Source: Deltaproteobacteria bacterium (GTDB taxonomy: Bacteria > Desulfobacterota > GWC2-55-46). From it: DNA of 64,000 nt. The stretch lies in the NCBI GenBank assembly GCA_015075075.1, contig JABTVA010000012.1:4655-68654 (forward strand), in the 5' to 3' direction. Positions 1 through 64,000 of the stretch are shown here, in pieces; the first letter of the stretch is position 1; every line of letters starts with the position of its first letter. Under the pieces are notes generated by a model. It was not told where the DNA came from. It searched no databases and was given only the letters and a program-made list of their open reading frames with translations. Both the position numbers and the translations under genes were made by a program.

Positions 1-153
1 GAGGAAGGGGAACAGCACCTCGTGGTCGAGCGCGCTGAAGAAGCGCTGGTTCCTAACTACGACCATCGAGCCCCAGGCCGAAACGGCTGAGATAAGGACG
101 GCCAGGACTATCGTAAGGTAGACTGATGAGAAAAACTTCCAGACGCTTCTCAT
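1..153 (-). CDS. 5' part of a membrane protein, probably ResB-like cytochrome c biogenesis protein (runs off window)
   Basis: Manual translation MRSVWKFFSSVYLTIVLAVLISAVSAWGS.. resembles ResB/Ccs1 N-termini; starts just after the stop of the upstream ORF. Confidence 0.45.
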   Translation of the reverse strand, partial: MRSVWKFFSSVYLTIVLAVLISAVSAWGSMVVVRNQRFFSALDHEVLFPFL

Positions 154-154
154 A

Positions 155-1033
155 TTAACGCTGCTTGAACCACCTGATTATGTTTTCGGCGAGCTTCCTG
201 TTGTCCGCGTCGTTTATGAAGCGGTTCTGAAAGGGCGCGTCGTCGGCCACTACCACCACCTTGCCTGCCCCGAGCTCGCGTACGGCTATGATAGCGAACT
301 CCTCGACCGGCTCGCCTTCGTTGAATTCCCTGTTTCTGTCAAGGTCGGCCCACGCGGCCTTGGAGGTCATCGCGACAGGAGAGGCCCCGTTCACCGGCAG
401 AAGCCCCCATGTGCCGTATACGGCTATCCCCTTGAGCCCGGATGCAAGCGGGTGCGCCGCGAATTTCGTGACCAGGAAGTCCTGGGGTTTCCCTCCTATC
501 AGCCCGGCCCTCTCGCATATCACGAAATTCGAGACGATGATGCCGAACTCGTGCGTAAGCGACGCGACCGGAGGCGAGATGTGGAGGAGCACCAGGAGGT
601 TCCCGCCCCGCTCGACGAACGCCTTGAGCGCCGCCGCTTCGTCGGGCGAAAAACCGCGGGCCGGGCCGGCTATTATATAGGTCCCGACCCCTTTGAGCGA
701 CTCCGTGGTAACCGGCCCCTCGTTCACCCCGACCTCAACCCCCGTGCCGCTGTCCCTTATGAGCGAATAGAAGGATGAGTAATCGAGCTCGCCGGCCCTT
801 ATGGGCGAGAATATCTCCGAATGAGAGAGGTCGAAGACAGTTTTGCGGGCCTTTGCCGTGAGGCCCGGTCCGGCAGGCTGCCCAGCCTTGCCAAAAAGAG
901 CCTCTCCGGCCCTGGCGTGGGCGATATCCGCTGAAAAGAGCGGGAAGGCGGCTGCCAGGGCCAGGACGGATATTAATCGGAGGGCCGTCTTGAACGCACT
1001 TGAAGCGCGTAAAAAGGTTGCCGTCGGTCTCAC
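155..1033 (-). CDS. Exported protein, GldG/DUF4350-like (class I glutamine-amidotransferase-like fold)
   Basis: Signal-like segment ending AHA; motifs FDLSHSE, LKAFVERGGNLLVL, GKVVVVADD..F.N..I..ADN; start codon uncertain. Confidence 0.55.
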   Translation of the reverse strand: MRPTATFLRASSAFKTALRLISVLALAAAFPLFSADIAHARAGEALFGKAGQPAGPGLTAKARKTVFDLSHSEIFSPIRAGELDYSSFYSLIRDSGTGVEVGVNEGPVTTESLKGVGTYIIAGPARGFSPDEAAALKAFVERGGNLLVLLHISPPVASLTHEFGIIVSNFVICERAGLIGGKPQDFLVTKFAAHPLASGLKGIAVYGTWGLLPVNGASPVAMTSKAAWADLDRNREFNEGEPVEEFAIIAVRELGAGKVVVVADDAPFQNRFINDADNRKLAENIIRWFKQR

Positions 1034-1133
1034 CGGTTCAGGATATCGGTTGCGGCATGGGCATGTCAAGGAAAAGAAAGGGGGCTGGAATTCCACTTGA
1101 TTTTCAGCCGTCCGGATATGATAAACTGAAAGG

Positions 1134-1532
1134 ATGTATGAGCTACTGATAATTTCCTGGTTTTCATCCGCGCACAACCTGAGGGGCTACCAGGGGGCCT
1201 GCGAGAACCTTCATGGCCACAACTGGAAGGTGGAGGTGGAGGTACGCTCCGGGGGGCTCGACGGCCTCGGCATGGTCGTCGATTTCAAGTCATTGAAGGC
1301 GAAGGCGAGGGGCGTAATCGACCGGCTCGACCACAGGTACCTTAACGAGGTGCCGCCGTTCGACAAGGAGAACGCGACCGCCGAGAACATCGCAAGGCAC
1401 ATTTTCAAGGAGGTATCGGCTGCATTCGAAGGCGGCGGCTTCGGCGACGTAAAGGTGTCGAGGGTCAGGGTCTGGGAGTCCGAGAGCGCGGCTGCTGCTT
1501 ATTATGAACAGGAGGGGCCGGATGCCGGTTAA
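1134..1532 (+). CDS. queD: 6-carboxy-5,6,7,8-tetrahydropterin synthase
   Basis: FSSAH, CENLHGHNW, DHRYLNE, TAENIA motifs. Confidence 0.93.
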   Translation: MYELLIISWFSSAHNLRGYQGACENLHGHNWKVEVEVRSGGLDGLGMVVDFKSLKAKARGVIDRLDHRYLNEVPPFDKENATAENIARHIFKEVSAAFEGGGFGDVKVSRVRVWESESAAAAYYEQEGPDAG

Positions 1533-2297
1533 AACCACGAGGGACGTCCAGAGCCGATTTCGACTACAGGCAGATACCCACTGGACAAGGTGGGGTGAAG
1601 GACATCCGCTACCCTATCGTCGTGCCTCGACAGGAAGAACAAGTTCCAGCACACTGTGGCTCCATAAGCATGTACGTCGACCTGCCGCACCAGTTCAAGG
1701 GCACGCACATGTCGAGGTGTCTGTCGGAGATACTTTAACGAGCACAGGGCGAGCTCACGGTGAAGAAGAACTTCCCGCAGATATTGAGAAGATGAAGGTG
1801 AAGCCTCGGCATCCACTGCACACTCCGAGGTCGAGTTCCCCTATTTCATCGAGAAGAGCGCGCCGGTTTCGAAATCCAAGGGCATGATGGAGTACAGGTG
1901 CAGGTATCCTGCTCAACCGAAAGGGATTTCCTATGCTCGGAGGTCGAGGTGTTGTCCTGACCCTTTGCCCCTGCTCAAAGGATAAGCGAAAGGGGCGCGC
2001 ACAACCAGAGGGGCAAGGTCGGGCGTCGGTCCGCTTCAAGGGGTTCGTCTGGCTCGAGGACATAATAGCGGCGGTCGAAAGGTCGGCGTCGAGCCCCGTA
2101 TATTCGCTCCTTAAGAGGCCGGATGAGAAGTACGTGACCGAGAAGGCCTACGACAACCCTCACGTTCGTCGAGGACGGTGAGGGCGTGCCGCAACCTCGG
2201 GAAGATAAAGAAGCTCAAGTGGTTCAGGGTGGAGGCCGAGAACTGGGAGTCCATCCACAACCACAGCGCCTATGCCTTCCTCGAAAAGAAGCTCTGA
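1522..2297 (+). CDS. folE2: GTP cyclohydrolase FolE2 (several frameshifts in this assembly)
   Basis: Fragments KGTHMSR, TLCPCSK, SSPVYSLLKRPDEKYVTEKAYDNP, ESIHNHSAYA across frames. Confidence 0.85.
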
Positions 2298-2299
2298 AA

Positions 2300-2424
2300 G
2301 GCGACCTCTGTAATTGATTCTTTCCCCGGACTCTGGGAATTTGCGCTCACATATTATCACATGTCTGGCTTTTTATTCCTACCACCGGGAAAAGCCGAAA
2401 AAATTTCCACTCTTAGAGGTCGCC
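2300..2424 (+). mobile_element. Family A MITE-like element, copy 1
   Basis: TIR GGCGACCTCT..AGAGGTCGCC, internal TTTCCCCGGACTCT and GCTCACATATT motifs shared with the other copies. Confidence 0.8.
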
Positions 2425-2458
2425 TGAATCAAAACGGCCTCGGTCGCCCCGGGCCGTC

Positions 2459-3172
2459 TCATCTTCTGCAGTCCCCGTTTATCCCTTTATAGAGGACTTC
2501 CTTTACCTTGAGCTTTGCTCCTCCACCCAGAACGGGCCCCTCTGGCATGAAGCCCTTACCTTGAGGTCGAACCACCTGGGTCGAGAAGCAGGTCGTCAAA
2601 TATCTCTTCCCGTGGTTGGCGACGAGGCGCGCCTGTCCTGGCCTCGTGCATTTTCTGAGTAGCTCGCCGCCGTCCATGTCCGAGACGGGTCACCGCGTTC
2701 TGAGATAGGAGGTCGGATACGATAAGGTCAGGTCAGTTTCTTCCGGCTGCCGGAGCGCCTCGGAGGCGTTCTTTGCCTTTACTATCCTGAAGCCGATATC
2801 CGAGAGCGCCGTCTCCACCATCTCCCTCGCGATACGGTCGTCTTCGATGAGGAGGATAGTCTCGACGCCCGCTTCAGCCTCGGCCTGCGGCTCGGCTTTT
2901 TCCTCAGGGGGCTCGTAAGCCTCTTTTTTCGGCGCCTCTGGCGTTTTGGGTTCCGCGTTCCCGGCGGCGACCGGCGTTATGACGAAGGCCTCGGCCTCCC
3001 TCTTCGCAATGAAACGCGCCCCGCACCTTACGCAGCTTATGTTAACGCCTTGCTCCCATTCAGGAAAAGACTCAACCGGGACCCAGAGCCTGAACCTCGA
3101 ACCGCACCCGGCGCAGGCGACCTCAACGGGCTCTTTCCCAGCGACTGTTTTGTTGGCTTGCATATCAGGCAT
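2459..3172 (-). CDS. Zinc-ribbon + receiver (CheY-like) domain protein, frameshift near 2700
   Basis: CAGC..CVRC pair, acidic linker, ILLIEDD receiver start, MDGGELL and KGFMP in second frame. Confidence 0.7.
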
Positions 3173-3306
3173 AAGGCCTTTTGTTCCGTTGCCGTCCGCC
3201 AGGGACCCGAAAAGCCGGACTTTGCAGAACGGCTTGAATTCCAAGGGGATAGCATTGATTTGAAAAAGCAGTTTAACCCAACAGGGCTCCGGGTGTCAAT
3301 GGTTCG

Positions 3307-5469
3307 TTAATGTTCGAGCCTCCCCTGCACGCCCGCGACCCTGCCGAGGCCCAGCAGGTTGAAGGTGAGGTATACGAGCTTCTCCTCGAGCCGTTCCGTG
3401 TAAGTGAGGGTTGCGCTCCAGCACTGCTGGAAGTACTCCAGACCGTAGGAGGTCTCAAGGGACCTCCGCTCGTCAAAGGAGAACCTCTTGAGGAAGGTGA
3501 AGTCTACCCCCTTGGGGAGCCGCGCCCGGAGCGAGCCCTCAAGGTAGTTGGCACCGTCCTTTACGAACCTGTGGGAGACGGCAAGGCTGTCGCCCCTCTT
3601 GTCGGATGCGGCCAGCGAGACCTCGTAGGCGGTGAAGTGGCTCTCGTATACGTCGAGCGTGCCTTTGGCCACTCCGGTCACGAGCGGCAGGGGCCTCACG
3701 ATCAGCTCGCCAGTTACGTCGGAAAAGGGCCTCCTCTCGTCGCCGGGCCCGGCAAGCTCCCTTTCAGCCTCATGGAAGTTGTAGCTCTGCCTGAGGTCGA
3801 GGTAGAGGTATTCGAAATAGACCGCCCCGTCGCCCTCGCCGCTCCTTCCGGTGAGCGTGGAGTTGAGGGAATAGCTTATGCTGTTCGCGGCCGATCTCCT
3901 GTCGAGGTCGTCGAAGCTGGGAAGGTCGTCCTGGGAGATGTCGGGCGCGTAGACGTAAGCGACCCCAGGCCTCAAGGTATGCCTGAGGGCGGTAGCGCCG
4001 GGCTGCCCGGCCCTGAATACCCGGACGAAAGTCGTGGTCAGTTCGGCGGTAACGTCGTATGTGAACCTGTCGAAGCGGTCTTCCTCGGGGTGCCGCTCCA
4101 CGAACCAGAGGGTCGCCGCAGGGCCTGCCGAGAGCAGGAAATCGAAATAGCCGCCCGGCCTAACCGGCATTGAGAGCCTGGGCCGGATGTCGAGCCTTTG
4201 GCCCCGGAGGCCCTCTTCCCTCCAGAAGTTCACGTAAGAGGACTGGCTTGAGAAGTAGAAGGGCGTGCCGGCGATCCTCTCCGCCGTGCTCGTGAGCGTT
4301 ATCTCCGGGAGCCTCTGGAGCGTTTCGTCGTCGTCCGCGTCAAGGAGGTTGTCGAAAAACCTCATCTGGCCAACGAGGCTCCAGTTTGCCCGGTTGAAGC
4401 TGGCGGAAAGGTTGCTTTCCAGAGCCTCAAGCGAGCGCTCCTCCTGGCCCCTTCCAAAGTCTATGAAGTACTCGTCGTCGCTTACGAGGTTCAGGTTTGC
4501 CCTGAGGTTAAGGCCGCTATCGAAAAGCTCCCTGTGCACGAGCCTGAGCCTCCACCTGTTGTCGGTCGCCTCCTCCGGCCTCGAAAGGTTGTCAACGTCC
4601 TGCCTGAATTCCCTGACCCTCTCTATGCTTTTTTCCTGGAACTGGTAGAAGAATATCTCGCCGGAGCTCTTCCTGGTGCGTATATACCTGTATTCGGCGC
4701 CTTTGCCGAGACCGCGCCTCGACTCGACGTCGAGGTAGAAGGTGGCGTCCTGGTTCCTGGCTATGGCCCAGAAATAAGAGGTGTCGAGGATAAAGCCCCT
4801 CAATTCCGAAAAGCCGGGCCTGGGCTGGAGAAACCCGGACTGCCTTTCGCGTTTTATCGGGATGGATATATAGGGCGAGTAGAGGACGGGGACGCCCTTT
4901 ATGTAGAACCTCGCGTTCCAGCCTGTAAGGTACTGGCCCACGGTTACGCGCGCCGATGTCGCCGCGAAGCTCCAGTCCGGGTCTTCCTCAGGAGGGCAGT
5001 CGCATGTTGTGTAGGTCACGCGCTCCGCCGCGTAGGATTCCGGGCCGGTCTTCCTGATGGAGTCCGCGGTAAGGTGGATGTTGCCCTCGCGGTAGAAGAG
5101 CCTGCCGTTCGCGAGCACGGCGGTCTTGTCCCTTATGTTGAACTGGAGGGTGTTGCCCGTGAGGGCGCTCCCGCCCTCGTCAACGGCCCTTATGTTGCCC
5201 GAGACGGTCCCGACCCCCGCCGCCATGTCGAGTATCGCGGTATCCGCCCTGACGGAGATGCCTTCCTGGGCTATCTCGACGTTCCCCGAGGCGTGGTACC
5301 TGTCAGCGGCCCTGTCGTAGGTTATGGAGTCCGCCGTTATCTCGACCGGCATCTCGGGGCTGAAGAGCTCGCCGTGGGGTTTCTCCTCCGGGTGCGCGCC
5401 GCGCGGCGCGAAAAAAAGAAGGAGGAAAAGGGCTATGAGTACGGATTTGCCAACGGGCGTCACAGTCAT
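3307..5469 (-). CDS. lptD: LPS assembly outer-membrane protein LptD
   Basis: Signal peptide, OstA-like N-domain (EITADSI, ASGNVEI), YTTC, RQSGFL, YFWAIA, QRLPE, C-terminal beta-barrel. Confidence 0.9.
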   Translation of the reverse strand: MTVTPVGKSVLIALFLLLFFAPRGAHPEEKPHGELFSPEMPVEITADSITYDRAADRYHASGNVEIAQEGISVRADTAILDMAAGVGTVSGNIRAVDEGGSALTGNTLQFNIRDKTAVLANGRLFYREGNIHLTADSIRKTGPESYAAERVTYTTCDCPPEEDPDWSFAATSARVTVGQYLTGWNARFYIKGVPVLYSPYISIPIKRERQSGFLQPRPGFSELRGFILDTSYFWAIARNQDATFYLDVESRRGLGKGAEYRYIRTRKSSGEIFFYQFQEKSIERVREFRQDVDNLSRPEEATDNRWRLRLVHRELFDSGLNLRANLNLVSDDEYFIDFGRGQEERSLEALESNLSASFNRANWSLVGQMRFFDNLLDADDDETLQRLPEITLTSTAERIAGTPFYFSSQSSYVNFWREEGLRGQRLDIRPRLSMPVRPGGYFDFLLSAGPAATLWFVERHPEEDRFDRFTYDVTAELTTTFVRVFRAGQPGATALRHTLRPGVAYVYAPDISQDDLPSFDDLDRRSAANSISYSLNSTLTGRSGEGDGAVYFEYLYLDLRQSYNFHEAERELAGPGDERRPFSDVTGELIVRPLPLVTGVAKGTLDVYESHFTAYEVSLAASDKRGDSLAVSHRFVKDGANYLEGSLRARLPKGVDFTFLKRFSFDERRSLETSYGLEYFQQCWSATLTYTERLEEKLVYLTFNLLGLGRVAGVQGRLEH

Positions 5470-5550
5470 TTCGCCTTGGAGAGTGGAATTGCGGATTAGC
5501 GGAAAAAATTAGCACATGCAGGGGGTTTTTACAAGGCAAAGCTCTTATCT

Positions 5551-5943
5551 GCGAAAAGGCCTTTTCCGCGCTTCCGCGCGGTTCGAGGGTAAGGCTCGCT
5601 TGCTTGTCCACCTCCCCCATCCCGTGCACGGGCCCCTAAAGTCGCTCCGCTCCTCCCGCCCCGGCCCGTTCACGCTCAGCCTCCCTTATGCTACGCTCGC
5701 CTTACCCTCCGGGGTATGTTCAAAACATAAGAAGCTTAATGTAATTTGTCTTTGTATTTCAAATATTCCCAAGGGCATAGGGCGTAGTGAGCATAGGGCT
5801 GGGGGGAGGGCGGGCGAGGCGAGGGAGCAGGAGCTCGGCCCCTTGAGGCCGAGCGACATAAGGGCCGAGACCGGAGGCTGGAGGCGGTTAGCGAGCGGAG
5901 CCCTATGACCGAAAGCGCGGCAGCGCGTTAAAAGGCATTTTGC
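5551..5943. repeat. Family C ~390-nt structured palindromic element, copy 1
   Basis: Collinear homolog at 41339-41735; terminal inverted repeat plus internal helices. Confidence 0.85.
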
Positions 5944-5995
5944 TAAAGAGTATAGCGGATTGCGAAAATCGCTAAAATGATTGATCAGGGCGGAG

Positions 5996-7274
5996 TTATT
6001 TTCTCTTTAATCCGGCCCTTCTCAAATAACCCCTTGCCTCTCCCACCGTGAAGAGCGAGCCTGTCACGCAGACCGCGCCCCGGGGACCGGCCAAGAGAAG
6101 GGCCTCTTTCAGGGCGTCCTTGACGCGCTCCCTTATTATAGCCTCTTTCCCGAACCGCTCGATTCTCCCGGAGAGCGCCCTGGGGCTCTCCGAGCGTTCG
6201 TTCATCGGGCTCGTGGCGATTACCATCCGGCACGAGGGTAGGATCTCTTTTAGTATCCCGTCTATGTCCTTGTCCGCCATTACGCCCAGCACAAGCACGG
6301 GTTTTTTCCCAAGGCCCTCAAGGGCAAGGGCGAGCGTCCTTGCTCCCGCGGGGTTGTGCGCGCCGTCGAGCACCACGAACGGCTTCCGTGACATTACCTC
6401 GAACCTGCCGGGCCATGCGGCTTTCTTGAGCCCTTCCCTTGCCGCCTTTACCTGGATATCGAAGCCCTTTCTCTTTAGGACCTCTACGGCAGCGAGCGCG
6501 CAAGCCGCGTTCCTTACCTGATGGGGGCCCAGAAGCCCGAGCTTCAGGTTTTCAAGGCGCATGTCGATTCCATCGTAAGCGAAGGAGCGCGGCTCGCCTG
6601 TGGCGCTGAAATCCTTACCGATTACATGGAGAGGCGAGGACAGCTTTTTCGCGGTCCTGCTTATTACGGAGAGGGGGCCCTTTCCGTCCTCTCCGGTTAC
6701 CACGGGCCTTCCGGGTTTGATTATCCCCGCCTTTTCAAAGGCTATCTCTTCGAGGCTTTTGCCGAGGAAGCGCGTATGGTCCACGCCTATGTTAGTTATG
6801 ACGGACACTTCCGGAGTTACGACGTTCGTAGCGTCGAACCGTCCTCCCCTGCCGGTCTCGATTACCGCAATGTCGGCCATCTTTTCCCTGAAATGGAGGA
6901 ACGCCATCGCGGCCGGAACTCGAAGAAGGTGAGGGGGGGAGCTGCCGGTCATCTTCGCTGCCGCCGATCTGACGGCCTTGATCGCGCGATGAGCTCCGGT
7001 CCGGCATCATCTTCCCGGAGACGCGTATTCTCTCATTGAACCTTTCGAGGTGGGGCGAGGTGAGGCTCGTCCGAGGCCGGCTTGAAGGGATGGAAGCTAT
7101 GATGGCTGAGGTGGAGCCCTTGCCGTTGGTCCCGGCTACGTGGATAACCGGGAAGCTTTTCTGGGGGTCTTCGAGGAGCGAGACTATCTCTCTTATCCTC
7201 TTAAGCCCCGGCCTTATGCCGTGCTTTTCGAGGCCGTAGAGGAAAGATAGAGCCGGGTCCGGATGCCGCATCAA
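5996..7274 (-). CDS. folC: Bifunctional folylpolyglutamate synthase/dihydrofolate synthase (frameshifted ~6900-7080)
   Basis: [46 protein letters not shown]. Confidence 0.92.
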
Positions 7275-8125
7275 GGGACTGCGGAGCCCCTGAGCATGGA
7301 AAGGAGCTTCGAGATCGTCTCTTTCATGAGCTTCCTTTCGACGATCATGTCTATAATGCCGTGCTCCAGGAGGTATTCCGACCTCTGGAAGCCCTCGGGG
7401 AGCTTCTGCCTTATGGTCTCGGCTATGACCCTGGGGCCGGCGAAGCCGATGAGCGCCCTGGGCTCGGCGATTATCACGTCGCCGAGCATGGCGAAGCTCG
7501 CGGAGACGCCGCCCATCGTGGGGTCGGTGAGGACGGATATATATGGAAGCCCGGCCTCGCGTAGCTTCGCGAGCGCCGCCGACGTCTTGGCCATCTGCAT
7601 GAGCGAAAGTATAGACTCCTGCATCCTGGCCCCTCCGGACGACGAGAATATGATCACGCCGGAGCGGCTTTCGACCGCCCTCTCGACCGCGCGGGCGATC
7701 TTCTCGCCCACTACCGACCCCATCGACCCGCCCATGTACGAGAACTCGAAGACAGCGGCGGTTGCCCGCTCGCCGCCTATGATGCCCTCGCCGGAGACCA
7801 TCGCGTCCTTGAGCCCGGTCTCCCTCTGCGCCACCTTGAGCCTGTCCTTGTACTTTTTTACGTCCCTGAACTCCAGCGCGTCAACCGGCTCCATCGACTG
7901 GTCGAACTCGCGGAATGTCCCCTCGTCGAAGGTTATCTCTATCCTGGCCCGGGCGGATATGCGGAAATGGTAGTTGCATTTGGGGCAGACGTCGAGGTTA
8001 CGCTCGACCTCTTTCTTGTAGATTATCTCGCCGCAGTGGTCGCACTTCACCCAAAGCCCGAAAGGGACCTTGACGCTTTTGCTCTCTTCCCCGTTCGTGA
8101 AGAGGTCTTTTTTGAACCAGATCAT
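7271..8125 (-). CDS. accD: Acetyl-CoA carboxylase carboxyltransferase beta subunit
   Basis: LWVKC..C zinc finger, [27 protein letters not shown]. Confidence 0.97.
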
Positions 8126-8143
8126 ATTTCCTCCGGTCTTGAA

Positions 8144-8209
8144 GGCACCCTCTAAAAATTGATCTTTTCCCCGGACCGCGGGAAAAATCTCTAATTTTTA
8201 GAGGGTGCC
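8144..8209 (+). mobile_element. Family A element, internally deleted 66-bp copy
   Basis: TIR GGCACCCTCTAAAAATT..AATTTTTAGAGGGTGCC, core missing. Confidence 0.8.
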
Positions 8210-8221
8210 TTAATGGCCTTA

Positions 8222-9037
8222 TTATGGCCTGCTTATGCCCCGCTTAAGTCCCGAGACGAAGGTCCCCAGCTCGCCCATGCGCTTTTTCGGGCCCTTCATG
8301 CCCGCGATTATGTTTACTATCGCGCTACCGACTACCGCCGCGTCCGCGCTTTTGCAGACCTCGCGCGCCTGCTTCGGGGTCGAGATGCCGAAACCAACTC
8401 CTATCGGAAGGTTCGTGAACTTCCTTAAGCGCCTCACATAAGCGGGGATGTCCGTAGAGAGGCTCTTCCGGGCGCCGGTAACCCCTGTGACGCTTACGAA
8501 GTAGATGAACCCCGACGCCTTCGAGGCCACAAGGCGCATCCTATTTTCGTCGCTCGTCGGAGTAAGGAGGAATATGAGGTCAACGGAATTCCTGTCGAGC
8601 TCCGCTTTGAGCTCGTCTGACTCTTCCGCGGGGAGGTCCACTATGAGGACCCCGTCGGCCCCGGCCGCGCGTATTTCCTTCGCGAACCTCTTAAGACCGT
8701 AGTTGAAGACCGGGTTATAGTAGCCAAAGAGGGACGATCGGTATCTCGCTTCCTTCCTTATCTCGCGGACGAGCTCCAGCTCCTCATCTATGTGCCCGTT
8801 GCTGCGGAGCGCGCGCTCCGACGAGGCCTGTATCGTCGGGCCGTCGGCCATGGGGTCGGAGAAAGGGATGCCGAGCTCTATGAGGTCGGCCCCGGATTTT
8901 TCCAGCTCGCGGATTATCCGCCCGGAGGTCGGGATGTCCGGGTCGCCGGCTGTGACGAATGTGATTAGCGCCTTCCTCCCGTCGGCCCTGAGCCTCTCGA
9001 ATAGTGATTCTATCCTGTTTTTTCCCTTTGCGGCCAT
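8222..9037 (-). CDS. trpA: Tryptophan synthase alpha chain
   Basis: ELGIPFSDPMADGPTIQ, VTGVTG, VGFGIS. Confidence 0.97.
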   Translation of the reverse strand: MAAKGKNRIESLFERLRADGRKALITFVTAGDPDIPTSGRIIRELEKSGADLIELGIPFSDPMADGPTIQASSERALRSNGHIDEELELVREIRKEARYRSSLFGYYNPVFNYGLKRFAKEIRAAGADGVLIVDLPAEESDELKAELDRNSVDLIFLLTPTSDENRMRLVASKASGFIYFVSVTGVTGARKSLSTDIPAYVRRLRKFTNLPIGVGFGISTPKQAREVCKSADAAVVGSAIVNIIAGMKGPKKRMGELGTFVSGLKRGISRP

Positions 9038-9058
9038 CTCGACCCCTTTTGGTGTAAG

Positions 9059-9138
9059 TCCCCCACTTTTTTAAAGGGGGGAGGGGAGATTATCTTGACT
9101 CAATTAATCCCCTTTTGTCCCACTTTAGAAAAGGGGTA
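9059..9138. repeat. REP-like double hairpin (CCCC-TTT/AAA-GGGG type)
   Basis: CCCCCACTTTTTTAAAGGGGG .. CCCACTTTAGAAAAGGGG with inner GGGGAGATTA/TAATCCCC; similar halves at 39637-39850. Confidence 0.5.
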
Positions 9139-9145
9139 AGTTCAG

Positions 9146-10390
9146 TTATATCTCGAAATCGAACGCCTTTGAGACGGTATTCAGGTCCTTATCGCCCCTA
9201 CCCGAGAGGCAGACTATTATCTTCGAGCCTTTCCTCATCTCCCTTGCCGCCTTCACGGCATACGCGACCGCGTGGGAGCTTTCGAGCGCGGGTATTATGC
9301 CCTCGGATAGCGTAAGCGCCTTGAAGCCTTCTAACGCCTCTTTGTCGGTGATTGTAGTATACCCGACCCTGCCCGTATCGTTAAGGTACGCGTGCTCAGG
9401 GCCCACGCCTGGGTAATCGAGCCCTGCCGATATGGAGTGGGTGTCTATTATCTGGCCGTAATTGTCCTGCAGGAGATAGGTCTTGTTCCCGTGGAGCACG
9501 CCGACCCTTCCGCCGTTTATCGATGCCGCGTGCCTGCCGGTCTTGAGCCCCTCGCCCCCGGCCTCGACCCCCGTCATCCCGACCTTCTTGTCTTCGAGGA
9601 AGGCATGGAAGAGGCCGATTGCGTTGCTTCCGCCGCCCACGCAGGCAACAAGGAGGTCGGGAAGCCCCCCGGTCATCGCCTGTATCTGCTTTCTCGCCTC
9701 AACGCCTATTATCGACTGGAAGTCCCTTACGAGCATCGGATAGGGGTGCGGCCCTGCGACCGTCCCTATTATGTAGAAGGTGTTGTAGACGTTAGTTACC
9801 CAGTCGCGGAGGGCCTCGTTCATGGCGTCTTTAAGAGTCCTGCTGCCGGAGGTAACGGGATTCACCTTCGCGCCCAGGAGCTTCATCCTGAAGACGTTGG
9901 GGAGCTGCCTTTTTATGTCGTCCTCCCCCATGTATATCTCGCATTCGAGGCCGAACATCGCGGCGACCGTTGCCGTCGCGACCCCGTGCTGGCCCGCGCC
10001 AGTCTCCGCAATGACGCGCTTTTTACCCATCCTTTTCGCCAGGAGTATCTGGCCGATGGTGTTGTTTATCTTGTGCGCGCCTGTGTGGCAGAGGTCCTCC
10101 CTTTTAAGGAATATGTCCGCTCCGCCTGCCTTCTTCGTGAGCCTCTCGGCGTAGTATAGCGGGGTCGGCCTTCCGACGTACTCGCCGAGGTAGTAGGCGA
10201 ATTCCTTTTTGAAGCCCGGGTCCTTCTTCCACTTGAGGTAGGCCTCTTCGAGTTCCATGACCGCGGGCATCAGGGTTTCGGAGATGTACCTTCCGCCGTA
10301 GATGCCGAAGTGGCCGAGCCTGTCCGGTACCCTGCCGGGTCGTGAAGCATTTCGCGCCGAAGCCCTGCTGTCCTTGCCGGTTTTCCTCAT
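9146..10390 (-). CDS. trpB: Tryptophan synthase beta chain
   Basis: [38 protein letters not shown]. Confidence 0.98.
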
Positions 10391-11010
10391 CCTCTTACCC
10401 GCTCCATGAATTCCTTAAGCTTTGTGTGGTCCTTCCTGCCAGGCCTGTCCTTCATCTCCACGCCGGAGCAGGCGTCCACCGCGTACGGACGGACCTTCTC
10501 CACGGCCTCTTTCACGTTTTCAGGGTTCAGGCCGCCGGAGAGTATGATGCGCCCGAGCGCCTTCGCCTCCACGGCTATGTCCCAGTCGAAGGTCTCGCCC
10601 GTGCCGCCGTGTACCCCCTCCTTGAAGGTGTCGAGGAGGTAGGCCGAGACGCTATAGGGCCTGAGCCTGTTTATGTCGGCCCTGTCCCTGACCCTTATTG
10701 CCTTTATGACCTTGATGCCGAGCCGCTCGCAGTACTCCGGCGTCTCGTTCCCGTGGAGCTGCGCCGTGCATATGCCGGTCTCGGCGGCGGTCGCGGTGGC
10801 CCTTGAAAGCTCCTCGTCCACGAAGACGCCCACCGGGGTCACGAACGGCGGGAGCTCCCTTATTATGAGCCCCGCCGTCCTCGGGCTTATGTGCCGGGGG
10901 CTCTTCTTGTAGAAGATGAAGCCGAGCGAGTCGGCCCCGAGCTCCGCGGCCTTGAGCGCGTCCTCAAGGTTTGTGATTCCACATATCTTTACCCGTATAC
11001 TCTTTGACAC
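10387..11010 (-). CDS. trpF: Phosphoribosylanthranilate isomerase
   Basis: [29 protein letters not shown]. Confidence 0.96.
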
Positions 11011-11788
11011 CTCTAAGTTCCCTCAGCTTCTTTCTGAAGTTCTCCTCCCTCATGAGCGCCTCTCCTATGAGGAAGGCCTCGACCCCGCATTCCCTCAGCC
11101 TCAGTATGTCCTCGTGCGTGTTTATTCCGCTCTCGCTTACGAGGACCCTGTCCTTCGGAACGTAAGGGGCGAGCCTTGCGGTCGTCTCAAGGTCGGTCTT
11201 GAATGTCTTCAGGTCCCTGTTGTTTACGCCTATTATCCTGGCGCCGACGTCCAAAGCCGTCTCAAGCTCTTTCTCGTCGTGCACCTCGACAAGGGCGGAC
11301 ATGCCGAGCGAATAGGTGAGTTCGAGGAGCTTTTTAAGCCCGTCCTTCGGGAGCGCCGCGACGATGAGGAGGAGCGCGTCGGCCCCGGATACCCTCGACT
11401 CATAGACCTGGTATTCGTCTATTATGAAGTCCTTACGGAGGAGCGGCAGCCTTATGTTGCCTCTCAGGGCCGTGAGGTACTCGAGCTTGCCCATGAAGAA
11501 CTTCTCGTCGGTAATGACCGAGATGGCCGCTGCGCCTCCCTCGATGTAGCCGCGGGCTATCTCGGCAGGCACGAAGTATTCCCGTATCATCCCCTTGGAG
11601 GGCGAGCCCCTCTTTATCTCGGCTATTATCCGTATGCGGTCAGCGCCGCCCCTGTAGGCGACGGCCCTCTCGAAGTCCTTGGGCTTCGGCACCTTGGGGA
11701 GCTTCTCCATTATGCCGTCAATGGGGAACTCGGCCCTGGCCTTCTCCAGCTCCAGTCTTTTATTTTGAAGTATGTCGTCGAGTATCAT
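10964..11788 (-). CDS. trpC: Indole-3-glycerol-phosphate synthase
   Basis: IIAEIKRGSPSKG, LRKDFI, GVNNRDL, VSESGI. Confidence 0.96.
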   Translation of the reverse strand: MILDDILQNKRLELEKARAEFPIDGIMEKLPKVPKPKDFERAVAYRGGADRIRIIAEIKRGSPSKGMIREYFVPAEIARGYIEGGAAAISVITDEKFFMGKLEYLTALRGNIRLPLLRKDFIIDEYQVYESRVSGADALLLIVAALPKDGLKKLLELTYSLGMSALVEVHDEKELETALDVGARIIGVNNRDLKTFKTDLETTARLAPYVPKDRVLVSESGINTHEDILRLRECGVEAFLIGEALMREENFRKKLRELRGVKEYTGKDMWNHKP

Positions 11789-12792
11789 CTGTTGGATATT
11801 TCCTTTAGCCTTTCGAGCTTCTCGATGGCCTTGCCCGAATCTATGGCGCCCCTTGCGGCGGCAACGCCCTCTTTAAAGCCCGGTACCGAGCCTGCCGCGG
11901 TTATCGCGGCGGCCGCGTTCAGTATTACGATGTCCCTGGCCGGGCCTTTTCCTCCCCGGAGGACGTTGAGTATTATGTCGGCGTTCTCGTCCGGCCCGCC
12001 GCCCAGCAAGTCCCCGGGCGCGCACCTCTCGAAGCCCAGGTCCTCGGGCTTGAGGTGATAGGTACGGATGGAGCCGTCCTTAAGCTCCGTTATCTTCGTC
12101 TCAGCGGCAAGCGTTATCTCGTCCAGGCCGTCCTCGCCACGGACGATGAAGGCGCGGATTGAGCCCAGCCTGAAGAGCACCTTTGCGAGCGTGTCCGTAA
12201 GCGCCGGGTCGTAGACCCCGATTACCTGCCTTTTGGAGCCAGCCGGGTTGGTGAGGGGGCCGAGTATGTTGAATACGCTCCTTATGCCTATCTCCCTCCT
12301 TACCGGGGCCGCGTACTTCATGGCGCCGTGGAGCATGGGCGCGAATAGGAAGCCTATCCCGGCCTCCCGTATGCACTCCTCGACCCTCGCGCACTCGGCC
12401 TCTATGTTTACGCCGAGGGCGCGTAAGGCGTCTGCGCTGCCGCACCTGGACGATACGGAGCGGTTCCCGTGCTTGGCTATGGTCACGCCCGCCGCGGACG
12501 CTACAAGAGCGGCCGCCGTAGATATATTGAAGGTCATGGAGTCGTCCCCGCCCGTGCCGCAGGTATCGACCGCGTCCTCGGGCGCGTCAATCCTCGTAGC
12601 CTTCTCGCGCATGACCCTGGCAGCGCCGGTTATCTCCTCGACGGTTTCGCCCTTCATCCGGAGCGCCGTAAGAAATGCCCCTATCTGGGCGGGGCTCGCC
12701 CCTCCGGTCATGACCTCGTCCATGACCCCGGTCATCTCGGACTCGCTCAGGTCCGTTCCCTTTATGACCTTTCCGAGGGCTTCTTTGATCAT
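11785..12792 (-). CDS. trpD: Anthranilate phosphoribosyltransferase
   Basis: DTCGTGGD, FNISTA, KHGNRSVSS, FNILGPLTNP. Confidence 0.97.
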   Translation of the reverse strand: MIKEALGKVIKGTDLSESEMTGVMDEVMTGGASPAQIGAFLTALRMKGETVEEITGAARVMREKATRIDAPEDAVDTCGTGGDDSMTFNISTAAALVASAAGVTIAKHGNRSVSSRCGSADALRALGVNIEAECARVEECIREAGIGFLFAPMLHGAMKYAAPVRREIGIRSVFNILGPLTNPAGSKRQVIGVYDPALTDTLAKVLFRLGSIRAFIVRGEDGLDEITLAAETKITELKDGSIRTYHLKPEDLGFERCAPGDLLGGGPDENADIILNVLRGGKGPARDIVILNAAAAITAAGSVPGFKEGVAAARGAIDSGKAIEKLERLKEISNR

Positions 12793-13380
12793 TTATTCCC
12801 CCGCCTCCCGGGCCCGGTATGTCCTTAGGAAGTTCCTCAAAATGTCCTTCCCGGCCTTCGTGAGTATCGACTCCGGATGGAACTGGACGCCCTCTATCGG
12901 AAGCTCTTTGTGACGGAGGCCCATTATCTCGTCCATCTCGGTCCAGGCGCTTATTTCGAGGCACTCCGGCAGGCTTTCCTTCCTTACGATGAGAGAGTGA
13001 TAGCGGTTCGCCTCGAACGGGTTCGGGATACCCTCGAATACGGTCTTCCCGTCGTGGTATATCATCGAGGTCTTGCCGTGCATGAGGCGCGGGGCCTTAA
13101 CGATATCCCCGCCAAAGGCGTAGCCTATGGCCTGATGGCCGAGGCATACCCCGAGTATGGGTATCTTCCCCGCGAATGCCTTTATGGCCTCCACCGAAAT
13201 GCCTGCCCTGGGCGGGTCGCACGGCCCCGGAGAGACGACTATGGCGCCGGGCGCGAGCCTTTCGATGTCCGCGACCTTTATGGCGTCGTTCCTTCTTACC
13301 AGGACGTCCTCGCCGAGCTCCATGAAGTACTGGACCAGGTTGAAGGTGAAGGAATCGTAGTTGTCTATCATGAGTATCAT
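12793..13380 (-). CDS. trpG: Anthranilate synthase component II (glutamine amidotransferase)
   Basis: [30 protein letters not shown]. Confidence 0.95.
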
Positions 13381-13382
13381 AT

Positions 13383-14894
13383 TCAGAAAAGCCCTTCCAT
13401 GGCCATCTCGACGGCCTTGAGCATGCCTTTTGCCTTGTTCTCGGTCTCCTCGAACTCCTTTTCGGGGACCGAGTCCGCGACCACGCCCGCCCCGGCCTGC
13501 ATGTGTATGCGGCCGCCTGATATGACGAGCGTCCGTATGGCTATGCACATGTCCATGTTTCCGGAGAAGCCGAAGTACCCCACGCAGCCGCCGTAGACCT
13601 CCCTCTTCGAGGGCTCGAGCTCCTCTATTATCTCCATGGCCCGCACCTTGGGCGCGCCGGTGAGGGTGCCAGCGGGGAAGCAGGCCTTTAGCGCGTCGAA
13701 GGAGTCCATGCCCTTTAATAGCTCGCCCTTTACGTTGGAGACGATGTGCATGACATGCGAGTACCTCTCGATCGCCATCAGCTCGTCCACCTCGACGGTC
13801 CCGGCCCTTGCGACCCTGCCCACGTCGTTTCTCCCGAGGTCAACCAGCATGATGTGCTCGGATAATTCCTTGGGGTCAGAAAGGAGGTCCTTTTCGAGCG
13901 ATACGTCCTCTTCCTCGTCCCTGCCGCGTTTCCGCGTGCCTGCTATGGGCTTTACGTTCACGCTCCCGTTGTCGACCCTGACGAGTATCTCAGGAGAGGA
14001 GCCGACGAGGGTGGCGCCCCCGAGCCTCAGGAAGAACATGTAGGGGGAGGGGTTTATGACCCTCAACGCGCGGTATATCTCGAACGGGTCGCAAGCGAGC
14101 GGGGCGGAGAACCTCTGCGATATGACAGCCTGGAATATGTCGCCCTCGACTATGTACTCCTTTATGCGCTCGACCGCCCGGAGAAAGTCCTCCCTCTTGA
14201 AGTTCGAGGCGGTCTCAAGCCTGTGCCCCTCGTTCGATAGCGCGTCGGCCTCTCTTATCGAAGACGTCCCCGGCACCGGCCCCCTCATCTTCTGGACCAG
14301 GGCGTCTATCTTCCGGACGCAGCCTTTATAGGCCTCGTCAGGGTCGTCTCCGTCGTTCATGTACGCGTTCGAGACTATCTTAATCCTGTGCTCGACGTTG
14401 TCGAAGACGAGGAAGGTGTCGGTGAACATGAGGTATATGTCGTCGAGGCCGAGCTCCTTGGGAGTCAAATCCGGGAGGTTCTCTATGTGGCGGACTATGT
14501 CGTAGCCCATGTAGCCGATAGCCCCGCCCGAGAACCTGGGCGCGCCCTCGACCTCAGCCGGGTCGTACGCGGACATCATCTCCCGTATGATGTCTAGCGG
14601 GTTGCCTTCAAAGACCTTTGCCTTCCCGTCCTCTATCACTTCCAGCCTCCTGCCCGAGCCCCTTACGACCTTCCTGGGCAAGTTGCCGAGGATGCTGTAC
14701 CTCCCCCATTTCTCGCCGCCTTCGACGCTTTCGAGGAGGAACGCGTCGCCGCCCCCGTCGATCTTCATGAAAGCGGAGACCTTCGTGTCGGTATCCGCGA
14801 GGATCTCCCTAACGACGGGCACAATGTTGAGCGTTTTTGATAATTCCTTGAATACTTCGGGGGAAGGGCAGTGGATGGGCCTTCTCATAAGCAA
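13383..14894 (-). CDS. trpE: Anthranilate synthase component I
   Basis: [34 protein letters not shown]. Confidence 0.96.
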
Positions 14895-15169
14895 CCTACA
14901 ATATCATAGCAGATGTAGTATAGTCAATCATTTCACCCGGCATCCGGGCCCCCTCGACAGCCGTAAGGATACCATATTGCAAGGTTTTTTTGCTCTTTTT
15001 TTGTTGATAGGACCAAATGCCTGTGCAGATGTGCTGCCGACAGCTCCAATAAAAGCGACCAGGCGCGATTGCCAGTCCGGCGAGGACCTTTTTTGGCCCT
15101 TGACAGCTCTCTGGGCTTTTTCGTACAATCGCGCAATCCGGCATTGAAGGGAGTCGTTTAAGACTGGGG

Positions 15170-15445
15170 ATGAGAAGAGTTCTTTACCTGGGGACCGCGC
15201 AGGCGGCATTGTTTATAATTTCGGGCTGCGGGCAGGCCGTAAAGAAGGAGAACGAGAGCCTCAAGGCCCGCATCTCGGCCCTCGACGGGGAAAAGGGCGC
15301 GCTTCAGGCCGAGGTCGCCTACCTCCAGAAGGAGCTCGGGGACATGAAGTCGAGGGTCACGGCCCTTACGGCCGAGCTTGACGCGAGAAGGATGGAAATA
15401 GAGGTTCTGAGGTCGAGGCCGGCACCGAAAAAATCCAGGAGATAA
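15170..15445 (+). CDS. Small coiled-coil lipoprotein, unknown function
   Basis: Lipobox-like ISGC followed by heptad coiled coil. Confidence 0.6.
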   Translation: MRRVLYLGTAQAALFIISGCGQAVKKENESLKARISALDGEKGALQAEVAYLQKELGDMKSRVTALTAELDARRMEIEVLRSRPAPKKSRR

Positions 15446-15473
15446 ATGGCATTCAGCCGGACCATCCTGCTAA

Positions 15474-15627
15474 CAAGGCTGCTGAAAAAGCCCAATCTGC
15501 GGCGTCGTCTTCAAAATTCGTCACTGCGGCGTACTAAGGAGAGTACGCCTCATTCCTCATTTTTCGACTCCTTGCATCTTGAGCTTTTTGAGCAGCCTGA
15601 ATGTGATTTTGAGTTTTTTAGCAACCG
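15474..15627 (+). mobile_element. Family B MITE (IS5-like ends), copy 1
   Basis: GGCTGCTGAAAAA..TTTTTAGCAACC ends, CTAA direct repeat both sides, internal GGCGTAC..GTACGCC hairpin. Confidence 0.8.
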
Positions 15628-15882
15628 CTAAAGTAACACTGCCATCGTCCGATATGATGGAACGCAGCCTGACGGCGGGCACGCGCCCCGGGACCAGCCC
15701 GGGATAACCTCATGACGGGGACAGTCCCATTTCAATAGCATTCCGCGTCCTGAAATCTTATAATACCCTCAAACGCGCGAGCCGCTTTTCCTTGCGGAGA
15801 ACGCCCCTTCATCCATTTCGCCGTACCGCGCTTCTACTGACCTTTCTTCCGGCTTGCGCCGAGACATTCCAGGGGTAATGCG

Positions 15883-18075
15883 ATGTTCCGGCAGGGCTTG
15901 AAATCCAAGATACTGACCCTTACCATCGGGCTCACCCTTATCGGCTTCGGGGCGCTCATCTATCTCGTCATAAACGAGGAGGAGAAGAGCCTCCTGAGAG
16001 AGCGCTTCAACGCGAGCGAACTCATGGCCCAGCCCATACTCCACACGATTTACAAGGACATGCTCGATGAGCGCGCGGACATGCCGCGCTTCCTCATAGA
16101 GGGACTTAAGACCATCAAGGGCGTTGAGCGGGTACAGCTCATAAGGTCGAACGGCGTAGAGGAGGCCTTCCAGGACTTCAAGACCCTCGAGGCGGTAAAG
16201 GCCGAGTTCGGGGAGATAAAGCCGGAATGGCTCGTCGACCACCCCAACAAGCTCAATAACGTCGCCAAGGGCATAAGCAACCCCGATTTCAAGGAGGTCC
16301 TCCAGGCCTTCAACGAGGGGCAGAAGGAGGCGGCCTGGTACATCGAGAGCGAGGGGGACAGGAGCCTTTTCACGTATCTCCGCCCGATAGAGTACAGGCC
16401 CAAATGCTCGTCCTGCCACGAGCACGAGGAGGCGGCGAGGGGCGTACTCATGATAACCACCTCGCTCGATGAGATGTACGGCATCCTCGAGGGGGCGAGG
16501 AACAAGTGGATATTCTACGGCCTCCTGACCATGAGCGCGATCGCAGTGACGCTCAGCTTCCTCGTGTCCGGGGTCATAACCCGCCCCATAGACCGGGCGG
16601 TCGTCATGCTAAAGGCCATTGCCGAGGGCAAGGGCGACCTTACGAAGAGGCTCGAGATAAGCTCGAACGACGAGATAGGGCTCTTGGGCAGGTGGTTCAA
16701 CAAGTTCGTCGAGGGCATGCAGGTAATGGTCAGCGACATCTTCGGCATCTCCAGGGAGGTCTCAGCCGCATCACGGCAGATAGGTGCGTCCTCCGAGAAG
16801 ATAATAGACGCGGCCAAAAAACAGCTGCAGGCCGCCGAGGACACCTCCGCCTCCATACAGGAGATGGACGCGTCGATAAAGACCGTCGCGGAGGAGGCCG
16901 AGGCCTTGAGGAGCTCATCGAGCGAGGTCTCGGAGTCGGTCCGCACCATGTCCGGCTCGGTCGAGGACGTGAAGGTCAACATAGAGAAGCTTTTCATATC
17001 CGGCTCGTCCACCACGTCGTCGATAAACGAGATCGCGGTCTCCATAAACCAGGTCGCCTCCCACGTGGACGAGCTCTTCAAGAACACGGAGGACGTCGTC
17101 TCCTCCATCACCGACATAGGAGAGAACGTCAAGGAGGTCGAGGCGTACTCGAGGAGCCAGGCCGAGCTCGCGGAGAGGGTCAGGGTGGACGCCGAGGACC
17201 TCGGCATGGCGTCGGTCGTGAAGACACGGGAGGGCATAGAGAAGGTGAGCGAGGAGGTGGCCTCCACGGCCCTCGTCGTGAACCGCCTCGGCGAGAGGTC
17301 CAAGGAGATAGGGAAGATACTTACCGTCATAAACGACATAGCTGACACGACCCACCTCCTTGCGCTGAACGCCACGATACTCGCGGCCCAGGCCGGGGAG
17401 CACGGCAAGGGGTTCGCGGTCGTCGCCCGCCAGGTAAAGGAGCTCGCCACCAAGACGACCTCCTCCACCAAGGAGATAGCGGGCCTTATTACACAGGTCC
17501 AGAGCGAGGTCTCGGTGGCGGTCGAGTCCATGAGGAGGAGCTCGGAGAAGGTCGAGGACGGGGTGCTCCTTTCGAGGAACGCGCAGGAGGCGCTCATAAA
17601 GATACTCGATTCGTCGCGGAGGTCCTTCGAGATGGCCAAGCTCATCGAGAAGGCCACCATAGAGCAGACCAGGGGCACGGGCCAGATCGCGAGCGCCGTG
17701 CAGGTGATGAGCCACATGGTCGGCGACATAAAGAACGCGGCGGGAGAGCAGTCCCACGCGGCAAAGGAGATCTTGAAGGACACCGCCCAGATGCGCGAGT
17801 TCATGGAGAAGGTCAAGTCCTCGACGATGGAGCAGGCCAGGGAGACGAGGAGGGTCGCGGAGGCGATATTCAGGGTTTTGGAGAAGATATCGAAGGTGGC
17901 CGACGCCACCTCCGAGCAGATGGTCTTCTCGAAAAGGATAGTGAACGCGGTCGATACCATCAAAAAGACCGCGGAGGACAACGCGACCCTGGCTGCAAGG
18001 CTCGAGAGGACCGTCGAGGAGATGAACAGGGAGGCTGACGCGTTGAAGAGCACGGTTGCGAACTTCAAGGCGTAG
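15883..18075 (+). CDS. Methyl-accepting chemotaxis protein with periplasmic heme c sensor domain
   Basis: TM - periplasmic CSSCH - TM - HAMP - signalling tip [24 protein letters not shown]. Confidence 0.92.
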
Positions 18076-18091
18076 CAGAAAGGACGCTTTT

Positions 18092-19078
18092 ATGCGTGCC
18101 AGGATCATCCTTTTGGCGCTGTTTCTTTCCGGAGCCGTGATTGCCGCCCCGTCTGAGGCCGCGGACATAGACTGGCAAAGGGTCAAGCCCTCCAGGATCG
18201 CCCTTTTCTACCCGGGTGTCGTCTCCTGGGAATTCCTCGTGAGCGAGGACCACAGGCTCGGCGCAAGGATGATAAAGTCCGGCAGGAAGGACTGCAGGAA
18301 CTGCCATCTCGCAAAGGACGGCGCGCTCGACATAAAGGCCGACGAGATAGCCTCCGGCTCGCTCAAGATGAAGAGGTCTTTGAAGCCTTTCGAGCCCGAG
18401 CCGGGCGCCGGCAGGAAGGGGTCCATCTCGGCAGAGGTCCAGGCCGCGTACGACAGCGGGCACCTTTACCTCAGGTTCAGGTGGAGCTCAAGCGGGGCCG
18501 GATGGGCCCAATCGGCAAAGACCCCTGACAGGATATCCATACAGGCGAACAAGTCTGACCAGCTCTTTAAAGCCAGCGGCTGCTTCATAACATGCCATAA
18601 CGACCTTTCAACCATGCCCCATGCCCCTTCCAAAAAGGAGATAGGCGAGCATCCGGCCTACAGGGGCAAGGACGAGGTGAGCCTCTACTCCGTCCACGCG
18701 AAGTCGTCATGGGACAAAAGGAAAGCCGATGCAGAGGCCCAAAAGGCCGTGGGGCTCATAGACATCAAATCGGTCGAGCTGGGGAAGGGTCTTGCCAGGG
18801 CCGCCGACGGATGGATATATGACGAGAAGGCATGGGAGGAGAGGCCCGGTTTCGAAGGCTCGGGAGACTGGTCGGAAGGCGCGTACACGGCGGTTTTCAA
18901 GAAACCGATAGGGCGGGCCGGCAAATACGACGTGGCGATCTCCGAAGGAGATGTCTTTACAATCGCCATCGCCATCCACGAGGACGGGGCAAGGGAGAGG
19001 AGGCATTACGTCTCCCTGCCGGTTTCGATAGGCCTCGGCCCCGGGGGCGACATACAGGCAATAAGGCTCAAGGACTGA
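18092..19078 (+). CDS. Periplasmic c-type cytochrome with EB_dh/DOMON-like heme domain
   Basis: Signal peptide, CRNCH and CFITCH, VQAAYD..LYLRFRW, IAIHED...HYVS. Confidence 0.7.
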   Translation: MRARIILLALFLSGAVIAAPSEAADIDWQRVKPSRIALFYPGVVSWEFLVSEDHRLGARMIKSGRKDCRNCHLAKDGALDIKADEIASGSLKMKRSLKPFEPEPGAGRKGSISAEVQAAYDSGHLYLRFRWSSSGAGWAQSAKTPDRISIQANKSDQLFKASGCFITCHNDLSTMPHAPSKKEIGEHPAYRGKDEVSLYSVHAKSSWDKRKADAEAQKAVGLIDIKSVELGKGLARAADGWIYDEKAWEERPGFEGSGDWSEGAYTAVFKKPIGRAGKYDVAISEGDVFTIAIAIHEDGARERRHYVSLPVSIGLGPGGDIQAIRLKD

Positions 19079-19148
19079 AGAAAAAGGCCGGACGCAAATC
19101 ACATACTTCCTGGCCTTGAATAAGTTAATCTGTTAGACTCAGAGGCAT

Positions 19149-19733
19149 ATGGGCGATAGAGAGGACATAGAGATACTGGACGGTAAGATCATCCGGCTCA
19201 AGGTCGAGTACGAGCAGTACTTTGCCAGGGTATTGAAGCGCGAACCGTCCAAGCTCAGGAACGATATTGAAAAAACGATACTCTCCCTGAACGGAAAGAC
19301 CATAAACAATACCTCGACGAAGTTCAAGCTCAACTCCATAGTCGCCAGGTACAATTCATACAAGCAGCACTGGGACAGGGTGCTCCGCGCAATCGAGGAG
19401 GGGACTTACGTCAGGAAGGCCGAGGGCGCGCCGGGGGCTGCCTCCGAGGCGGCGGCCCGGCCCGCCCCGGCCAGCCAGCCGGTGCAGGCTCAAAAGGGCG
19501 GCGCAAAAGGCCCCGCCCCCGCGGACGGCGGCTTCGAGGACATATACAAGAGGTACATAGATGCGCGTAAGGAGTGCCGCGAGCCGGTTGAGGGCATAAC
19601 CGTCGAGAGCCTGAAAAAGACCATAGAGCAGTACAAGAAGAAGGTTGAAGAGCAGTACAAGACGAGCAATGTGGACGTCAGGGTATATGTGAAGGACGGG
19701 AAGGCGAAGCTTACGATCGTTCCGAAGAAGTGA
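19149..19733 (+). CDS. MXAN_5187 C-terminal-like domain protein
   Basis: LKVEYEQYF..KREP, ARYNSYKQHWDR.LR.IEEG, V.VKDGKAKL. Confidence 0.65.
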   Translation: MGDREDIEILDGKIIRLKVEYEQYFARVLKREPSKLRNDIEKTILSLNGKTINNTSTKFKLNSIVARYNSYKQHWDRVLRAIEEGTYVRKAEGAPGAASEAAARPAPASQPVQAQKGGAKGPAPADGGFEDIYKRYIDARKECREPVEGITVESLKKTIEQYKKKVEEQYKTSNVDVRVYVKDGKAKLTIVPKK

Positions 19734-19781
19734 GCGGGGGAAAGCGGCGGCTTTCCCACGCATAAAGTATCGGATGCTTCC

Positions 19782-19822
19782 AAATAGAATAAGGCGGGCT
19801 TTTGGCCCGCCTTATTCTATTT
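19782..19822. terminator. Probable bidirectional terminator between convergent genes
   Basis: Perfect 18-bp inverted repeat AAATAGAATAAGGCGGGC / GCCCGCCTTATTCTATTT. Confidence 0.8.
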
Positions 19823-19846
19823 CAATCTCATTTTTTTTCGGTATCC

Positions 19847-20259
19847 CTAAGCCCTGCCCCGTTCCTTTACCCTGAGCCTGGCTTGCGCGTAATCGAGCCT
19901 GTCCTGGGCCTGCGCATGGGCCGCGTCCTCCTGGCGAGCGGAACTGAGGGCCGCGGAAGCTCTTGGGCCTCCTTCCTTACAGCCTCAAGGTCTATCTCTG
20001 ATTCCCTCACGGCAGTGTCGACCAGTATGGTGGTCTTCCCGGGCAGCACCTCCGCGTAGCCCCTCCCCACGGCGAGCACGCCTGATTCCGCGCCCTTCCT
20101 GAACGCGACCTCGCCTGGCTTCAGGAGCGGAGGAACGGGTATGCCCCGCAGAGCACCCCGAACTCGCCTTCCTGTCCGGGGGCGGTCGCTTCCTCGACCT
20201 CCATTGAGAGGAGCCCTGGGTGTCACTATCTCGAGCAAAAGGTTGTTGTTGTCCGCCAT
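19847..20259 (-). CDS. atpC: F1Fo ATP synthase epsilon subunit (frameshifted)
   Basis: LLLEIVTP, AVGRGYAEV, TILVDTA; position after atpD. Confidence 0.85.
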
Positions 20260-20277
20260 TATCCTGTCTCGAGTTAG

Positions 20278-20410
20278 CAGGTTGCTGAAAAGCCCACTGC
20301 TGTGTCGTCTTCAAATTCGTCGCCGACGTATTACACGCCTCATTCCTCATTTTCGACTTTTGCATCTTGAGCTTTACAGCCTGCATGTAATTCTGAGTTC
20401 TTCAGAACCC
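20278..20410 (+). mobile_element. Family B MITE, copy 2 (between atpD and atpC)
   Basis: CAGGTTGCTGAAAA start, TTAG direct repeat flanks, same core as 15474. Confidence 0.75.
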
Positions 20411-20411
20411 T

Positions 20412-21819
20412 TAGACGCTCGTGCCCGTATCTTCTCGGCCTTCTCCAGCGCCTCTTCTATGGTGCCGACCATGTGAAGCCCTGCCTGGATGTCGTCGAGC
20501 TCGCTGTTGGCTATCATGTTGAAGCCCTTGATGATGTCATCTTCACGCTCACGTACTTGCCGGCGTTCCGGTGAACTGCTCGCCACGAAGAAGGGCTGCG
20601 AGAGGAACTCTCAACTTCTCGCGCGGCGACCACGAGCTTGTCCTCCTCCGAGAGCTCGTCCATGTACCGAGGATGGCGATGATGTCCTGGAGGTCCTTGT
20701 ACTTCCTGGAGGATGGCCTGCACCCGGCGAGCTGTCGAGAATGCTCGTCCCCGACTATCTGCGGGTCGAGGATCCTCGATGTGAGTCCAGCGGGTCCACG
20801 CCGGGTAGATGCCGAGCTCGCTATCTGCCTCGAAAGGACGGTCGTCACGTCAGGTGCGCGAAGGTCGTCGCAGGGGCCAGGTCGGTCAGGTCGTCCGCAG
20901 GCACGTATATGGCCTGCACCGAGGTGATGGAGCCGTTGAGCGTCGAGGTGATCCTCTCCTAGAGGCCGCCCACGCCGAAAGCGAGCGTCGGCTGGTATCC
21001 GACGGTTGAGGGTATGGCGGCGAGTAGCATGGAGACTCTGAGGTGGCCTGCATGAACCTGAATATGTTGTCTATGAAGAGGAGGACGTCCTGGTTCTCCT
21101 CGTCCCTGAAGTACTCGGCCATCGTGAGCGCCGTGAGCGCGACCCTTGCCTCGCTCCTGGGGCTCGTTCATCTGCCCGTAGACGAGGGCGGTCTTCCGAG
21201 AACGCCTGACTCCTTCATCTCCTCCCAGAGGTCGTTTCCTTCCCTGTCCTCGCCGACCCGCCGAAGACCGAGAAGCCGCCGTGCTGCATGCGACGTTGTT
21301 GATGAGCCCATTGCGAGGGGCTGTCTTTCCGACGCCCGCGCCGCCGAAAAGAGGCCGATCTTGCCGCCCTTGAGGTAGGTGAGGTCGACGACCTTGATGC
21401 CGGTCTCGAAGACTCCATCTTGGTCGACTGCTGCTCGAAGGTCAGGGCAGGGCAGTGTATGCCGTTTTTTTCTCGCTCGCTATGGGGCTGAGCTCGTCGA
21501 CCGGCTCGCTTATGAATGTTTATTATGCGCCTGAGGACGGCTTGCTGACAGGCACCGTGATGGCTGAGCTCGTGTCCCAGACCTCGGTGCCCTTACGAGG
21601 CTTCCGCTCGCGTCCATGGGCTATGCACTTTACGGTGTTCTCTCTCCGAGGTGCTGGGCGACTTCGGTAACGAGGTTCCATTCCTCGTTGCTTATGCCTC
21701 TTGTTAGTTACCCTCACGGCGTTATTGATGGCCGGGAGCCTGCCGGGCGGGAACTCGATATCGAGCACCGGGCCGATGACCTGCGTGATCCTGCCGATAT
21801 TCCTTTCCTTCCCTGACAC
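20412..21819 (-). CDS. atpD: F1Fo ATP synthase beta subunit (many frameshifts; start approximate)
   Basis: [68 protein letters not shown]. Confidence 0.92.
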
Positions 21820-21893
21820 CTCGGCTGTCAGGCCGGCTGCTGTTCTCTGGACTTCGGATATTCTCAGGAAGACCTCCTGCGCGGAATCTTTGA

Positions 21894-22025
21894 GGCAACC
21901 TCTAAAATGAATCTTTCCCCGGACTCTAGTTACAGGAACAAAATGCTCACATATTGTCATATACGCTCCGGCTTTTATTCCGGCCTTCCTTGATTGCGGG
22001 AAAATCTACAATTTTAGAGGTTGCC
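21894..22025 (+). mobile_element. Family A element, copy 3 (between atpG and atpD)
   Basis: TIR GGCAACCTCTAAAAT..ATTTTAGAGGTTGCC. Confidence 0.85.
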
Positions 22026-22129
22026 TTGGGTTGCTAGTAAAAGTTTGGGAACGGCCTTCCGGCCCTCTCCCGGTTACTGCCCCGCGTGAGTTCCGGGCTT
22101 AAGTCGTTGCCTCAGGCAGACCGCGGGCT

Positions 22130-22972
22130 TTAAGCGCCTGCGGCCTCGATTATCTCCATGAGCTCCTTGCGGATGGCGGCCTGGCGAGAGCCTGTTAACT
22201 ACACGAGCGTAAGGCCGTTATCATCTGCCCTGCGTTCTTCGGAGGCCGAGTCCATCGCCGTCATCCGAGCCCCGTGCTGCTGGCCGATTTTCCAGAAGGG
22301 CCCTGAAGGCCTGCACCTCTACGTACTTTGGAGGGCTCGCAAGCACCGCCTCTTCGCCGGGCTCTGTAGATGTACTGCCCTTGCCTTCGCCTTCCTTGTT
22401 CTCCTCGTTCTCCGTGCCGAGACGGGCAGGAGCTTTATCGTAAGCGGCTTCTGCGTGAGGCGGACTTGAACTCGCTGAATATCAGTGGACCTCGTCGGTC
22501 TCGCCCCTTCAGGTACGAGCCCACGAGGTCGCGGTTATCTCGACTGCGGTGCTGTAAGCCGGCCTTGTTGCTCCCCACGGGCCTCGCGTTGAGGACCGTG
22601 ATGTTGCGTCTCTTGGAAATCTCGCCCCGCGCTTGCCGACGAGATAAAGGCTTGCGCCTGACGAGCCGCGCCGCGGAGGAACCCTTCCGCTGTCCGGAGG
22701 AGCTGCGAGTTGAAGCTTCCGCAAGGCCCCTGTCCGAGGTGAAGAGCGCGAGGGTTATCTTCTTTACCCTGTTCAAGGAGGTGGCTGTCGAGGAGGCCTT
22801 GGATGCGAGCGAGCCTACGAGCTCGAGCATCTTCTCGGCATAGGGCCGGGCCGCGACTATCTCGTCCTGGGCCTTCTTGAGCTTCGCGGCGGAGACCATC
22901 TTCATGGCCTTGCATCTGCCGCGTGTTCTTGACCGACTTTATTCTTCTTTTTATGTCCTTGCAAGGCTGCAT
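22130..22972 (-). CDS. atpG: F1Fo ATP synthase gamma subunit (many frameshifts)
   Basis: DIKRRIKSVKNT, MKMVSAAKL, ARPYA, TSDRGL. Confidence 0.88.
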
Positions 22973-22998
22973 CTATGGGATCACCTATGGCTTTTTAA

Positions 22999-23114
22999 CA
23001 GCTGCTCAAAATCCATCTGCTGCAGTTATCTCGTCGCTCGTCACTGCGACGTACATGAAGAGTACGATCGCTCCTCGCTCCTCGATGCCTTGCATCTGGA
23101 GCTTTTGAGCAGCT
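22999..23114 (+). mobile_element. Family B MITE, short copy 3 (between atpA and atpG)
   Basis: AGCTGCTCAAAA..TTTTGAGCAGCT ends, TTAA/TTAG flanks, GTCACTGCGACGTAC..GTACG core. Confidence 0.75.
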
Positions 23115-23134
23115 TTAGGTAATTCCAGGTCAAA

Positions 23135-24639
23135 TTACTTGCCTTCGGCCACGAACAGGCCCTTCAAGTCGTCGAGCGCCTTCCATTGAGCTTGGCCTAA
23201 GTCGTTGCGTCTATGGCCTTCTTGCGGTGCGTATCTCGTCGGTATCCGGGGTGCTGGACTCCTGAAGGCTATGAGCTCTTCCTCGTACCTCTTGAGGGCC
23301 GAGTTGGGGTAGGCGTCGACATAGCCGTTTGTGGCGGCGTAGATGACGAGCACTGCTTCTCGACCGGAAGGGCTTGTACTGGCCCTGCTTGAGTATCTCG
23401 ACGAGCTTGCCGCCCCTGTTGAGCTGCTTCTGGTGGCCGGCCGAGGTCGCTTCCAAACTGGGCGAATGCCGCGAGCTCCCTGTGACTGCGCAAGCTCCAA
23501 CCACGTACGTGCCTGCGACCGACTTCATGGCCTTTATCTGTGCGCTGCCGCCGACGCGGGGAAACCGAAAGCCCGACGTTGATGGCGGGCCTTATGCCAG
23601 TAGAAGAGGTGTCGGTCTCAGGAATATCTGGCCGTCGGTGATGGATATGACGTTCTCGTCGGATGTAGGCCGAGACGTCGCCCGCCTGCGTCTCGATTTA
23701 TCGGAGGGCCAAGAGACCCGCCGCCGAGCTCGTCGGAGAGCTTCGCGGCCTTCGAGGAGCCTGAGTGGAGGTGGAAGACGTCTCCGGTACGCCTCGCGGC
23801 CCGGGGCCGCGAGCAGGAGCGAGAGCTGCCTGTAGGCGACCGCGTGGCTTCGAGAGGGTCGCCGTAGATTAGAGGCGTGCATCCCGTTGTCCCGAAGTAC
23901 TTTTCGCCATGGCGCGGCCCGCGTACGGCGCTATGAACTGCAAGGGGGCAGGGGAGCTTGCAGTGGCGGCGACGATAACGGTGTAGTCCATTGCGCCGAA
24001 CTGCTTCAATTTTTCGGATATCTGGGCGACCGTCGACTGCTTCTGGCCGATGGCGACGTATATGCAGAAGACGTTCTGCCCTTTCTGGTTTATGATGGTG
24101 TCGATGGCGACGGCGGTCTTTCCGGTCTGGCGGTCGCCGATTATGAGCTCCCTCTGGCCCCTGCCGATGGGTATCATGGCGTCTATGGCCTTGATGCCGG
24201 TCTGGAGCGGCTCCTTGACGGATTTCCTCGCGACTATGCCCGGGGCCTTTATCTCGACCCTCCGCCTTTCGGAGGCCTCCAAGGGGCCCTTGTTGTCTAT
24301 GGGCTGCCCGAGGGCGTTTACGACCCTGCCCATGAGGCCCTTGCCGACCGGTACCTCGACTATCCTCCCGGTCCTCTTGACCGTCGAGCCTTCCTTTACC
24401 GTCTGGTCGCTTCCGAGGAGCGCCGCTCCGACGTTGTCCTCCTCGAGGTTCAGGACCATGCCCTGCAGGCCGCCCTGGAATTCGAGGAGTTCCCCGGCCA
24501 TCGCCTTCTCGAGGCCGTATATCCTCGCTATTCCGTCGCCGACCGATATGACGGTGCCGACTTCCTGTATGTCGATTTCCTTCTCAAACCCCTTTATCTG
24601 GGTCTTTATGAGCTGGCTTATTTCCTCTACCTTGATCAT
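23135..24639 (-). CDS. atpA: F1Fo ATP synthase alpha subunit (3' half frameshifted)
   Basis: [48 protein letters not shown]. Confidence 0.95.
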
Positions 24640-24642
24640 CTT

Positions 24643-25188
24643 CTAAACCACCCCTTCGAGTATTTTTTCCTTCATGAGTTCGAGCTGGGTCTTCAAGCTC
24701 CCGTCCAGGATGGTGTTCCCGATCTTGAGGACAAGCCCGCCCAGGAGGAGAGGGTTATGATTGCATGTGAGTACCACGTCCTTGCCGGTAAGCGAGGAGA
24801 GTTTCTTCCTTATCTCCTCGACGAGGGCCGGGGGAAGCTCGGTCGGAGAGTCCACCGAGGCCCGGATCCTCCCCGCGAGCCCGTCCTCGTAGGCCGAGTA
24901 CGCGGCTGTTATCTCGTCCAGGAACCTCAAGTTCCTGGTGCGGACGAGTATGCCGAGGAATTTGGCGACGTGTGGCGAGAGCCCGGCGGAGGCGGCCACG
25001 TTGTCCATAAGGGACAAGCGGTCCTCCAGCTTGTACATGGGGTTGAGGAGCGTTTTTTCGAGGTCGGGGTTCCCGCTGAATATCGCGAGCACCGAGCGGA
25101 GCTCCTTCCCGTACTGGTCCCAGGAGTTGTTTTCCCTTCCGACCTCTATGAGGGCCTTCGCGAACCTCTTGGACGCGGAACTCTTCAT
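24643..25188 (-). CDS. atpH: F1Fo ATP synthase delta subunit
   Basis: KRFAKAL, LLGGLVLKIG..ILDGSLKTQL. Confidence 0.9.
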   Translation of the reverse strand: MKSSASKRFAKALIEVGRENNSWDQYGKELRSVLAIFSGNPDLEKTLLNPMYKLEDRLSLMDNVAASAGLSPHVAKFLGILVRTRNLRFLDEITAAYSAYEDGLAGRIRASVDSPTELPPALVEEIRKKLSSLTGKDVVLTCNHNPLLLGGLVLKIGNTILDGSLKTQLELMKEKILEGVV

Positions 25189-26147
25189 CAGTTGATCCTC
25201 AGGTTGTTTAGGTATCCTTTAACGAGCCTGTCCTGGTCCGCGGGGGTGAACTCCTTCTTGAGTATCTCCTCGGCCAGCCCGACCGCGGCCCTGGCGGCCT
25301 CTTCGCGTATCTCGATCTTCGCCTTCTTTATTTCCTGCTCGGCGGCGGCCTTTGCCTGCTCCTTGAGCCTCTCGGCTGATTTCCCCGCCTCCGCTATTAT
25401 CCGTTCCCTCTCGGATTCGCCCTCTGCCCTGAGCTCGTTATGTATCTCCGCTATCCTCGCGTCAAGGAGGCCCAGCTTGGCCCTGTACTCCGCGGCCTTC
25501 CTCTCGGCCTCGTCCTTGGCTGCCTGGGCCTCTTCGATGGCGGTCTTTATCTCGGAGCTCCTTTTATCGAGGAGCTTGTTTACGACCTTCGTCCATACCA
25601 GGTAGACGCCGATCGCGAGCACGATGAAGTTGGCGACCTTCCAGACCATGCCGCTTCCGTTATCGCCCCCGCCGGCTGCGAAGGCAAAGGACGGCACAAG
25701 GAGGAATATCGCGATAAGCCCGGCAACGCTCCTGTCGAGCACCTTGCCGGCTATCTCCCTGGCAAGGCCCCTTGCCTCGGTCTTCAATCCGGCAAGCGCG
25801 CCCTGCCTGCTCGAATCGAGCTCCGTTCTTATCTTGGCGAGCTCGGCGGCGGCCTCGGCACGGGCGGCCTCGATTATCGCCTTCTCCCTGTCGACGCCTT
25901 CCTGCCTGAGCCTGCCCCTCTCCTCGTGCCCCTTAATGGCCGCTTCCTTGAGCCTCTTCTCATAGCCAAGTAGCCCGTCGGCGACCTCTTTCTCGGTCCC
26001 TGCGGCCTTCTTGAGGCTCCCGGCTACGCGCTCGTCCCGCTCCTTCAATATCCGCTGGACGGGCCTGTAAAGGAGCCTGTTGAGGATGATAAGTAGCACG
26101 AAAAAGCCGATTATCTGGAAAAGGAGGGTCTGGTCGAGTGATATCAT
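25188..26147 (-). CDS. atpF: Fused ATP synthase stator subunits b' and b
   Basis: Two tandem TM+coiled-coil b-type modules joined by hydrophobic linker ending SFAFA-AGGG. Confidence 0.85.
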   Translation of the reverse strand: MISLDQTLLFQIIGFFVLLIILNRLLYRPVQRILKERDERVAGSLKKAAGTEKEVADGLLGYEKRLKEAAIKGHEERGRLRQEGVDREKAIIEAARAEAAAELAKIRTELDSSRQGALAGLKTEARGLAREIAGKVLDRSVAGLIAIFLLVPSFAFAAGGGDNGSGMVWKVANFIVLAIGVYLVWTKVVNKLLDKRSSEIKTAIEEAQAAKDEAERKAAEYRAKLGLLDARIAEIHNELRAEGESERERIIAEAGKSAERLKEQAKAAAEQEIKKAKIEIREEAARAAVGLAEEILKKEFTPADQDRLVKGYLNNLRIN

Positions 26148-26581
26148 TTATATGCAAGCCTTTGGTTTTTTTGCACGGGCAACCGCTAAAAATCCTGGAA
26201 GTTGCCCACACTTCTTCCGTAAGCGCCCTGAACCGCAGGCCGCATGCGGGCCTTAAATTGTCCGGGGTGTGTGAAAGCCGATTTTTCAAAACTAAAACAG
26301 GGTATTGCTATCATATACAAAAGTTCATTGTCAAGCGATTTAATTTGCGAGCTTGAGCCGGGCCGCGCGCTGAAAAACATATGCGCCGGTACGCTTAACG
26401 CATGCGCGGCATCAAGAACCCGGCCATTGATAAAGGGGGATAAGGAGGAGATCGGAACGGCTGGCTGAGGGTCCTCATGAAACGTGCAGGGCCGCTACGC
26501 GGCCCTGCTATTCGGAGGGAATTCTAACACAGGAATGCGGAGCGATTCAATCCCTTTTCGCCGCCTGGCCCTCGATTATGG

Positions 26582-27319
26582 TCACGGCCCTATTCCGAGT
26601 ATCGTGACCGGGGTCTCGCTTTCGAAATCACGGAGGACCCGGCCTTCGGTATCCCCGCCCGGCGACTGGGCGCCGGGCTCTTCCGTTATGCCCGGGACGG
26701 TCTGGGTGACAGGCGGCGGCTGGACGATGGTTATCCCTGGCTCGAGCTCTCCCGGCGAGGGGAACGGAGGGAAAAGGAGAGCCGTTTCGGGAGGCACGTC
26801 TGCTGTCGGGGACGGCACATCAGGGAGTACTGGGGGCGTTTCGCTAAGCGCCCTCGGCGGCCCCAGGGACGGCTGTGGCGGAGTCTCAAACGGAGATATC
26901 CCGCCGGCAACCGGAGGCGGAAGGGGCGTCGTGGCCTGGGGTAGCTCTGTAGTGGCAGGCGGAAGAGGCGTGGTCGGTTGAGGGAGCTCGGTCGTGGCCG
27001 GAGGCAGCGGCGTTGTCGCCTGCGGTGTCCCGGGCGCGGCAGGTGGCAGCGGCGTTGTCGTCTGTGGAAGCTGTGTCGTCGGGGAAGGGACGGTTGTCGT
27101 GGGAGGAGGTATCGTCGTAGTGGGCGGAGGGGTCGCGGTAACCGGGGGCGGCGTCGTGGTTGTAGGAGGCGGCAAGGGTGTCGTTGCCTGAGGCGGCCCC
27201 AGGGACGGCGCCCCGGAAGGCGCTCCGGGCGCCGGGGCTGCCCCGACCTGTGCGGACGCTACACCTGCGGTTAAAAAGACGGAAAAGACGGCGGCGAGAG
27301 GTGCGGTCGTCTTCTTCAT
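26582..27319 (-). CDS. Secreted Pro/Thr-rich low-complexity protein
   Basis: RBS AGGAGG, signal peptide ending ASA, repeats of PQATTPLPP(A). Confidence 0.7.
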   Translation of the reverse strand: MKKTTAPLAAVFSVFLTAGVASAQVGAAPAPGAPSGAPSLGPPQATTPLPPPTTTTPPPVTATPPPTTTIPPPTTTVPSPTTQLPQTTTPLPPAAPGTPQATTPLPPATTELPQPTTPLPPATTELPQATTPLPPPVAGGISPFETPPQPSLGPPRALSETPPVLPDVPSPTADVPPETALLFPPFPSPGELEPGITIVQPPPVTQTVPGITEEPGAQSPGGDTEGRVLRDFESETPVTILGIGP

Positions 27320-27408
27320 GACAGTTTCCTCCTTTTCGGATAAAGTCGGATACTATCATCATAGTATGCACTAAAAAGAGCATTCCTTCAGAAGACCGGC
27401 GGGGCAGT

Positions 27409-27737
27409 TTACCGCATCCCCATCCTCTGCCGCATCGCGAGGTCCTGCTGGCGCGTTATGAGGAAATCCATCCTCTCGGAGAGCATCTCAAGCCTTTCCC
27501 TCGCATCGGGCGGCATCTCCTCGGCCTGCCCCATCAGGTCTATGAGCTCGCGGAGCGCCATAAGGGTCTCCTGCATGAGCTGCTCCCTTTCCATCGCAAG
27601 GAAGGGGTCGGCAGGCTGCCGGAACTCCTGGGGAGGAGGCAATTGCACGGGTATCGCGCGCCCGCCCGGGCCAGCCGATGCGGAATGCGCCGAAAGGAGC
27701 AGAAGCGAGGCAAGAAGCGGAAGCTAGGTCTTTTCAT
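27409..27737 (-). CDS. Small secreted Met-rich helical protein (one frameshift in signal peptide)
   Basis: RBS GGAGG, signal-like LASLLLLSAHSASA in frame with ORF 27409-27648; 10 Met in last ~65 aa. Confidence 0.55.
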
Positions 27738-27790
27738 GCTCGTCCTCCGCATGGTTTCCTCTCGACTATAGCAGGAACTTTCACGTCGCG

Positions 27791-30700
27791 TTAGGAGGGC
27801 GGCTTCTCGAACCAGGAGATACCCTTCATCTGGAGCCTCCTCCCTTTCCAGAAGGCATATATGACCGGGAGCACGAGCAATTCGAGGAGTACCGCCGTCA
27901 CCATTCCCCCGACCATTGGCGCCGCTATCCTCTTCATCACGTCGGCGCCCGTGCCCGCGCTCCACATTATCGGGAGGAGGCCGGCTATTATGGCCGTCGC
28001 GGTCATCACCTTGGGCCTGACCCTCATGACCGCGCCTTCCCTTATCGCCTCATAGAGGTCTGCGCGCGAATTCATCCTGCCTTCCAAGACCCGTTTCTCA
28101 TACGCGTGCTTGAGGTAGATGAGCATGATTATGCCGGTCTCGGCGTCGAGCCCCGCAAGCGCAAGGAACCCGACAGCCACGCCTATGCTGAAATTATAGT
28201 CCAGAAGGTAAAGCATCCATGTGGCCCCGATGAGGGAGAACGGGATGGCAAGCAGTATTATGAGGCACTCGGTAATGGACTTGAAGTTAAGGTAAAGGAG
28301 GAGGAAGATTATCCCGAGCGTAAGGGGCACTATGACCTTGAGCTTCTCATAGGCCCTTTCCATGTACTCGTACTGCCCCGACCATTCGGCGTAGTATCCG
28401 GACGGGAACTCGATTTTTCTCGCTATCGCCTCCTTTGCTTCTGCGACATAGCTCCCGATGTCCCTTCCCCTCACGTCCACGAATATCCAGTTGGTGAGGA
28501 GGGCGTTCTCTGTGCGCACCGTTGCCGGGCCCTTCCTGACCTCGATGAGCGCGACCTGGGATAGCGGCACGTGCTCACCCCCTCCGGTGGGCACGAGCAC
28601 GCGGCCGATCTTCACGATGTCGTCCCGGAGCTCGCGTTTGTACCTGACGTTAACCGGATATCTTTCAAGGCCCTCGACCGTGGTGGTCACGTTCTCGCCG
28701 CCCACGGCTGACATTATGACCTCCTGGATGTCCCCGATCCTCAGGCCGTACCTTGCGGCCTCCTCGCGCTTGATCTTTATGTCGAGGTAATAGCCTCCTA
28801 CCGCCCTTTCCGCGAAGGCGCTCGATGTGCCTGGCACCTCCCTTAGCGCCGCCTCGATGTCGAGAGAGAGCCTTTCGAGTTCGGCAAGGTCTTTTCCGAA
28901 CACCTTTACCCCCACCGGCGTCCTTATGCCGGTCGAGAGCATGTCTGTCCGGGCCTTTATGGGCATGGTCCATGCGTTTGTGACGCCGGGCATCTGGAGG
29001 GCCGCGTCAAGCTCCTCTACGAGCCTTTCCATGGTCATGCCTGGCCGCCATTCCTTCTCGGGCTTGAGGTTTATGACCGTCTCGAACATCTCGAACGGGG
29101 CCGGGTCGGTTGCGGTCTGCGCGCGACCGGCCTTTCCGAAGACGCTCTCCACCTCCGGGAAGCCCTTTATTATCCTGTTCTGGACCTGGAGCATCTCGGC
29201 GGATTTGGTTATTGATACGCCCGGCAAGGTCACGGGCATGTAGAAGAGCGTGCCCTCGTTCAGGGGCGGCATGAATTCGCTGCCGAGCCTCTTCATCGGG
29301 TAGAGGGTCGAAACCAGCGCAAGGAGCGCGACCGCTATGGTGAGCTTCTTGTGCCGGAGCACCTTTTGGATTGCCGGCCTGTACAGCCATATGAGGGACC
29401 TGGTTATTGGATTTTGCTCCTCCGGCCGTATCCTGCCCCTTATGAAGAAGCCCATGAGCACGGGGACCAGCGTTATGGAGAGGAGCGCGGCGGCCGCCAT
29501 GGCAAAGGTCTTCGTATACGCCAGCGGCTTAAAGAGCCTCCCTTCCTGCGCCTCGAGCGTGAAGATGGGCATGAAGGAGACCGTTATTATGAGTAGCGAG
29601 AAGAATAGCGCCGGCCCGACCTCCTTGGCCGCCTCGGTTATCATGCCCCAGTGGTCCCTGCCTTTTCCCTCCCCTTTCTCGATGTGCTTGTGGGCGTTCT
29701 CTATCATGACGATAGCGCCGTCTATCATCGCTCCGATGGCTATGGCGATGCCGCCGAGGCTCATGATGTTCGCGTTTATGCCCATGAGGTACATGACTAT
29801 GAAAGAGGCGAGTATGCCGACCGGCAGCATTATGATGGCTACGAGCGAGGACCTGAAGTGGAGGAGGAATATGATGCAGACGAGGGAGACCACTATCGAT
29901 TCCTCTATGAGCTTCTCCCGCAGGGTGTCTATTGCCCTGTATATGAGGTCGCTCCTGTCGTAGACGGCCCTTATCGTGACCCCGTCCGGGAGACCGGCCT
30001 CCAGCTCCTTAAGCTTCTCCTTTACGCCCTGTATGACGTCCAGCGCGTTCTCGCCGAAGCGCATGACCACTATGCCGCCGACCGCCTCGCCCTCTCCGTT
30101 AAGCTCGGCCAGCCCCCGCCTTTCGTCGGGCCCGAGCTCGACCCTTGCGACATCCCGTATCCTTATGGGCGTGCCGGTTCTGTCCACCTTGAGGACGATC
30201 TTCTCGATGTCCGGGATGCCCTCGATGTAGCCGAGGCCCCTTACCATGTACTCTCTCTCGGACATCTCGACGACCCTGCCTCCCACGTCGCGGTTGCTCA
30301 TCTCGACGGCCTTCATGACCTCGCCTATGGAGACGCCGTACGTAAGGAGCCTGTTCGGGTCGATATTTACCTGGTACTGCTTCACGAACCCGCCTATGGA
30401 GGCGACCTCGGAAACTCCCGGCACAGAGGTGAGCTGGTATCTTATGTACCAGTCCTGGATAGAGCGTAGCTCCGCGAGGCTCAAGCCCTTGCCCTCGACC
30501 GTGTACTCGTAGACCCATCCCACGCCCGTGGCGTCGGGCCCGAGCGACGGGGTCACGCCAGCCGGGAGCTTGCCCGAGGCGAAGTTCAGGTATTCAAGGA
30601 CCCGGCTCCTGGCCCAGTATATATCCGTGCCGTCCTCGAATATTACGTAGACGAACGAGACCCCGAAAAAAGAATAGCCCCTTACGGTCTTGGCCTTGGG

Positions 30701-30928
30701 CACGGCCAGCATGGCCGTGGTAAGGGGATACGTTACCTGGTCCTCCACGACCTGCGGGGCCTGCCCCGGGAATTCGGTGAAGATTATGACCTGCACGTCG
30801 GAAAGGTCGGGTATGGCGTCGATGGGCGTCCTTGAGACCGAATAGATGCCAAAGCCGACTACGAACGCGGTGAAAAGGAGGATGATAAGCCTGTTCTTTA
30901 CGGATATCTCGATTATCCTGCCAAGCAT
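27791..30928 (-). CDS. cusA: Heavy-metal efflux RND permease, CusA/SilA type
   Basis: DAIPDLSDVQVI, GPDATGVGW, Met triad FYMP / PFEMFET / WTMPI. Confidence 0.95.
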   Translation of the reverse strand: MLGRIIEISVKNRLIILLFTAFVVGFGIYSVSRTPIDAIPDLSDVQVIIFTEFPGQAPQVVEDQVTYPLTTAMLAVPKAKTVRGYSFFGVSFVYVIFEDGTDIYWARSRVLEYLNFASGKLPAGVTPSLGPDATGVGWVYEYTVEGKGLSLAELRSIQDWYIRYQLTSVPGVSEVASIGGFVKQYQVNIDPNRLLTYGVSIGEVMKAVEMSNRDVGGRVVEMSEREYMVRGLGYIEGIPDIEKIVLKVDRTGTPIRIRDVARVELGPDERRGLAELNGEGEAVGGIVVMRFGENALDVIQGVKEKLKELEAGLPDGVTIRAVYDRSDLIYRAIDTLREKLIEESIVVSLVCIIFLLHFRSSLVAIIMLPVGILASFIVMYLMGINANIMSLGGIAIAIGAMIDGAIVMIENAHKHIEKGEGKGRDHWGMITEAAKEVGPALFFSLLIITVSFMPIFTLEAQEGRLFKPLAYTKTFAMAAAALLSITLVPVLMGFFIRGRIRPEEQNPITRSLIWLYRPAIQKVLRHKKLTIAVALLALVSTLYPMKRLGSEFMPPLNEGTLFYMPVTLPGVSITKSAEMLQVQNRIIKGFPEVESVFGKAGRAQTATDPAPFEMFETVINLKPEKEWRPGMTMERLVEELDAALQMPGVTNAWTMPIKARTDMLSTGIRTPVGVKVFGKDLAELERLSLDIEAALREVPGTSSAFAERAVGGYYLDIKIKREEAARYGLRIGDIQEVIMSAVGGENVTTTVEGLERYPVNVRYKRELRDDIVKIGRVLVPTGGGEHVPLSQVALIEVRKGPATVRTENALLTNWIFVDVRGRDIGSYVAEAKEAIARKIEFPSGYYAEWSGQYEYMERAYEKLKVIVPLTLGIIFLLLYLNFKSITECLIILLAIPFSLIGATWMLYLLDYNFSIGVAVGFLALAGLDAETGIIMLIYLKHAYEKRVLEGRMNSRADLYEAIREGAVMRVRPKVMTATAIIAGLLPIMWSAGTGADVMKRIAAPMVGGMVTAVLLELLVLPVIYAFWKGRRLQMKGISWFEKPPS

Positions 30929-30930
30929 CT

Positions 30931-32460
30931 TCAGTGCCCCTCGTGCGAATCCATTGCTGCTCCGTGCCCTTCATGTCCGCCGGTCCCGCCAGGCGGGTGT
31001 CCGGCGTGCGGGCCTGCCCAGCCGTGGCCGGCATGGTCCGCGCCTGCGCCTTCAGCAACGCCCTCTCCGTCGGCACGGCCCGGACTCATGATGTGCCCGG
31101 AACTGTCGTCCTCGGTCTTTCCTGATGCGCCGCTACGCGGGCCCTCTTTCGAGGCGGGCGCTTCCTTCTTGACGGCGCTTCCGCCGTGGTCGTGCGCGCT
31201 CAACCCGGCGATTGCGGCCTTTAGCCTGCTTTCCGAGTCGATGAGGAAGTTGGCCTGGGTAACGACCCATTCTCCTTCGCTTACGCCTTGAAGCACCTGG
31301 AACCAGCCGTCGGCCTTTCCGCCGGTCTTTACTTCCCTGGGCTCGAAGGTCCCGTCCCGCCTGTCGACTATTACTATCTGCCTTTCGCCGGAATCGATTA
31401 CGGCGGAATCCGGCACGGCTACGGCGGACCGGGCTATTTCGGTTGAAAGCTCTACGTTCAGGTACATGCCCAATTTAAGCCGGTGGTCAGGGTTAGGGAG
31501 CTCGAAACGGATTTTCATCGTCCTTACTTCAGTGCCGGCCTCCTGCACGTATCTTATGGAGCCAAGGTGGCTGTATATGTGCTCTATCTTCCCGGCGTAG
31601 ATTTCTCCAGGCGAATAGGCGGGGGTGAGGGTCGCCTTCTGCCCCTTTTTTACGTAGGGCATCTCGTATTCGTATATTTCGCCGTAGACCCACACGGCAG
31701 AGTGGTCTATTATCTTGAAGAGGGGCTCTCCTGCATCTATCCTCTGCCCCTCGACGACCATCTTCTCGGTAACGCTCCCGCTCGAAGGGGCGCTTATGGT
31801 CATGGTCCTCATGACCTTCCCGGATTCCCTCAGGAGCTCAATCTGTTCCTCCGAGATGTCCCAGTATCTGAGGCGCTGCCCTGCGGCTTCGAGGAGGGCC
31901 CGGGCCCCGTTACGGACCTCGGGGTACGGGCTTCCCTTGACCTCTTCCGCGCCCTTCCACGCAAGGAGGTATTCCTCCTGCGCCGAGACGAGGTCGGGGC
32001 TGAAGAGCTCAAGGAGCTGCTGCCCCTTTCCGACCATCTGGTCCGTCCGGTCCACGTAAAGCCTCTCGACCCATCCGGGCACCTTCGCGTTTATGACGAA
32101 GACCCTGTTCTCCACCGGCTCGACCCTGCCCACGGTCCTTATGGTCCTCTCAAGCCTACGGCGGGCGGCCTCCTCCGACCTTACCCCTATGATCTGAAGC
32201 CGCTCCGGGCTTATCCTTACGGTGCCGGGGGCCTCGGGGGCATCGCCCTCGTACACCGGTATGTAGTCCATGCCCATCGAGTCCTTCATGGGCACCGGAG
32301 AGGTTATCTCCGGGTTCATGGGGTTCCGGTAGTAGAGGACCTTCCTTTCCGTCTCGGTACGGACCGGGACCTCGCCGGGCTTAAGGTGCCAGGCAAGCAG
32401 CCCGCCGGCTGCCAGGCCGAGCGCAAGAAAAACGATAGCTGCGGAATAAGGCTTCTTCAT
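30931..32460 (-). CDS. cusB: RND periplasmic adaptor CusB with N-terminal metal-binding motif and His-rich tail
   Basis: YYRNPMNP..KDSMGMDY, SPDLVSAQEEY, FLIDSESRL, His-rich C-terminus. Confidence 0.92.
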   Translation of the reverse strand: MKKPYSAAIVFLALGLAAGGLLAWHLKPGEVPVRTETERKVLYYRNPMNPEITSPVPMKDSMGMDYIPVYEGDAPEAPGTVRISPERLQIIGVRSEEAARRRLERTIRTVGRVEPVENRVFVINAKVPGWVERLYVDRTDQMVGKGQQLLELFSPDLVSAQEEYLLAWKGAEEVKGSPYPEVRNGARALLEAAGQRLRYWDISEEQIELLRESGKVMRTMTISAPSSGSVTEKMVVEGQRIDAGEPLFKIIDHSAVWVYGEIYEYEMPYVKKGQKATLTPAYSPGEIYAGKIEHIYSHLGSIRYVQEAGTEVRTMKIRFELPNPDHRLKLGMYLNVELSTEIARSAVAVPDSAVIDSGERQIVIVDRRDGTFEPREVKTGGKADGWFQVLQGVSEGEWVVTQANFLIDSESRLKAAIAGLSAHDHGGSAVKKEAPASKEGPRSGASGKTEDDSSGHIMSPGRADGEGVAEGAGADHAGHGWAGPHAGHPPGGTGGHEGHGAAMDSHEGH

Positions 32461-32491
32461 CCCTGTCTCCTTATGGTTCTTTCCAGTCCTG

Positions 32492-33745
32492 TCAACGGAG
32501 GTCCAGGTCGGACCCTATGACCCTTTCAAGCTCGGCGGTCCTCTTCATGTACTCCGCTATCGCGGCTATGCGCTCGACCCTGACCCTCTTAAGCTCCCGC
32601 TCGGTGTCGAGGAGGGTAAGGAGGTCGGCCTTCCCGGCCTGGTAGTTCCTGATTGCCGATTCATACGAAAGCTCGACAAGGGGCAGAAGGCTCGTCTCAT
32701 AGAGGTCTATGGTCCTTTCGGCGGCCTCTACCATGAGGACCGCGCTCCTTACCTCGAAGCCCTTGCGGTTCTCTGCTGCCCGGAGCCGCGCCTTTGCCGA
32801 GCGCGCCCCTGCGCGCGCCTCTTCCGAGAGGCTGTCGTACTTGCCCCTCCAGATGGGGATGTTCATCTGGAACATGACCCCGTAGCTGTCGAACCTGCCG
32901 TCCCGCTCCATGGGCTCGACCCCCACCATGAAGTCGGGGTAATAGTTCTTTTCTGCCAGCCTGGCCGAGAGCTCATTAGCCTCGGCCTCGGATTCGAGCG
33001 CCTTTACCTCGGGGTTTTGCGAGAGGGCGGCCCTGGTAAGCCCTTCAAGGTCGAGCGCCGTCCTCTTAAGCGGCAGCGCCGCCCTTTCCGGCAATGCCGA
33101 ATCCTGCGGCCTGTCGAGCAGGGCCTTGAGCCTTGAAGCCGCTATCCCCTTCCTGGCCCCGAGCGAGATTATTTCCTCGTTTACGGCCGCTGTCTCGACG
33201 TTCACCCTTATTACGTCCTGCTGGGAGACCTGCCCTGTCGCGTACTTCGACTGGGCAATCCGGGACATGTCCTCAAGGAGCCTCTTTATGTCCCGGGCGA
33301 TCCTTATGGATTCATCCAGAAGCGCGTAATCGTAATATGCGTTCTTGACCGATTCGACGACCTCGAGCTCCTTGCCCCTCAATTCCGCCTTCGCGGCCCC
33401 GGCCTCCTTCAGGGCGATATTCTCCCTGAGCGGCCTTTTGCCGGGAAAGGGGAACATCTGGCTTATCGAATACCTGGTTGTTGTCGGCGGGCTTCCGAGC
33501 TCGAAAGGGCTTTCTGTAGGTATCTCTTCCTTCTCTATCCGAAAGACCGGGTCGTCCAATGCGCCCTCGGCTTTCGAGCGCGCATAAAACGCCGCGGCCC
33601 TCTCCTGCATGGCCCGTATCTCCGGGTTGTTGGCCAGGGCCTCATCGAGAAGTGGGCGGAGCTGCAGCTCTTCTTCAGGATACGCAGCGCCGGGAAAGGC
33701 AAATGCGAGAACCAGGGCCGCTGCTATAAGAAATGCCCGCATCAC
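32492..33745 (-). CDS. TolC-family outer membrane channel (CusC role)
   Basis: ALANNPEI, ISQMFPFPGKR, duplicated OEP repeats; upstream of cusB. Confidence 0.9.
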   Translation of the reverse strand: MMRAFLIAAALVLAFAFPGAAYPEEELQLRPLLDEALANNPEIRAMQERAAAFYARSKAEGALDDPVFRIEKEEIPTESPFELGSPPTTTRYSISQMFPFPGKRPLRENIALKEAGAAKAELRGKELEVVESVKNAYYDYALLDESIRIARDIKRLLEDMSRIAQSKYATGQVSQQDVIRVNVETAAVNEEIISLGARKGIAASRLKALLDRPQDSALPERAALPLKRTALDLEGLTRAALSQNPEVKALESEAEANELSARLAEKNYYPDFMVGVEPMERDGRFDSYGVMFQMNIPIWRGKYDSLSEEARAGARSAKARLRAAENRKGFEVRSAVLMVEAAERTIDLYETSLLPLVELSYESAIRNYQAGKADLLTLLDTERELKRVRVERIAAIAEYMKRTAELERVIGSDLDLR

Positions 33746-33817
33746 TAAGCCTCCTTGCCGAATTCATTGCCGTACAACGAAAACATATATTCCCTGCGCC
33801 GAAAAGTCCAGCGGATT

Positions 33818-33834
33818 TTCTACCTTATGTAGAA
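33818..33834. promoter_or_regulatory. Candidate BlaI/CopY-type operator upstream of the TolC-cusBA genes
   Basis: Perfect palindrome TTCTAC-CTTAT-GTAGAA; near-identical site at 35175-35191. Confidence 0.65.
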
Positions 33835-33851
33835 TCTGTCTCCAAAAAAAA

Positions 33852-34739
33852 TCAATGCCCCTTGTGAGAGCAGTGGCTCTTGCAGTCGTCTATCAGCTCG
33901 GCGTGGGTCTCGCAACGCTCCATGGTGCACTCATGAGAAAGCGGGCCCGCATAGATGGGCATGGCAAGGGATGCCGCGATGAGAAGGGCGATTGCCGCGC
34001 TCGCCGCCGCTTTCCCGGGCGTGACTGAGAACGCTGTCTTTTTTCCCTCGACAAGCCTCCGTATCCTGCCCGAGACGTCCGTCTGGCTGCCAGTTATCGA
34101 AGGGACAGGCAGCCAGATATTGTTCCTTGCTACCTTGAGTATGGCGGATGCGAGCGTGAGCGGCCCGCAGGAAGACCTTGCAGCCGAGTCGTCCGCCTCC
34201 TCTTCCCTCTTTAGCCTTGAATACGAGGCGAGCTGGCGCGCGGCCGGGATATAGAAGAATGCGTCCCTGAGGAAGCCGAAGACGAAAAACCTCAACGGGT
34301 CCCTTCTCCTTTTATGGTTTAACTCATGCAGGAGGACGGCCCTCGCTTCTTTCCTTGAGAGGCTTTTGAGGAGCCCCGTAGATATGTAGACCCTGGGCCT
34401 TAGAAGACCGAAGGTAAACGCGGCCCTGACGCTCTCGTCTTTTATGATGGCGAGCCCGCCCTCGAAGTGATGCACCGGGAGTTTCCTTACAGCCCTCTTA
34501 GTGCCTGCGAAGGCCGAGACTCCGCGGAAAGCGGCATACGCGAAGCCCGTGGCGACGAGGATTGCCCCGGACCAGAAGAACGCGAGCTTGCCGAGGGAAA
34601 GGAACTCGACGCACATGACGAGGAGAGACTGGCAGGCCTCAAGCACGCTACCTGTAAAGGATACGAGCAAAGGCAGCGCGTAAATGAGCCATGCGGCTGA
34701 AAACGCGAATACGGATATGAAAAGGAGAGGGGCGGCCAT
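33852..34739 (-). CDS. M56 family (BlaR1-like) membrane metallopeptidase with Cys/His-rich C-terminal tail
   Basis: AFTFGLLRPRVYIS, HELNH..RRDP, EEEADD; TGATG coupling to upstream repressor. Confidence 0.88.
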   Translation of the reverse strand: MAAPLLFISVFAFSAAWLIYALPLLVSFTGSVLEACQSLLVMCVEFLSLGKLAFFWSGAILVATGFAYAAFRGVSAFAGTKRAVRKLPVHHFEGGLAIIKDESVRAAFTFGLLRPRVYISTGLLKSLSRKEARAVLLHELNHKRRRDPLRFFVFGFLRDAFFYIPAARQLASYSRLKREEEADDSAARSSCGPLTLASAILKVARNNIWLPVPSITGSQTDVSGRIRRLVEGKKTAFSVTPGKAAASAAIALLIAASLAMPIYAGPLSHECTMERCETHAELIDDCKSHCSHKGH

Positions 34740-35152
34740 CAGCCTTCCTCCACAGACTTAAGCTCTTTCTTTTTCGTCTCAATGAGCGTTGACAGGCGTT
34801 CGAGCTCATCCGGGTCTGCGTCCGCCAGCGCGTCCACGAACGAGGCGCATATGCCGGACGAGGATATCTCCATTATGCCCCGGAATACGTCCTGGGAAAC
34901 GGCCCTGGCGAACTCGTCTTTCGTATAGGCGGGCCTGAACAGGAATACGCTCGCCACTTTGACTTGGTCACAAGCCCTTGTTCACGAGCCTCTCAAGTAC
35001 CGTTAGGACGGTCGTGAGGCGACCTGCCTGGAGAAGCCCTGAATGGACCTCCTGCCGCTCGCCTCCCCGCTCTTCCAGAGGAACTCCATTATCTCCTGCT
35101 CAAGGGGGCCCAGGAGCTTCCCGTAACCGTCGAATCTGGCCTTTTTGGTCAT
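34739..35152 (-). CDS. BlaI/MecI/CopY family transcriptional repressor (frameshifted in assembly)
   Basis: LGPLEQEIMEFLW, TTVLTVLERLVNKGL, F..AYTKDEF, FVDAL. Confidence 0.85.
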
Positions 35153-35168
35153 CACCTTCTCCGCTTCC

Positions 35169-35197
35169 AATATATTCGACAAGGCGTAGAAAGTCAA
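35169..35197 (-). promoter_or_regulatory. Sigma70 promoter of the repressor gene with operator filling the spacer
   Basis: TTGACT-N17-TATATT; the 17-bp spacer is TTCTAC-GCCTT-GTCGAA. Confidence 0.75.
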
Positions 35198-35248
35198 GAG
35201 GAATTCCTTGCCAAAGAGGGTTGTCTTGCTGTACCGTATTTAAAATCA

Positions 35249-35389
35249 GGCGACTTCTAAAGCGATCTTTTCCCCGGACTCTGCGTAGTTCACGGAATAA
35301 AAATGCTCACATATTGTCATATATGCTCCGCTTTTTATTCCCGGCCTTCCAGGAAAAGCGGGAAAAATCTCTAATTTTAAGAGGTTGCC
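35249..35389 (+). mobile_element. Family A element, copy 4
   Basis: GGCGACTTCTAAA..AGAGGTTGCC ends and full core. Confidence 0.85.
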
Positions 35390-35423
35390 TTCAATAAACG
35401 TTTCTGTTCTTTTCGGAGGCTTT

Positions 35424-36056
35424 TTGGGTTTCTTTATAACATTCGAGGGCATAGAGGGCTGCGGGAAATCCACCCAGAAGGAGCTCCTTAAGGGCCATCT
35501 CGAACGTAAGGGCAAAGAGGTCCTTACCGTAAGGGAGCCTGGCGGCACTCTCCTTGGCGAGAAGGTACGGGCCGTCCTCCTTGAGCGCGGGGACGAGCCC
35601 ATTGACCCGTGGGCCGAGCTCTTCCTCTACCAGGCATGCAGGGCGCAGCTCGTGAAACGCGTCATAAGGCCGGCCCTTGAGGCAGGCAAGGTGGTCATAT
35701 CCGACCGTTTCTACGACTCGACCCTCGCCTACCAGGGCTATGGAAGGGGCCTTGACAGGGCGGCTGTAAAAAAGCTCAACGCCCTCGGCTCCGGCGGCCT
35801 TGTACCGGACCTGACCTTCCTCATAGACTGCGGAGTGGAAGAGGGCTTGAAGAGGGCCTTTTCGCGCATAGCATCCGCAAAAGGCGCAAGGGAGGACCGC
35901 TTCGAAAGGGAGGACATCGACTTCCACAGGCGCGTAAGGGAGGGGTTCCTCAGGGCGGCAAAACGGGAGCCGAGGATAAGGGTCGTGGACGGCTCCGCTG
36001 AAATCTCTACGGTCCACAAGGATATATGTGATATCATTGACAGGGCGATGGGCTAA
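35424..36056 (+). CDS. tmk: Thymidylate kinase
   Basis: FITFEGIEGCGKSTQ, REPGGT, DRFYDSTLAYQG; TTG start after GGAGG. Confidence 0.96.
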   Translation: MGFFITFEGIEGCGKSTQKELLKGHLERKGKEVLTVREPGGTLLGEKVRAVLLERGDEPIDPWAELFLYQACRAQLVKRVIRPALEAGKVVISDRFYDSTLAYQGYGRGLDRAAVKKLNALGSGGLVPDLTFLIDCGVEEGLKRAFSRIASAKGAREDRFEREDIDFHRRVREGFLRAAKREPRIRVVDGSAEISTVHKDICDIIDRAMG

Positions 36057-36061
36057 CTGAA

Positions 36062-37078
36062 ATGGGCTTTCAGGAGATAATAGGGCACGAGCGCGAATTA
36101 GGGATACTCAAGGGGCTCATAACCTCTGGCAGGGTACCTCATGCCTTCCTTTTCGCGGGCCCGGACGGCGTTGGAAAGAAGCTCGTGGCAAGGGCCTTTG
36201 CCGCGGCGCTCAACTGCGAATCTCCCGGCGGCAACTCGTGCGGGCTATGCCGAGACTGCGCCGCTATCGAGGGCGGGTCGCACCCCAACGTAATGGAGAT
36301 ATGGCCGCTCGATAAGCCGGTCGATAAGAAGGGCGAGAGGGACCCGCTCGGCCTCATAAGGATAGACCAGATAAGGGAGGTGCAGTCGGTCCTCAGGTAT
36401 AGGGCCGAGCGCGGCACGAAGGTCGTAATCGTGAACGGGGCCGACAGGTTCATGCCCGCCGCCGCCAACGCGTTTTTGAAGACCCTTGAAGAGCCGCCCG
36501 GCGGGTCTGTGATCGTACTCGTATCATCCAGGCCCGCCGACCTCCTCCCGACTGTCGTCTCAAGGTGCAGGAGGATAAACTTCAGGCCGCTCTCCGAGGG
36601 CGCCGTAAGGGCATACCTCATAGAGAAAAAGGGGATCGCACCTGCCGAGGCAGGTGCCGTGGCGCGCCTCTCGGACGGCTCCATCTCGAAGGCCGCCGGT
36701 TACATCGATGAAGGGTGGCTCCAGAAGAGGAGGGACGTCGTCGAGAGGCTCCTGTCTTTCGGCCAGAACGACGCGGACGAGGCCCTTAAGTTCGCCGAGG
36801 AGCTTTCAAAGCGGGACGACCTCGAGGAGACGCTCGACTTCCTGAAATCCTGGTACAGGGACAGGATAGTGGCGTTCGAGGGCGCGCCGCACCTCATAGC
36901 CAATACCGACATGCAAAGGCGCATGAAAGACGACCGCGTGGAGGACTTTAACCGCCTCTCTTCCTCTTTTTGGGCGGTCGAGGAGGCGCTGAGGAACATC
37001 ACGCCCCCGAGGAACGGGAACAGGCATCTAACGATGGAGGCGCTGGTCCTTAAGCTTTCGGGCGCGCTCCTCATGTAG
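36062..37078 (+). CDS. holB: DNA polymerase III delta-prime subunit
   Basis: HAFLFAGP.GVGK, CGLC..C, AANAFLKTLEEPP, SRC. Confidence 0.93.
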   Translation: MGFQEIIGHERELGILKGLITSGRVPHAFLFAGPDGVGKKLVARAFAAALNCESPGGNSCGLCRDCAAIEGGSHPNVMEIWPLDKPVDKKGERDPLGLIRIDQIREVQSVLRYRAERGTKVVIVNGADRFMPAAANAFLKTLEEPPGGSVIVLVSSRPADLLPTVVSRCRRINFRPLSEGAVRAYLIEKKGIAPAEAGAVARLSDGSISKAAGYIDEGWLQKRRDVVERLLSFGQNDADEALKFAEELSKRDDLEETLDFLKSWYRDRIVAFEGAPHLIANTDMQRRMKDDRVEDFNRLSSSFWAVEEALRNITPPRNGNRHLTMEALVLKLSGALLM

Positions 37079-37144
37079 CTCAAACCGGAACAGGATGGCT
37101 AAGCCGCGGGATTGACGGCGGACGCACAGGCAAAGGATAAAGGC

Positions 37145-38107
37145 ATGGTAAGGGTAGCTGGAGTCAGGTTCAAGAAAGCTTGCAAGGTCTACGATTTCGA
37201 GGCCGGGGAAATGGAGCTCCATCCGGGGGACTCCGTGATAGTGGAGGTCGAAAGGGGCCTCGGCATGGGGACGCTCGTCTACAGCCCCAGGGAGGTGGAC
37301 CCGGCGGTGCTCGCGAGGCCGCTTAAGAAGATAGTCAGGAAGGCCGACGCGGTGGACATAGAAAGGCTCGGCTTCAATACCGAGAGGGAGAACGAGGCCT
37401 TCGCCATATGCAAGGAGAGGATAATCAAGTACAGCCTCCCCATGAAGCTCATAAGGGTAGAGTACCTCTTCGATTCGAGCAAGGCCATATTCTATTTCAC
37501 TTCCGACACCAGGGTCGATTTCCGCGAGCTGGTGAAGGACCTTGCCGCGACCTTCCACACAAGGATAGAGATGCGGCAGATAGGCGTGAGGGACGAGGCC
37601 AAGATGATAGGCGGCCTCGGCCCGTGCGGGAGGGAGCTTTGCTGCTCGGGTTTCCTGGCCGACTTCGAGCCCGTGACCATAAAGATGGCCAAGGAGCAGA
37701 ACCTGGCCCTGAACCCCGTGAAGATATCCGGCATATGCGGCAGGCTCATGTGCTGCCTCTCCTACGAGCACGATTTCTACCAGAGCGAGAGGAAGAGGGA
37801 CAGGGAAAAGGAAAGGGAGAGCGTAAGGGACGGCGGCAAGGACACAAGCGACACGGGCAAGGGCGAGGAGAAGCGCCAGAGGCCCGACCGTGACCGGGGG
37901 AAAAAGCCGGGCAAGGCCGCACAGGGGCAGCAACAGGGGCATAAGAGCGGCTGCGGCGGCTGCGGCAGGCATGATAAAAAGAAACACAGGCCCAGGGATG
38001 AGGGAAAACCCGGGCAGGTGGCGGAGGGGAAGCCGGGGGGAGCTGACGGGAAACCTGGGCAGGGGGCCGACGGAAAACCGGGGCAAGGGGCTGACGGGAA
38101 TGCCTGA
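37145..38107 (+). CDS. ricT: PSP1/YaaT (RicT) family protein with low-complexity tail
   Basis: RVDFRELVKDLA, GPCGRELCC, SGICGRLMCCL.YE. Confidence 0.88.
   Translation: MVRVAGVRFKKACKVYDFEAGEMELHPGDSVIVEVERGLGMGTLVYSPREVDPAVLARPLKKIVRKADAVDIERLGFNTERENEAFAICKERIIKYSLPMKLIRVEYLFDSSKAIFYFTSDTRVDFRELVKDLAATFHTRIEMRQIGVRDEAKMIGGLGPCGRELCCSGFLADFEPVTIKMAKEQNLALNPVKISGICGRLMCCLSYEHDFYQSERKRDREKERESVRDGGKDTSDTGKGEEKRQRPDRDRGKKPGKAAQGQQQGHKSGCGGCGRHDKKKHRPRDEGKPGQVAEGKPGGADGKPGQGADGKPGQGADGNA
38002..38099 (+). repeat. 24-bp tandem coding repeat (GKPGQGAD x4)
   Basis: Four imperfect units at the 3' end of the PSP1 gene. Confidence 0.7.
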
Positions 38108-39632
38108 GGCTGAAAAGACCTTCTACGTCACCACGCCGATTTATTACGTAAACGACGTGCCGCACATAGGGCACGCCTATACTACCATCGCCGCGGACTG
38201 CATAGCCCGTTTCAAGAGGCTCAAGGGGTTCGATGTCCTATTCGCGACTGGCACTGACGAACACGGCCAGAAGGTCGAGAAGGCGGCTGCGGCTGCCGGG
38301 CTCGCGCCTCTGGATTTCGCCTCGGGCGTGGGGCAGAGGTTCAAGGACCTCTGGGCCAGGCTCAATATCACGAACGACGACTTCATAAGGACTACCGAGG
38401 AAAGGCACCTTAAGGCGGTCTCCAGGCTCTGGGAGACTGTGCAGGCAAAGGGCGACATATACCTCGGCGAGTGCGAGGACTGGTACTGCACCCCGTGCGA
38501 GAGCTTCTGGACCGACAAACAGCTTAAGGACGGCAAATGCCCGGACTGTGGCCGCCCTGTCGAGAAGCTCAAGGAGCCGAGCTACTTCTTCAGGCTCTCC
38601 AGATACGGCGAGCCGCTCCTTAAACATATTGAGGAGAACCCGGGCTTCATAAGGCCAGAGAACAGGAGAAACGAGGTCGTCTCTTTTCTCAGGGAAGGGC
38701 TCCGCGATTTAAGCGTAAGCAGGACCACCTTCAAGTGGGGCATACCGGTGCCCGGCGACCCGGCGCACGTCATGTACGTCTGGTTCGACGCGCTCACCAA
38801 TTACCTGACCGCGACCGGTTACCCGGACGATATGGGCCGGAGCAAAAGGTGCTGGCCCGCGGACCTGCACCTCATCGGAAAGGACATACTCCGCTTCCAC
38901 GCGGTCTACTGGCCCGCCTTTCTCATGGCCGCTGGGATCGAGCCGCCGAAAGAGGTCTTTGCCCACGGCTGGTGGACCATCGAGGGGCAGAAGATGAGCA
39001 AATCCAAAGGCAATGTGGTCGACCCCTGGGCAACTGCCGAGAAGTTCGGGGTGGACGCCTTCCGCTATTTCCTTTTGCGCGAGGTGCCGTTCGGGGTCGA
39101 CGGGGACTTTTCCGAGAAGGCCCTTGTAGGGAGGCTCAATAGCGACCTCGCGAACGACCTGGGGAACCTCTTGAGCAGGTCGGTCACCATGATAGAGAAG
39201 TACAGGGGCGGTGTCGTCCCCTCGGCGGATCCGGTTGAGAGGGAAGAGCTTGAGGGTAGGATCAGGTCCCTTTTTAAAGAGCTCCCGCACCAGTATGAGG
39301 AGAAGATGAACGGGCTCTCTTTCCACGAGGCCCTCGGAAAGGCCTGGACAATCGTAAGGGAGCTCAATATGTACGTCGATAAGGCCGCTCCGTGGAAGGA
39401 AAAGGACGAGGCGACCCTCTCGGCTGTGCTGGCGACCCTCGCCGAGGGGCTCCGGATAATAGCGGTATACGCATGGCCCGTTATCCCGGAGTCTGCCCAA
39501 AAGATATGGGAAAGCCTCGGGCTTGAAAATGACATAGGAAAGGCAAGATTCGACGAGGCCGTGGCCTGGGGTAATACGCTTTCAGGCCTCAAGGTCAAAA
39601 AAACACCCCCGCTCTTCCCGAGGGTGCAGTAG
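38100..39632 (+). CDS. metG: Methionyl-tRNA synthetase (short form without C-terminal tRNA-binding domain)
   Basis: TTPIYYVN..PHIGH, YVWFDAL, KMSKS. Confidence 0.97.
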   Translation: MPEAEKTFYVTTPIYYVNDVPHIGHAYTTIAADCIARFKRLKGFDVLFATGTDEHGQKVEKAAAAAGLAPLDFASGVGQRFKDLWARLNITNDDFIRTTEERHLKAVSRLWETVQAKGDIYLGECEDWYCTPCESFWTDKQLKDGKCPDCGRPVEKLKEPSYFFRLSRYGEPLLKHIEENPGFIRPENRRNEVVSFLREGLRDLSVSRTTFKWGIPVPGDPAHVMYVWFDALTNYLTATGYPDDMGRSKRCWPADLHLIGKDILRFHAVYWPAFLMAAGIEPPKEVFAHGWWTIEGQKMSKSKGNVVDPWATAEKFGVDAFRYFLLREVPFGVDGDFSEKALVGRLNSDLANDLGNLLSRSVTMIEKYRGGVVPSADPVEREELEGRIRSLFKELPHQYEEKMNGLSFHEALGKAWTIVRELNMYVDKAAPWKEKDEATLSAVLATLAEGLRIIAVYAWPVIPESAQKIWESLGLENDIGKARFDEAVAWGNTLSGLKVKKTPPLFPRVQ

Positions 39633-39688
39633 TAGTACCCCTCTTTTTTAAAGGAGGAAGATTTAAAAGCTCTGATTAATTCATTGTC

Positions 39689-39775
39689 GTCATTGCGAGC
39701 GCAGCGAAGCAAACTCATCCTTAAGTAAATTATGCGTTTGGAGATTGCTTCGGAGCTAAAGCTCCTCGCAATGAC
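39689..39775 (+). repeat. Family D palindromic repeat (CGTC/TGTC-tagged REP type), copy 1
   Basis: GTCATTGCGAG..CTCGCAATGAC inverted ends with GCGCAGCGAAGC. Confidence 0.85.
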
Positions 39776-39912
39776 AACTGAAACGAGAATTATCGGAGTT
39801 CTTAATATGAATCATAATCCCCCTTCCTTCCTTTTTGAAAGGTAGGGAATTTAATAAAAGGCTCTCATTTAAAAACGATACCTTTTGACGCGTTAGTGTT
39901 TTTAATTTGCTG

Positions 39913-41328
39913 ATGGAAAAACCATATCTGATCGACAGCCACGCCCACCTCGACGACCCGCGGTTCGCGGACGACCTCGAAGAGGTCATAACCAGGGCCA
40001 AAGAAGCGGGGCTCAAGAAGATAATCACGGTAGGGTGCTGGAGCAAGAAGGACGGCTTCGAAAAGCCCATGGAGCTTGCCTCGAAGTACGACCTCCTCTA
40101 TCTTGCGCTCGGGGTGCACCCGCACGACTCCAGGGACGCCGCAGGCAAGGCCCCCTGGGCCGAGATAAGAAAGTTCGCGCTCGGAGAGGACGCCGCCGCG
40201 GCAAAAAAGCTCGTGGCAATAGGCGAAACCGGGCTCGACTACTATTACGACCACTCGCCCAAAAAGGCGCAGAAGGACGCGTTCGTAAAGCAGATAAGGC
40301 TTGCGAGGGAACTGAACCTCCCGCTCATCATACATACGAGGGACGCGGAGTCCGACACCCTCGACATACTCCGCTCCGAGGGGGCGGGGGAGACAGGCGG
40401 GGTCTTCCATTGCTTCTCGGGCACGAAGGAGACCGCGAAGGCCGCCCTGGACATGGGCTTCCACCTCTCCTTTACGGGTGTCGTCACCTTCTCCAAGGCC
40501 GAGGCCCTTCGCGAGGTCGTAAAGACCGTTCCGATAGAGAAGATGCTCGTCGAGACAGACTGCCCCTATCTCGCGCCCGAGCCTTACAGGGGCCGGAGGA
40601 ACGAGCCTTCGTTCGTGCTTGAGACCGCGAGGGAGATAGCGGCGATAAAGGGCTTGAGCGTAAACGACGTATCGAGGATAACGAGCCTGAACGCCGAGGA
40701 GCTCTTCGGCCTCCGGGGCGGAACGGACAAGGCCCGGATAGCATATCCCATAAGGAATTCGCTTTACCTAAATATAACCAACAGGTGCTCGAACCACTGC
40801 ACCTTCTGCGCCAAGTTCAAGTCATATACGGTCAAGGGGCATTACCTGAGGCTACGCGAGGAGCCTACCTTTGCCGAGATAATCTCCGCCATAGGCCCGG
40901 ACCCGGAGGAGAAGTACGACGAGATAGTCTTCTGCGGCTTCGGGGAGCCGCTGATAAGGCTCGATATCGTCAAAGAGGTCGGGATGTACCTTAAGCGGAG
41001 GGGCTGCAGGATCCGGATAGACACCGACGGCCTGGCGAACCTCGTCCACGGGAGGAACGTGCTGCCGGAACTGAAGTTCGTGGACTGCGTTTCCGTGAGC
41101 CTCAACGCCCCGGATTCCAAGACCTACCAGAAGCTCGTCAAGACCCCCTTCAAGGACGACGCCTTTCCCGCCATACTCTTTTTCCTGAGAGAAGCGAAGA
41201 AGCACATATCGAAGGTCGTGGCAAGCGTGGTCGCCGTGCCAGGCCTCGATATCGAGGCCTGCCGGAAGGTAGCCGAGGACGAGCTGGGGGTTAAGTTCAG
41301 GGTGAGGGAGTATAATACGGTAGGGTAA
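39913..41328 (+). CDS. TatD family nuclease fused to TatD-associated radical SAM domain
   Basis: DSHAH, GETGLDY, HTR, ETDCPYL; then YLNITNRCSNHCTFC and FCGFGEP. Confidence 0.9.
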   Translation: MEKPYLIDSHAHLDDPRFADDLEEVITRAKEAGLKKIITVGCWSKKDGFEKPMELASKYDLLYLALGVHPHDSRDAAGKAPWAEIRKFALGEDAAAAKKLVAIGETGLDYYYDHSPKKAQKDAFVKQIRLARELNLPLIIHTRDAESDTLDILRSEGAGETGGVFHCFSGTKETAKAALDMGFHLSFTGVVTFSKAEALREVVKTVPIEKMLVETDCPYLAPEPYRGRRNEPSFVLETAREIAAIKGLSVNDVSRITSLNAEELFGLRGGTDKARIAYPIRNSLYLNITNRCSNHCTFCAKFKSYTVKGHYLRLREEPTFAEIISAIGPDPEEKYDEIVFCGFGEPLIRLDIVKEVGMYLKRRGCRIRIDTDGLANLVHGRNVLPELKFVDCVSVSLNAPDSKTYQKLVKTPFKDDAFPAILFFLREAKKHISKVVASVVAVPGLDIEACRKVAEDELGVKFRVREYNTVG

Positions 41329-41338
41329 GTTTTTTTGT

Positions 41339-41735
41339 TGCCCGAAGCCCTTTTCCGCGCTGCCGCGCGGATAGAGGGTAAGGGCTCGCTTGTTATCTGC
41401 CTCCCCCACCACGTGAACGGGCCCCTGAAGTCGCTTCGCTCCTACAGCCTCGGCCCGTTCACGCTCTTCCTCCCTTATACTTCGCTCGCCCTTACCCTCC
41501 GGGGTTTGTTTCAGGACAAGAAATCTTACATCCTTAGTTGTTTTGCATTTCAAACCACCCAGGGGCATAAGGCGGAGCGAACATAGGGATAGGGGAGGGC
41601 GGGCGAGGCAGGGCAGCAGGAGCGAGGCCCCGAAGCGGGCCGAGCGACATAAGGGCCGAGCCCGGAGGAAGGAGGCGGAAAGAAAGCGGAGCCTTATGCC
41701 CAAAAAGAGCGCGGCAGCGCGCAAAGGCTTTTGCA
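41339..41735. repeat. Family C ~390-nt structured palindromic element, copy 2
   Basis: Collinear homolog of 5551-5943. Confidence 0.85.
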
Positions 41736-41862
41736 CAATCTCACGCAATCCGGAAAGGGCAGCTACGTTTGTCATCAGAAAGTATTCGCTTTGCGAATCC
41801 ACCCCTCCAATCCTTCTTTTGACACTACATCCCCTTGATGGTATCCTCACCCATTGGAGTGG

Positions 41863-42024
41863 CAGGCTGCTGAAAAAGTCCATCTGCGTCGAAGGCTACG
41901 TCGCTGGACACTCCGGCGTACGCGAAAAGTTCGCCTCATTCCCAGTTCCCCTGTTCCAATTGGGGCCTCGCACCTGGAACTTTTTGAGCAGCCTGAATAA
42001 AAAACGGGGTTTTTCAGCAAGCTG
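41863..42024 (+). mobile_element. Family B MITE, copy 4
   Basis: CAGGCTGCTGAAAAA..TTTTTCAGCAAGCTG, inner second end TTTTTGAGCAGCCTG. Confidence 0.8.
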
Positions 42025-42034
42025 GTAGAAGCTT

Positions 42035-42899
42035 ATGTCATTCAAGTCAGGTTTCGTTTCCATAATAGGCAGGCCCAACGCGGGCAAGTCCACGCTCTTG
42101 AATAGCGTCCTCGGCGAGAAGATATCCATCGTCTCGCCCAAGCCGCAGACGACCCGGAACGTCGTAAGGGGCATCAAGAACCTCGAAGGCTGCCAGATGG
42201 TCTTCATAGACACGCCCGGCATACACAAGGGCAAGGCCTCCTTAACGAACGGATGGTAAGGGAGGCTGTCGCGTCATTAAAGGACGTGGACGCCGTGGTC
42301 CTCCTTGTCGAGGCCGACAGGCCCGTTACGGACGAGGACAGGCACATAATCAACTCGCTTAAGGGCCTCAAGTGCCCTGTCATTCTCAGGTAAACAAGGT
42401 AGACAGGATAGACAAGCGGCAGATACTCCCGCTTATCCACGAATATTCGAAGATGTACTCGTTCAGGAAGTGATACCTTTCGGCGCTAAAGGAGAGGGTG
42501 AGCTCTTGTCGGTACGCTCTCGGCCCTCATGCCCGAGGTCCAAAATACTTCGGACGACGTCCTTACCGACGTGCCCAGAGGTTCATAGCCGCGGAGATAG
42601 TGAGGGAGAAGGTCTTTCTATTCGTCCGCGAGGAGATACCCTACTCGGTCGCCGTGGTCGTGGACAAGTTCATTGAGAAGAAGGGGCTCATATCCATAAC
42701 CGCCACCATAAACGTCGAGAGGGAGTCCCAGAAGGGCATAATCATCGGCAAGGGCGGGTCCATGCTCAAGAAGATAGGCACTTCCGCGCGCGAGGAGATA
42801 GAGAAGCTCCTCGGCTCCAGGGTTTTTTTGGAGCTGTTCGTCCGCGTCCAGAAGGAGTGGACAAAGAAGCCGGGCGCGCTGAAGGAGTTCGGTTACTGA
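42035..42899 (+). CDS. era: GTPase Era (frameshifted in assembly)
   Basis: [35 protein letters not shown] domain. Confidence 0.93.
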
Positions 42900-42965
42900 G
42901 CCCTTCCCTGCATTATCGTAAGTATCTGTCGCAATCATGAAAGGAGTCCAGGCGTAAGCATCGTT

Positions 42966-44276
42966 ATGAAACCGGTCGTAGCTATCGTCGGCAGGCCCAA
43001 CGTGGGGAAGTCGACCCTTTTTAACAGGCTCCTCGGCAGGAAACGGGCCATCGTGCACGACATGCCGGGGGTAACGAGAGACCTGAATTTTGCCGACATG
43101 GACGAAGGAGGCCGCCAGTTCACCCTCGTGGACACCGGCGGCTTCGAATCCGTTACCGAAGATATCGTCCTTGCCCAGGTGCGGGAGCAGGCCCGTCTCG
43201 CTATCGAGGACGCCGACCTCATAGTGTTCGTCATGGACGGCAGGGCCGGACCTGCCCCGGACGATATCGAGCTCGTAGGGATGCTCAGGAAATCAGGAAA
43301 GCCGGTCGTGTACGCCGTAAACAAGATAGACACGCCCAGGTATGAAGCCCTCGCTATGGAGTTTTACTCGCTCGGCATAGGCGAGGTGCTGGCGATATCC
43401 GCCGAGCACGGAACGGGCATAAACGAGCTCCTGGACGCGGTGCTCGAAAGGCTCCCGGAGAAGGCCCCGGCCCCGGAGGACGAGGATAGGGTGAGGGTCG
43501 CGATAGTGGGAAGGCCCAATGTCGGAAAGTCCTCGCTCCTTAACCGTATAACCGGAAGGCCCAGGGCCATAGTGAGCGCGGTCGCAGGAACGACCAGGGA
43601 CCCTGTGGACATGCCCGTAGACCTCGACGGCAGGAAGTACCTTTTCATCGATACCGCGGGTATCAGGAGGAAGAGCAAGGTCAGCATGACGGTCGAGACC
43701 TACTCGGTCATGGAGGCCATCAGGTCGATAGAGCGGTGCGACGTGGCCATCCTCGTGGTAGACGGCAAGGACGGCATAACCTCGCAGGACGAGAAGATAG
43801 CTGGCCTAATAGAAGACAGGAAAAAATGCTGCATCGTCCTCGTAAACAAGTGGGACCTCGTGGAGAAGGACACGCGGACCGCCGACTACGCGGCGGATAC
43901 CATAAGGAAAAAGCTCCCGTTCATCTCCTACGCGCCGGTAATATTCGTCTCGGCCCTCACGGGCCAGAGGGTGCCGAGGATACTCGAGACAGTGGACGCG
44001 CTCGTCGAAAAGTCAAGGAGGCAGGTGGCCACCTCGGCCCTGAACAGCGCCCTTGAATCCGTGGTCTCAAGGTTCGGCCCGCACGCCTTCAGGGGCAAGG
44101 AAGTGAAGTTCTATTACGCCACCCAGGTCGGCACCGCGCCGCCTGCCTTCATAATCTTCACCAACCACCCGGAGGGCGTCGAGGACTCCTACCAGCGGTA
44201 CCTGGCGTCGGGACTCCGGGAAACACTCGGGCTCGAGGAGGTCCCCTTGAGGCTCGTTTTCAGGGAAAGACATTGA
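42966..44276 (+). CDS. der: Ribosome biogenesis GTPase Der
   Basis: Two GRPNVGKS G-domains, DTGG/DTAG, NKID/NKWD. Confidence 0.97.
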   Translation: MKPVVAIVGRPNVGKSTLFNRLLGRKRAIVHDMPGVTRDLNFADMDEGGRQFTLVDTGGFESVTEDIVLAQVREQARLAIEDADLIVFVMDGRAGPAPDDIELVGMLRKSGKPVVYAVNKIDTPRYEALAMEFYSLGIGEVLAISAEHGTGINELLDAVLERLPEKAPAPEDEDRVRVAIVGRPNVGKSSLLNRITGRPRAIVSAVAGTTRDPVDMPVDLDGRKYLFIDTAGIRRKSKVSMTVETYSVMEAIRSIERCDVAILVVDGKDGITSQDEKIAGLIEDRKKCCIVLVNKWDLVEKDTRTADYAADTIRKKLPFISYAPVIFVSALTGQRVPRILETVDALVEKSRRQVATSALNSALESVVSRFGPHAFRGKEVKFYYATQVGTAPPAFIIFTNHPEGVEDSYQRYLASGLRETLGLEEVPLRLVFRERH

Positions 44277-44279
44277 GGG

Positions 44280-45131
44280 ATGAGGGAACTGGTATCCGTC
44301 GCCCGTGAGGGGATAAGGATATTCATGCGGACAGGCGGCTCGACGAACGCCGCCGCCATTTCCTTCTACGCCTTCTTTTCGCTCATACCCGTCATGTTCT
44401 TAGTGACCGCCGGGGTCGGCTTCGTCCTCGGCGCGAATCCCGAGCTCCAGGAAAGGGTCGTGGGCATGGTGAGCGAGAGCCTTCCCTACCTGAGCGACAC
44501 TATAATCAGCGAGCTCGATGAGCTTTCGGAGAACTGGAGGACCTTCGGCTGGATAGGCCTCCTCTCGCTCGTCTTCGCGGCGGAGTTCGTGATGGGCGCG
44601 ATGGTCCGGGCGCTTACCGCGATATTCGGCACGGAAAAGAGCTTCGGGATACTCCGCACAAGGCTCATAGGCCTCTTTATGATACTCCTCGCCATCCTGG
44701 CCGCGCTCTCATCCGTGGCCGTTACCGCCCTGTCGTACACCATCCAGGACCTCAATACCGGAATACAGGGGCTCCAGTACGTTTTTAATCTTCTTTCGCT
44801 CCTGCTGTTCGGGCTCATACTGCCCTTCCTGCTGGTGGCCGGCATAATAGCCGTGGTCTTCAGGGTGCTTGCGAGGGCAAACCTGGATTTCAGGCACGCC
44901 TTCCTGGGCAGCATGGTCTTCGCCGTCCTATGGGAGGCGGCAAAACAGCTCTTCGCCCTCTACGTAGCGAACTTTCAGAGTTATAATAAGTTCTACGGCT
45001 CCATAGGCGCGCTCATGATACTCCTCATGTGGATATACTATTCCGCGAGCCTGTTTCTTCTTTCGGCGTCGGTTGCCAGGGCCGCTTACCTCGCCTCGGG
45101 GTCGAGGCGGACGACGCGGCGAGCACATTGA
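44280..45131 (+). CDS. YihY/BrkB family membrane protein
   Basis: AAAISFYAFFSLIP, YGSIGALMILLMWIY. Confidence 0.88.
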   Translation: MRELVSVAREGIRIFMRTGGSTNAAAISFYAFFSLIPVMFLVTAGVGFVLGANPELQERVVGMVSESLPYLSDTIISELDELSENWRTFGWIGLLSLVFAAEFVMGAMVRALTAIFGTEKSFGILRTRLIGLFMILLAILAALSSVAVTALSYTIQDLNTGIQGLQYVFNLLSLLLFGLILPFLLVAGIIAVVFRVLARANLDFRHAFLGSMVFAVLWEAAKQLFALYVANFQSYNKFYGSIGALMILLMWIYYSASLFLLSASVARAAYLASGSRRTTRRAH

Positions 45132-45258
45132 AAACCGTGGTCTTTACGGGGGTTACGTGCTTTTGTGGCCGAGATTTTTATTGTAAAACGGCGAAATCTG
45201 TGACACAATTATTCGTATTTAAGTTGCGATGAAAACTACTCATTACATAGGAGCATAG

Positions 45259-47163
<1,905 letters not shown>

Positions 47164-47166
47164 AGC

Positions 47167-47196
47167 AGGCCGGACGCCCTGAGGCGTCCGGCCTTT
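47167..47196 (+). terminator. Hairpin terminator after ftsH
   Basis: 12-bp stem AGGCCGGACGCC/GGCGTCCGGCCT followed by short T run. Confidence 0.6.
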
Positions 47197-47228
47197 AACC
47201 CTTAAAACATATTATTCCGGATTTTCCA

Positions 47229-48431
47229 TTGAGGTTGCCCGTACGGTGTCTTGAGATCTTTTCAGCCGAGAGCTCAGAGAGAGAAATGGAGCGGATCGGA
47301 GTCGACCCCGCCGGGGTCCGCATAATGGCCCCGAAGCATTTCCATTACAACCTGAAGATAGAGGGGCTCACCCCGGCAGAGGCGAATATCCTGAAGCAGG
47401 ACGCACTTTCCATCGGGGGCGAGGCCGCGGTCGCATGGGGGACGGTCTCTTCGGCAGTAGAGCGGACCGGCGCCGTAGTCTCGGGCACGCTCAGGCAGAT
47501 AAACGACCTCATAGGCAAGCTCGAATGCCAGCCTTTCGGCCTACCGGAGGTCGCTGGCTCGCTCAGGAGGGCCTTAGGTAACAGGGACCTCCAAACCTGG
47601 TCCGTCCGGGGCCGGAAACGGAGCTTCGAGGTCGGCCCCCGCACGGTCATAATGGGGATATTGAACGTTACCCCGGATTCCTTCTCGGACGGAGGGAGGT
47701 TCCTGGACTTCGACGCCGCAGTCCGCAGGGGGCTTGAGATGCTCGAAGATGGCGCGGACTGGATAGACGTAGGCGGCGAGTCCACGAGGCCCGGGGCCGA
47801 GCCGGTCGATGCGGCTTCCGAGGCCGCCCGGGTCGTCCCGGTCATAGAGGCCCTCTCAAAAGCGGGGGCGACCGTATCCGTCGATACGACAAAGGCGGAG
47901 GTCGCCGGGGCGGCCCTTGAGGCCGGGGCCTCCATCGTAAACGATATAAGCGCCATGTCGTTTGACGAGAGGATGGCGGAAGTGGTCGCGGAAAGCGGGG
48001 CGCCGGTCGTCCTAATGCACACGAGGGGCACGCCCGGGACCATGCAGCTCGACACCTCATACGATGACCTCATGGGGGAGGTCTACGGCTGGCTGCATTC
48101 GAGAATCGAATACGCCATATCAAAGGGGATAGACCCCGAGAGCACTATCATAGACCCCGGCATCGGCTTCGGGAAGTCAGGCGAGGGCAATATAGAGATA
48201 TTGAAGAGGCTAAGGGAGCTTAAGTCGCTGGGCAGGCCCGTTCTCGCGGGTCCTTCGAGGAAGTCCTTCCTCGGGAAGTTCTCGACCGGCGAGGGGGCGG
48301 GAGAGAGGCTTCCGGCGACGCTGGCGGCCCTGGCCGTGTCGGTCCTGAACGGCGCCTCCATACTCAGGGTGCATGACGTAAGGGAAGCCAGGGAGGCTTC
48401 CGCGCTCGCGGACGCGGTGGCTCAATTGTGA
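47229..48431 (+). CDS. folP: Dihydropteroate synthase with N-terminal extension
   Basis: MGILNVTPDSFSDGG, GGESTRPG, DPGIGFGK, SRKSF, RVHDV. Confidence 0.95.
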   Translation: MRLPVRCLEIFSAESSEREMERIGVDPAGVRIMAPKHFHYNLKIEGLTPAEANILKQDALSIGGEAAVAWGTVSSAVERTGAVVSGTLRQINDLIGKLECQPFGLPEVAGSLRRALGNRDLQTWSVRGRKRSFEVGPRTVIMGILNVTPDSFSDGGRFLDFDAAVRRGLEMLEDGADWIDVGGESTRPGAEPVDAASEAARVVPVIEALSKAGATVSVDTTKAEVAGAALEAGASIVNDISAMSFDERMAEVVAESGAPVVLMHTRGTPGTMQLDTSYDDLMGEVYGWLHSRIEYAISKGIDPESTIIDPGIGFGKSGEGNIEILKRLRELKSLGRPVLAGPSRKSFLGKFSTGEGAGERLPATLAALAVSVLNGASILRVHDVREAREASALADAVAQL

Positions 48432-49233
48432 ACTTCATGGAGAACATATTCGGCTTCAACGCCGTGGTGGCCGTGCTCGACGTCCTCATCGTGGCCTTCG
48501 TCCTCTACTGGCTCATGCTCATGTTCAAGGGCACCAGGGCCGAGAGGATGCTCTGGGGGCTCGGGATAATCGTGACGGTCTACTTCGTCTCCCAGAGGTT
48601 CGAGCTCCTGACGCTCCACTGGATACTCTCGAACTTCCTCGGGTCCATAGTCATATTCATCATAGTCGGATTCCAGCAGGACATAAGGCGGGCGCTCGTC
48701 CCATGGGCAAGCCCTTCAGCACCAGGGACGCAATGACCTCGGACGGCGCTCTCGACGAGGTGGTCAAGGCCGTTTCGACAATGTCGGAGTCGAGGACCGG
48801 CGGCATCATCGTGCTGGAGCGCTCGATAGACCTCACTGACTTCATCGGCGACGGGGCCGGGCTCGAGGTGGACGCGAAGGTCTCGAAGGAGCTCATCCTT
48901 TCGATATTCAACCCGTCATCCCCCATACACGACGGCGCGGTAATGATACGGAAGGGCAGGGTGCTCAGGGCCGGGTGCATACTGCCGCTCACCAATAAGG
49001 ACCTCTCGAAGTCCATGGGCACGAGGCACAGGGCCGCGATAGGCCTTGCCGAGGAGACGGACGCGGCCATAATAGTCGTCTCCGAGGAGACCGGAGAGGT
49101 GACGCTCGCGGTCGAGGACGGCCTTTTCGTGGGGCTCGGGGCCGAGAAGCTCCTTGACGACCTTAGAAAGCTCTTTGCCGCGGGTTTTGCCGACACCGAT
49201 GCCATATTCCCCTGGAGGACCGGGGCGAAATGA
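48428..49233 (+). CDS. cdaA: Diadenylate cyclase CdaA (frameshift ~48700)
   Basis: Three TMs, FQQDIRRAL, HDGA, GTRHRAA. Confidence 0.92.
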
Positions 49234-49877
49234 GGTCCTTTTTAGCGTCCAACACGAAGCTCAAGGTACTGGCCCTCGTATTCGCGCTTGCGCTCTGGTT
49301 TTTCGTGGCCGGGCAGTCGAGGACCGAGGTGGGCTTCCTGGTGCCGCTGGGCTTCAAGGGTATACCAAAGGACATGGTCATGACCAGCATGCCGCCGGAC
49401 GAGCTGGAGGTGAGGGTAACCGGGCCCAAGCTCTTCATAAACAACCTATCGCCCACCCAGATAACCGCAGAGATAGACTTGAGCGGCGCAAGGGAGGGGC
49501 TCAATACCTACCGCATACAGTCCAAGGACATAATAACGCCCATGGGCGTCGAGGTCCAGAGGCTCCGGCCAAGCTCCATAGAGGTGAAGCTCGAGAAGAT
49601 GGTCAGGGCAGAGCTGCCCGTAAAGGCGAGGCTCACCGGCAGGCCCGCGGCCGGGTACAGGGTCGCGGACGTGGCCGTAGCGCCGACGACCGTATCGGTA
49701 ACGGGCACTGAAAAGGAGATGAGGAAGTTAAAAGAGATAAGCACCAGGCCCATCGACATCTCCGGGATAGACGCCCCGCTGAGCGTCAAGGTCCAGTTGG
49801 ACCATGCAGGCCTTGAGCTCCGGAGCCTGAGCGTCGAGAGCGTTGAAGTGAGAATACTCCCGAGGAAGGAGAGATAG
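49230..49877 (+). CDS. cdaR: YbbR/CdaR family regulator
   Basis: KVLALVFALALW anchor, two YbbR-like repeats, between cdaA and glmM. Confidence 0.85.
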   Translation: MRSFLASNTKLKVLALVFALALWFFVAGQSRTEVGFLVPLGFKGIPKDMVMTSMPPDELEVRVTGPKLFINNLSPTQITAEIDLSGAREGLNTYRIQSKDIITPMGVEVQRLRPSSIEVKLEKMVRAELPVKARLTGRPAAGYRVADVAVAPTTVSVTGTEKEMRKLKEISTRPIDISGIDAPLSVKVQLDHAGLELRSLSVESVEVRILPRKER

Positions 49878-49880
49878 CCC

Positions 49881-51239
49881 ATGCAGGCCAGGAAGAGGCT
49901 CTTCGGCACCGACGGCGTAAGGGGTGTCGCGAACATCGAGCCAATGACCGCCGAGATGGCCCTGCAGCTCGGCAGGGCCATCGCCTACATATTCAAGCAG
50001 GAGGCGAGGCGCCACAGGATAGTGGTCGGCAAGGACACCCGGCTCTCGGGCTACATGATCGAGGGCGCGATGATGGCGGGCATCTGCTCAATGGGGGTGG
50101 ACGCGCTCATGGTGGGGCCGCTCCCGACCCCGGGCATAGCCTTTCTCACCTCCAGCATGAGGGCTGACGCGGGTGTGGTCATCTCGGCCTCACACAACCA
50201 GTACCAGGACAACGGGATAAAGTTCTTCTCGAGGAGCGGCCTTAAGCTCCCGGACGAGATGGAGCTTAAGATAGAGGAGTTCATCTTCGAGAACCAGGAC
50301 CCGAGCCACCGCCCGACGGCGAGCGAGGTCGGCAAGGCATACAGGGTCGACGACGCGATAGGCCGCTACGTCGTATTCGCCAAGAACACCTTCCCGAAAG
50401 AGCTTACGCTCGACGGCCTGAAGATAGCCGTTGACTGCGCGAACGGGGCCGCGTACAAGGTGGCCCCGGCGGTCTTCTACGAGCTCGGGGCCGAGGTCAT
50501 ACCCCTGGGCGTGAAGCCCGACGGCGAGAACATAAACCGCGACTGCGGTGCGCTCCACCCGGAGAGGCTCGCGGCAGCGGTGAGGGAGTCGGGGGCGCAC
50601 GCGGGGTTCGCGCTCGACGGAGACGGCGACAGGTGCATCATGGTCGACGAGAAGGGCAATATCCTCGACGGCGACCATATGCTCGCGGTCTCGGCCACGG
50701 CCATGCTGAGGGAGGGCTCCCTCAAGGGCAATACGGTAGTCGCCACCATAATGAGCAACTCGGGCCTTGAGGAGGCCATAGAGCGGGCCGGTGGCAAGGT
50801 CGTAAGGACCTCTGTCGGCGACAGGTACGTTGTCGAGGAGATGCTCAGGCGCGGCTACAACCTCGGGGGAGAGCAGTCCGGGCATATCGTCCACCTCGAC
50901 CACACCACGACCGGGGACGGCGTCATCTCGGCCCTGCAGGTCTTGAAGAGGATGGCCGGGGAGGGAAAGCCGCTTTCCGAACTCGCCTCGGCCATGAAGA
51001 CCTACCCGCAGATACTCCTCAACGTAAGGGTCAGGGAGAAAAAGGACCTGGGCTCCATACCGGCGGTCGCGAAGGCGTTGAAGGCGGTGGAGGAGAAGCT
51101 CAGGAACAGGGGCCGTGCGTTCATACGCTACTCCGGCACCGAGCCGCTCGCTCGGATAACCATAGAGGGCGAGAAAGAGGACGAGATCTCGGTCATGGCC
51201 AACGAGCTTGCGGAGCTATTGAAAAAGGAAATAGGCTGA
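49881..51239 (+). CDS. glmM: Phosphoglucosamine mutase
   Basis: [34 protein letters not shown]. Confidence 0.97.
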
Positions 51240-51240
51240 C

Positions 51241-51375
51241 GGCAACCTCTAAAATTTGATTTTTTCCCCGGACTCTTTGTCAGGCCGGGAATGCTCACAT
51301 ATTATCATATATGCTCCTTTTTATTCCCGGCCTTCCGGGAAAAGCGGGAAAAATCTCTAATTTTTAGAGGTTGCC
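51241..51375 (+). mobile_element. Family A element, copy 5
   Basis: GGCAACCTCTAAAA..TTTTAGAGGTTGCC, 1 bp after glmM stop. Confidence 0.85.
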
Positions 51376-51417
51376 TGAAGCGGAATTTTGAATAAGGCTG
51401 GAAGGAGAGTCGTTCTG

Positions 51418-52145
51418 ATGTCGAAGCTTTCTGTGAACGTTGACCACGTAGCTACAATAAGGCAGGCGCGGCTCGGAAGCGAGCCGGACCCGGTCGCCGC
51501 GGCGGTGATGGCGGAGCTTGCAGGCGCGGACGGCATAACCGTCCACCTCCGGGAGGACAGGAGGCACATACAGGACAGGACCTCCGGGTCTTGAGGAAAA
51601 CGGCAAAGACCGAGCTTAACCTTGAGATGGCGGCAACGAAAGAGATGCTCGACATGGCGCTTGAGGTGAAGCCCGAGCTGGTGACGCTCGTCCCGGAGAA
51701 GAGGAAGGAGCTTACGACCGAGGGCGGGCTCGACCTTAAGTCGCACGCCGAGCACCTTAAAAAGTTCGTGGGTCAGCTCAAGGACGGACGCATAAGGGTG
51801 AACCTCTTCATAGACCCCTCGCCCGAGGCCGTAAAGGCCTCTGCCAGGATCGGCTCCGACGGGGTCGAGCTCCACACGGGCACATACGCCGAAGCCAGGG
51901 GGGTGCAGGCAAGGCAGAATGAGATCAGGAGGATACACGTTTCGGCGGTGCTGTCTGGGAAGCTCGGGCTTAAGGCGCACGCTGGGCACGGCCTCGACTA
52001 CCTGAACATCCGCGACGTCGCGGCCATAAGGGAGATAGACGGCTTCGCCATAGGGTTCAGCATCGTCTCCCGCGCGGTATATACCGGCATCGGCGAGGCG
52101 GTCCGCGAGATGAAGCGCCTCATAATGGAATCGAGGCCCTGGTAG
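51418..52145 (+). CDS. pdxJ: Pyridoxine 5'-phosphate synthase (frameshift ~51585)
   Basis: [38 protein letters not shown]. Confidence 0.94.
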
Positions 52146-52152
52146 TAAAGCC

Positions 52153-52503
52153 ATGATCCACGGCATTGGCATAGACGCTGTCGAGGTCCCCAGGTTCAAG
52201 CGGGCAATGGATAGGTGGGGGGAAAGGCTTACCTCAAGGCTCTTTACCGGGCCGGAGCTCGCGTATTCGCTCCGCCTGAGGAGGCCTGAGCGCCACCTTG
52301 CCGCTCGGTTCGCCGCCAAGGTGAGCTTCTTCAAGGCCCTCGGAAGACCCGTGCCGTGGAGGGACGTTGAGGTCGTAAGGGCCTCGTCCGGCGCGCCCGC
52401 CCTTAGCGTAAAGGGGCTATCGGACGGCATGAGGGTCAGCGTTTCCATATCGCACGACGGGGACCTGAGCATCGCTGAGACCATAATCGAGAGGGACTCT
52501 TGA
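52153..52503 (+). CDS. acpS: Holo-ACP synthase
   Basis: GIGID.VE, AARFAAK, VSISHD. Confidence 0.9.
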   Translation: MIHGIGIDAVEVPRFKRAMDRWGERLTSRLFTGPELAYSLRLRRPERHLAARFAAKVSFFKALGRPVPWRDVEVVRASSGAPALSVKGLSDGMRVSVSISHDGDLSIAETIIERDS

Positions 52504-54047
52504 AGGCCGCCGATTCCGAGACCATACGCAAGGTTGACAAGGCCGCGCTGGAGAGGTACGGCCTTACAGGTTTGCAGCTCATGGAGAACGCCGGGCGGGG
52601 TGTGGCCGAAATCGCGCTGAAGGAGGCCGCTCCGGGCCGGGTTGCCATATTCGCCGGAAGAGGGAATAACGGCGGGGATGGCTATGTGGCTGCCAGGCAC
52701 CTGAGGAACTCGGGGCGCGATGCCGTCGTCTATTCCCTTTGCAGGATCGAGGAGCTAAGCGGGGATGCCGCGACGAACGCGTGGGTATGGCGGAAGATGG
52801 GAGGCGAGGTACGGGAGGTGCTTTCAAGCGCGGACCTCGATTCAGCCGCGTCCTCGATAAGGCATTCGGCCATCATCGTCGACGCGATATTCGGGACAGG
52901 GCTTAAGACGGAGGTTTCAGGGATACACGCGAGCGCGATAGAGTCCATAAACTCTCTCGGGAAAAAGACCATAGCCGTCGACGTCCCCTCAGGCATAGAC
53001 GCCACTACCGGTAATGTGCTGGGCTCTGCCGTGAGGGCCGACATCACGGCCACGATGGCAATGCCCAAGCTCGGGTTGCTCCTGTATCCCGGAAGGACTT
53101 ACGCGGGAAGGGTGGAGGTAATAGACATAGGGGTGCCGCACGAGCTCCTGGAGGACGGCGGCATAAGATGGAACGTCCTTACCGGGGCTGATATAAGAAA
53201 GACCCTGAGGCCCAGGAGGCCCGAGTCCCATAAGTCAACCCACGGGCATCTCCTCGTGCTCGCGGGCTCTCCCGGCATGACCGGGGCCGCTTACATGGCG
53301 GCTGTCTCCGCCATGCGGGCCGGGGCAGGGCTTGCCACCGTCGGAGTTCCGGAACGGCTTAACGATATCATAGAGGCAAAGACGACCGAGGTGATGAGCC
53401 TGGGGCTTCCGGAGACCCGGGAAGGGACCCTGGGCGGAGTCTCCTTCGAGGCGATAAAGAAGCTCCTGCCCGGCAAGACCGCCGTCGTGGTCGGCCCCGG
53501 GATGAGGAGCTCGGATGAGGCAAGGCGCCTTATAGAGATGCTCCTTCACGAGGTCAGGGTCCCGGTCGTGATCGACGCCGACGGGCTCAATTCCTTCGGC
53601 CCCGGGATAGCCGCCGTCAAGAGAGAGGGCCTGGATATCGTCCTTACCCCGCATCCGGGCGAGATGGCAAGGCTGCTCGGGAGGAGCGCGGCTGAGGTCC
53701 AGTCCGACAGGATAGGCGCGGCAGAGGAGCTTACGCGCTTAACCGGCGCAACGGTCGTCTTGAAGGGCGCCGGGACCCTAATAGCCGTCCCCTCGGGCGA
53801 GATATTCATAAACCCCACGGGAAACCCGGGGCTTGCTACCGCCGGCACAGGCGACGTGCTCGCCGGCATGCTCGGCGGCCTCCTTGCCCAGGGCTACAGC
53901 CCGGTCCAGGCCGCGTGCACCGCCTCCTACATCCACGGCCTTGCCGGCGACGAGGTGAAGAGGGCGCAGGGCGAGCTCGGGATGATGGCGATGGACCTCG
54001 TGCCGGAGATCCCCCGGCTCATGAATTCCTTTATAGACCACGCCTGA
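52500..54047 (+). CDS. nnr: Bifunctional NAD(P)H-hydrate epimerase/dehydratase
   Basis: LMENAG, GNNGGDG, DAIFGTG, TPHPGE, ATAGTGDVL. Confidence 0.95.
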   Translation: MKAADSETIRKVDKAALERYGLTGLQLMENAGRGVAEIALKEAAPGRVAIFAGRGNNGGDGYVAARHLRNSGRDAVVYSLCRIEELSGDAATNAWVWRKMGGEVREVLSSADLDSAASSIRHSAIIVDAIFGTGLKTEVSGIHASAIESINSLGKKTIAVDVPSGIDATTGNVLGSAVRADITATMAMPKLGLLLYPGRTYAGRVEVIDIGVPHELLEDGGIRWNVLTGADIRKTLRPRRPESHKSTHGHLLVLAGSPGMTGAAYMAAVSAMRAGAGLATVGVPERLNDIIEAKTTEVMSLGLPETREGTLGGVSFEAIKKLLPGKTAVVVGPGMRSSDEARRLIEMLLHEVRVPVVIDADGLNSFGPGIAAVKREGLDIVLTPHPGEMARLLGRSAAEVQSDRIGAAEELTRLTGATVVLKGAGTLIAVPSGEIFINPTGNPGLATAGTGDVLAGMLGGLLAQGYSPVQAACTASYIHGLAGDEVKRAQGELGMMAMDLVPEIPRLMNSFIDHA

Positions 54048-54509
54048 ATGGAAGAGGCGTTCACATACCTGACTTCCTCCCCCGAAGAGACGGAGCGCAT
54101 AGGCGAAGGGCTCGCAGGGAAGCTCGGGGCAGGGGACTGTGTGGCGCTCACCGGCGAGCTCGGCGGCGGCAAGACCCGTTTCGTAAGGGGCATGGCCAGG
54201 GGTCTGGGCGCAAAAGGGGCGGTAAAAAGCCCGAGCTTCACGATACTCAACATCTACGAAGGGGGCAGGCTTCCCCTCTACCACATGGACCTCTACAGGA
54301 TAATGGGAGAGGAGGAGTTCCTTTTCGCGGGGCTCGAGGAATATGTCCACGGGAAGGGGGTCGCCGTCGTCGAATGGGCCGAGCGCGCGCCCTCGCTCCT
54401 CCGTGATTGCAGGATAACGGTCCGGTTCAGGTACGTCTCGGATACCGAGAGGGAGATCGAGATCAGGATAAAAGACGACGCTGGAAAGCATGAAAAGCCT
54501 GTGTTATAA
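54048..54509 (+). CDS. tsaE: tRNA threonylcarbamoyladenosine biosynthesis ATPase
   Basis: GELGGGKT, KSPSF, HMDLYR, VEWA. Confidence 0.95.
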   Translation: MEEAFTYLTSSPEETERIGEGLAGKLGAGDCVALTGELGGGKTRFVRGMARGLGAKGAVKSPSFTILNIYEGGRLPLYHMDLYRIMGEEEFLFAGLEEYVHGKGVAVVEWAERAPSLLRDCRITVRFRYVSDTEREIEIRIKDDAGKHEKPVL

Positions 54510-54540
54510 GTGAAAGACTTATATTTTATAGCGGGGGTAT

Positions 54541-55938
54541 TTGAGAGTGCGAGAGTTCGATATCGTTGTGGTCGGGGCCGGGCCGGGCGGGTATGTCGCG
54601 GCAATAAGGGCCGCGCAGCTCGGCGCCAGGACCGCCCTGGTCGAAAGGGACAGCATCGGCGGCACGTGCCTCAACCGGGGCTGCATACCGACCAAGGCGC
54701 TTTATTATTCGGCAAAGGCCCTGGCGGCCTCGAAGCACGCCGCTGACTTCGGCGTGAACGTGGGCGAGATATCCTTCGACCTTGCGAAGGCGGTCGAGAG
54801 GAAGGACGGGGTTGTAAAGAAGCTCGTCGGAGGGGTCGAGCAGCTCCTTAAGGGCAACAAGGTCGAGGTCATAAAGGGGAGCGGCTTCCTTGAGTCCGCC
54901 GGAAGGGTGAGGGTCGAGAGTAACGGCTCGACCGAGACCATAGCGGCAAAGTCCGTAATCGTCGCGACCGGCTCGGAGCCGGCCATGATACCGGCCTTCA
55001 ATATCGACCGGAAAAACGTCCTTACCTCGACCGAGATGCTTGACGTCAGGAAAGTGCCGGAATCGCTCCTCGTGATAGGCGGGGGCGTCATGGGCTGCGA
55101 GTTCGCCACCCTCTTCTCCGCTTTCGGGAGCAGGGTCATGGTAGTCGAGCTGCTCCCTTCCATACTAACCACCGAGGACAAGATGGTCTCGAGGGTCATC
55201 GCCAAGAGGTTCAAGGAGACCGGCGTGAACGTCCTTACCGACGTTCAGGTCGAGGCTGTCGTCCCCGAGGACGGCTGCGTAAAGACCAGGCTCAAGGACG
55301 GGCGCGAGTTCATGACCGAGAAGGTCATGGTCGCCATAGGCCGCTCGTTCAACTCCTCCGGCATAGGCCTTGACGCCCTGGGCGTGAATATCGAAAAGGG
55401 CAGGATAGCGGTGGACGAGCGCATGGAGACGAACGTCAAGGGCGTCTACGCCATAGGCGACGTTACCGGGAAGATGCTCCTTGCGCACGTGGCCTCTACC
55501 CAGGGCATCGTCGCCGTAAACGCCGCGCTCGGCAAGGACGCCAGGATGGACTATTCCGTGATACCCGCCGGGATATTCACCGACCCCGAGATAGCGAGCG
55601 TGGGTTTAAGGGAAAAGGACGCTGAGGAAAAGGGCATCGAGGTAAGGGTCGGCAGGTTCCCGTACGCTGCGAGCGGCAAAGCGCTCGGCATGGGCGAGAC
55701 CGAAGGCTTTGTCCAGATTGTCGCCGACCCGGGGACCGACAAGGTCTTAGGCTGCTCGATAGTGGGCGCGCACGCGACCGACCTCATAGGAGAGGCCGCG
55801 CTTGCCATGAGGGCCGGTGTAACCGTGAAGGAGCTTGCTGAGACCATACACGCGCACCCGACCCTTCCCGAGCTTGTGATGGAGGCCGCGGAGGACGTGC
55901 ACGGCATGGCGATACACAAGATAGGAAGGAAAAGGTAG
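54541..55938 (+). CDS. lpdA: Dihydrolipoamide dehydrogenase
   Basis: GAGPGGY, GGTCLNRGCIP, HAHPTL.E. Confidence 0.95.
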   Translation: MRVREFDIVVVGAGPGGYVAAIRAAQLGARTALVERDSIGGTCLNRGCIPTKALYYSAKALAASKHAADFGVNVGEISFDLAKAVERKDGVVKKLVGGVEQLLKGNKVEVIKGSGFLESAGRVRVESNGSTETIAAKSVIVATGSEPAMIPAFNIDRKNVLTSTEMLDVRKVPESLLVIGGGVMGCEFATLFSAFGSRVMVVELLPSILTTEDKMVSRVIAKRFKETGVNVLTDVQVEAVVPEDGCVKTRLKDGREFMTEKVMVAIGRSFNSSGIGLDALGVNIEKGRIAVDERMETNVKGVYAIGDVTGKMLLAHVASTQGIVAVNAALGKDARMDYSVIPAGIFTDPEIASVGLREKDAEEKGIEVRVGRFPYAASGKALGMGETEGFVQIVADPGTDKVLGCSIVGAHATDLIGEAALAMRAGVTVKELAETIHAHPTLPELVMEAAEDVHGMAIHKIGRKR

Positions 55939-55958
55939 GCGTAAAAGGAAGCGGTGAG

Positions 55959-56045
55959 TGTCTTACTGAGCGAAGCGAAGGACTTTGTTTTTAGAATCGG
56001 CAAATCACGAGATTCTTCGGTCGCTTGCGCTCCCTCAGAATGACA
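55959..56045 (+). repeat. Family D palindromic repeat, copy 2
   Basis: TGTCTTACTGAGCGAAGCGAAG..CTTCGGTCGCTTGCGCTCCCTCAGAATGACA. Confidence 0.8.
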
Positions 56046-56096
56046 GGAAATAAAGAAGAAAGCATATCAAAGCACAGACGCATTGAAAGGTAGTTT

Positions 56097-57338
56097 ATGG
56101 CCTTGATAGTCCAGAAGTACGGCGGGACGTCGGTAGGCAATGTCGAGCGCATCAAGAACGTGGCCAGGAGGGCCGCCAAGGCCAGGGGAGAAGGCAACGA
56201 CGTGGTCGTGGTCCTCTCCGCCATGTCCGGCGAGACCAACAGGCTCGTGGCCCTCTGCCATGAGGCGAGCGAGTTCCCGATAGGCCGCGAGTACGACGTC
56301 GTAATCTCAACCGGCGAGCAGGTCACCATAGGGCTCCTTTCCATCGTCCTGAAGGAGATGGGCCTCAGGGCCAGGAGCCTAATGGGCCACCAGGTGCCGA
56401 TTGTGACCGACTCGCAGTTCGGCTCCGCACGAATAGAGTCCATCGACGGGACGCGCATAAAGGACGAGCTCGCGAAGGGCTCGATAGTGGTTGTGGCGGG
56501 CTTCCAGGGCGTTGACCCGGAGGGCAATATAACGACGCTCGGCAGGGGCGGCTCGGACACCACCGCCGTCGCGCTCGCCGCGGCATTGAAGGCCGACCTC
56601 TGCGAGATATACACCGACGTGGACGGAGTCTACACGACCGACCCCAACATCTGCCAGGAGGCCCGGAAATTGAAGAAGGTCTCCTATGACGAGATGCTCG
56701 AGATGGCGAGCCTCGGGGCCAAGGTGCTGCAGACCAGGTCCGTCGAGTTCGCGAAGAAGTACGAGGTCCCGGTGATGGTGAGGTCCTCGTTCAACGATTC
56801 AGAGGGCACGCTCGTCTGCAAGGAGGACAAGGAAATGGAAAAAGTGGTGGTCTCAGGCATCACCTACAACAAGAACGAGGCCAAGATATCAGTCCTCCGG
56901 GTGCCGGACAGGCCCGGCATAGCGGCCAAGCTCTTCAGGCCGCTTACCGAGGCGGGCATAAACGTCGACGTGATAGTGCAGAACATAAGCCATGACGCGC
57001 ACACTGACCTGACCTTTACGGTCTCCAAGGAGGACTACAAGAGGGCCTTGAAGATAGTCGAGGGCACGGCGGCCTCCATCGAGGCCAAGGAGGTCAGGGG
57101 GGACACCGGCATAGCCAAGGTCTCGATAGTCGGCGCCGGGATGAGGAGCCATGCGGGAGTGGCCTCGAAGATGTTCGACGTCATGGCCAACGAGGGCATA
57201 AACATACAGATGATATCCACCTCGGAGATAAAGATATCGATAGTGGTGGACGTGAAGTACACAGAACTTGCGGTAAGGGTCCTCCACGAGGCCTTCGGCC
57301 TCGGCAGGGGCGAGGTGACCGAGGAGGCCGGGGCGTAG
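56097..57338 (+). CDS. lysC: Aspartate kinase
   Basis: [27 protein letters not shown], two ACT domains. Confidence 0.96.
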
Positions 57339-57465
57339 AGTTTCTTCAATTCCCCGCGCCTGCGTATCACGCCTTCCCTCGACGGGAGGCCGGGAGAGGG
57401 TGAGATAATCGACCCTCCACTCAGTCCCCTCCAGCCTGATTAAACTTCGGGGAGGGGAGGTCTAA

Positions 57466-57606
57466 CGGGTGGATGAAAAACTGTTTTAGCCTGTCATTCT
57501 GAGCGAAGCGAAGGATCTCGGCGCTGATAAAATCGGTGAACTACGAGATTCTTCGTCGCCTTCGGCTCCTCAGAATGACAGCTCTCGGGACTTTTTCAAC
57601 ATCCTG
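57466..57606 (+). mobile_element. Composite MITE: family-B-like ends around a family D palindrome (57491-57581)
   Basis: CTAA direct repeats; GGTGGATGAAAAA..TTTTTCAACATCC ends; inner CTGTCATTCTGAG..CTCAGAATGACAG. Confidence 0.75.
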
Positions 57607-57672
57607 CTAAGGATACCAGGCTGTTTGCGGCGGGGTATCTCAGCAGCCGCATTTCCATTTGAGAGTATCAAG

Positions 57673-59259
57673 ATGATATTCCTTTACGACACAACTCTTC
57701 GCGACGGCACGCAGGCCGAGGACATCTCCTTTTCCGTCGAGGACAAGATGCGGATAGCCAGGGCGCTCGACGACCTCGGGGTCCATTACATCGAGGGCGG
57801 CTGGCCCGGGAGCAACCCGCGCGACATCGAGTTCTTCAAATCCATGGCCGGGGAGAAGCTCGGGAACTCCAGGCTCGTGAGCTTCGGCTCCACCAGGCGG
57901 GCCGGGGTCAAGGCTTCCGGAGACGCGAACTTGAAGGCCCTCGTCTCGTCCCGCACCCCGGCTGTCACCATCTTCGGGAAGACGTGGAAGCTCCATGTCC
58001 TGAAGGCCATCAGGGTTTCGCTCGATGAGAACATAGAGATGATCTTCGACTCGGTGGCCTATCTCAAGAAGAGGGTGGGCGAGGTCTTCTACGACGCCGA
58101 GCACTTCTTCGACGCCTACAAGGACGACCCGGCCTATGCGCTCAAGACCCTCAAGGCGGCGGAGGAGGCTGGGGCGGACTTCCTGGTCCTCTGCGACACG
58201 AACGGCGGGACCCTGCCCTTCGAGGTGGCCGAGATAACGAGGGAAGTCAGGCTCAATACCTCCGCCCGCATCGGCATACACGCGCATAACGACTCGGACA
58301 CGGCGGTCGCAAGCTCCCTCTCGGCCGTGAGGGAGGGCGCGGTCATGGTGCAGGGCACTGTGAACGGCTTCGGGGAGAGGTGCGGGAACGCGAACCTCTG
58401 CTCCATCATACCGGCCCTGAAGGTCAAGATGGGCCTCGACTGCATCACCGCCGAGAGGCTCAGGAAATTGAGGAGCACGGCGAGGTTCGTAAACGAGCTC
58501 GCGAACCTCCCTCATTTGAAGCACCAGCCATATGTTGGCGACAGCGCCTTCGCGCACAAGGGCGGCATACACGTGAGCGCGATACTCAAGAACCCCGCGA
58601 CCTACGAGCACATGAGCCCGGACCTCGTGGGCAACATACAGCGCGTGCTCGTATCCGACCTCTCCGGCAGGTCCAATATCATCTACAAGGCCGCGGAGTA
58701 CGGGGTCGACATATCGAGCGGCTCGGAGGTCGTGAAGGGGGTATTGTCGGAACTCAAGCTCCTTGAGCACCAGGGCTTCCAGTACGAGGGGGCCGAGGCC
58801 TCGTTCGAGCTCCTCATCCGTAAGGCCATGAAGAAGAAGGAGAGGTACTTCAAGCTCCTCGACTTCAGGGTCATTGACGAGAAAAAGAGCGAGGACGAAA
58901 CGCCCCACTCCGAGGCCACCATCAAGCTCGAGGTCAACGGGGTGGTCGAGCACACCGCCGCAGAGGGGAACGGCCCTGTAAACGCCCTCGACAGGGCCCT
59001 CCGGAAGGCGCTTGAGAGGTTCTACCCTTCCATCCGGGAAGTGGAGCTCCTGGATTTCAAGGTGCGGGTGCTCGCCGGCATGCAGGGCACAGCGGCGAAG
59101 GTGCGCGTCCTTGTCGAGTCCGGCGACGGGGCGGAAAAATGGGGAACCGTAGGCGTATCCGAAAACGTGATCGAGGCGAGCTGGCAGGCCCTCGTCGACA
59201 GCCTCGAATACAAGCTCTTCAAGGACGGGAAGAAAAGAAAAGGCAAGCCCCGCGCGTAA
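57673..59259 (+). CDS. cimA: Citramalate synthase
   Basis: [42 protein letters not shown]. Confidence 0.9.
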
Positions 59260-59313
59260 GCCTTGCGCCTGCCGTTATTCTCAACCGGTCCCTTTTAGGG
59301 TGAGGGGGACAAA

Positions 59314-59736
59314 ATGAGAGACAAGCGCTACCCCGCGTTCCTCCTCGTCTCATTAGCCATTCTTGTTTTATTCATCTTCCGCAATCCATCGCGCTTTTAT
59401 GAAAAGCCTTCAACATTGCCGGAAAAACCGCCTTCAACCGCGCAAACGGGCCATGCTCCAGCCCCGCTCTTCAGGTCGGCTCCAGAGGACCCGAGGCCAT
59501 CCATCCCGGTCTTCCCGCTCGACATAAATAAGGCCGCCGTCGAGGACCTGATGCTCCTTCCCGGCATCGGCGAGAAGACCGCCCTGAGGATAGTCGAGAA
59601 AAGGGCGGAAATGAACGGTTTCCGGACGGTCGACGATTTGACAGAGGTCAAGTGGGTTGGTAAAGTCAAGTTGGAGAGGATACGCGGCCTCGTCTTTGCC
59701 GGGCCCTACGCCGCGTCGCCGCGTCCCGCTCCATAA
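59314..59736 (+). CDS. ComEA-like helix-hairpin-helix DNA-binding protein
   Basis: TM anchor, DINKA..EDL..LPGIG..TA.RIV. Confidence 0.85.
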   Translation: MRDKRYPAFLLVSLAILVLFIFRNPSRFYEKPSTLPEKPPSTAQTGHAPAPLFRSAPEDPRPSIPVFPLDINKAAVEDLMLLPGIGEKTALRIVEKRAEMNGFRTVDDLTEVKWVGKVKLERIRGLVFAGPYAASPRPAP

Positions 59737-59818
59737 TAGCCTTCCGTAAATAGCTTTCCTTATAGTTTTTCTCGAAAATCAAACACATAGAAGGTCTTTT
59801 CGAAGGCGGGTCTTTGCT

Positions 59819-60148
59819 ATGCCGGATGACATTCTCTCAGAGCTCAGGGCCAGGGAAGAGGAGATGGAGGCCCTCATAAACGACGCCAGGCAAAGGGCCG
59901 CTCGCATAAGGGAGGAGGCGGCCAGGGAAGCCAGGGCGCTCAAGGAGTCGCTCGTGGCAGCGGCAGATGCCGAAGCTGCCCGGCTTGCCGCGTCAGAGCG
60001 CGAAAAAACCGATAGAGACGCCGGTGAAATAGAGGAAAAGGGCAGAAAAGAAGCGAGTGAACTGAGGGAACACGGCGAAAGGAAGTTCGAGGGGGCCGTC
60101 TCGGAGGTCATGCGTTTCCTCATGGAATCGATAGGTGCGCCAAGGTGA
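59819..60148 (+). CDS. V/A-type ATPase peripheral stalk subunit G/H
   Basis: Charged coiled coil, first gene before subunit I. Confidence 0.75.
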   Translation: MPDDILSELRAREEEMEALINDARQRAARIREEAAREARALKESLVAAADAEAARLAASEREKTDRDAGEIEEKGRKEASELREHGERKFEGAVSEVMRFLMESIGAPR

Positions 60149-62025
60149 TAAAAAAGATGCTCAAGGTGAGGATAATCGGCCCCAGAAGCCGCATCGACGA
60201 GGCCGTAAAGGCGCTGCACTCGGCCGCAGTGCTCCATATAGAGACGGTCCCGGAGGAGGACATCAATAACGGCGGGCTCCTCCGGAGGCTCCCCATAGAG
60301 GCGGAACGGGCAAGGGAGAGGGAAGAGCTCGAAAAGGCGCGCGACGAGCTCAGGAACCTCGCGGCCCTTCTGCCTGAGCCGCCGGTCGTAAGGCCCGTGC
60401 GGGTTGAGGCCCGGGAAATACCCCGGTACATGGGCGACCTCGCCCATATCGGCGAGAGGGCAAGGGAGCTCCGGGCGCGGAAGGACTCGCTCTCGGAGGA
60501 GCTTTCCTCCATAGGCAAATACGAGAAGCTGCTCCGCGGATTTGCGCCCATCGTGTCGAGGCTCGGGGGCCTTAAAAACTTCGAGGTCACGGGCATCACG
60601 CTTGAGCGGACGAGGGAGGACATAGCTGGCCTCCTTGAATCCGAGGTATCGAGGATAACCGAAGGCGCCTACAGGATTCTTACAAAGGACCTGGACGCCG
60701 AGACCATCGGGGTGGTGCTCGCATACCCGAAGCACTTCGATCCGCAGGTCAAAACGCTACTTGCCGGCAGGGCCATCGGCGAGGTGCGCCTGCCGGACGA
60801 GTACGCGGACATGGCCCTCGTAGAGGCGCTGTTGCTGATGGGGAGGAGGAGGGCCCTCATACCGGGCCTCTTAAGCGACATCGACAGGGAATTGTCCACC
60901 ATCTCCTTACAGTGGTACGACGAGATAGCCGGGACCCAGAGGGCGATAGAGAACGCGCTCGACGAGTTCGGCGCGCTCTCGTACGCCGCGGCGAGCGCCT
61001 TCGCTTTCATAATCGAGGGCTGGGTCCCTGCCGCCCGGCATGCAGACCTGCTCAGAGAGTTCCGCGAGGCATTCGGGGGCAGCGTGAGGATAAGCACCAT
61101 AGGGCCGGGCGCGGCCCAAAACGACTCGGTCCCGGTTCTCATAAGGAACCCCTGGTTCATAAGGCCGTTCGAGGTCTTCCTCTCGGCGCTCCCGCCGCCG
61201 AGGTACGGCTCGGTGGACCCGACGGTCTATGTGGCGGTATTCTTCCCGGCTTTCTTCGGCCTCATCGTCGCGGACATGGGCTACGGCGCGGTCACGATGG
61301 CGCTCGCCCTTATCATCCGTTCAAGGCTCAAGGGCAGGAAGGAGGCCTACAGGGACATAGCGACAGTGCTTGCGATAGCGAGCGCCTCCGCGGTCTTCTT
61401 CGGCTTCCTCTTCGGCGAGTTCTTCGGCGACCTGGGAGAGAGGCTCGGGCTCCGCCCTGTCCTATTCCACAGGATAGAGGCCCTTACCACGATCATTTAC
61501 GTCACTATCGGGATAGGGATATTCCACGTGCTCCTGGGGATAGCGCTCGGCATAAAGAGCAGCATCACCAGGAAAAAAAACAAGAAGGCGGCGGCAAAGG
61601 CGGCCTTCTTCCTCCTCGTAGTCTCGTTCCTCTATGTGCTCGGCGGAGTGTCAGGCAACCTGCCCGGCGAATACCTCACGGCGGCGGCTGTAGTTTCGGC
61701 CCTGTCCTTTGCTGCGCTCGTCATCCTTGAAGGCATACTCGGCCCCGTGGACTTCCTTGAGGCCCTCGGCAACATCATTTCCTATGTGCGTATCATGGCC
61801 GTGGGCACGGCTTCGGTCGTCATGGCCCTGGTCGCGAACAGGCTGGGGTCCATCCCGGAGAGCATGGTAATAGGAGTAGCCGTTGCCGGGCTCATGCACA
61901 TTCTAAACCTGTTCTTGAGCATATTGAGCCCCTCGATACAGTCCATGAGGCTCAAGTATGTCTAGTTATTCAGCAAGTTCTACGAGGGCGGCGGAAGGAG
62001 GTACAGGCCTTTCAGGAGGCGTTAG
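60145..62025 (+). CDS. V/A-type ATPase subunit I (a); in-frame TAG at 61963-61965
   Basis: EGWVP, P.Y..VDPT, DMGYG, SYVRIMA; frame continues FSKFYEGGG after the TAG. Confidence 0.9.
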
Positions 62026-62054
62026 CCGGAGCATAAAATACGGAGGAGGCGAAC

Positions 62055-62267
62055 ATGCAAGAGGGACTGATAGCTCTCGCAGCCGCGCTGGCCATAGGGC
62101 TCCCGGCCCTGGCTACGGGCTGGGCGCAGAGCAAGATCGGCGCTGCCGGGGCGGGCGCAGTAGCGGAAAAACCGGAGCTCACGGGCATAATAATCATACT
62201 GGTCGCAATACCCGAGACAATGGTGCTCCTGGGCTTTGTCGTCGCATATCTCCTCATGGGCGGTTAG
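62055..62267 (+). CDS. V/A-type ATPase proteolipid subunit K (c), single hairpin
   Basis: WAQSKIG..AEKPE..IPET. Confidence 0.9.
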   Translation: MQEGLIALAAALAIGLPALATGWAQSKIGAAGAGAVAEKPELTGIIIILVAIPETMVLLGFVVAYLLMGG

Positions 62268-62276
62268 GGGGCAGGC

Positions 62277-62879
62277 ATGGCCGCAAACCCACAGGACTCC
62301 TGCGACCCGCTCATAGCCGCGCTCGAGGAGGACGCCAGGGCCCAGGCTTCGAGGCTTATCGAGGAGGCCGAAGAGGCGAGGGAAGAGATGCTCCGGCGCG
62401 CAAGGGACGAGGCCGCGAAAGAGGCGGACGAGCGCCTATCGACAATCCGCGAAAGGCTTAAGCGCGAGAGGGCCGCGACGCTGAATAGCGCCAGGACGAG
62501 GGCCGCGGGACTTAAGCTCGGGGTCAGGCGGGAGCTTCTCGACGGCGTGCTCGTTGAGGCGCAAAAGAGGCTCGTCTCGCTTCCGGACGCCGAGTACGGA
62601 AGGCTTGTTACACGGCTTTACGAAGCCCTGAAGGACGAATGGGAGAAGGCGAGGCCGGGCGAGCAGGCTATCATCCGCCTGAACCCCGCCGACGCCGCCC
62701 GCGTGCGGGCCGACGGCGCGCGGGTCGAGCCGGACACCAGGGTGGCGGGCGGGGTCGTCTTGACTTCGGTCGACGGCAGGGTGGTCTTCGAGAACACGGT
62801 CCCTTCGGTTGTCGAGCGGGCCAGGAAGGTCATGGTCCCGGCTATCGACAAGCTCCTCTTCAGGGAGGCGCTCCCGTGA
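62277..62879 (+). CDS. V/A-type ATPase subunit E
   Basis: N-terminal coiled coil, GGVVL.S.DG...ENT. Confidence 0.85.
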   Translation: MAANPQDSCDPLIAALEEDARAQASRLIEEAEEAREEMLRRARDEAAKEADERLSTIRERLKRERAATLNSARTRAAGLKLGVRRELLDGVLVEAQKRLVSLPDAEYGRLVTRLYEALKDEWEKARPGEQAIIRLNPADAARVRADGARVEPDTRVAGGVVLTSVDGRVVFENTVPSVVERARKVMVPAIDKLLFREALP

Positions 62880-63961
62880 TAATGCCTGCCTCGATGCTCC
62901 CGTCCCGGACGGACTTGAGCTACTTTAACGCAAGGGTCAGGGGGTTACGGGGAAAGCTCCTCAAAAGTCAGGACTATGAATCGCTCATCCAGTCCGAAGG
63001 CCCGGACCAGGCTGCGGAAAGGCTACGCTCGACCGCTTACGGACCGGATATGGAGGCCGCCCTGGCGCGTTTCGGCTCAATCGAGGAGGCGTTCCCGGCG
63101 GCCCTCAAATCCGGCCTTTCGGACTCGTTCGAGCTTCTCTGGAAACTCGCCCCTGAAGGCGCAAGGCCTTTCCTCAAGGCGGTCTTCAGCATCTGGGAGG
63201 TCTTTGACCTCAAGGCCATCATCCGCGGGATATCAAGGGGCGTAAGGAGCGAGGACATCCGGGACGTCCTCATACCCGCAGGAGAGCTCGATACCGCCGC
63301 GCTCAACACCCTCCTTTCATCCAGGGACGTCGAGGACCTGGCGAGCTTCCTCCGCACCTGGGGTAGCACCTACTTTAGGCCGGTCTCAAAAGGCCTGCCC
63401 GCGTTCCTTAAAACCGGCAGGACCGCCGAGATCGAGATAGCCCTCGACAGGCATTCGGGCGAGTCGCTTCTTTCGGCGCTCGAAGGCGACTGGACGGACG
63501 CGCGCATAATGAGAGGCTGGACAGCGATGAGGATAGACTTCACCAATATGGCAACCCTCGTCAAGATTTCCGGCGAGGCCTACAGCGTCGAGGGCGCGGG
63601 AGAGTTCTTCGTAAAGGGCGGAAAGGCGCTCAGGAAAGGCGAGTTCATAAGGCTATCGTCGCTTACGACGAGGGAGGAGCTTTTCGAGGCGCTCAGGGGA
63701 GCCGTAACCGAGCCAGCTATAAAGGGCGTGCTCGACTCATCCGACCCGCGCGACCCGGCCCTCCTTGAGGAAGCGGCTGAAAAGGCGCTCGAGAGGCGCC
63801 TTGCCGGGATCGCGGTCTCGGAGCCGCTCTCAATAGCCCTGGGCGCGGCCTACATACACATGAAGGTCCGGGAAACCAGGAACCTGAGGCTCATATACAG
63901 GGGAAAGCTCTTCGGAATGCCCGAGGACGAGATACGGAAACTAATCTTTCTTCCTTTATAA
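62876..63961 (+). CDS. V/A-type ATPase subunit C (d)
   Basis: YFNARVRG.RGKLL, E.RNLR.I..GK. Confidence 0.85.
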   Translation: MIMPASMLPSRTDLSYFNARVRGLRGKLLKSQDYESLIQSEGPDQAAERLRSTAYGPDMEAALARFGSIEEAFPAALKSGLSDSFELLWKLAPEGARPFLKAVFSIWEVFDLKAIIRGISRGVRSEDIRDVLIPAGELDTAALNTLLSSRDVEDLASFLRTWGSTYFRPVSKGLPAFLKTGRTAEIEIALDRHSGESLLSALEGDWTDARIMRGWTAMRIDFTNMATLVKISGEAYSVEGAGEFFVKGGKALRKGEFIRLSSLTTREELFEALRGAVTEPAIKGVLDSSDPRDPALLEEAAEKALERRLAGIAVSEPLSIALGAAYIHMKVRETRNLRLIYRGKLFGMPEDEIRKLIFLPL

Positions 63962-63974
63962 GGCCGGAAAGAAA

Positions 63975-64000
63975 ATGGCGGAGCTGCTGGTCATAACAGG
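63975..64000 (+). CDS. Start of probable V/A-type ATPase subunit F (runs off window)
   Basis: MAELLVIT.. at the expected operon position. Confidence 0.5.

Follow-up and report, generated by a model that had tools for sequence, protein, structure and literature searches.

A dispersed family of structured intergenic elements in one family of uncultured Thermodesulfobacteriota, probably retained by selection as RNA at transcription-unit ends

Introduction

Bacterial intergenic repeats are usually dismissed as selfish hairpins. A 64-kb stretch of DNA (hereafter the window) carries two copies of an element of about 390 nt, which raise the question of whether such a repeat persists by its own spread or is kept by the host for the structure that it forms. 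A preliminary description of the window had presented the element as a two-copy repeat with a multi-helix structure, and had suggested either a structured non-coding RNA or a non-autonomous mobile element. Here, we characterized the architecture of the element, the pairing supported by sequence change among its copies, its distribution, its history at individual loci and its genomic setting, and weighed the explanations that could account for them.

Position and architecture of the element

Both copies were found at the positions given in the preliminary description. They are collinear, with a mean column identity of 85% when the flanks are included, and all of the helices quoted there are present in the sequence, including the matched indel of copy 2 and its change from G-C to A-T. 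The absence of a transposase beside either copy was likewise borne out, the neighbors being lptD, a Mur-ligase gene, a TatD/radical-SAM gene and era. The features of the two copies are as follows.

3307-5469, minus strand: lptD, beside copy 1
5551-5943, no strand assigned: copy 1, full two-unit element, between the stop of the Mur-ligase gene and the start of lptD
5554-5565, no strand assigned: left-end terminal palindrome of copy 1 (12 bp, AAAAGGCCTTTT), read in the sequence, the termini being aligned in 14 full copies
5558-5712, minus (G-rich) strand: copy 1, L' unit, scored at 70.5 bits by the covariance model (E 1.2e-13)
5566-5581: P4 hairpin of the copy 1 L' unit (CCGCGC-TTCC-GCGCGG)
5585-5595 with 5699-5709: P1 of the copy 1 L' unit (GAGGGTAAGGC with GCCTTACCCTC)
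5623-5634 with 5663-5674: P2 of the copy 1 L' unit (CGTGCACGGGCC with GGCCCGTTCACG)
5713-5769, no strand assigned: AT-rich central spacer of copy 1, which carries the 5' leaders of both units and whose middle differs among copies
5770-5936, plus strand: copy 1, R unit, scored at 145.5 bits by the covariance model (E 3.2e-30)
5773-5783 with 5900-5910: P1 of the copy 1 R unit (GGGCATAGGGC with GCCCTATGACC)
5811-5820 with 5864-5873: P2 of the copy 1 R unit
about 5830-5857: P3 of the copy 1 R unit
5914-5929: P4 of the copy 1 R unit (AGCGCG-GCAG-CGCGTT)
5930-5941: right-end counterpart of the terminal palindrome, copy 1 (AAAAGGCATTTT)
5996-6952, minus strand: Mur-ligase gene, beside copy 1
39907-41328, plus strand: TatD/radical-SAM gene, beside copy 2
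41339-41735, no strand assigned: copy 2, full two-unit element, about 15 nt past the stop of the TatD/radical-SAM gene and about 300 nt upstream of era
41347-41502, minus strand: copy 2, L' unit, scored at 80.8 bits by the covariance model (E 6.6e-16)
41560-41730, plus strand: copy 2, R unit, scored at 138.3 bits by the covariance model (E 1.2e-28)

Two of these neighbors deserve a remark of their own. The 473-aa product of the single open reading frame at 39907-41328 contains a full TatD-type DNase domain together with a radical-SAM domain, which is an unusual fusion. The era GTPase gene is apparently split into a GTPase part (42035-42259, 74 aa) and a KH part (42498-42899, 133 aa), which may reflect a frameshift or an assembly error.

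The predicted folding energies of copies 1 and 2 were -202.5 and -206.4 kcal/mol, respectively (z-scores of -7.1 and -7.6), and none of 100 shuffled sequences was equally stable. Protein coding was considered and rejected: a 130-codon open reading frame (5516-5908) spans copy 1, but the copies differ by so many 1- and 2-nt indels that no reading frame is conserved.

The building block of the element is one arm, a unit of 165-195 nt. An alignment of half copies revealed that each arm stands as a unit by itself. A profile built from right arms detected left arms on the opposite strand, and the two arms (R and L') are therefore diverged homologs, in agreement with the earlier remark that they are inverted copies of each other. 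The 390-nt form consists of two such diverged units placed back to back, L' on the minus and R on the plus strand, diverging from the AT-rich spacer; thus, each arm would fold alone instead of forming an arm-to-arm rod.

Read on its G-rich strand, a unit comprises an AT-rich leader, P1, P1b, purine-rich internal loops, P2, P3, an A-run, P4 and the palindrome AAAAGGCCTTTT. Helices P1, P1b, P2 and P3 form a long irregular hairpin with conserved tandem G·A pairs and purine-rich loops, and these unpaired loops are conserved as strongly as the stems. The closing helix, P1, is 11 bp long (GGGCATAAGGC/GCCTTATGCCC for R, GAGGGTAAGGC/GCCTTACCCTC for L'), P1b has the form GC-GA-GC on both sides, and P2 reads CGGGC-GA-GGC/GCC-GA-GCCCG in R and CGTGAACGGGCC/GGCCCGTTCACG in L'. 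P3 is the apical hairpin, and P4 is a 6-bp GC hairpin with a G-N-N-A loop (GGCA in 100 and GGAA in 19 of 147 units). Both ends of the element, as aligned in 14 full copies, carry the inverted motif GCAAAAGGCCTTTT-NN-CGCGC...GCGCG, in which GCAAAAGGCCTTTT precedes the GC hairpin. Terminal inverted repeats are present because the two units are inverted copies of each other. The possibility that the terminal palindrome was a pre-existing insertion target was also considered; AAAGGCCTTT occurs 39 times in the genome, 13 times near units and otherwise mostly within genes, which was uninformative.

Covariation within the arms

The preliminary description had held that compensatory changes preserve the pairing. 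To examine this claim in a larger alignment, we aligned 63 R units with MAFFT, drawn from 106 units less than 90% identical to each other; this set excluded the L' units, divergent units from other genera and six units of R type with unusual lengths, all of which were later recovered through the covariance-model search. RNAalifold returned fragmentary structures on the MAFFT alignments because P3 was misaligned, and it was replaced by a structure set by hand, used for this test, and by a covariance model. In this set 87.7% of the cells could pair (80.9% in shuffles), 24 of the 39 pairs had changed on both sides (11.6 in shuffles), and the covariation score was 0.154 against 0.060, a value that none of 500 shuffles reached, with slid partners scoring at most 0.034. 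The claim thus held. Even within one genome, the pairing of P3 survives changes of sequence, its two sides being GCGATGCC/GGCATCGC, GCGCAGCC/GGCTGCGC or GCTATACCC/GGGTATAGC in different copies. Tandem G·A/A·G pairs were present at three sites in 53-57 of the 63 units, and at a fourth site they alternate with Watson-Crick pairs.

The covariance model (R1; 169 positions and 45 pairs) was then used to align 147 units from 97 sources, including L' units on the opposite strand. Double-sided changes were found at 42 of the 45 pairs, and the score was 0.233 against 0.091, with slid partners at most 0.040; it should be noted that this alignment leans toward the model's own structure, although the MAFFT result agrees with it.

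A further claim was that a cloverleaf and a rod, in which the left arm pairs with the right arm, are both possible. We compared the two folds in full copies: 35 of 43 L'/R doublets were taken (those longer than 440 nt being excluded), and two more were removed by hand, one for an insertion and one for a deletion, which left 33 aligned copies. The within-arm fold showed 10 double-change pairs against 4.5 and a score of 0.056 against 0.042, and none of the 500 shuffles was as high in either measure. In contrast, the rod did no better than its shuffled controls: 82.9% of the rod cells were standard pairs in both (217 of 500 shuffles as high), there were 16 double-change pairs against 15.9 (275 of 500), and the score was 0.071 against 0.069 (58 of 500). 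In the left P4, one pair reads GC in 20 copies and AU in the other 13, the two sides agreeing within the arm every time, whereas its rod partner was broken in 13 of the 33. The arms of one copy were also no more alike than the arms of different copies, the L'-R identity being 0.648 within and 0.647 between copies (43 doublets). Covariation supports pairing inside each arm and not an arm-to-arm rod.

Covariation alone does not prove that the folded molecule is RNA, because single-stranded DNA folds alike. With respect to the strand, cells on the G-rich strand comprised 113 G·U against 85 A·C, a modest excess among cells that are not independent, whereas G·A and C·T cells numbered 876 and 30, respectively. 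The G-rich strand is favored as the one that folds by its conserved tandem G·A pairs and by the G-N-N-A loop.

Family size and distribution

Rather than a two-copy repeat, as first described, the element belongs to a family with about 50 units in this genome and a presence across the bacterial family. Copy 1 gave 62 BLAST matches in its own genome (2.6 Mb, 39 contigs, 58% G+C, 93% complete). A profile built from 14 full copies gave 88 hits with both strands counted, corresponding to about 17 full-length, 11 right-arm-only and 5 left-arm-only copies (all approximate) and several solo ends of about 45 nt; solo ends occur only beside elements. Profile search yielded 49 near-full units, and after resolving overlaps there were 56 unit hits at about 35 loci, none of them inside called genes.

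BLAST detected related DNA in each of the six remaining genomes of the genus, in 13 of 24 family genomes and in none of 16 taken from the order's other families. The covariance model detected units in 26 of 37 family genomes including this one (25 of the 36 others), covering 10 of 18 genera, with at least 1 to at least 61 hits per unit-bearing genome (76 candidates scored in each). No hit was obtained in 40 genomes from seven sister families of the order. Thus, the family is restricted to one bacterial family of uncultured Thermodesulfobacteriota. Three relatives (G001, G002 and G004) carry mainly single units.

The preliminary description had recognized no known RNA family. Consistent with this, no curated Rfam 15 model matched at its gathering score anywhere in the 64 kb, and a scan of 5480-6000 at a permissive E-value gave only two chance lncRNA hits (E 1.9 and 8.4). 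There were no exact matches to a conserved 27-nt core pattern in viral contigs and two matches to the conserved 27-nt pattern in metagenome contigs. A literature search with the motifs of the element as text returned one unrelated human-genetics paper only, and the literature on structured intergenic repeats, searched without supplements, offered reviews of other families and no description of the present one.

Conservation and history at shared loci

At all eight tested loci of this genome, the element occupies the same locus in at least one other species of the genus. We compared orthologous units with their surroundings by using our own, crude gene calls (2355 genes, 80% of the genome). In five orthologous pairs of the same orientation, the units were identical at 1396 of 1517 positions (92.0%), whereas the flanking genes matched at 2938 of 3920 third codon positions (74.9%); their first and second codon positions were 90-98% identical, and other aligned intergenic DNA at those loci 57-91%. 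A sixth pair gave 89.6% unit identity against 85.5%. Units therefore evolve slower than the third codon positions of flanking genes, in a comparison of six loci that rests on crude gene calls and in which the assembly of repeats in metagenome bins could pull copies toward the consensus. Across seven orthologous unit pairs, differences were found at 42 of 577 paired columns against 72 of 534 unpaired columns. Such conservation at loci, although measured at few of them and in metagenome assemblies, is hard to reconcile with purely selfish copies.

The occupancy of loci nevertheless differs among species. At locus L026, this genome (G000) and G005 have a unit that G003 and G006 lack, and copy 1 is missing between the same genes in G001 and G002. 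States of relatives at shared loci include solo ends, outright absence with unrelated spacer DNA and internal deletions; one single R unit of G003 is a doublet that has lost most of its L arm, and at one locus a more distant species has a right-arm unit where a doublet is present here. The preliminary description had proposed a search for empty sites in relatives. No clean one was found, because in relatives without the element the intergenic DNA was unrelated or contained a solo end or a deletion derivative. No direct repeat indicative of target duplication was evident at the ends of 14 aligned full copies or at the compared loci.

Half of the eight orthologous loci show the complete element reversed in a sister species, a state in which inversion in place and re-insertion are indistinguishable. 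The cases are window copies 1 and 2 versus L050, L054 and L056, L003 versus L157, and L005 versus L163. The breakpoints lie outside or within the terminal hairpin and palindrome, and at the copy 2 locus of G006 a remnant of the old right end persists beside the flipped copy.

Evidence of copying was also found. Three copies in this genome (L010:1388-1501, the same as C3:48413-48526; L013; L021) carry a foreign insert of 112 nt at an identical position within the L arm. It is nested behind CGTGAAC, perhaps with AAC on either side of it, and the matches are split by the same gap in several copies of G003. As the nested insertion is shared at the same point, the composite must have been copied to new loci. 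The best unit-unit identity within the genome was 96%, and the median of the best identities was 89%. The family has thus spread by copying, with subfamilies that share indels and the nested insertion, and its copies have resided for long at fixed loci.

Genomic setting, termination and transcription

Among the 33 loci at which both neighboring genes were called, 13 lay between convergent, 18 between tandem and 2 between divergent genes, against 3.6, 25.2 and 4.2 expected (chi-square p 8e-7) from genome-wide spacers (171 convergent, 1206 tandem and 202 divergent). The loci are enriched between convergent genes, and element ends are often located 14-60 nt past a stop codon. Single units in tandem settings had no orientation preference with respect to the neighboring genes (four in the same and three in the opposite direction).

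Intrinsic-terminator-like arrangements of P4 and a T-run were found at 13 of 53 unit ends in the inward direction and at 1 of 53 in the outward direction. As only these 13 ends pass inward, termination is not the conserved role of the whole unit. A terminator tool found one site in copy 2 and none in copy 1, and it is the outer hairpin of the copy 2 R unit with its T-run, read inward on the minus strand (41722-41709), that has a terminator-like score. No sigma-70-like promoter was found in the spacer of either window copy. RNA-library contigs and the DNA contigs of the same sample both break off at 5688 and resume at 5829/5840, a pattern that a repeat would produce. Two further runs (X19 and X20) contained the gene of a relative and short fragments of the repeat.

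Partner enzymes and neighboring repeats

A partner open reading frame had also been proposed as a check, and among the Y1, TnpB and reverse-transcriptase families none was found to be tied to the units. Y1_Tnp was present in 15 of 26 unit-bearing and 7 of 11 unit-free genomes of the family, and the complete genomes G006, G047 and G009 carry 20-61 units with no Y1 hit. This 93%-complete genome gave no hit to the TnpB zinc ribbon (PF07282) or to reverse transcriptase (RVT_1), and has one borderline Y1-transposase (RAYT-like) gene (L132:1501-1866, minus strand). The latter is flanked by a different, GTAG-type REP (GTAGGGTGCGC-NNN-GCGCACC; repeats near L132:1937 and 1983, two within about 120 nt), of which the genome has 44 intergenic copies (for example, at about 1474 of L009). 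The GTAG motif is absent from the P4 hairpin. The element ends are symmetric and inverted, not one-strand asymmetric as expected of IS200/IS605 PATEs or TnpB omega-RNA. No transposase lies beside the window copies, and the genome-wide search for partner enzymes covered the Y1, TnpB and reverse-transcriptase families.

Several other repeats were observed next to units. On their 5' side, about 7 of 11 single R units adjoin GTAG-type REPs, which also occur within one doublet's spacer. Seven of the 11 are followed by another repeat, ...GGGCTTGAATACGAGATTCTTCGGTCGC...CTCCCTCAGAATGACAG (L026:1690-1760, both sides at L022, L030 and L028), which seems to form arrays with the REP hairpin in which units are interspersed. 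At the copy 2 locus of G003 only (L056:1240-1500), a small inverted-repeat element with ends GGCAACCTCTGGAAAATTG.../...CAATTTTCAGAGGTTGCC lies beside the element.

Relationship to known repeat families

The family can be set apart from bcr1, ERIC, Correia and REPIN elements by the published descriptions in the sections of PMC3184786 and PMC3116915 that deal with them. bcr1 of the Bacillus cereus group is described there as a dispersed intergenic repeat of about 155 bp with two independent stem-loops, compensatory changes and transcription, with 5-bp flanking direct repeats and non-conserved sites in related strains (PMC3184786). The present family resembles it as a dispersed intergenic repeat in which compensatory changes keep an RNA-type fold. 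On the other hand, it has no detected duplication, all eight tested loci are common between species, and its units are larger, with five helices, opposite strands and conservation above third codon positions; there is no sequence relation to bcr1 as described.

REPINs are inverted doublets around a less conserved spacer, with singlets as remnants and a hairpin or 'clover' fold, and the REP units within them are about 20-25 nt long, with a GTAG-type motif and compensatory changes across the doublet hairpin (section consulted of PMC3116915). Our family shares the inverted doublet and the less conserved spacer, and one single unit is a deletion derivative of a doublet. It differs in having units of about 170 nt, covariation inside each arm only and no Y1/RAYT linkage, with no sequence relation to the REPINs in that account.

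ERIC/IRU and Correia (NEMIS/CREE) elements are imperfect intergenic palindromes, often located at gene 3' ends and co-transcribed, some of which alter mRNA stability; they form a single hairpin of 100-160 bp, with TA or similar target duplications and a link to IS-type terminal repeats (as outlined in PMC3184786). The present element is also intergenic and often near gene 3' ends, but it consists of two independently folding multi-helix units, with no detected duplication and no sequence relation to the elements outlined.

Classical IS-derived MITEs offer another parallel, as the present elements are likewise short, non-coding and repeated many times between genes, and have inverted termini and nested insertions. 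However, no parent insertion sequence with these ends was found in a search of the Y1, TnpB and reverse-transcriptase families, no target duplication was found, the copies are old and conserved in place, and covariation extends well beyond the terminal repeats.

Explanations for the persistence of the family

Taken together, we consider it probable that the element represents an old, dispersed, non-coding family resembling MITEs, REPINs and bcr1 that is now retained by selection, presumably as RNA at the ends of transcription units. Its original spread would have depended on a transposase supplied in trans that may since have been lost or is no longer recognizable, and selection would now keep the copies because their transcripts fold. 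As a more tentative proposal, which we find somewhat doubtful in its details, the units could act in cis at transcription-unit ends as terminators, insulators or structures that protect 3' ends. Both halves of the preliminary inference, a structured non-coding RNA and a non-autonomous element, are possible, and historically both probably hold.

A stronger version, to which we give somewhat less credence still, is that the unit is a host-retained structured RNA of about 170 nt and of mobile-element descent, about 50 per genome, with a specific function. Candidate functions would be protein binding, as a sponge or an assembly platform, or a new type of 3'-end or insulator element.

We think it unlikely that the family is a purely selfish, non-autonomous transposon whose hairpins are recognized on single-stranded DNA by a transposase acting in trans (IS200/IS605 or RAYT), with the fold being kept since unfolded copies leave no descendants and nothing being done for the host. 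The high copy number and patchy spread over 10 of 18 genera would fit, as would the subfamilies with common indels and a common nested insertion, the inverted ends with subterminal hairpins, the presence/absence and deletion derivatives among species, and the flips of whole elements at half of the orthologous loci. REPINs follow the same doublet logic, and a 'clover' fold has been proposed for their recognition by RAYTs (same section of PMC3116915). However, the presence of Y1 does not follow the units, the single Y1 gene of this genome adjoins a different REP, TnpB and reverse transcriptase gave no hits in it, no target duplication was seen and even the most similar copies have diverged (96% at best). 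Every tested locus is common to another species, and orthologous copies are better conserved than third codon positions; this counts against the selfish reading because selection for mobility cannot yield conservation at a fixed locus.

It appears less likely again that each unit serves as the gene of an independent small RNA of about 170 nt, which would be read on the G-rich strand outward from the AT-rich spacer and would act in trans, for example as a protein-binding sponge through GGA-rich purine loops. Such a gene would agree with the features of the G-rich strand (the excess of tandem G·A over C·T, G·U above A·C and the GNNA loop on P4), with unpaired purine-rich loops as conserved as the stems, with the divergent placement of two units around an AT-rich region and with purifying selection at the locus. 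In contrast, neither window copy has a promoter-like site in its spacer, the middle of which is variable, P4 is not followed by a U-run on the G-rich strand, only one of the unit ends is terminator-like outward, and the nested insertion, which breaks P2 of L', was nonetheless copied to several loci. In addition, we know of no precedent for about 50 gene copies of one small RNA.

Finally, that the whole 390-nt element acts as one long rod, as long double-stranded RNA or a DNA cruciform, is highly improbable: the minimum-free-energy fold of each copy is indeed a rod, but its pairing equals that of shuffled controls as described above, and dozens of single units occur with no partner arm, G001, G002 and G004 having mostly singles.

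Implications

Three traits coincide in this family that the sections of the review cited (PMC3184786) do not describe together for REP, ERIC, Correia or bcr1: a complex covarying fold of five helices, a doublet whose arms fold separately and not on each other, and fixed-locus conservation above that of third codon positions. On the practical side, the family accounts for contig breaks in assemblies of these genomes, and the covariance model can be used to mask or label about 50 loci per genome in this bacterial family. If the version with a specific function were true, a single family of uncultured Thermodesulfobacteriota would possess a new class of large RNA restricted to it, about 170 nt in length, with about 45 base pairs, tandem G·A pairs conserved at four sites, extended purine-rich loops and a hairpin capped by GNNA. 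More generally, if the conservation holds, a family of mobile elements would have given rise to a set of functional structures, of RNA or single-stranded DNA, throughout the genome in this lineage of uncultured anaerobes from sludge and sediment.

Follow-up and report, generated by a model that had tools for sequence, protein, structure and literature searches.

We think it rather probable that the operon described here carries a regulated-proteolysis switch of the PetR/PetP kind that governs copper/silver export, with a metal ion as its presumed signal. The operon lies in the window (the whole stretch of 64,000 nucleotides that was analysed) and runs on the minus strand in the order blaI-like repressor, short M56/M48 peptidase, tolC, cusB and cusA (table 1). 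ORF coordinates and family matches bear out the gene order and the co-orientation with tolC–cusB–cusA given in a preliminary description of this DNA, and the coupling that it reported between repressor and peptidase can be read as TGATG, in which the stop of the first gene overlaps the start of the second. What that description observed of the layout, the peptidase and its tail stands; the repressor gene, as given in the window, is not intact.

Table 1. Features of the operon, by position in the window.
Feature	Position	Strand	Basis or remark
Small Met-rich protein, operon end	27409–27730	−	79-aa ORF at 27409–27648
cusA, CusA-type heavy-metal RND pump, 1045 aa	27791–30928	−	TIGR00914, 1251.6 bits (cut-off 701)
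CusB-like membrane fusion protein, 509 aa	30931–32460	−	PF16576, E 3.5e-65
tolC, outer-membrane factor (TolC/OEP family), 417 aa	32492–33745	−	PF02321, E 3.8e-47
Hairpin and operator candidate 2, upstream of tolC	33818–33872	−	terminator-like hairpin with T-run (33872–33856); palindrome match (33834–33818)
Short BlaR1-like M56/M48 zinc metalloprotease, 295 aa	33852–34739	−	PF05569, PF01435, NCBIfam
C-terminal tail, residues 264–295, candidate periplasmic metal-binding motif	33855–33950	−	Cys/His conservation
HELNH, zinc-binding HExxH, residues 138–142	34314–34328	−	H138, E139 and H142 invariant in 62 sequences
C36-x6-C43, helix 1–2 loop, predicted periplasmic	34611–34634	−	both Cys invariant in 62/62 homologues
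blaI/mecI/copY-family repressor (Penicillinase_R), three frames	34739–35152	−	PF03965 profile positions 1–28 (frame 35003–35152), 21–50 (34968–35099) and 55–114 (34739–34981)
Sigma-70-like promoter of repressor gene	35169–35197	−	−35 TTGACT (35197–35192), −10 TATATT (35174–35169)

The operon and its exporter

What does the operon export? The window's CusA scores 1257 bits against E. coli CusA and 561 against ZneA, and it keeps the three-methionine site, with Met at E. coli CusA chain positions 580, 630 and 679. The CusB-like protein has a His-rich C-terminal extension and reaches 150 bits with the NCBIfam CusB model, below the cut-off of 390. No CusF gene was seen. The small Met-rich protein at its end matched no Pfam family. 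In relatives it is about 105–110 residues long with a signal peptide, and its gene follows cusA in 7 of the 37 loci sampled from 33 related genomes and in four of six genome-contig loci (tblastn). The 5′ part of the window's copy is disrupted by a 1-nt deletion within an A-run, and it reads TAG where relative G003 has TGG.

Genes for a CusS-like kinase, CueR and CsoR are lacking from the window's contig, which agrees with the earlier statement that the window holds neither CusRS nor CueR. Across the 93%-complete genome no CsoR was found, no CueR match exceeded the cut-off, and the best CusS-like kinase, on another contig, reached 258 bits (cut-off 292.55). The same genome has one PF03965 gene.

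The membrane protease

The protease scores 36 bits with PF05569 (cut-off 31) and 36.5 bits with PF01435; HExxH is present in all 36 M56 ORFs of relatives. Its best PDB folds are those of S. aureus BlaR1 (8EXP, 8EXS and 8EXQ; E 5.6e-4 to 8e-4, TM 0.41–0.45). The AlphaFold2 model (mean pLDDT 81.5) places helices at residues 2–35, 46–86 and 241–263, renders the C36–C43 segment as coil and gives the tail at low confidence (pLDDT 46–61). The predicted layout of the protein begins with a pair of membrane helices, followed by a protease domain in the cytoplasm, one more membrane helix and a tail of 32 residues. K/R-rich segments (5 each) lie on both sides of the protease domain, the helix 1–2 loop has no K or R, and the tail is net acidic. 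From this charge distribution the C-x6-C loop and the tail are predicted to be periplasmic, where the preliminary description had placed the tail.

As that description stated, there is no penicillin-binding domain in the protease, the chain ending 32 residues past its last hydrophobic helix. Such a lack is the rule of the superfamily and no oddity: in a 2026 preprint, forms that carry a transpeptidase make up about 6% of the roughly 15,000 M56 proteins (10.64898/2026.04.08.717257).

The tail, HECTMERCETHAELIDDCKSHCSHKGH, contains four Cys and five His in the arrangement C271-x4-C276-x2-H279 ... C286-x2-H289-C290; both it and the C-x6-C at residues 36–43 read as had been claimed. Are they conserved? 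Among 62 homologues (32–88% identity) three cysteines, C36, C43 and C290, never vary, while C271, C276, C286 and H289 are each at least 90% conserved. The C-x6-C recurs in 36 of 36 M56 ORFs of relatives, the strict tail motif in 27 of these and in 47 of the 62 aligned homologues, and a looser form (C-x4-C...C-x3-C) in 33 and 53, respectively. The tail, on whose conservation the earlier reading leaned, is thus conserved. A library of 1.84 billion proteins yielded 296 cluster representatives of the protease at E ≤ 1e-30; judged by eye, most of the top-scoring ones (roughly the first 60) have four Cys in their last 45 residues, while fragments and some exceptions lack the four tail Cys.

A shared palindrome and the identity of the signal

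Which genes might the repressor control? The candidate operator is a 17-nt palindrome, TTCKAC-N5-GTMGAA, found twice in the window (0.02 expected) and at four sites in the 2.6-Mb genome, against one for a control. Candidate 1, TTCTACGCCTTGTCGAA (35191–35175), is exactly the 17-nt spacer of the repressor promoter, which is the sole sigma-70-like site found in 33600–35400 (10 of 12 matches) and is kept as a block in all four aligned loci. Candidate 2, TTCTACATAAGGTAGAA, lies 5′ of tolC, beyond the hairpin with which the M56 gene ends. The other two genomic sites, 31 bp apart, lie upstream of genes for a YHS protein of 68 residues and a P1B ATPase of 775 residues whose CPC, YN and MALSS motifs are those of the Cu(I) type; ICMT-like and His-rich membrane proteins are also encoded there. 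To judge from their sequences, the two types of exporter encoded near the palindromes handle monovalent Cu/Ag, and the shared palindrome supports a tie between the repressor, cusCBA and the Cu(I)-type P1B-ATPase locus. In relatives the palindrome lies 17–50 nt past the M56 stop in 20 of 37 loci and is missing after M56 in 17; upstream of blaI the exact palindrome is missing in 14 of the 37. A reversed-pattern control in two relatives gave 2 and 3 matches against 2 and 5 real ones, and one relative (G006) has an extra palindrome with no recognisable metal gene nearby.

Could the same switch answer to something else? Its cysteines might sense another thiophilic metal (Zn, Cd or Hg), or oxidants or sulfide that alter their thiol state, the efflux regulon being just one output. 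Motifs of the Cys4His2 type are good binders of Zn(II) and Cd(II), the sequence leaves the identity of the metal unfixed, and related short M56 proteins have quite different tails, rich in Cys, His or Met; the ICMT-like and His-rich proteins at the second palindrome locus fit such a signal as well. The scores and methionines of the pump, the motifs of the ATPase and the YHS domains speak for copper or silver instead, and the loci examined showed no czc-type, mer or redox-defence gene beside the palindromes. We therefore regard a different signal as unlikely.

Comparison with PetR/PetP and the role of the cysteines

Is there a precedent for such a switch? The preliminary description knew of no characterized metal-sensing regulated proteolysis, but PetR/PetP of Synechocystis sp. 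PCC 6803 is already one: this BlaI/CopY-family repressor is reported to be degraded by PetP only with copper, the signal, and the protease domain is described as cytoplasmic (Garcia-Canas et al., bioRxiv 10.1101/2020.07.31.226407; PNAS 2021). We compared PetP by its published description. As described, PetRP too has a BlaI/CopY-family repressor gene whose stop overlaps the start of that for a short M48/M56 membrane protease, likewise with no penicillin-binding domain, and the PetR operator, like the candidate here, is palindromic around a 5-nt spacer (GAC-N5-GTC for PetR, TTC(G/T)AC-N5-GT(A/C)GAA here). The reported targets of PetRP are petE/petJ and two small genes, whereas the window's system adjoins copper export genes; a 2023 review gives PetRP no copper-homeostasis response and calls the role of BlaR homologues in heterotrophs unknown (PMC10141476). 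PetP is credited with four predicted helices and, as proposed ligands, two Met in the helix 2–3 loop, in contrast to the three helices, C-x6-C loop and Cys4/His tail of the window's protease.

That ligands were proposed in a loop of PetP and not in a tail (10.1101/2020.07.31.226407) lends weight to a reading in which the cysteines are structural, as disulfides or a fixed Zn knuckle capping the helices, and the signal is read elsewhere: the protease domain or the repressor might detect Cu in the cytoplasm, or a partner protein might be the reader, for instance CusB or the Met-rich secreted protein. The invariance of the Cys is silent on dynamics, and the tail is short and modelled with low confidence. 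A conserved Met-rich secreted protein does close the operon, but in few of the relatives' loci. The search of the 93%-complete genome found neither DsbB nor VKOR; thiols in the periplasm may therefore remain reduced, which makes stable disulfides there less likely. Nor does the repressor offer an evident metal site. In CopY of Enterococcus hirae the repressor is itself the metal binder, by means of a C-terminal CxCx4CxC motif. None of the orthologues examined has this motif, and the preliminary description was right that the window's repressor has no CopY-like C-terminal CxC, which the orthologues lack as well. These have no conserved Cys/His site, and the sole Cys of the repressor (GICASF) is A, V or L in many of them. 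Purely structural cysteines seem to us about as improbable as a different signal.

The repressor gene

As given in the window, the repressor gene has in-frame stops and cannot be translated in one frame, a defect that the preliminary description missed. Compared with three relatives it has five small deletions (1+2+1+1+1 bases, 6 nt in all). In four of four public runs (four studies), near-identical contigs have all six bases, inserted behind 34954 (G), 34974 (C), 35017 (G), 35033 (GA) and 35050 (C), which restores a single frame; the frameshifts are therefore probably a consensus or assembly error, not divergence. Over window positions 34300–35290 these contigs differ in merely 3–6 other letters. 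Except for substitutions at 34953 and 34956, which adjoin the first indel, the blaI differences are indels grouped in about 100 nt, and those visible against relatives sit in short G/C runs. That the switch is dead in this strain, with a repressor pseudogene and constitutive efflux genes, would fit the three frames, the in-frame stops and the disrupted Met-rich gene, but the recovered bases and the clustering of indels beside an M56 gene identical in the public-run contigs, a pattern that looks like consensus error, make it the least probable reading of those considered.

Relatives have intact orthologues, of about 135–147 aa. That of G003 aligns over its full length to MecI (PDB chain 2g9w_A was also matched), with an S–F pair opposite the MecI N101–F102 site.

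Other related systems

With BlaR1/BlaI and MecR1/MecI of Staphylococcus and Bacillus the window's system shares an M56 zinc protease with HExxH, the F at the scissile position of the repressor, and a repressor gene preceding the protease gene in one operon. It differs in that its protease lacks a transpeptidase-like sensor domain at the C-terminus and has one membrane helix fewer ahead of the catalytic domain, and in its predicted targets, which are metal exporters in place of a beta-lactamase or PBP2a. CopY and the CopR/CopY proteins of Firmicutes are likewise PF03965 repressors of copper export genes, but the repressor described here occurs together with a partner protease of the membrane. 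Their reported operator, the cop box TACAnnTGTA, is related in style to our palindrome (PMC7253601). The output resembles that of E. coli CusRS/CueR (cusCFBA, copA) in joining a CusA-type RND pump to a Cu(I) P1B ATPase; the input is a repressor and a protease instead of a two-component system and a MerR activator. CenIR of Clostridioides difficile, a BlaIR pair with no transpeptidase domain, also joins a short BlaR-like protease to a BlaI, and proteases of its type are described as having a short C-terminal region with no known domain; its regulon is given as cell-envelope genes and its signal as unknown (10.64898/2026.04.08.717257). By comparison, the regulon proposed here suggests a specific signal, and a ligand-like motif is recognizable in the tail.

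Linkage in relatives

Does the protease travel with efflux genes? In 26 of the 30 loci with enough downstream sequence, tolC/cusB/cusA directly follow the M56 gene, so that the link to metal efflux supposed earlier holds among homologues. The other four assessable loci have an M56 gene with no adjoining blaI or cus genes. In all five genomes with a solitary M56 gene, the single BlaI region lies elsewhere, directly upstream of tolC–cusBA, and has two palindromes; YHS and/or P1B-ATPase matches lie further downstream. In one genome of another family, blaI–M56–tolC–cusBA–YHS–ICMT–CopA form one cluster. Five genomes from the order that lack this M56 family likewise have no PF03965 match, and three of them have a CusA-family protein over the cut-off. 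Of 301 genomes sampled from the whole phylum, 10 were found to have the tight M56 family, and nearly all of these belong to one class; the synteny counts therefore largely reflect one inherited arrangement, not independent events.

A proposed mechanism

How might the switch work? We infer its DNA binding, cleavage, signal and use of cysteines as follows. The BlaI-family repressor would bind the palindrome at its own promoter, filling the −35/−10 spacer, and also those before tolC–cusB–cusA and before the YHS-protein/Cu(I) P1B-ATPase locus. The co-transcribed membrane protease, its zinc protease domain in the cytoplasm, would show the periplasm two Cys elements, the C-x6-C between helices 1 and 2 and, past helix 3, the C-x4-C-x2-H...C-x2-H-C tail. 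Their thiolates might be bridged or ordered by a soft metal ion, for which Cu(I) and Ag(I) are the likeliest candidates, and this would activate the protease, which would cut the dimerization region of the repressor at the S–F aligned with MecI N101–F102 and de-repress the efflux regulon.

Tail conservation, cus linkage, the palindrome and the CusA-like pump thus make the mechanism of the preliminary description plausible. Of its interpretation, the conserved tail, the cus linkage and the periplasmic placement hold up, while the claim of novelty yields to PetR/PetP. What is new relative to PetR/PetP is the candidate sensor motif, which differs, together with a regulon of copper-efflux genes.

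The operon

How is the stretch from 35197 down to 27409 organized? On the minus strand, the repressor gene, the M56 gene and tolC–cusB–cusA follow one another in the same orientation, as the preliminary description had read it, and the repressor TGA and the M56 ATG have one base in common (TGATG). The HELNH and C-x6-C motifs of the M56 protein and its Cys/His-rich C-terminus, HECTMERCETHAELIDDCKSHCSHKGH, were likewise found again. The part that did not stand is a repressor in a single frame.

Features of the operon and its flanks (window coordinates)
Feature	Position	Strand	Remarks
~130-nt repeat	35255-35400		directly upstream of the repressor promoter
Promoter-like site	first element from 35197 downward	-	sigma-70-like
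blaI/mecI/copY-family repressor gene	34739-35152	-	Penicillinase_R, PF03965
M56/M48 peptidase gene	33852-34739	-	295 aa; HELNH at residues 138-142, C-x6-C at 36-43
Terminator-like hairpin	at the end of the M56 gene, before tolC	-	
tolC	32492-33745	-	PF02321, E 3.8e-47
cusB	30931-32460	-	PF16576, E 3.5e-65
CusB C-terminal extension	30931-31170	-	~80 residues, His/Gly-rich
cusA	27791-30928	-	TIGR00914, 1251.6 bits
Small Met-rich ORF	27409-27648	-	last gene of operon
Met-rich protein, whole region	27409-27760	-	no known family
Secreted protein	26582-27319	-	245 aa, downstream of operon

Several features of the operon and its flanks deserve mention in their own right. The Met-rich protein that closes the operon measures about 105–110 aa in relatives, where it has a signal peptide, and may be a CusF-like periplasmic helper. 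The C-terminal extension of CusB, HAGHGWAGPHAGHPPGGTGGHEGHGAAMDSHEGH, is outside E. coli-type CusB models. The secreted protein consists largely of Pro/Thr-rich repeats (TTPLPPATTELPQ...) and matches no Pfam family; two relatives of the same genus share its N-terminus. The ~130-nt repeat recurs in the genome, with at least 40 copies at 86–95% identity (151 candidates, 40 scored); it aligns with its own reverse strand as well, and gave zero matches at E ≤ 0.1 in an Rfam scan. Public short-read contigs end at it, and depth there rises at least 100-fold.

The exporter is of the Cu/Ag type. Its TIGR00914 score places CusA in the CusA/CzcA family; it reaches 1257 bits to E. coli CusA versus 561 to ZneA. 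It has methionines opposite residues 580, 630 and 679 of the tagged E. coli chain, which we take to be the three-Met site M573, M623 and M672, the offset of 7 being read from the chain length. A CusB-type adaptor (150 bits to the NCBIfam CusB model, under its cut-off of 390) and an outer-membrane factor share the operon with cusA.

The M56 protease

What kind of protein is the partner of the repressor? It scores 36 bits against PF05569 (cut-off 31), and its top three fold matches in the PDB, 8EXP, 8EXS and 8EXQ, are all S. aureus BlaR1 solved by cryo-EM (probability 1.00, E 5.6e-4 to 8e-4, with a moderate TM of 0.41–0.45). The NCBIfam BlaR1 models give 31 and 20 bits versus cut-offs of 400 and 1200. 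As first described, a penicillin-binding (transpeptidase-like) domain is missing; the chain ends 32 residues past the last helix. The AlphaFold2 model (mean pLDDT 81.5) has helices at 2–35, 46–86 and 241–263, a confident protease domain and an ill-defined tail. From hydropathy and charge, the protease domain is predicted to be cytoplasmic, with the C-x6-C loop and the tail outside.

Searching 5.8 billion proteins at E ≤ 0.001 yielded 502, the best 120 of which are listed. In an alignment of 62 full-length homologues, 32–88% identical, C36, C43, H138, E139, H142, E179, D183 and C290 are invariant, and C271, C276, C286 and H289 are conserved in at least 90%; the Cys/His tail is thus kept among the homologues. 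Among 1.84 billion cluster representatives, a profile search matched 296 at E ≤ 1e-30; with the limit at E ≤ 0.001 the number is 74,817. Most of the top-scoring representatives have four Cys within the last 45 residues, and weaker-scoring short M56 proteins have other tails, rich in Cys, His or Met. Attachment of c-type haem by the tail was dropped as an idea: the motif is CxxHC, not CxxCH.

The repressor and its broken frame

The Penicillinase_R (PF03965) matches of the window repressor are spread across three frames, covering profile positions 1–28, 21–50 and 55–114 (the last at 23.8 bits versus a cut-off of 22.6). In the genome search PF03965 gave 37.2 bits, with the neighbours in frame. 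Is the gene really broken? Against three aligned relatives it is short of 1, 2, 1, 1 and 1 bases, all inside some 100 nt. We compared 34300–35500 with Logan contigs from four public runs that belong to four metagenome studies of wastewater and sludge. In all four, a single contig spans 34300–35290, with 3–6 other letters each, and carries insertions behind 34954, 34974, 35017, 35033 (two bases) and 35050. Because the public contigs supply those six bases, the repressor is restored to one frame; it is intact in all four, and in relatives. The differences within blaI are clustered indels, except for two substitutions beside the first indel, and the adjoining M56 gene is otherwise identical.

We consider it probable that the broken repressor reflects a mistake in the consensus of this assembly. 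The alternative would be a pseudogene specific to the strain, and the small Met-rich gene at the operon end has a similar defect, its 5′ end in the window showing a 1-nt deletion in an A-run and TAG where the relative G003 has TGG; against this reading stand the six bases present in every public run and the otherwise identical M56 gene next door. A programmed frameshift or an alternative code is ruled out, since relatives and public contigs carry the extra bases.

Family membership also shows in the G003 orthologue, which matches MecI (E 1.8e-4), BlaI chains and PDB chain 2g9w_A (E 2.2e-10). Its S-F aligns with MecI N101-F102, which, by residue number, we take to be the scissile site of MecI in the dimerization region. 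The surrounding ASFVD is common, not universal, in the repressor orthologues, with SSLVD, ASIVD, VNFVD and ASFLD as variants. The metal site of CopY is a C-terminal CxCx4CxC. A Cys motif of this kind is absent from the window fragments and the listed orthologues, as had been noted for the window; direct metal sensing in the manner of CopY is ruled out, there being no conserved Cys/His site.

The palindrome and the putative regulon

If the repressor binds DNA here, where might it do so? The 17-nt palindrome TTCKAC-N5-GTMGAA, our operator candidate, occurs twice in the window versus 0.02 expected. One copy coincides exactly with the 17-nt spacer that separates TTGACT from TATATT in the only sigma-70-like promoter found in the region; the other is 18 nt past the M56 stop codon, ahead of tolC. 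The whole 2.6-Mb genome has four palindromes versus one for the reversed control. The remaining two are on another contig (C10, 30542–30589; about 6540–6590 of locus L060), separated by 31 bp, where promoters diverge. One side encodes an ICMT-like methyltransferase and a His-rich membrane protein; the other encodes a 68-aa YHS protein and then a 775-aa P1B ATPase, with a SAM methyltransferase also there. This ATPase has two YHS domains and the motifs CPC, YN and MALSS, which presumably mark the Cu(I) subgroup.

Among 37 loci from 33 relatives, the exact palindrome is found upstream of blaI in 23 and just past the M56 gene in 20. Most of the extra palindromes in five relatives stand in front of YHS proteins, a YHS–P1B ATPase, a second blaI–tolC operon or secreted proteins (three sites left out); one has no recognizable metal gene beside it, and the reversed control pattern gave up to three matches in one relative. 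The secreted proteins were not counted as metal proteins, their TRASH/YHS scores being 18.6 and 21.2 bits versus cut-offs of 27–30.

A second blaI paralogue was seen in one relative, the genome G013 (contig C2, L071/L075). Palindromes flank it on both sides, genes for a His-rich secreted protein and TolC come next, and it has no M56 gene of its own; in this genome one protease may serve two repressors.

Could another regulator control copper export? The source genome has one CusA-type pump and one BlaI gene. The preliminary description saw neither CusRS nor CueR in the window. In the 93%-complete genome CsoR (PF02583) has zero matches and the best CueR (TIGR02044) match is 21.5 bits versus a cut-off of 147.4. 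A full-length CusS/CztS-like histidine kinase lies on another contig (C23, 21342–22733, minus strand), at 257.8 bits to TIGR01386, under the cut-off of 292.55. DsbB and VKOR were not found in the genome.

Linkage and distribution

Is the link to metal efflux kept in relatives? The M56 family is matched in 37 of 41 genomes of the same order, the source genome included, and strongly in 34. In the survey of 37 loci, seven were too short downstream to judge; in the other 30, tolC, cusB or cusA lies 3′ of the M56 gene in 26 and is missing in four, which bears out the linkage of homologues to metal efflux genes. A blaI gene is detectable upstream in 31 of the 37. Five genomes have a lone M56 gene, which adjoins tmk/holB as in the window and has no exact palindrome at its locus. 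Their BlaI gene is elsewhere, between two palindromes and directly upstream of tolC–cusBA, with YHS and/or P1B-ATPase matches farther downstream. Five genomes of the order without the M56 family have no PF03965 gene, and three of them have a CusA-family gene over cut-off.

Of 301 genomes sampled from the whole phylum, only 10 have the family, and nearly all of these belong to one class, so the linkage counts describe one lineage, not independent events. Outside it, blaI, a PCYCGC protein and tolC–cusBA occur in a genome of another class together with an M56 gene that is 26% identical and whose Cys tail differs. In G069, also of another class, blaI and a Cys-tailed M56 gene are present, with no cus gene within 10 kb. 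Separately, in the 77%-complete MAG G004 (contig C104, L023 = L002), all that is left of cusA between cusB and the Met-rich gene is a 41-residue start plus a short inverted fragment, by either deletion or misassembly.

In a sister clade of short M56 proteases (alignment A5), the first loop holds a Cys/His pair that is invariant, and the tail is rich in His (e.g. HCPHHHE..VLH). A metagenome scan with this His/Cys-tailed clade gave eight loci, three exceeding 3.4 kb, too few for a count. One contig (L107) carries the blaI–M56 pair with a cusA fragment and a Met-rich secreted protein on one side and a His-rich P1B ATPase on the other; recognizable metal genes are absent from the two other contigs above 3.4 kb and from one genome outside the lineage.

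Discussion

How might the switch work? The repressor would close its own promoter, tolC–cusBA and the YHS/CopA locus. The M56 protease would read periplasmic Cu(I)/Ag(I) through the thiolates of its loop and tail and, once activated, would cut the repressor; in the alignment of the G003 orthologue, S-F falls on the MecI N101-F102 bond. Control of these three loci by the repressor seems to us very likely, and that the M56 protein is its protease only a little less so. That the M56 cysteines sense Cu/Ag we favour on balance.

The earlier proposal, a BlaI/BlaR-like switch rewired to sense metal and control CusCBA, holds in part. Tail conservation and cus linkage speak for it; its remark that it knew of no such characterized system falls, since PetR/PetP is known. 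PetR/PetP of Synechocystis is copper-dependent (bioRxiv 10.1101/2020.07.31.226407). Here, as there, one operon encodes a BlaI-family repressor and a short M48/M56 membrane protease that has no sensor domain, but PetR/PetP controls the plastocyanin/cytochrome c6 switch, not export. For copper perception by PetP its authors point only to two loop methionines, M53 and M58 (bioRxiv 10.1101/2020.07.31.226407); the corresponding loop in our family holds C-x6-C. With BlaR1/MecR1 our protein has the M56 profile, HExxH and fold in common, whereas the extracellular sensor domain is theirs only. In the literature searched, with most subscription journals outside its coverage, we found no BlaI/BlaR-type regulator of metal efflux. 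A 2023 review calls the role of BlaR homologues in heterotrophs unknown (PMC10141476), and short tails without a domain are the commonest M56 architecture in a 2026 preprint (10.64898/2026.04.08.717257). We conclude, from genes and motifs, that the switch would be of a kind known from PetR/PetP, the new elements being the candidate ligand motif and the putative copper-export regulon.

What would this mean? The M56 family makes copper perception testable: it offers compact, conserved candidate ligands (C-x6-C and the Cys4/His tail), a clear operator candidate and a putative regulon of textbook copper exporters. A wider reading, which we hold to be rather unlikely, is that short-tailed BlaR-like proteases are a broad, overlooked class of transmembrane metal sensors and, with BlaI partners, the primary regulators of Cu/Ag export (CusCBA and CopA) in several phyla, replacing CusRS/CueR; the clades may then differ by Cys-, His- or Met-rich periplasmic tails and by first-loop ligand residues. 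If so, the family described here would provide the ligand set missing for PetP. The narrower switch, if true, would be, within the literature covered, the first demonstrated case of metal resistance under a BlaI/BlaR-type system. It would give a concrete case for the view, found in the 2026 preprint, that most BlaR-like proteins sense signals other than beta-lactams (10.64898/2026.04.08.717257), and would account for the control of copper export in a lineage without CueR or CsoR.
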